Below are positions 1 through 11,520 of a stretch of 11,520 bases of DNA, in pieces. The position numbers and the translations under genes were made by a program. The stretch is from Promethearchaeota archaeon (GTDB taxonomy: Archaea > Asgardarchaeota > Lokiarchaeia > Sigyniarchaeales > SOKP01). Where the stretch lies: contig JABCSY010000119.1 in NCBI GenBank assembly GCA_018238625.1, positions 1 through 11,520 of the forward strand, written 5' to 3'. Within the stretch, counting starts at the first letter, position 1. Each line of letters opens with the position of its first letter. The notes beneath the pieces were generated by a model that had not been told where the DNA came from, ran no database searches, and saw only the letters and a list, made by a program, of their open reading frames with translations.

Positions 1-516
1 ACCAATAAGAAGGCCAAAAATGAATCCAAAGTTCCAAGAAAAATTAAAATTTCTAAAATTCTTATTTGACCTTTCAATAGTACTATTGGTTTGCCATTTG
101 CTTAATAAATTGAGGAAATTTGGCCAAACTAATCCCATGGTTAACCCTAAAAATACACGACACGTGATTAAATACCAAGGTTCGAAGTAAATCATCTGTG
201 CACCGGTTAAAATTGGAGTAACGAGCGATGATAATATGATAGCGTTGCGAACGCCTATTTTTGAAGTAAATACTTGCCCAATAATAGGTGCAAAGATATA
301 GGCAATTGCTCCTGCTGAGGTTATTATCCCTAAAGTGCTTTCATTAATGTCAACGACAAAATAGAGATAATTTGACAATGCTCTTTCAAAAATAGAAAAA
401 TAAATTAACCTTACAAACGCAAGCCAAAATATTGGCCAAGCTCGATAATCTTCTGACGATCGGTTCACTACTACTTTTTTATCCTGATAGAGTGGGGATT
501 TTTTCGCGGTTGGCAC
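1..516 (-). CDS. MFS transporter, N-terminal part (runs off the left edge)
   Basis: Not in the ORF track; translated by hand. The frame is open from GTG at 516 (in-frame TGA upstream at 525-523) to base 1: ...YRAWPIFWLAFVRLIYFSIFERALSNYLYFVVDINESTLGIITSAGAIAYIFAPIIGQVFTSKIGVRNAIILSSLVTPILTGAQMIYFEPWYLITCRVFLGLTMGLVWP...FNFSWNFGFIFGLLIG. It has successive TM helices, a motif-A-like loop (GQVFTSKIGVR) and the TM4 R-x3-G motif (CRVFLG). Start uncertain (alternative GTG at 468). Confidence 0.85.
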   Translation of the reverse strand, partial: MPTAKKSPLYQDKKVVVNRSSEDYRAWPIFWLAFVRLIYFSIFERALSNYLYFVVDINESTLGIITSAGAIAYIFAPIIGQVFTSKIGVRNAIILSSLVTPILTGAQMIYFEPWYLITCRVFLGLTMGLVWPNFLNLLSKWQTNSTIERSNKNFRNFNFSWNFGFIFGLLIG

Positions 517-762
517 AATTTTTCAATTTGTTTCTTATTTTTCATAAGAAATGGTGCTTTGCTCAAATATTTTTTTAAATTGTTAAATTAGATTCAAAAG
601 GTATTTTTTTAAGTCTTGTAGAATTGATTCCATTCGATTTTTCACGCCACTTCTTAAATATCGATGATGATTAAAAATTGGACTAAAAATCATTTTTTAA
701 TAGCTAATGTTGTTTTACTATTGTATAGTTTAAATTCGAATTATTATTAGCGTGAAAAGATT

Positions 763-1086
763 ATGACTGACACCAATTTTAATTATTGTCCCAATTGCGG
801 TAAGAAAATACAAAAGTCTAATAGTAAAAAGGTTAATTTTTGTTGTTATTGTGGGCGAGAATTAAAAAAACAGAAGATAAATTCACACGATAGAATACAA
901 TGCACAGTTTGTCACGAATTTATCTGGCATGGAAGAAGTCGAACTATTAAATGTTCTTTCTGCGGTAGTCAATACCATTATTCGTGCGTATCGTCTTGGA
1001 TAGCGAAGTATAACTCGTGTCCTATGTGCCAAAATGTATTCTTAAATCCAACTTTAGTTTTTTCGAAAAAACGCAGGTACAGGTAA
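763..1086 (+). CDS. Zinc-ribbon + RING-finger protein (putative E3 ubiquitin ligase-like)
   Basis: N-terminal CPNCG...FCCYCG zinc ribbon. C-terminal C47-x2-C50-x13-C64-x2-C67-x4-H72-x2-C75-x3-W79-x6-C86-P-x-C89. The H-x2-C-x3-W...CPxC tail is the RING E2-binding signature. Confidence 0.8.
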   Translation: MTDTNFNYCPNCGKKIQKSNSKKVNFCCYCGRELKKQKINSHDRIQCTVCHEFIWHGRSRTIKCSFCGSQYHYSCVSSWIAKYNSCPMCQNVFLNPTLVFSKKRRYR

Positions 1087-1094
1087 TAACACTT

Positions 1095-1146
1095 TATAAA
1101 ATATTATAAAATTCTATAAAAGAACTAAATTCCAATATTTTATAGA
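1095..1146. promoter_or_regulatory. Phased TATAAAA repeats and a 9-bp inverted repeat upstream of the ferredoxin gene (candidate TATA box/operator)
   Basis: TATAAAA at 1095, 1105 and 1115 (10-bp period). TCTATAAAA (1113-1121) is the reverse complement of TTTTATAGA (1138-1146), which lies about 22-30 nt before the ATG at 1168. Confidence 0.35.
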
Positions 1147-1167
1147 TAGTCAGAAGGTTGAAAATTT

Positions 1168-1944
1168 ATGAAAACTACAATCTATTATTTTTCTGGAACG
1201 GGTAATTCTTTGAAAATTGCGAGAGATATTGCCGAAAAGTTGGAAGAATGCGAATTAGTTCCAATTGCGAAGGTTTGGCAACAAGATCAGCTCGCATCGA
1301 CTAGTGAAAAAGTTGGTTTTATTTTTCCCTTGTATTATTTTGGTCTTCCTAAAATTGTCTACGATTTTACAAACAACATAGAGCTTGCTAAGTCCAACTA
1401 TTTTTTTGCCGTGGTTACGAGGGCTGGAAATGCGGATGGTGCGCCTTTGCAACAGTTAAACAATATTCTCGAAACTAAAACGAAAAAGCTTAACGCCGGA
1501 TTTTTTATCAGAATGCCCAGTAATTTTATAATAGGCTATAACACAGACTCAGAAACCGTACAAAATGAGTTTTTTGAGAACGCAATTAGTCAGGTTGAAA
1601 AAATTACCAATATTATTAAGGAAAACGGAGAAAGTTTTCAAAAAGAGACGAATATAAGCGAGAGAATGAATAAGAAGTTCCGGGATAAAGTTTACGCCAA
1701 CGACAAATCATTCTACGCTAACGAAAATTGTAATAACTGTGGTATGTGTGAAAGCGTATGTCCGGTTAATAATATCGTTCTTATAGAGAGTTTACCACAA
1801 TGGCAACATAAATGCCAGCAATGTTTGGCGTGCATAAATTATTGTCCCGAGGAAGCAATTCAATTTGGTACTAAATCCTTGGAAACAGGAAGATATCACC
1901 ACCCTGAAATTACAGTTCAAGATATAACGAACCAAAAAAAGTAA
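1168..1944 (+). CDS. EFR1-family ferredoxin (flavodoxin-like N-terminal domain + 2x[4Fe-4S] domain)
   Basis: YYFSGTGNSLKIA flavodoxin-type loop; GFIFPLY; RMPSNFI; two cluster motifs CNNCGMCESVCP and CQQCLACINYCP; C-terminal RYHHP. Confidence 0.9.
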   Translation: MKTTIYYFSGTGNSLKIARDIAEKLEECELVPIAKVWQQDQLASTSEKVGFIFPLYYFGLPKIVYDFTNNIELAKSNYFFAVVTRAGNADGAPLQQLNNILETKTKKLNAGFFIRMPSNFIIGYNTDSETVQNEFFENAISQVEKITNIIKENGESFQKETNISERMNKKFRDKVYANDKSFYANENCNNCGMCESVCPVNNIVLIESLPQWQHKCQQCLACINYCPEEAIQFGTKSLETGRYHHPEITVQDITNQKK

Positions 1945-1961
1945 TTCTCACGAATTATCGA

Positions 1962-2609
1962 TTAAAGATTTTGATAGTACAAACAATTTTCAGATAAGGG
2001 ACAAAGCTCGCATTTAGGATTATTTTTCGAGCAGATTTTGTTTCCAAAATCAAGAATCGCCCAATACATGTGTTTACAACCCGTCTTAGGCAATAAACGA
2101 TCTAAATTTGCGTGAATAACTTCATTTTTTACTTTTGAGTTTGAAGGTTCGAACGCTCTCGAAACAAACCTTTTAATATTTACATCAACAAAAAAGGTTC
2201 TTCTGTCTAATCCAAAACACAAAAAGGCGTTGCTTACATAATCGGCAATTCCGTTGATTTTTTTAAGTATTTCAGGATCGAGAGGGATTTCTCCGTTATA
2301 TTCCGTTAATACCATCGCACTTAAGTCTTTCAAAGTTTTAGCGCGTTTGTTGGATAGCCCTAAAATTTCAATATCTGATTGTAGCTGATTAATTTTAGCC
2401 TTGGAAATGTCGGCAAAGCCTTTATATTTTGCAAAAAAATCGTTATACATATTAGAAACGTTTATAGCGATAGTTTTCTGTAGTAAAATTTCTACTACCA
2501 ATACTTGATATAGGTTTTTTGATTTTCTCCAAGGGAAATCGCGTTTGTTTTCGCTGTACCAATCTAAAATTTTATTTCTAATTGAGATATAGTTATCTTC
2601 TTTATCCAT
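1962..2609 (-). CDS. mig: HhH-GPD DNA glycosylase, MIG-like (T:G/U:G mismatch glycosylase) with a [4Fe-4S] cluster
   Basis: RDFPWR; EILLQKT (catalytic Glu); GLSNKRA (Mig.MthI has GLSNQRA, as recalled); HhH GIADY with Tyr at the Nth lyase-Lys position; catalytic VDVN; FeS motif CSKNNPKCELCPLSENC. At 215 aa it lacks the MutY C-terminal domain. It sits next to a C5-MTase. Confidence 0.8.
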   Translation of the reverse strand: MDKEDNYISIRNKILDWYSENKRDFPWRKSKNLYQVLVVEILLQKTIAINVSNMYNDFFAKYKGFADISKAKINQLQSDIEILGLSNKRAKTLKDLSAMVLTEYNGEIPLDPEILKKINGIADYVSNAFLCFGLDRRTFFVDVNIKRFVSRAFEPSNSKVKNEVIHANLDRLLPKTGCKHMYWAILDFGNKICSKNNPKCELCPLSENCLYYQNL

Positions 2610-2711
2610 TTCTTATCTATTTTTAATCGTTATTGTTATTAATTAAGTATTAGTTAGATTTTATTCTTATTATTGATTTTTTCATTTAGTACTGATTCTT
2701 CTAATATTAAA

Positions 2712-3848
2712 ATGCCGGAAAAAAATAATATCATTATAGATCTGTTTTGTGGAGCTGGAGGTTTATCGCTAGGTTTTGAAATGGCAAATTTTAAAATTGA
2801 TTTAGCGATAGAATTAGAAGAAAATTATTATAGAGCGTATAAAGGAAATCATCCTGAAACTTTATCACTAAATAAAGATATAACCAATTTAAATTGCAAA
2901 GATATCTCTAATAAATACCTTAAAAACAAAGAAATAGAGGGGATAATTGGCGGACCTCCATGTATCGGATTTTCTACGGTTGGAAATAGAAGACCAGACG
3001 ACCCTCGTAATACGCTGATCTTTTATTTTATTCAATGGATTGAACACTTTAAACCGAAATTTTTCGTTATGGAAAACGTTCCTGGAATTCTCTCTATGGG
3101 GAATGGTAAAGTGGTAGAAAAAGTTTTCAATTTGTACAAAGAAATAGGTTATGCTTGTAAGATGGAAACATTATTAGCAGCCGATTACGGAGTCCCACAA
3201 TTGCGGCAGAGAGTATTTTTTATAGGAACCCAAAGTAATTCGGTGTCTTCGTTAAAAATCCAAAAAACTAACGAAAACAATAGTGAAGAGAAATCAGATT
3301 TAGGGAAAAATGCGTTACCTCCTTATTTGACCGTTCAAGACGCAATTTCCGATATTATTATTATAGAGCCTTTTATAAAAAAGCGCACGGATGATATGAT
3401 TAAAAAGTATTCTCACCAACCTAAAACGCAATATCAAAAATATCTAAGAAAAAATTCAACTGGATTATTCGATCATTTTGCCCCAAATCACAGCGAATTA
3501 GTAATGAAAAGGATTTCTCACATTGATCAAGGTAAGAACCATAGTTCTTTGCCGAAGGAATACCAACTTAAAGGAGGATATCCTAATATATACGGTAGGC
3601 TTCATTTAAATAAACCAGCTGATACTATTACGGGAAATTGTGGTTGTGTGAGCGCCCCAGGTAGATTTATCCATCCTACGCAAAACAGAGCGATTTCCGT
3701 TAGAGAAGCCGCGCGATTGCAGTCTTTCCCGGACAATTATAGGTTTTGTGGAAGTATGAGAGATAAGTACAAGCAAGTTGGAAACGCAGTACCACCATTA
3801 ATGGCTTACGCCGTTGCGAAATCAATCGATCAATTATTAAAAATTTAA
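2712..3848 (+). CDS. DNA (cytosine-5)-methyltransferase, orphan within this window
   Basis: Conserved C5-MTase motifs in order: I DLFCGAGG, IV GGPPCIGFS, VI ENVPG, VIII QLRQRVFF, variable TRD, IX RAISVREAARLQSFPD, X QVGNAVPP. ATG at 2712 is preferred over the track's TTG at 2673 because motif I normally sits near the N-terminus. Confidence 0.95.
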   Translation: MPEKNNIIIDLFCGAGGLSLGFEMANFKIDLAIELEENYYRAYKGNHPETLSLNKDITNLNCKDISNKYLKNKEIEGIIGGPPCIGFSTVGNRRPDDPRNTLIFYFIQWIEHFKPKFFVMENVPGILSMGNGKVVEKVFNLYKEIGYACKMETLLAADYGVPQLRQRVFFIGTQSNSVSSLKIQKTNENNSEEKSDLGKNALPPYLTVQDAISDIIIIEPFIKKRTDDMIKKYSHQPKTQYQKYLRKNSTGLFDHFAPNHSELVMKRISHIDQGKNHSSLPKEYQLKGGYPNIYGRLHLNKPADTITGNCGCVSAPGRFIHPTQNRAISVREAARLQSFPDNYRFCGSMRDKYKQVGNAVPPLMAYAVAKSIDQLLKI

Positions 3849-3885
3849 CTAAGCAGGTTAAAAATTGTTTTGGTTATTTTATTAG

Positions 3886-4425
3886 TTATTCTTTAGATGC
3901 TTTATACATCTCTAATGCTAATTTAGTAAAAACATCGTCAATTTTAGTCCCAAGTTTCGCGCTTGTTTCATAATATTCGTAAGCAGTCAATACTTGTTTG
4001 AGATTATTAGTATCGTCCAATTTAATAATCCTAGCTTCGTGATCTATCAAATCAAGCTTGTTCCCTACTAAAATATTTGGTTGTACGCCGATTTTACTCT
4101 CAACTTCTTCTTTCCATGTTAACAAATTATTAAACGTTTCTTTACGCGTTAAGTCGAATGTATACACAATTCCTTTCGCGCCTTTATAAAACGCGTATCT
4201 AACCCATCTAAAATAGGCTTGTCCAGCTAAATCCCATATCTGGAGGGTCAATAAGTGCTCTGTTTCGGGAAGTTTAATATATTTCACAAAAAAGTTAGAA
4301 CCGATCGTTCTTTGGGCGTTAGGGATAAATCTTCTCTTTAGATATTGATTTAACATAGTAGTTTTACCTACTTCAGAGTCCCCGACAATACACACTTTAA
4401 AAAATAACTTGTTGTAGCCAACCAT
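3886..4425 (-). CDS. Rab-like small GTPase (Ras superfamily; eukaryotic signature protein)
   Basis: G1 GDSEVGKT, G2 TIGSNF, G3 WDLAGQ, G4 NKLD, G5 ETSAK. Rab-like LQIWD and FYKGAKG segments. Ends ...MYKASKE with no hypervariable tail or Cys prenylation motif. Confidence 0.93.
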   Translation of the reverse strand: MVGYNKLFFKVCIVGDSEVGKTTMLNQYLKRRFIPNAQRTIGSNFFVKYIKLPETEHLLTLQIWDLAGQAYFRWVRYAFYKGAKGIVYTFDLTRKETFNNLLTWKEEVESKIGVQPNILVGNKLDLIDHEARIIKLDDTNNLKQVLTAYEYYETSAKLGTKIDDVFTKLALEMYKASKE

Positions 4426-4433
4426 TTTTGGTT

Positions 4434-4502
4434 TGCTTAAATATTACTTAAATATGCCTAATTTTAATTGTGATATAAAGTTTATAATTTTATATTTAAG
4501 CA
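4434..4502. promoter_or_regulatory. Symmetric divergent promoter region with repeated ATATTTAAG elements
   Basis: CTTAAATAT occurs directly repeated at 4436-4444 and 4447-4455. TGCTTAAATAT (4434-4444) is a perfect 11-bp inverted repeat of ATATTTAAGCA (4492-4502). The minus-strand copy at 4455-4447 lies 22-30 nt before the GTPase ATG, which is archaeal TATA-box spacing. Confidence 0.5.
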
Positions 4503-4576
4503 TAAATTTATTCTAAGAGTAAGTTATTCTTTTAAAAAAAATAAAGAAATAAATCAACAAACTTGGACTGTTTAAC

Positions 4577-5764
4577 ATGACTAAGGATTTAAAAGATTTA
4601 ATAGATATGGCTGAAGAAGACGAGAAAACTCGAGCCCAATTGGAAGAAAGCGTTGAAACTCTAAAGCGTGAGATCGTTAAGTTAAATAAAAAATTAGAAG
4701 AGAAAACATCTTTAACCAAAATTGATTCTGTAAAGCCAATTGAAGATTTTAATGAATCTGAAGAAATAAATATTTTAAAAGGTTTAATCGCTTCACAGAA
4801 GCAAGAGCTAGCAGATAAAATTCGTGATACAGAAGTTCTACAACAGAAAATGGAAGAAGCAAACCTCGAATTAGAAAACATTAGAGATACATTTACTGAT
4901 TCTGTTAAAGACCAAGTTTTAATAAAAACTCAAAATTCGCTTAATAACCTGATTGAAGATTACGGGAGACTAGAGGGTACTATTAAATCGTTAAACGAAA
5001 AAATCTCTGAATTAGAGAAAGAAAACAAACGACTGGCTGAAAGCTCAACTGACTTAAAATCTGAAAGCTCTAATGTGGAACAATTGGAAGCAAAAATATA
5101 CGGGCTAAAAAGACAACTAAAGGATTTTGAAAGAAGCAAAAAATTACTCGAAGAAAACATTAATACCTTAAAAAGCAAGCAAAGCTCTGTTGAGGAATTA
5201 GAGAACAGAAATATAGAATTAAAAGAAGAAAAACAACAATTAAAAGAAGATTTAAAAGCCGCAAAGACCGACCTATTTAAATTTTCCAAAAAAGAAGAGA
5301 AAGTATCCGAATTAAAGAATAAAATCGAAGAGCTAGAAAAAGCTAACAAAAATCTTAAAGAAAAAGATACGCTTTTGCTAGCTAAAACTATTACTGCGAT
5401 AAACGTGCCAAAAAGAGAGCACGCACCAGTTTTAAAAGATACGCCATTAAAAACAGAAAAAGTTTTAAAAGTTGATTCAGAAGTAAAGCAAGAAAAACCG
5501 CAAGAACAAACAAAAGATTTACCGCAAAAGTTAGAAATAAACTTAGAACCAACTTCAGAAACTAAAGAAATATTGAATGAGAACGAAATACCAATTGCTC
5601 CTTCTGAAGTTCCAGTTACTCGCAAAAAAAAGTGTCCAAAATGTGGAAATACTAATAAATCGCAAATTCGAGAAGTCGACGATAAAACCAGAATAATATA
5701 TACCTACCCAAAGATATACGCTAAAATGTATAAATGCGGTCAATGCGGAGCGGAATGGCGATAA
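4577..5764 (+). CDS. Long coiled-coil protein with P/E/K-rich linker and C-terminal C4 zinc ribbon
   Basis: Residues ~1-270 are E/K/L-rich heptads. Residues ~275-350 are Pro-containing low complexity. The C-terminus is C353-x2-C356-x30-C387-x2-C390-GAEWR. No P-loop and no TM segment. Confidence 0.85.
   Translation: MTKDLKDLIDMAEEDEKTRAQLEESVETLKREIVKLNKKLEEKTSLTKIDSVKPIEDFNESEEINILKGLIASQKQELADKIRDTEVLQQKMEEANLELENIRDTFTDSVKDQVLIKTQNSLNNLIEDYGRLEGTIKSLNEKISELEKENKRLAESSTDLKSESSNVEQLEAKIYGLKRQLKDFERSKKLLEENINTLKSKQSSVEELENRNIELKEEKQQLKEDLKAAKTDLFKFSKKEEKVSELKNKIEELEKANKNLKEKDTLLLAKTITAINVPKREHAPVLKDTPLKTEKVLKVDSEVKQEKPQEQTKDLPQKLEINLEPTSETKEILNENEIPIAPSEVPVTRKKKCPKCGNTNKSQIREVDDKTRIIYTYPKIYAKMYKCGQCGAEWR
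4940..5395 (+). repeat. Four tandem 38-aa (114-nt) coiled-coil quasi-repeats
   Basis: Units start at 4940 (LNNLIEDYGRLEGTIKSL), 5054 (LKSESSNVEQLEAKIYGL), 5168 (LKSKQSSVEELENRNIEL) and 5282 (FSKKEEKVSELKNKIEEL). Hydrophobic residues align at positions 1, 8, 11, 18 and 25 in all four units. Confidence 0.65.
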
Positions 5765-5765
5765 T

Positions 5766-5780
5766 AAAAATCGATTTTTT
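5766..5780. terminator. Candidate bidirectional T-tract terminator between convergent genes
   Basis: Perfect 14-bp palindrome AAAAATCGATTTTT (5766-5779) directly after the coiled-coil stop codon. It gives an oligo-T run on each strand. Confidence 0.35.
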
Positions 5781-5811
5781 AGAGTAAAATTAAAATTTAC
5801 ATCACTAATCA

Positions 5812-6291
5812 TTAGACGCTCGATATAAATTGTCGAGAAAAATTCTTGATTTCGTCTCGATGAAGCTCACTTTTAATTTCTTTTTTAGTTATTGCAAGCG
5901 TTGATACTGGTGTCTTCTCGCATAATTTTGCCATGCTTTCAAAAGTTTCAGGTCCACCTTTCCCGCCCATTGTACAAAAAAATGCTACGCTTTTAAATCG
6001 TTCTTTATTTTCAGTAATATACGTTCTTATTGCAGGGGTCATTCTCTTGTTCCAAATAGGAGTTCCTAGAATAACTGCTTCGTATAATTTAGGATCTTTC
6101 TGCATTTCTTTAATAACAGTCAATTTTTCCCTTGTAGCGGCAAAGCCTGATTTTACAAAGCCAATAAAACGTCCTTTTCGCTTTTTAGTATCAATAATTT
6201 CTTCGTATTCACAGTTCATTTCTGTCGAAATCGATTCAGCAATTTTTTTAGTTGTACCCGTTCTTGAATAAAACACCAACAAACATTTCAT
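5812..6291 (-). CDS. Flavodoxin-family protein
   Basis: FMN-phosphate loop VFYSRTGTTKKIA; VILGTPIWN; VAFFCTMGG. Confidence 0.9.
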   Translation of the reverse strand: MKCLLVFYSRTGTTKKIAESISTEMNCEYEEIIDTKKRKGRFIGFVKSGFAATREKLTVIKEMQKDPKLYEAVILGTPIWNKRMTPAIRTYITENKERFKSVAFFCTMGGKGGPETFESMAKLCEKTPVSTLAITKKEIKSELHRDEIKNFSRQFISSV

Positions 6292-6372
6292 AATGATTTA
6301 ATTCTCTAAAAACTTAAAAAATTATTTGTAATAATTAATAGAATCAGTCTTTTCTTAACCTTAGTTCTCTTT

Positions 6373-6933
6373 TCATTTTGGATGCAACTTAATTATTGTA
6401 ATCATATTCAACATTTTTGAGAAATCGGTTGTTTCTGGTTCGTCAATTTTCGGATTCCAACCGAAAAGCGCTTTTGCTGCCCTTCCGTGGTTTACCACGT
6501 ACCATTTCATAACATTGAGCTTTTGATCCTCATCAATTACAAATTCTAATTGCGGTTGGAAACGGTGAAAGCCGTGTCTTACAGATGTAGCGTCAGGATA
6601 AACGCGCATGTTTTTCATCCACCCTGCGTCTTCTCCTCTACTAGAGAAAATCGTTATAACGCCTTCTATCCAATGGTATTCTAATGGAGTCCTCCTTTTT
6701 TTTCCAGTTATTCTTCCTTTTGTCGTTAGAACGAGAAATATCCTTCCAATACCAAAAAGTGGCAAAATTCTTAGTCGATATAAAGGAAGGACTAAAAATT
6801 TATTAGCTATTCTCCATTTTCTAAGCGTTTTTTTCCTAATGTTCTCATCTTCGTGATTTAAATTATAAAGGGGAGAACCTCGCCTTGGTAAAAGCTCTGC
6901 TTCGTTTGATTTAACCTTTTTTGAGGGAGTCAA
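6373..6933 (-). CDS. Deazaflavin (F420)-dependent nitroreductase-family oxidoreductase (DDN/FDOR-A)
   Basis: Signature LVLTTKGRITGKKRRTPL, followed by SSRG...GWMKNMR (family consensus LxTxGRxSGxxRxxPL...WxxNL). TTG start. Confidence 0.8.
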   Translation of the reverse strand: MTPSKKVKSNEAELLPRRGSPLYNLNHEDENIRKKTLRKWRIANKFLVLPLYRLRILPLFGIGRIFLVLTTKGRITGKKRRTPLEYHWIEGVITIFSSRGEDAGWMKNMRVYPDATSVRHGFHRFQPQLEFVIDEDQKLNVMKWYVVNHGRAAKALFGWNPKIDEPETTDFSKMLNMITIIKLHPK

Positions 6934-7049
6934 TATGTTTCTTCCACTTAATTTTTTTTATTCTTGTTATTGTGTCTTTAAGACGATTTATAGTTATAGT
7001 TATCCATGATATAAAAGAATTTAAACGAGGTAATTTTTAACAACTAGCA

Positions 7050-8069
7050 ATGATTTTATTTTCAATTATATTTTTGATAATAGGCTTTATTGGACTGACC
7101 ATAGGATCAAAATTCATAATAATCGGACTCGAAAATATTGCCGATCGCTTACATATTAGCCATATAATGGTGGGTCTCACGATTTTAGCGATTGGGACTA
7201 GTTTACCTGAAATCGCCGTGAGCGTAATGGGCGGTTTTGATAAGCTTTTAGGTATAGATCCAAATATTGATGGAATAGTCATTGGAAATAAAGTAGGGTC
7301 TTTTTTAACTCAAATCACGCTAATTATTGGAATTTTAGCGGTGGCTCAGCCGCTCATGGTTAGTAAGTGGGAATTGAGAAGAGAAGGTCCTATGCTTTTT
7401 ATCTCTGTATTGATTTTTCTTATTTTTTCCCTTGATGGTCTTATTACTCAATTCGAAGCGCTATTAATGATAATTTCGTATTTCTTATACCTTTTATTAA
7501 TAATCTGGAGCGAAAAGCGTTTGGCAAAAGCTAAACCGGAAGTTCGCTTTGCTGAAAAAGAACGCTTAGATCCTATGAGTTTTGACCCCATTGAGAGTCA
7601 TCACAAAAAATCGTCCCTTTTTAAAGATATCAGCTATACTTTAGTTGGCCTTCTAATTTTATTAGTCACAGCAGAATTCACATTACTCTCTGCTCACGAT
7701 TTAGCGAGAGAGTTTAACATCCCAGAAAACGTCATAGGGATACTAATCGTTGGTTTTGGAACAAGTTTACCAGAATTAGTAGCTGATTTAACGGCTATAA
7801 GGAGAGGGTCTCATGGAATTGCTATGGGTGATATATTAGGCTCTAATATATGTGATATCTTATTAGCCACAGGTTCAGGAGCAATAATTGTTAATTTTAA
7901 CGTCCCGATGGTAATTCTGATTTTCGACATTCCAGTTCTCTTATTAGCTTTATCAATTACATTATATCTCCTATGGACCCACAAAACTTTGAAAAAATGG
8001 GAAGGAGTGTTATTAATTGGTTTTTATGGCGTTTACGTAATCGTGAAATTGTTATTCTTTCAAATTTAA
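7050..8069 (+). CDS. Calcium/sodium antiporter (CaCA superfamily, YrbG/NCX_Mj-like)
   Basis: Two alpha repeats, AIGTSLPEI...GNKVGS and GFGTSLPEL...GDILGSNICDI. About 10 TM helices with a central hydrophilic loop. Confidence 0.92.
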   Translation: MILFSIIFLIIGFIGLTIGSKFIIIGLENIADRLHISHIMVGLTILAIGTSLPEIAVSVMGGFDKLLGIDPNIDGIVIGNKVGSFLTQITLIIGILAVAQPLMVSKWELRREGPMLFISVLIFLIFSLDGLITQFEALLMIISYFLYLLLIIWSEKRLAKAKPEVRFAEKERLDPMSFDPIESHHKKSSLFKDISYTLVGLLILLVTAEFTLLSAHDLAREFNIPENVIGILIVGFGTSLPELVADLTAIRRGSHGIAMGDILGSNICDILLATGSGAIIVNFNVPMVILIFDIPVLLLALSITLYLLWTHKTLKKWEGVLLIGFYGVYVIVKLLFFQI

Positions 8070-8256
8070 AGGGCAATTGTTAGCAACTATAGCATTTAAT
8101 ATTTTAAATTCAAACAAATTATCGATTTACTTAAAATACACAAGAATTATATTATTGTTTATCTAAATGATATTATTTAAGAAACTAAATATTTGGGGAT
8201 AAAAAATTCAAATAGAGCAGCAACAAAATTCAGAATGGGGAAAACGCACCTTAAAC

Positions 8257-10596
8257 ATGAAACAAAAAGTAATTAGGCAATCTCATGAAATTTGTATCGA
8301 GAGAGCTATGTTAATTACGGAATCCTATAGAAAAACAAAAAGAGAGTTTCCTGTAATTCGATTTGCAAAAGCTATCAGCCATATCTTGCAAAATATGACG
8401 ATTAAAATCTGGGACGATGAAGTAATTGTAGGTAACCGGTGTTCAAAATTAGTAGGGACCCCATTATATCCTGAAATTAGAGTGGATACTTTAGAGCAAG
8501 ATTGTGACTCTTACGATTCACGTTTAGTCCAACCACTTTTCTTGTCCGATGAAGATAGACAAATTTTAAAGGAAGATATCATTCCGTATTGGAAACATGA
8601 GGATCAAACAGTTCAAGATAGGTATTATGGTTATTTGAATGATGATGAAAAAGCCATTCGGGAAAAATTATTATTTATTGGGGATGCGGAACTTACGAAT
8701 GGTATCGGTCATTTTTTCCCAGGTCACGAAAATGTTTTAAAGTATGGAATCAACGGTTTAATCCAAAAATCTAAAGAAAAATTAAATGGTTTAGTTGAAT
8801 TAAAATCAGAAGAAATTGATAAAAAAATGTTTTTTGAATCCATTATTATAGTATGTAATGGAATAAAAGAATTCATTAAGAGGTTTTCAAAATTAGCTAA
8901 TACCTTAGCAACAAATGAGCCAAATCTAGAACGCCAAAGAGAACTTCTGGAAATTTCTGAAGTATGTTATAATATCTCCGAATATCCGCCAAATTCGTTT
9001 AATGAAGCATTACAACTCATTTATTTTACTCATATAATATGTTGTTTAGAGGATGGTGGTTTCGCAATAAGTATAGGGCGTTTAGATCAATATTTATATC
9101 CATACTATAACAAAGATAAGATGGAGGGGAAAATATCGCCCGAAAAAGCTCAGTTTTTAATTGAAGGTTTTTACATAAAACTTGCAAGCTTATGGAACTA
9201 TCTGCCTACTCAAGGCATTGTAGCTTCAGAAGGGCCACCAATTGCCGCAAATGTAACTATCGGGGGGCTTGATTGTAATGGAAAAGATGTAACAAATGAG
9301 TTGACTTTTATATTATTAGACGCATACACCAATCTTAAGACCGTACAACCTACATTTTCTATTAGAATCCATAAGAACACACCTGAAGATTTGCTTGTTA
9401 GAGTTACTGAAAGCATAAAATCAGGTACCAGTATTGCTTTATTTAACGATGATGTAATAATTAGCGGACTTATAAATCGTGGTTTTACTCTTGAGGATGC
9501 TCGAGAATATGCCTTGGTGGGATGTGTGGAACCACAACATCCACATAAATCATTTGGGTCAACCAATTCGAATCAAATAAATATTGTAAAATGTTTAGAA
9601 TTGGCACTTAACTCGGGAATCGACATGTTTACTAGAAGGGAATATGGAGTAACTAAGGAAACAAAAATTACATCTTATGAAGATTTATGGGATGCTTTTG
9701 CAAAAGAAATGAAATATTTCATTAAACATATGGTTTCAATGATGAACTCTCTTGATAAAGCAACGGCTGAACTTGCTCCACAGCCATTCTTATCTGCAAT
9801 TACTGACGATTGTATTGAAAAAGCACTAGATATTACAAAAGGAGGTGCTATTTACAACTTTACTGGGCCCCAGTTAATTGGTTTAGCTACAGTAGCAGAT
9901 AGCCTTGCTGTAATTAAGAAGCTAATATTTGAAGAAAAAACTCTTCCTTTTGGAGTATTAGTTGAAATGCTTAAAAAAAATTACAGAGGGTCTTTTCAAG
10001 GAAAAAAAGGAGAGGAATGGAGGAAAATCTTTATTAATAAAGTTCCAAAATTTGGAAACGATAATGATTTTGTTGATTCAATCGCGGCAGACGTAGTAAA
10101 ATTATATTGCGATGAAATTTCGAAGTATGAAAATTATCGTGGAGGAAAATTCAATCCTGGACTTTATTCGACTTCTTTTCACCTAGCATTGGGTTTTTTT
10201 ACAGCGGCATCAGCTAATGGTAGAAAATCAAGAGAAACCCTCTCTAATGGTGTTGGTCCTACTCATGGTAATGATAAGAACGGTCCTACTGCCATTCTTA
10301 ATTCAGTTAAGAAACTAAACAACGAATTATTAACTAATGGTAATTCTCTAATTTTAGCATTTCATCCAAATACAATAAAGCCTGATATTTTTATACCTAT
10401 GATTCGATCATTTTTTGTACCTCACGGTGGTCTACAAGTACAATTTAACGTTGTTGGCAAAGATATTCTATGTAATGCTCAAGAACATCCTGATAATTAC
10501 CGCGGGCTAGTCGTAAGGATTGCGGGTTATTCAGTTTTATTTACAGAACTATCTAAAAACGCCCAAGATGAAATTATTGCTCGAACTCAATTTTGA
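8257..10596 (+). CDS. Glycyl-radical enzyme, PFL2/glycerol-dehydratase-like family, substrate unknown
   Basis: Cys loop GCVEP; glycyl-radical motif LVVRIAGYS; ICIERA; GRLDQYLYPYY; NVTIGG; PKFGND; SANGRK; QVQFNVV. The true start may be upstream, at about 8206. Confidence 0.93.
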   Translation: MKQKVIRQSHEICIERAMLITESYRKTKREFPVIRFAKAISHILQNMTIKIWDDEVIVGNRCSKLVGTPLYPEIRVDTLEQDCDSYDSRLVQPLFLSDEDRQILKEDIIPYWKHEDQTVQDRYYGYLNDDEKAIREKLLFIGDAELTNGIGHFFPGHENVLKYGINGLIQKSKEKLNGLVELKSEEIDKKMFFESIIIVCNGIKEFIKRFSKLANTLATNEPNLERQRELLEISEVCYNISEYPPNSFNEALQLIYFTHIICCLEDGGFAISIGRLDQYLYPYYNKDKMEGKISPEKAQFLIEGFYIKLASLWNYLPTQGIVASEGPPIAANVTIGGLDCNGKDVTNELTFILLDAYTNLKTVQPTFSIRIHKNTPEDLLVRVTESIKSGTSIALFNDDVIISGLINRGFTLEDAREYALVGCVEPQHPHKSFGSTNSNQINIVKCLELALNSGIDMFTRREYGVTKETKITSYEDLWDAFAKEMKYFIKHMVSMMNSLDKATAELAPQPFLSAITDDCIEKALDITKGGAIYNFTGPQLIGLATVADSLAVIKKLIFEEKTLPFGVLVEMLKKNYRGSFQGKKGEEWRKIFINKVPKFGNDNDFVDSIAADVVKLYCDEISKYENYRGGKFNPGLYSTSFHLALGFFTAASANGRKSRETLSNGVGPTHGNDKNGPTAILNSVKKLNNELLTNGNSLILAFHPNTIKPDIFIPMIRSFFVPHGGLQVQFNVVGKDILCNAQEHPDNYRGLVVRIAGYSVLFTELSKNAQDEIIARTQF

Positions 10597-10719
10597 ATGC
10601 AATTTTTTAAAATCTTAAAACAAAAGTAATCTAATAATTTGAACCATCTTTATAATCATTTAAATACAGATTGATATCTATTATTCATGTAATAAAATAT
10701 TATAGGGTGCAATATTAAA

Positions 10720-11520
10720 ATGTCATTATTCGAATTACTTCCCGCTTTTGTTGGTTATATTTTGTGTGGATTGGCAATTATTCACGCATTACTTGATGCG
10801 CGCGAAAACCGTGTACAACGATTTTTAATGTTAGTAACTTTATTCGTTTTTGGATTCTTGTTGGAATATATGGGGGTTATTACTGGGCATTATGTATACG
10901 CCGCAGAGGCCGTCATGATTTGTGGGATTATACCCTTATCAGTTTCTTTTGCTTGGGTAGGGATCATTTATAGTGCTATGATAATTGGCGAACGTTTAAA
11001 GCTTTCTGTATGGCAGCGAATACTTACCACTACCTTAATAGCCCTTAGTCTAGATTGGGGTATGGACCCAATTGCTGTTGAATTCGGAGCGTGGACTTGG
11101 TTGCATTCAGGTGGAGTCTATTTTGACGTTCCCGGTTTTAATTTTATTGGTTGGTTTTTCATTCCAATCGCTTATTTAATACCATATGGGCTAAGCCGGA
11201 ATAAAGAAAGTAAGAAATTTCAACTATTGACTATTAATGAAATAGATGAAAACAACTCCTTAGGGCGAAAATTATACACATGCTTGGTTGTAGTACCAAT
11301 AGCAATGGGCGTTTTATTCATTGTAGGAACGATTTGCAGAATAGAAGTTATATACTACTTGAATTGGATAATTCTATTGATTTGGATGCTTTTTACCGTC
11401 GTATTTGCTGCAGGAACGATCGTATGGAAGCGTGAAAACTTAAAACATTCCAAATGGTTTGATCTAATCCCTCCAACGATTCTATTATTTATAGCTTATT
11501 TCTACTTGATTTATAGTCTC
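10720..11520 (+). CDS. CruF-like carotenoid-biosynthesis (1,2-hydratase/DUF422) family membrane protein (runs off the right edge)
   Basis: Not in the ORF track; translated by hand from ATG 10720, open for 267 codons to the edge: MSLFELLPAF...LLEYMGVITGHYVY...IPLSVSFAWVGIIY...LDWGMDPIAVEFGAWTW...YFDVPGFNFIGWFF. The E-x2-G-x2-TG, P-x6-W, D-x3-DP-x7-W-x-W and VP-x2-NF-x-GW motifs are characteristic of the family. Confidence 0.8.
   Translation, partial: MSLFELLPAFVGYILCGLAIIHALLDARENRVQRFLMLVTLFVFGFLLEYMGVITGHYVYAAEAVMICGIIPLSVSFAWVGIIYSAMIIGERLKLSVWQRILTTTLIALSLDWGMDPIAVEFGAWTWLHSGGVYFDVPGFNFIGWFFIPIAYLIPYGLSRNKESKKFQLLTINEIDENNSLGRKLYTCLVVVPIAMGVLFIVGTICRIEVIYYLNWIILLIWMLFTVVFAAGTIVWKRENLKHSKWFDLIPPTILLFIAYFYLIYSL

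Follow-up and report, generated by a model that had tools for sequence, protein, structure and literature searches.

The window, i.e., the whole stretch of 11,520 nucleotides of a Promethearchaeota archaeon that was analysed, contains a DNA glycosylase gene and a DNA methyltransferase (methylase) gene arranged head to head. The features of the locus, in window coordinates, are the following:

1168-1944, forward strand: EFR1-family ferredoxin gene, ending 17 bp before the glycosylase stop
1962..2609, reverse strand: Mig-family DNA mismatch glycosylase gene, 215 aa, with an HhH-GPD domain and a C-terminal four-cysteine [4Fe-4S] loop
2610..2711: divergent intergenic spacer of 102 bp with 84% A+T, presumed from its sequence and composition to be a bidirectional promoter region
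2635..2670: conserved block of 36 bp within the spacer, GTTATTAATTAA.TATTA.TT..ATTTTATTCTTAT, defined from the spacer alignment
2712..3848, forward strand: gene for a solitary C5 cytosine DNA methyltransferase of 378 aa, with ACGT as its probable target
3886-4425, reverse strand: Ras-family GTPase gene, ending 37 bp after the methylase stop

The longest form of the methylase ORF has a TTG start at 2673 and ends at 3848. Since all 11 of the methylase orthologues translated begin at an ATG equivalent to window position 2712, the gene was set to 2712-3848 and the spacer to 2610-2711. An earlier note on this DNA had described a head-to-head pair over an AT-rich spacer of about 100 bp, with both neighbours converging on the pair and with no endonuclease, Vsr or mobility gene adjacent to it. 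This layout is borne out by the spacer as now delimited, by the orientation of the ferredoxin gene (+) on one side and the Ras-like GTPase gene (-) on the other, and by a Pfam scan of 14 window ORFs, none of which matched restriction endonuclease, Vsr, transposase or integrase families. The whole genome gave no match to Vsr (PF03852) at E 0.01 or better, i.e., the endonuclease of dcm-vsr pairs was not found in it, and a Vsr from L233, used as a tblastn query, found nothing. The genome holds a single PF00145 gene and two HhH-GPD genes. All or part of the stretch was matched by at least 23 sequencing runs, with 20 DNA runs from 10 studies and no RNA run among the matches listed.

The glycosylase matches the HhH-GPD family (Pfam PF00730, E 4e-13) and has both the catalytic Asp and the conserved Glu of this domain (D142 and E40), as well as the cysteine pattern C193-X6-C200-X2-C203-X5-C209. 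Its HhH hairpin reads N-G-I-A, the usual form being P-G-V-G. The best solved relative is Mig.MthI (1kea; 146 bits, E 1e-41), followed at a distance by MutY (89 bits) and Nth (64 bits), and the identity with Mig.MthI is about 35% (blastp/tblastn). In the alignment with Mig.MthI, E40, D142, Y124, A48, F25 and R28 correspond to E42, D144, Y126, A50, F27 and R30, and W183, which is hydrophobic and not Gln, occupies the position of L187. The specificity positions described in PMC2714593 are F27, R30, A50, Y126 and L187 in Mig.MthI versus L22, Q25, V45, S120 and Q182 in MutY; the glycosylase has the Mig-type residue at four of these five positions and Trp at the fifth. In the tree it groups with its orthologues in a 20-member clade (support 100/100) placed outside the E. 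coli MutY clade (99/96) and outside Nth. The backbone around Mig.MthI collapses to a polytomy, in which the glycosylase clade and Mig.MthI were not recovered as sisters. Judged from its sequence, the enzyme is predicted to remove T or U opposite G.

The second gene matches the C-5 DNA methylase family PF00145 (E 1e-72; 245.7 bits, cut-off 22) and TIGR00675 (197 bits, cut-off 100.65). Its motifs I (FCGAGG, residues 12-17), IV (GPPC84-I-GFS), VI (E121-N-V), VIII (Q163-L-R-Q-R167), IX (REAARLQSFPD) and X (GNAVPP) are all present, and these ordered motifs are conserved in the 13 methylases translated, including that of genome G274. Motif IV reads PC-I/M/L in this clade where most enzymes have PCQ, and the TRD, located between motifs VIII and IX, is conserved across the clade. 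Among its best solved matches are 3g7u (167 bits), DNMT1 chains (145 bits) and M.HaeIII (140 bits). A reading of the G274 and G007 genes as pseudogenes with stops inside was rejected; translation puts the stops at or after the true ends, and both genes are thus intact. Close relatives of the methylase come from genomes named Lokiarchaeota or Promethearchaeota at the source, and the distribution of its clade is patchy: with a threshold of E 1e-40, it was found in 21 of the 134 genomes of the family. Both assignments of the earlier note, a MIG glycosylase and a C5-methyltransferase, agree with these results.

The pairing recurs in divergent orientation at a shared syntenic site in 12 of the 17 congeners having a glycosylase orthologue, with the order MFS-RING-ferredoxin-Mig-MTase-Ras-coiled coil. 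A glycosylase without adjacent methylase was found in 5 genomes. Counted over the 42 genomes of the genus, both genes are present in 15, the glycosylase only in 2, and the methylase is cut by a contig end in 1; G020 and G030 were not scorable for the pair, with contigs ending inside or beside the locus. The two genes are also adjacent in another genus (G192 and G193), where they lie between aminoacyl-tRNA synthetase/amidohydrolase and SHMT genes, and in a third genus (G213). Given this recurrence, in 12 of the 17 congeners as well as in the three genomes from the two other genera, the adjacency is not due to chance. In ten more cases in the phylum, a Mig-like gene borders on a different C5 methylase, as do the Mig.MthI gene on pFV1 and Mig-like genes on two bacterial plasmids. 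Both genes of the pair are under purifying selection, with dN/dS values of 0.09-0.29 for the glycosylase and 0.09-0.18 for the methylase (11 pairs each). No orthologous empty site could be read in the non-carrier congeners, because their best coiled-coil homologues do not lie beside a Ras homologue. In the literature searched, we found no description of a chromosomal Mig and methylase pair without an endonuclease.

Of the 11 loci compared, 10 have a spacer of 80-135 bp, and only that of G028 is longer, with 629 bp and an extra ORF of 126 aa. In the alignment of 10 orthologous spacers, the block at 2635-2670 is the only long near-invariant run of columns, and the flanking proteins in the same comparison fall to 59-80% identity. 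The block carries two A/T-rich TATA-like stretches in opposite orientation, and its distance to the start codon is 26 nt on the glycosylase side and 41 nt on the methylase side. We regard it as a putative promoter, and it is this conserved 36-bp block that suggests a possible co-regulation of the glycosylase and the methylase. A sigma-70 promoter scan of 1850-3950 gave 15 promoter-like sites versus 9.3 +/- 3.5 in shuffles, and a terminator scan of the same interval found none, but these scans are uninformative because the host is an archaeon.

Overall, we consider it probable that the locus represents a domesticated, solitary writer of 5-methylcytosine (5mC) at ACGT, accompanied by a dedicated Mig-type T:G repair enzyme and free of restriction. 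In the proposed mechanism, the methyltransferase would use Cys84 as the nucleophile and SAM as the methyl donor to produce 5mC, most likely in the palindrome ACGT, i.e., at a CpG. Deamination of 5mC would lead to a T:G mispair (ATGT opposite ACGT), which is beyond uracil glycosylases. The glycosylase, equipped with the presumed catalytic residues Asp142 and Glu40, with Tyr124 and with a hydrophobic methyl pocket (F25/R28/A48/W183), would flip out and excise the T (or U) opposite G. The enzyme is expected to be monofunctional and to carry a [4Fe-4S] cluster; ordinary base-excision repair would then give C:G again, and the site could be remethylated. Outward transcription from one short promoter region would result in the writer and the repair enzyme being produced together. 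The purpose of such a pair could be protection from circulating ACGT restriction systems, or an epigenetic mark.

ACGT is suggested indirectly as the likely target of the methylase by the deficit of this word in the genomes of carriers across four genera. Based on a maximal-order Markov model, the observed/expected ratio of ACGT in this whole genome is 0.55, the lowest of all tetramers. Ten other genomes with the pair have ratios of 0.37-0.65 (pooled, 496 observed vs 989 expected), whereas the twelve genomes of the genus with neither gene have a pooled count of 592 observed vs 595.6 expected, several of these non-carrier samples being small (9-20 kb) and single ones going down to 0.63-0.73. 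Within the genus, carriers and non-carriers form separate subclades, so the genus amounts to a single contrast, and there are four contrasts in all, one of them weak. Outside the genus, the deficit again accompanies this clade of methylases in three genera, one of which belongs to another family: 0.24, 0.60 and 0.17 in G193, G192 and G196 vs 0.97 in G195; 0.55 in G213 vs 0.73 in G212, which is the weak contrast; and 0.15 in G161 vs 0.93 in three congeners, these comparisons resting on 8-82 kb per genome. Over the four genera, carriers of the methylase clade range from 0.15 to 0.65 and pooled non-carrier congeners from 0.93 to 0.99, and this about two-fold under-representation of ACGT in the carriers, not seen in the pooled non-carrier congeners, is a new observation. 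In two genera the absolute frequency of ACGT, measured against base composition alone, is the same in carriers (0.26-0.40) as in non-carriers (0.30-0.39), and the deficit there is a relative one, seen against a CpG background that is raised.

Loss of ACGT sites could proceed by deamination or by avoidance, and the comparison of neighbouring k-mers is ambiguous in this respect. The deamination product ACAT/ATGT is enriched (+0.14, rank 5 of 136 tetramer classes), but ACGC/GCGT (+0.38) and ACGA/TCGT (+0.22) are enriched above it, and these surpluses are larger than the missing ACGT sites could account for. Among aligned sites of seven close genomes, 1 of 19 ACGT columns was invariant vs 34 of 196 for other NCGN words, and CpG transitions made up 10 of 21 single-step variants at ACGT vs 64 of 184 at other NCGN words, differences which go in the direction expected, in a small sample counted crudely.

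A past or unrecognised ACGT endonuclease would likewise produce site avoidance. It is conceivable, although we judge it improbable, that the locus still functions in restriction-modification, or did so until very recently, with an endonuclease that is unrecognised or located elsewhere, and that the depletion of ACGT reflects restriction avoidance and not deamination. The deficit is equal in all 10 flank contexts, and in ORF and non-ORF DNA, a uniformity that fits avoidance as well as mutation, and it persists in G014 and G024 (0.50 and 0.46), which have the glycosylase with no methylase detected. Moreover, the methylase clade descends from restriction-modification systems, and methylases with the same TRD adjoin a conserved HNH-like protein of about 240 aa, a candidate endonuclease, in one MAG each of Methanobacteriaceae (with Vsr), Nanoarchaeota and Methanovirga (frameshifted), as well as in one Asgard locus, G026:C240, an extra second locus of a congener, of which the methylase nests within the Lokiarchaeial clade. 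A homologue of the HNH-like protein on a Thermus plasmid adjoins a different methylase; neither Pfam nor NCBIfam offered a family for the HNH-like protein, and none of the solved structures matched it. Against the restriction-modification explanation, this candidate was found in 1 of 400 Asgard genomes (G026) and was not detected by tblastn in the genome studied here, and no remnants of it were found in 241 loci except at G026:C240 and the non-Asgard loci. The Pfam searches recognised no endonuclease in the 17 syntenic loci, gaps included, nor in the loci of the two other genera, and this blank is not merely a matter of low sensitivity, since Pfam caught endonucleases at 4 of 10 other Mig-like/methylase loci in the same phylum. 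Conserved housekeeping genes are present on both flanks in the 12 syntenic loci, and no cognate endonuclease was recognised beside the methylase as in a Type II restriction-modification system.

The proposal of the earlier note that the pair is an orphan one thus holds for the syntenic loci, where no restriction enzyme is found, but needs to be qualified by the related methylases that elsewhere adjoin the HNH-like candidate. As the methylase family descends from restriction-modification systems, the orphan state is a domesticated and not a primordial one. The core of the methylation-maintenance module that the note had envisaged is retained: an Asgard chromosome encodes a probable 5mC writer without a restriction partner and, next to it, a Mig-like enzyme predicted to repair T:G, and the pair is syntenic and under purifying selection. 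The epigenetic role that the note had considered possible gained no support from these results.

Another explanation, to which we give little credit, is that the methylase is silent or inactive today, and that the ACGT deficit is a fossil or has another cause co-varying with phylogeny. The depletion of G014 and G024 without a detected methylase indicates that the deficit could be partly a relic, the contrast within the genus coincides with one phylogenetic split, and a persistent archaeal m5C methylase has been reported to give negligible methylation in its native host (PMC10609329). On the other hand, the methylase is under purifying selection, its catalytic motifs are conserved in the 13 methylases translated, and the deficit recurs with the methylase clade in the three further genera.

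The glycosylase could also be a general repair enzyme, either Nth-like or standing in for MutY on A:G or A:8-oxoG substrates; its adjacency to the methylase would then be meaningless, and this we find hardly credible. The best NCBIfam model is indeed mutY (TIGR01084, E 1.5e-42, model positions 2-210 of 277), but with 146 bits the match falls far short of the cut-off, which is 286.5. The MutY-like class of about 290 aa found in other members of the genus is missing from this genome and from the four genomes closest to it in a 61-genome scan (G008, G016, G026 and G028), the glycosylase persists without an adjacent methylase in the 5 genomes given above, and Mig.MthI itself is described as weakly active on A:G (PMC2714593). 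In contrast, Ala and Trp stand where MutY has its adenine-specificity residues V45 and Q182, and the MutY C-terminal 8-oxoG-recognition domain is absent, given that the protein terminates at residue 215, just past the Fe-S loop. Besides its position outside the MutY clade, adjacency to C5 methylases is observed in several unrelated Mig-like clades of the same tree and never in the MutY-like clade.

That the glycosylase also excises 5mC like plant DME/ROS1, making the pair a writer and an eraser of reversible epigenetic marks, is very improbable. In favour of this idea, the HhH-GPD/[4Fe-4S] superfamily is common to these enzymes, a C5 methyl group fits into the hydrophobic pocket of the glycosylase, and ROS1 is reported to excise both 5mC and T (PMC2715244). 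Against it, the glycosylase has Tyr124 where bifunctional HhH enzymes have the catalytic Lys (the Y126K change is described as converting MIG into a lyase; PMC9945173), consists of a single 215-aa domain without the large discontinuous domain or the inserted and extra domains of the DME type, and has no DME/ROS1 chain among its 32 solved relatives.

The pair, read as a domesticated writer with its repair enzyme, resembles several known systems in part. Like Mig.MthI, encoded on pFV1 of Methanothermobacter thermautotrophicus with MthTI, the glycosylase is a short MutY-like HhH-GPD/[4Fe-4S] enzyme beside a C5 methylase, and the E, D, Y, A, F and R pocket residues are common to both. However, on the plasmid pFV1 an endonuclease of the NgoPII family separates mig from the methylase, and MthTI targets GGCC, whereas the present pair is chromosomal, syntenic across the genus, divergent and without endonuclease, and its probable target is ACGT. 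The eukaryotic combination of DNMT1 with MBD4/TDG, of which MBD4 is an HhH-GPD enzyme, likewise joins 5mC in a CpG context (the probable one here) with a T:G glycosylase, but there are no reader or regulatory domains in our pair and no MBD4 chain among the solved relatives of the glycosylase. In a published phylogeny, Asgard DNMTs did not come out as robust sisters of the eukaryotic ones (PMC12344493), and the locus thus has no bearing on the origin of the eukaryotic DNMTs.

As in dcm-vsr of E. coli and ScmA/VsrA of Caulobacter (PMC12907096), a restriction-free 5mC writer would be combined with an enzyme reversing 5mC-to-T damage. In contrast to these systems, repair here would be carried out by a base-excision glycosylase and not by the Vsr nicking endonuclease, and the genes are divergent where those of dcm-vsr and ScmA/VsrA are overlapping or unlinked. 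The Vsr gene beside the same-TRD methylase in the Methanobacteriaceae MAG also recalls dcm-vsr. The methylase shares a lineage-conserved, solitary state and an unclear role with the orphan m5C methylases that persist in Crenarchaeota (the CCWGG group), but its clade is patchy, and the account of the CCWGG group in PMC10609329, as far as it was available, mentions no linked repair gene; the one Asgard genome in the REBASE survey described there is given as lacking an m5C methylase gene. MaeII of Methanococcus aeolicus (M.MaeII), described in PMC10113651, is a further case of archaeal m5C at ACGT, comparable by the specificity proposed here only, and is, unlike the present pair, a complete restriction-modification system.

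A 5mC writer causes mutations, and the way in which cells meet this cost is of general interest. The pair consists of a chromosomal Mig and methylase without endonuclease at a fixed position across a genus of Asgard archaea, and it makes a concrete prediction, namely 5mC at ACGT. The carriers, the glycosylase-only carriers, one methylase-only carrier and the non-carriers form a natural experiment that can measure how far methylation-driven site decay is offset by a T:G glycosylase, and whether composition is biased by it.

The observed/expected ratio of CpG is 0.83-1.19 in genomes with the glycosylase and 0.55-0.86 in those without it (three genera; ORF and non-ORF DNA), and in G000 the loss of TpG/CpA is, by a rough estimate, about equal to the gain of CpG. 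A wider interpretation, which we put forward as a tentative possibility, is that some Lokiarchaeia keep a stable and restriction-free 5mC at ACGT, and that the glycosylase, beyond protecting these sites, erases the CpG deficit of relatives without it by a T:G-to-C:G bias acting genome-wide. If true, DNMT plus MBD4/TDG would have a prokaryotic counterpart in the archaea most closely related to eukaryotes, and a repair enzyme would be visibly shaping genome composition. G161, the sole methylase carrier without a glycosylase orthologue, has the deepest ACGT deficit (0.15), and its CpG is not raised.

In Lokiarchaeia, a glycosylase of the Mig family is paired with a solitary C5 DNA methyltransferase; the pair is conserved, under selection and restriction-free. 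The window covers positions 1-11520 of contig C118 in genome G000 (4.29 Mb, 201 contigs, completeness 98%, contamination 7.6%), and its genes, called from an ORF listing together with Pfam and NCBIfam scans, are arranged as follows.

1-516, minus strand: MFS transporter
763-1086, plus strand: RING-like (RING/PHD-like) zinc finger protein
1168-1944, plus strand: EFR1-family ferredoxin
1962-2609, minus strand: HhH-GPD glycosylase
2712-3848 from the conserved ATG (ORF open from TTG 2673), plus strand: C5 DNA methyltransferase
3886-4425, minus strand: Ras-family GTPase
4577-5764, following the Ras gene: coiled-coil protein, 395 aa
remainder of the window: flavodoxin, F420H2-related protein, Na/Ca exchanger, PFL-like glycyl-radical enzyme, carotenoid-synthesis protein

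The earlier note had described a head-to-head pair with an AT-rich spacer and converging neighbors, and this description is correct: the spacer measures 102 bp with 84% A+T, and the flanking ferredoxin and Ras genes both converge on the pair. Its statement that no endonuclease, Vsr or mobility gene is adjacent was borne out by the Pfam scan of the window ORFs, in which none of these families was matched. The Ras-family GTPase gene (3886-4425) is the conserved right-hand neighbor of the pair; proteins of both kinds, RING/PHD-like zinc fingers and Ras-family GTPases, occur widely in eukaryotes and characterize Asgard genomes. The coiled-coil protein (4577-5764) gives weak SMC/Rad50-like matches, carries a C-terminal zinc-ribbon-like Cys cluster, and evolves fast, genus members sharing between 36% and 85% identity.

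In a search of all solved structures, the glycosylase matched Mig.MthI best (1kea; E 1e-41, 146 bits), with E. coli and Geobacillus MutY at 75-89 bits and endonuclease III at no more than 64 bits, and it scored far below the cut-offs of both the mutY and nth models of NCBIfam. Residues E40, D142 and Y124 align with Mig E42, D144 and Y126, residues A48, F25 and R28 with Mig A50, F27 and R30, and Trp183 occupies the position of Mig L187 and MutY Q182; these are the positions that tell thymine-specific Mig from adenine-specific MutY in the published account (PMC2714593). The C-terminus lies directly after the C-X6-C-X2-C-X5-C cluster loop. A tree of 52 rows (orthologues, other Asgard HhH-GPD proteins, Mig.MthI, two plasmid proteins, the N-terminal domain of E. 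coli MutY, and E. coli Nth) placed the window protein inside a 20-member clade with 100/100 support, and E. coli MutY in a separate group (99/96) along with an Asgard class of ~290 aa and three further proteins; Nth was the outgroup, and the backbone, including Mig.MthI, was a polytomy. Score, residues and architecture make the glycosylase Mig-like, and it is excluded from both MutY and Nth; Mig.MthI is closest by score, a sister placement not being given by the tree. In the HhH hairpin, N-G-I-A replaces the usual P-G-V-G, and each of the 11 translated orthologues keeps the Gly-Ile-Ala part. G000 has just one further HhH-GPD gene, which is Nth-like (contig C199). In a scan of 61 genomes, the ~290-aa MutY-like class was missing from G000 and its four closest relatives (G008, G016, G026, G028), and most other genus members have one.

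The methylase contains the complete ordered set of C5 motifs, with Cys84 as the catalytic residue predicted from the motif, and in motif IV the 13 translated methylases have I, M or L, not Q, after the PC. It is the single PF00145 gene of G000. Among solved structures it matches 3g7u best (167 bits), followed by DNMT1 chains (~145) and M.HaeIII (140), with Dnmt2 scoring far lower; we give the DNMT1 score no weight, because a published phylogeny (PMC12344493) did not robustly recover Asgard and eukaryotic DNMTs as sisters. At least 120 public clusters are related to the methylase at 51-95% identity, and their named sources, Lokiarchaeota, Promethearchaeota and Hermodarchaeota, confirm the Asgard setting that had been presumed for the pair.

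The pairing is conserved, as a search for the divergent arrangement across Asgard genomes revealed. Glycosylase orthologues (59-100% identity) occur in 17 of the 42 genus genomes, and 12 of these (G000, G026, G274, G008, G016, G028, G034, G031, G027, G002, G004 and G007) have the divergent adjacent methylase in the order MFS-RING-ferredoxin-Mig-MTase-Ras-coiled coil. G007 and G274 were rejected as pseudogene cases, their seeming internal stops being true stop codons on translation. In G011, G013, G014 and G271 the methylase is missing from the locus and the Ras gene comes immediately next to the glycosylase, and G024 has a different ORF at this site on a short contig; a methylase of 67-68% identity lies elsewhere in G011, G013 and G271, and a PF00145 search found no C5 methylase match in G014 and G024. 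The syntenic methylase of G020 is truncated by the contig end. In another genus, G192 and G193 carry the divergent pair between aminoacyl-tRNA synthetase/amidohydrolase and SHMT/RNA polymerase subunit genes, and in G213, a member of a further genus, the two genes are tail-to-tail; there the Mig orthologue is immediately preceded, on its own strand, by a gene for an N6/N4-type DNA methylase (contig C14, L061:1600-2676). Across 11 pairs, the glycosylase had a dN/dS of 0.09-0.29 and the methylase one of 0.09-0.18.

Some genomes have insertions between the methylase and Ras genes (FAD oxidoreductase, TnpB-like transposase, M23 peptidase, proteins without a Pfam family), and none of these inserts in the orthologous loci matched an endonuclease family in Pfam. 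At G016:C63 (L036:9564-10844), the inserted genes encode an IS605-type TnpB (OrfB/Cas12f-like) and an FAD oxidoreductase. One genus subclade (L047:3038-5313, L046, L039, L043, L041, L042) has a conserved pair of ~362- and ~379-aa proteins of no Pfam family, as well as a 108-111-aa ORF, all between the RING and Mig genes and all lacking from the window.

Within the spacer, a 36-bp block (2635-2670) is near-invariant across orthologous loci, while the proteins drop to 59-80% identity. Two A/T-rich TATA-like stretches and distances of 26 nt and 41 nt to the two start codons suggest that this block may be a compact bidirectional archaeal promoter. In G028 (C70, L037:5571-5951), an inserted 126-aa ORF that belongs to no known family separates the block from the methylase and extends the spacer to 629 bp; the block is retained on one side of it, and the final ~25 bases preceding the methylase ATG on the other.

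Other Mig-like genes adjoin other C5 methylases at ten loci in the phylum, and Pfam detects an endonuclease at four of them: HNH (G016:C5, G026:C317), RE_HpaII (G053:C40) and RE_HaeII (G059:C127). Likewise, pFV1 combines a methylase, an NgoPII-family endonuclease and mig, and on a Caldicellulosiruptor plasmid a gene for a PLD endonuclease stands next to a divergent methylase/glycosylase pair. Triads of Mig, methylase and endonuclease are thus common and detectable, and the type of locus seen in the window is unlike them. An alignment of the TRD (the region between methylase motifs VIII and IX) was used to search species-representative genomes and gave 28 loci, mostly in Promethearchaeota or Hermodarchaeota; five are non-Asgard (MAGs of Methanobacteriaceae, Staskawiczbacteria, Nanoarchaeota and Nanohaloarchaea, and Methanovirga). 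In three of these five, a conserved ~240-aa protein with a CxxC...H...CxxC HNH-like pattern lies next to the methylase, the Methanovirga copy being frameshifted and the Methanobacteriaceae locus also having Vsr. The protein is also found beside the second methylase copy of the congener G026, and a Thermus plasmid homologue adjoins a methylase without cytosine-5 annotation. At every locus listed (L054:811-1530, i.e., G026:C240; L233:4802-5512; L235:4499-5239; L236:4908-5614; L241:3815-4663) it stands beside a DNA methylase, of C5 type in the archaeal MAGs. It has no relative in Pfam, NCBIfam or solved structures. We take it to be the cognate endonuclease; it probably represents a family of Type II restriction endonucleases not described before, perhaps with ACGT specificity.

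Searches found this candidate in one of 400 Asgard genomes (G026) and neither in G000 nor in the other Asgard loci compared, in agreement with the earlier note that the cassette lacks a restriction enzyme; only the second copy at G026:C240 has this candidate beside it. In the methylase tree, the 12 syntenic methylases group together (100/99) within a larger Lokiarchaeial clade (98/99), which also takes in the endonuclease-linked G026 copy, and the non-Asgard endonuclease-linked methylases fall outside it. It follows that the family descends from restriction-modification systems, the window copy being a long-resident, solitary offshoot. The pair would work like dcm-vsr of E. coli and Mig.MthI/M.MthTI, differing from both in joining the glycosylase with an orphan, chromosomally fixed methylase. 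We found no description of this pair in the literature (main texts).

ACGT is the most under-represented tetramer of the whole G000 genome (observed/expected 0.55, maximal-order Markov model). In samples of 9-200 kb from each of 28 congeners, the ratio was 0.37-0.65 in ten pair genomes (pooled 496 observed vs 989 expected), 0.47 in G274, 0.43 in the three genomes with a relocated methylase, 0.49 in G014 and G024, which have the glycosylase and no PF00145 match, and 0.63-1.23 in twelve genus genomes with neither gene (pooled 592 vs 595.6). Other tetramers differed between carriers and non-carriers by at most 0.17, save ACGC and ACGA, whose excess comes in part from the model. Since carriers and non-carriers form separate subclades (coiled-coil identity at least 49% in one and at most 45% in the other), the genus counts as one contrast. 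Further contrasts are G193, G192 and G196 (0.24, 0.60, 0.17) vs G195 and G194 (0.97, 0.66), G213 (0.55) vs G212 (0.73), and, in another family, G161 (0.15; 15 vs 100.9 expected) vs three congeners (0.93; 129 vs 138.4). The five non-Asgard TRD loci pooled gave 9 observed vs 30.6 expected. The deficit is equal across all ten NACGTN contexts and in ORF and non-ORF DNA (0.55 and 0.55), which speaks for a target of four bases and for a process that does not discriminate between coding and other DNA. Corrected for base composition only, absolute ACGT is alike in two genera (carriers 0.26-0.40 vs non-carriers 0.30-0.39), where every other NCGN word is 1.2-2 times commoner in carriers, and lower in carriers of the other two (0.20 vs 0.43 and 0.09 vs 0.58).

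The deficit could reflect restriction avoidance or decay of methylated sites. ACAT/ATGT, which deamination would produce, is in excess (+0.14, rank 5 of 136), but less so than ACGC and ACGA. Among aligned sites of seven close genomes, ACGT is the least conserved NCGN word (1/19 invariant vs 34/196) and has the highest share of CpG transitions (10/21 vs 64/184), both on small numbers. In the carriers scanned, only G026 gave a match to the candidate endonuclease. Methylation-driven decay is therefore the favored cause, about twice as likely as restriction avoidance.

CpG observed/expected is 0.83-1.19 with a glycosylase orthologue vs 0.55-0.86 in congeners without (three genera, including G000 and the 28 congener samples), in ORF and non-ORF DNA and accompanied by a TpG/CpA fall. 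The methylase carrier G161, in which this query found no glycosylase orthologue, has no CpG rise (0.86 vs 0.89) and the strongest ACGT depletion. The pattern would fit a repair bias from T:G to C:G that raises CpG in general, with methylated ACGT still decaying; a precedent is very-short-patch repair, which affects E. coli oligonucleotide frequencies. As only three contrasts and a single methylase-only genome support it, we keep this as a reading rather than a finding. Testing would be most worthwhile for the inferred ACGT target and for the CpG pattern. Among other words of G000, the GGNNCC hexamers GGTACC, GGATCC, GGCGCC, GGAACC, GGGACC and GGAGCC are all at 0.69-0.76 of expectation, and CTAG (0.68) and GGCC (0.72) are equally low in non-carrier congeners.

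Follow-up and report, generated by a model that had tools for sequence, protein, structure and literature searches.

EEA1, the golgins and rabaptin are eukaryotic coiled-coil Rab effectors or tethers that carry a small terminal targeting module. Asgard genomes encode dozens of Ras-superfamily GTPases, for which almost no partners are known; according to PMC10933270, gene order rarely helps in finding them. In the prokaryotic GTPase-regulator pairs MglA-MglB and Rag-like/roadblock, which appear in passages of that article, a small Ras-like GTPase gene adjoins a candidate partner. Among the Asgard Rab-like GTPases is a solved Rab from Thorarchaeota (PDB 7ezb; Tran et al. 2024, PMC10933270). A further described element is the Zn domain at the C-terminus of the Lokiarchaeota two-domain gelsolin (Loki2DGel, 7whg; Akil et al. 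2022, PMC9433394). The passages of that article devoted to the domain place it "exclusively at the C-termini" of 2DGels and of unrelated multi-domain proteins, mention stand-alone proteins as well, and state that no F-actin binding was seen for the Zn domain of the gelsolin.

The locus considered here lies in a window of 11,520 nucleotides, the whole stretch of DNA that was analysed, from a member of the Lokiarchaeia. In it a GTPase gene on the minus strand and the gene of a long helical protein on the plus strand, here called the rod protein, diverge from a 151-bp spacer; an earlier note on this DNA had described the same arrangement, and its coordinates agree with those found here. The features are:

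3886-4425, minus strand: GTPase gene, open reading frame of 179 aa, Ras/Rab-like
4360-4383, minus strand: motif G1, G15..G20-K21-T22, from the GTPase sequence
4306-4308, minus strand: motif G2, T40, from the GTPase sequence
4219-4233, minus strand: motif G3, D65-x-x-G68-Q69 (DxxGQ), from the GTPase sequence
4051-4062, minus strand: motif G4, N122-K123-x-D125 (NKxD), from the GTPase sequence
3955-3963, minus strand: motif G5, S155-A-K157 (SAK), from the GTPase sequence
4426-4576, no strand: AT-rich intergenic spacer of 151 bp between the divergent genes, read from the sequence
4577-5764, plus strand: coiled-coil, linker and Zn-domain gene (rod protein), open reading frame of 395 aa
4583-5401, plus strand: helical rod, residues 3-275, from the AlphaFold2 model and column conservation
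5402-5620, plus strand: linker, residues 276-348, from low pLDDT and poor conservation
5621-5761, plus strand: C-terminal Zn ribbon, residues 349-395, from phmmer, alignment and model

Both reading frames are real genes, with open-frame orthologues in dozens of related genomes, and the promoters of both presumably lie within the 151-bp spacer. Scans with Rfam and for tRNA found no Rfam family and no tRNA in the window. Dcm and HhH-GPD repair genes adjoin the pair.

The product of the minus-strand gene is a member of the Ras superfamily, as indicated by its G1-G5 motifs together with a profile score above the curated cut-off. More specifically, it matches Pfam Ras at E=6.1e-38 (130.4 bits, cut-off 21.6) and NCBIfam small_GTP at 72.1 bits (cut-off 42.5), and scores 41 bits with Pfam Arf against 130 with Ras. 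The residues of all five motifs are invariant columns in a 53-row alignment and the catalytic glutamine is intact, as the earlier note had read them. Its closest solved structure is the Thorarchaeota Rab 7ezb (E=3.6e-31, residues 9-178 aligned), followed in the PDB by Rab7, Rab2, Rab14, Rab23 and Rab1, and Rab, Ypt or Sec4 chains make up nearly all of its 60 top-scoring PDB matches, with the Thorarchaeota Rab first. By this ranking and the Pfam scores, the GTPase appears nearer to Rabs than to Ras, Rho, Arf or Ran. It resembles the Thorarchaeota Rab in its G motifs and in a Rab-type switch II region; that protein, however, comes from a different Asgard lineage, whereas the orthogroup described here is confined to one genus, possibly with its sister genus. 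The prenylatable hypervariable C-terminal tail of Rabs is missing, the C-terminus falling a few residues past the last helix. Cysteine is absent from the last 10 residues in 37 of 38 orthologues and none of the 38 carries a C-terminal cysteine (prenylation) motif, which extends to the whole orthologue set the absence of a lipidation tail first noted for the single protein. Judged from its sequence, the product would be a soluble Rab-like molecular switch without a lipid anchor.

The AlphaFold2 model of the rod protein, computed from an alignment of 28 orthologues, consists of a helix at residues 3-46 and one long helix at 62-275, with a break at 47-61 and pLDDT mostly above 90. These modelled helices correspond to the long coiled coil of a Rab effector or tether; the protein is probably a dimeric coiled coil, and should the long helix adopt this form, the rod would be about 30 nm long. 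The linker (276-348, 73 residues) is modelled as disordered (pLDDT 30-49), and its mean column identity among the 28 orthologues is 0.32-0.39 versus 0.5-0.85 in the rest of the protein. Conservation within the rod is highest at residues 1-35, 60-70 and 108-135 in the same alignment. The division into about 270 aa of coiled coil, a linker and a terminal C4 zinc module that the earlier note had proposed is borne out by the helices, the linker and four invariant cysteines.

No Pfam or NCBIfam family exceeds its cut-off on the rod protein, and at E≤0.01 these collections find in it no FYVE, GRIP, C2H2, RBD or any other Rab-binding or membrane-targeting domain, nor homology to a known GTPase-binding domain. 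The likeness to EEA1, the golgins and rabaptin is one of plan only, in that an extended coiled coil ends in a small targeting module and is encoded beside a Rab-like switch; there is no sequence or profile similarity, and the zinc ribbon is of a different fold class. In comparison with the MglA-MglB and Rag-like/roadblock pairs, the rod protein has no roadblock, longin or V4R domain. Its relatives comprise 113 clusters at 90% identity, which are unnamed, "hypothetical" or automatically named as coiled coils and which, where labelled, belong to Lokiarchaeota or Promethearchaeota.

The zinc module of the rod protein is the known Loki Zn domain and not a new effector domain. A phmmer search aligned the C-terminus with residues 286-333 of the Lokiarchaeota gelsolin 2DGel 7whg_G (E=1.2e-9), and the homologous C-terminal 48 residues share with the domain, as the cited passages present it, the (CxxC)2 pattern, a long loop with a conserved tyrosine and a C-terminal position after a flexible linker. 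Loki2DGel has two gelsolin repeats on the N-terminal side, whereas the rod protein has its helical rod of about 270 residues instead. The four cysteines (C353, C356, C387 and C390) are all invariant; the long hairpin loop has the conserved residues E366, D369, P378 and Y381, the last two kept in at least 90% of the alignment rows, and the domain can be aligned with gelsolin-borne copies from the source genome and its relatives. The model is a beta-hairpin ribbon with pLDDT of about 90, and together with the four cysteines it suggests that the domain binds zinc. An identification of the module with "Domain X" of Thor 1DGelX was weighed and rejected, since the passage of PMC7444086 concerned with it describes a coiled coil rather than a zinc ribbon.

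The Zn domain is widely reused. The source genome holds nine Zn-domain reading frames, among them a 343-aa protein with two gelsolin repeats, a stand-alone form of 62 aa and, besides the rod protein, three coiled-coil proteins. A profile search recovered 445 cluster representatives at E≤0.001; among the 150 of these that were listed, the domain is C-terminal in every case, 138 have no Pfam family at E≤1e-5, and the Pfam families found include gelsolin in three and Ras, TPR, LRR and GFO_IDH_MocA in one each. The Zn domain is a promiscuous tail: gelsolins, coiled coils and both TPR and LRR proteins carry it, and it also forms stand-alone mini-proteins. The passages of PMC9433394 that mention "unrelated multi-domain proteins" describe neither the rod architecture nor a GTPase neighbour, and a literature search made largely on result listings found no description of the GTPase-rod pair. 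The full-length rod family was found only within the window's own family of Lokiarchaeia and the multi-copy Zn domain only in its order, so that the word "primordial" in the earlier note is not supported; within the Lokiarchaeia, the families of the two genes do not extend beyond a single family or order.

Gene order was compared among 42 genomes of the genus, of which 36 possess both genes. The synteny to which the earlier note had looked for corroboration is partial: the genes are adjacent in 21 of the 36 (19 head-to-head and two tandem), 5 kb apart in one, and unlinked in 14, where they lie on separate contigs or at a distance of more than 6 kb. The GTPase tree unites the 38 orthologues in one clade (100/98), within which each context class is a single clade; in the rod-protein tree the unlinked (100/99), head-to-head (92/93) and tandem (100/100) loci likewise form one clade each. 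Because each arrangement is a single clade, these counts, and the conserved adjacency itself, reflect few independent events. Genes that have been separated keep open frames, with identities of 56-64% for the GTPase and 38-44% for the rod protein. In the unlinked clades the GTPase gene lies beside unrelated metabolic genes, for a beta-eliminating lyase, an M19 dipeptidase and a NUDIX protein, or in one clade just downstream of genes for an Arf-like fusion protein and a V4R-like protein. Single-gene genomes occur in both directions, with the GTPase only in G006 (98% complete) and the rod protein only in G062 (92% complete); the sister genus, in which no adjacency of the pair was seen, includes the GTPase only in G061 and the rod protein only in G057. 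Both genes are absent from two genomes of the genus, G010 (86% complete) and G012 (82% complete).

Within the head-to-head clade the flanks vary (Dcm present or absent, a 4-kb insertion, different downstream genes) and the pair stays together; a short promoter region common to both genes offers little room for a breakpoint, but selection for co-regulation is also possible. Proximity is found in three arrangements in separate clades, namely head-to-head, direct tandem, and tandem with an intervening gene, a hint that the genus inherited the neighbourhood from its ancestor and that a single loss followed. A mirror-tree comparison of pairwise distances for the GTPase and the rod protein over 28 genomes (r=0.88) was rejected because shared species history was uncontrolled.

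Small GTPases are numerous in the source genome, about 40-100 (43 strong and 98 total jackhmmer matches), and among its reading frames that encode 120 aa or more, 1.9-4.1% have a Ras-like GTPase gene no further than 300 bp away. The adjacency of GTPase and rod gene in this genome is therefore not beyond chance, in keeping with the earlier caution that adjacency is weak evidence where such GTPases abound. Zn-domain genes are not enriched near GTPase genes, one of nine lying within 300 bp against the background of 1.9-4.1% (P=0.16-0.31), and in the 1.5-kb flanks of the other 14 Zn loci a GTPase gene was found near one, with another gene between. A Zn-domain gene 796 bp from a GTPase gene at C43 was rejected as a second instance, as a gene intervenes and the two are convergent. 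A screen for coiled-coil-like neighbours of small GTPases (4 of 64 slots versus 0.85 expected, P=0.01) was left unused, its composition filter being crude and its count including the pair that prompted it; none of the other three neighbours is a rod, one being acidic and of low complexity, one short and helical, and one a TPR protein.

The pair is thus a real but ordinary neighbourhood, and it can be held with moderate confidence that these are two separately functioning genes sharing an inherited, lineage-limited location, with no demonstrated module. Counted in favour of this reading are the identity of the zinc module with the promiscuous Zn domain of Loki 2DGel, the partial and clade-clustered synteny, the persistence of both genes after separation, the single-gene genomes, the lack of GTPase enrichment beside Zn-domain genes and the unrelated neighbours of the GTPase in the unlinked clades. 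Counted against it are the changing flanks around an intact pair, the three proximity arrangements, the co-absence in two genomes, the strongly conserved polar patches on the rod, two Ras-like/Zn-domain fusions discussed below and the crude neighbour screen. Coupling between the rod protein and the GTPase would not be obligatory. The most likely role of the rod protein itself may be that of a scaffold or tether, its C-terminal Zn ribbon docking it on a partner common to other Zn-domain proteins (the two-domain gelsolin, other coiled coils, TPR and LRR proteins) while some other component would be held or spaced by the rod together with its conserved polar patches (residues 1-35 and 108-135).

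A switch-effector pair is an unlikely alternative in which the rod, as a dimer, is bound by the GTP-loaded GTPase, perhaps at block 108-135 or the N-terminus, and the Zn-anchored rod either localises the GTPase or is recruited by it, much as with the coiled-coil Rab effectors of eukaryotes. Adjacency in 21 of 36 genomes, in two orientations and despite changes of flank, is what such a pair would lead one to expect, yet both genes are retained unlinked in 14 of the 36 and each state is one clade. Similarly, the joint loss from two genomes is to be set against the single-gene genomes that exist both ways. The GTPase itself lacks a membrane anchor and the rod presents conserved surface blocks, but the rod protein shows no homology to a known GTPase-binding domain, and adjacency to a GTPase is common in the source genome. 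An undescribed partner would fit the statements in PMC10933270 that the partners of Asgard small GTPases are mostly unknown and that the operon layout of MK-D1 is uninformative. A single complex prediction, run without controls, combined the GTPase and GTP with two copies of rod residues 1-280 and with the Zn domain (340-395); both ipSAE values were 0.01, where the mark is 0.32, and the outcome counts neither for nor against binding.

The two proteins may alternatively be co-regulated from a bidirectional promoter region without binding one another, and act in the same process, such as a cytoskeletal or cell-shape function together with the gelsolin Zn-domain proteins. The head-to-head spacer measures 143-200 bp across 18 loci, with TA-rich blocks kept within sub-clades, and the Zn domain ties the rod protein to the gelsolin family. 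However, 14 of 36 genomes have the two genes apart, and head-to-head genes in compact archaeal genomes often have a common spacer without sharing a function. This explanation is considered rather improbable.

It is quite improbable, too, that the Zn domain is an address tag docking gelsolin, rods, TPR, LRR and GTPase-like proteins at one hub, where the rod protein would be the effector or anchor that positions the tail-less GTPase. If true, this would represent a lineage-specific, lipid-free localisation of a small GTPase that is coupled to the actin system. Fusions of a Ras-like and a Zn domain were also seen. P0033 joins a degenerate Ras-like domain, with degenerate P-loop, DxxGQ and NKxD motifs, to a Zn domain and is a singleton on one 2.2-kb contig, and P0054 is a second, weak match of this kind (E=9e-6). 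A Rosetta-stone argument from them was rejected as too thin, the Zn domain being promiscuous in any case.

Fold searches with the Zn-ribbon model point at most to a generic zinc-ribbon likeness, as the top Foldseek ranks (RPA12, TFIIS and Rpb9) have E values of 0.26-1 with no match at E≤0.001, the best Z in a VIA-wide search is 3.4, and Pfam Zn_ribbon_TFIIS (PF01096) reaches E=0.0024 and 18.1 bits, below its cut-off of 21. It is very improbable that the rod is a nucleic-acid or chromatin coiled coil like an SMC or Rad50 arm, with a ribbon that binds DNA, RNA or RNA polymerase and no tie to GTPase signalling, for although the ribbon is basic by sequence, its top-ranked neighbours (NrdR among them) and the TFIIS profile lean that way, the rod has SMC, Rad50 and ASRP matches and the Dcm and HhH-GPD genes adjoin, all of these matches are sub-threshold, an ATPase head is absent, the same domain tails actin-binding gelsolins and the repair genes are inconstant as neighbours.

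Were the GTPase-rod pair conserved, it would offer a rare lead that can be tested; the data are weaker than that, describing a neighbourhood that only some members of one genus retain. A more useful by-product is the placement of the rod protein in the Loki Zn-domain family, whose tail it has in common with actin-regulating gelsolins. The identity of the putative docking partner of the Zn domain would explain the positioning of many Lokiarchaeial proteins and would also show whether small GTPases take part.

The two genes lie on a contig (C118) whose entire length is the 11,520-bp window, within a genome of 4.29 Mb and 201 contigs. Both are real genes and, as the earlier note had described, diverge from a spacer of 151 bp, which is AT-rich:

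3886-4425, minus strand, Rab-like GTPase, 179 aa
4577-5764, plus strand, rod protein, 395 aa

Rfam and tRNA scans of the 11,520 bp found no Rfam family and no tRNA, and a search of sequencing runs turned up no RNA run that contains the locus. Elsewhere in the window, positions 763-1086 encode a 107-aa Cys-rich protein with a double zinc ribbon and a RING-H2-like finger (Pfam zf-RING_2 at 25.6 bits, slightly under the 27.3 cut-off), which is kept in several relatives at 57-85% identity. A PFL-like glycyl-radical enzyme (8257-10596; Pfam 1.5e-197) has no activase gene within the window. At locus L048 of a close relative, the Na/Ca exchanger and membrane protein genes are adjacent and the PFL-like gene is missing between them; because its flanking genes adjoin without it there, this gene represents an insertion or a deletion.

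The GTPase is a member of the Ras superfamily (Pfam Ras E=6.1e-38, with weaker Roc, Arf and Gtr1/RagA matches) and exceeds the NCBIfam small_GTP cut-off. The closest solved structure is a Thorarchaeota Rab (7ezb, E=3.6e-31), followed by many eukaryotic Rab, Ypt and Sec4 chains. The motif residues described as intact, including the glutamine Q69, are invariant in an alignment of 53 orthologues and close paralogues (G15, G20, K21, T22, T40, D65, G68, Q69, N122, K123, D125, S155 and K157). Judged by prenylation the protein is not a bona fide Rab: because the chain ends directly past the last helix and none of 38 orthologues carries a C-terminal Cys motif, it is only Rab-like and is without a lipid tail, as had been proposed.

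The anatomy claimed for the partner, with a long helical part, a flexible linker and a terminal zinc module, agrees with an AlphaFold2 model built on an alignment of 28 orthologues, in which helices 3-46 and 62-275 are predicted with high confidence and a disordered linker (276-348) precedes a C-terminal beta-hairpin zinc ribbon. Conservation peaks at residues 1-35, 60-70, 108-135 and 349-395 and is lowest in the linker. In Pfam and NCBIfam scans of the rod protein, no family attained its cut-off. A 469-aa paralogue (C95:27171-28580 in the same genome), found throughout the genus, has its N-terminal 260 residues in common with the rod at 27-33% identity, and HEAT repeats (Pfam HEAT_2 3.9e-10) replace the linker and Zn domain.

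The zinc module is the already known Zn domain of Akil et al. 2022 (PMC9433394), as described in the available text of that paper. Rod residues 348-395 match the C-terminus of the Lokiarchaeota two-domain gelsolin (7whg_G 286-333, E=1.2e-9). According to the same text, the domain comprises (CxxC)2 and an extended loop bearing a conserved Tyr. In Loki 2DGels, as in unrelated multi-domain proteins, it occurs "exclusively at the C-termini", and it also exists in the form of small stand-alone proteins; outside Loki it cannot be detected consistently. It did not bind F-actin in the authors' assay, and their suggestion is that its binding target is "likely" a cellular feature or complex. The present census agrees with and extends this published picture, as far as the available text gives it. 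The window's genome holds nine Zn-domain ORFs. Besides the rod protein, they encode a two-gelsolin-repeat protein of 343 aa (Pfam Gelsolin 8.9e-25), three coiled-coil proteins (158, 287 and 307 aa), two further proteins (178 and 111 aa) and two stand-alone versions of the domain (62 and 49 aa). The 343-aa protein (C148:62368-63399) corresponds to the published Loki2DGel, and the 111-aa ORF lies 4 kb from its gene on the opposite strand. A profile of 23 copies (alignment A3), searched against 1.84 billion cluster representatives, matched 445 at E<=0.001. Among the 150 of these that were listed, the match reaches the C-terminus or ends within a few residues of it, 17 are <=100 aa and nine >450 aa long, and 138 lack any Pfam family at E<=1e-5; the Pfam partners are gelsolin repeats (3) and TPR, LRR, GFO_IDH_MocA and Ras (1 each). 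The modelled ribbon (pLDDT about 90) ranks RPA12, TFIIS, Rpb9 and NrdR ribbons as its top structural neighbours, none of them significant (Foldseek E>=0.26, VIA Z<=3.4).

Among genomes sampled across the phylum, those of the window's order (18) all hold 5-11 strong Zn-domain copies; of 103 genomes outside it, just 34 give a hit, in each case a single weak one. Because the full-length rod family was seen in no family other than the window's, and the expanded Zn domain in no other order, the description of the pair as a "primordial" module is not supported. The genus sample comprised 42 genomes (G000-G024, G041-G056 and G062). A tree of 62 GTPase sequences placed 38 orthologues in one clade (100/98), distinct from the nearest paralogue group; a 39th, in G046, is truncated by a contig end. 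G010 (86% complete), G012 (82%; paralogue-clade GTPases only) and G062 (92%; top match 45% identical) yielded no orthologue. Searches with rod residues 1-280 recovered the rod protein in 36 of 41 genus genomes, plus G062, and did not find it in G003 (81% complete), G006 (98%), G010, G012 or G049 (70%). Thirty-six genomes hence contain both genes, three the GTPase only, one the rod only and two neither. Among sister-genus genomes, G061 (99% complete) has a GTPase 59% identical and the search found no rod protein; G057 has a full-length rod-Zn protein (35% identical), with no GTPase in its gene's 1.5-kb flanks and no GTPase orthologue.

The synteny expected of a module was found in part. Where both genes occur, they are adjacent in 21 of 36 genomes. 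Nineteen of these, the window's and G046 among them, have the genes head-to-head, with spacers of 143-200 bp in the 18 loci measured (all but G046); the other two have them in tandem on one strand, directly adjacent in G041 and with an F420H2-reductase-like gene in between in G048. The genes are 4.8 kb apart in G052 and unlinked in the remaining 14, lying on different contigs with no partner in flanks of roughly 6 kb where contigs allow. Within the head-to-head clade the pair is constant and the flanks vary, the Dcm gene being present, absent or 4 kb off and the downstream genes differing. In the window, this C5 cytosine DNA methylase gene (2673-3848, plus strand; Pfam 1.1e-72) is head-to-head with an HhH-GPD glycosylase-like gene (1962-2609, minus strand); relatives have the methylase in place, displaced or not at all (loci L050, L051 and L053 are without it), and the glycosylase stays beside the GTPase.

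In unlinked genomes the GTPase gene is found downstream of genes for an uncharacterised protein, an Arf-like fusion and a V4R-like protein (seven), head-to-head with a block of beta-eliminating lyase, M19 dipeptidase, NUDIX and TGT-like genes (six), or adjoining a cupin gene (three). The first of these neighbourhoods is a conserved cluster (loci L088, L089, L091, L096 and L102-L104; C58:29510-32865 in the window's genome). Of the three proteins it encodes, one of 465-475 aa has a zinc ribbon at its C-terminus, one of 346 aa has an Arf-like GTPase domain at its end, and the third, of 198 aa, is V4R-like (27 bits against a cut-off of 31). Genes for a vWA-RING protein and a Gtr1/RagA-like GTPase fusion are nearby. 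The Rab-like orthologue is directly downstream in seven relatives; the C58 cluster is without it. At 9 of 10 loci with an unlinked rod gene (L037, L039-L046), another Zn-domain gene, smaller than the first (coiled-coil, 150-175 aa), is found at a distance of 2-4 kb; the window's genome carries the orthologue of this smaller gene at C43, 47457-47933.

Every arrangement forms a single clade in the GTPase tree. In the rod-protein tree, read with a sister-genus sequence as root and one long-branch row omitted, the head-to-head (92/93), unlinked (100/99) and tandem (100/100) clades branch from an unresolved base. Because each arrangement is one clade, the 21 adjacent genomes count as no more than two or three observations in evolutionary terms. 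The earlier note cautioned that adjacency alone is weak evidence where small GTPases are numerous. Ras-like matches in the window's genome number 98 in total, 43 of them strong, and 1.9-4.1% of its ORFs >=120 aa have a Ras-like gene within 300 bp. Only one of the nine Zn-domain genes, that of the pair itself, is so placed (P=0.16-0.31). According to the available text of Tran et al. 2024 (PMC10933270), small GTPase genes of MK-D1 are generally outside operons with roadblock, longin or TRAPPC3 genes. Two database proteins combine a Ras-like domain, degenerate in its P-loop and NKxD motifs, with a linker and the Loki Zn domain. One of them, P0033, is represented by one sequence, on a 2.2-kb contig; the other, P0054, is a weak match. 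Because such fusions are rare and the Zn domain is promiscuous, they do not argue for an interaction.

The only evidence for a functional GTPase-effector module is a neighbourhood that part of one genus has retained, and it is rather unlikely that the rod protein is a direct partner of the GTPase. In the favoured model the 395-aa protein is a rod-shaped scaffold or tether, probably dimeric, whose C-terminal Zn domain would dock it to the same cellular partner that serves the Loki gelsolin and the rest of the Zn-domain proteins. The GTPase, in this model, is one among many soluble Rab-like switches.
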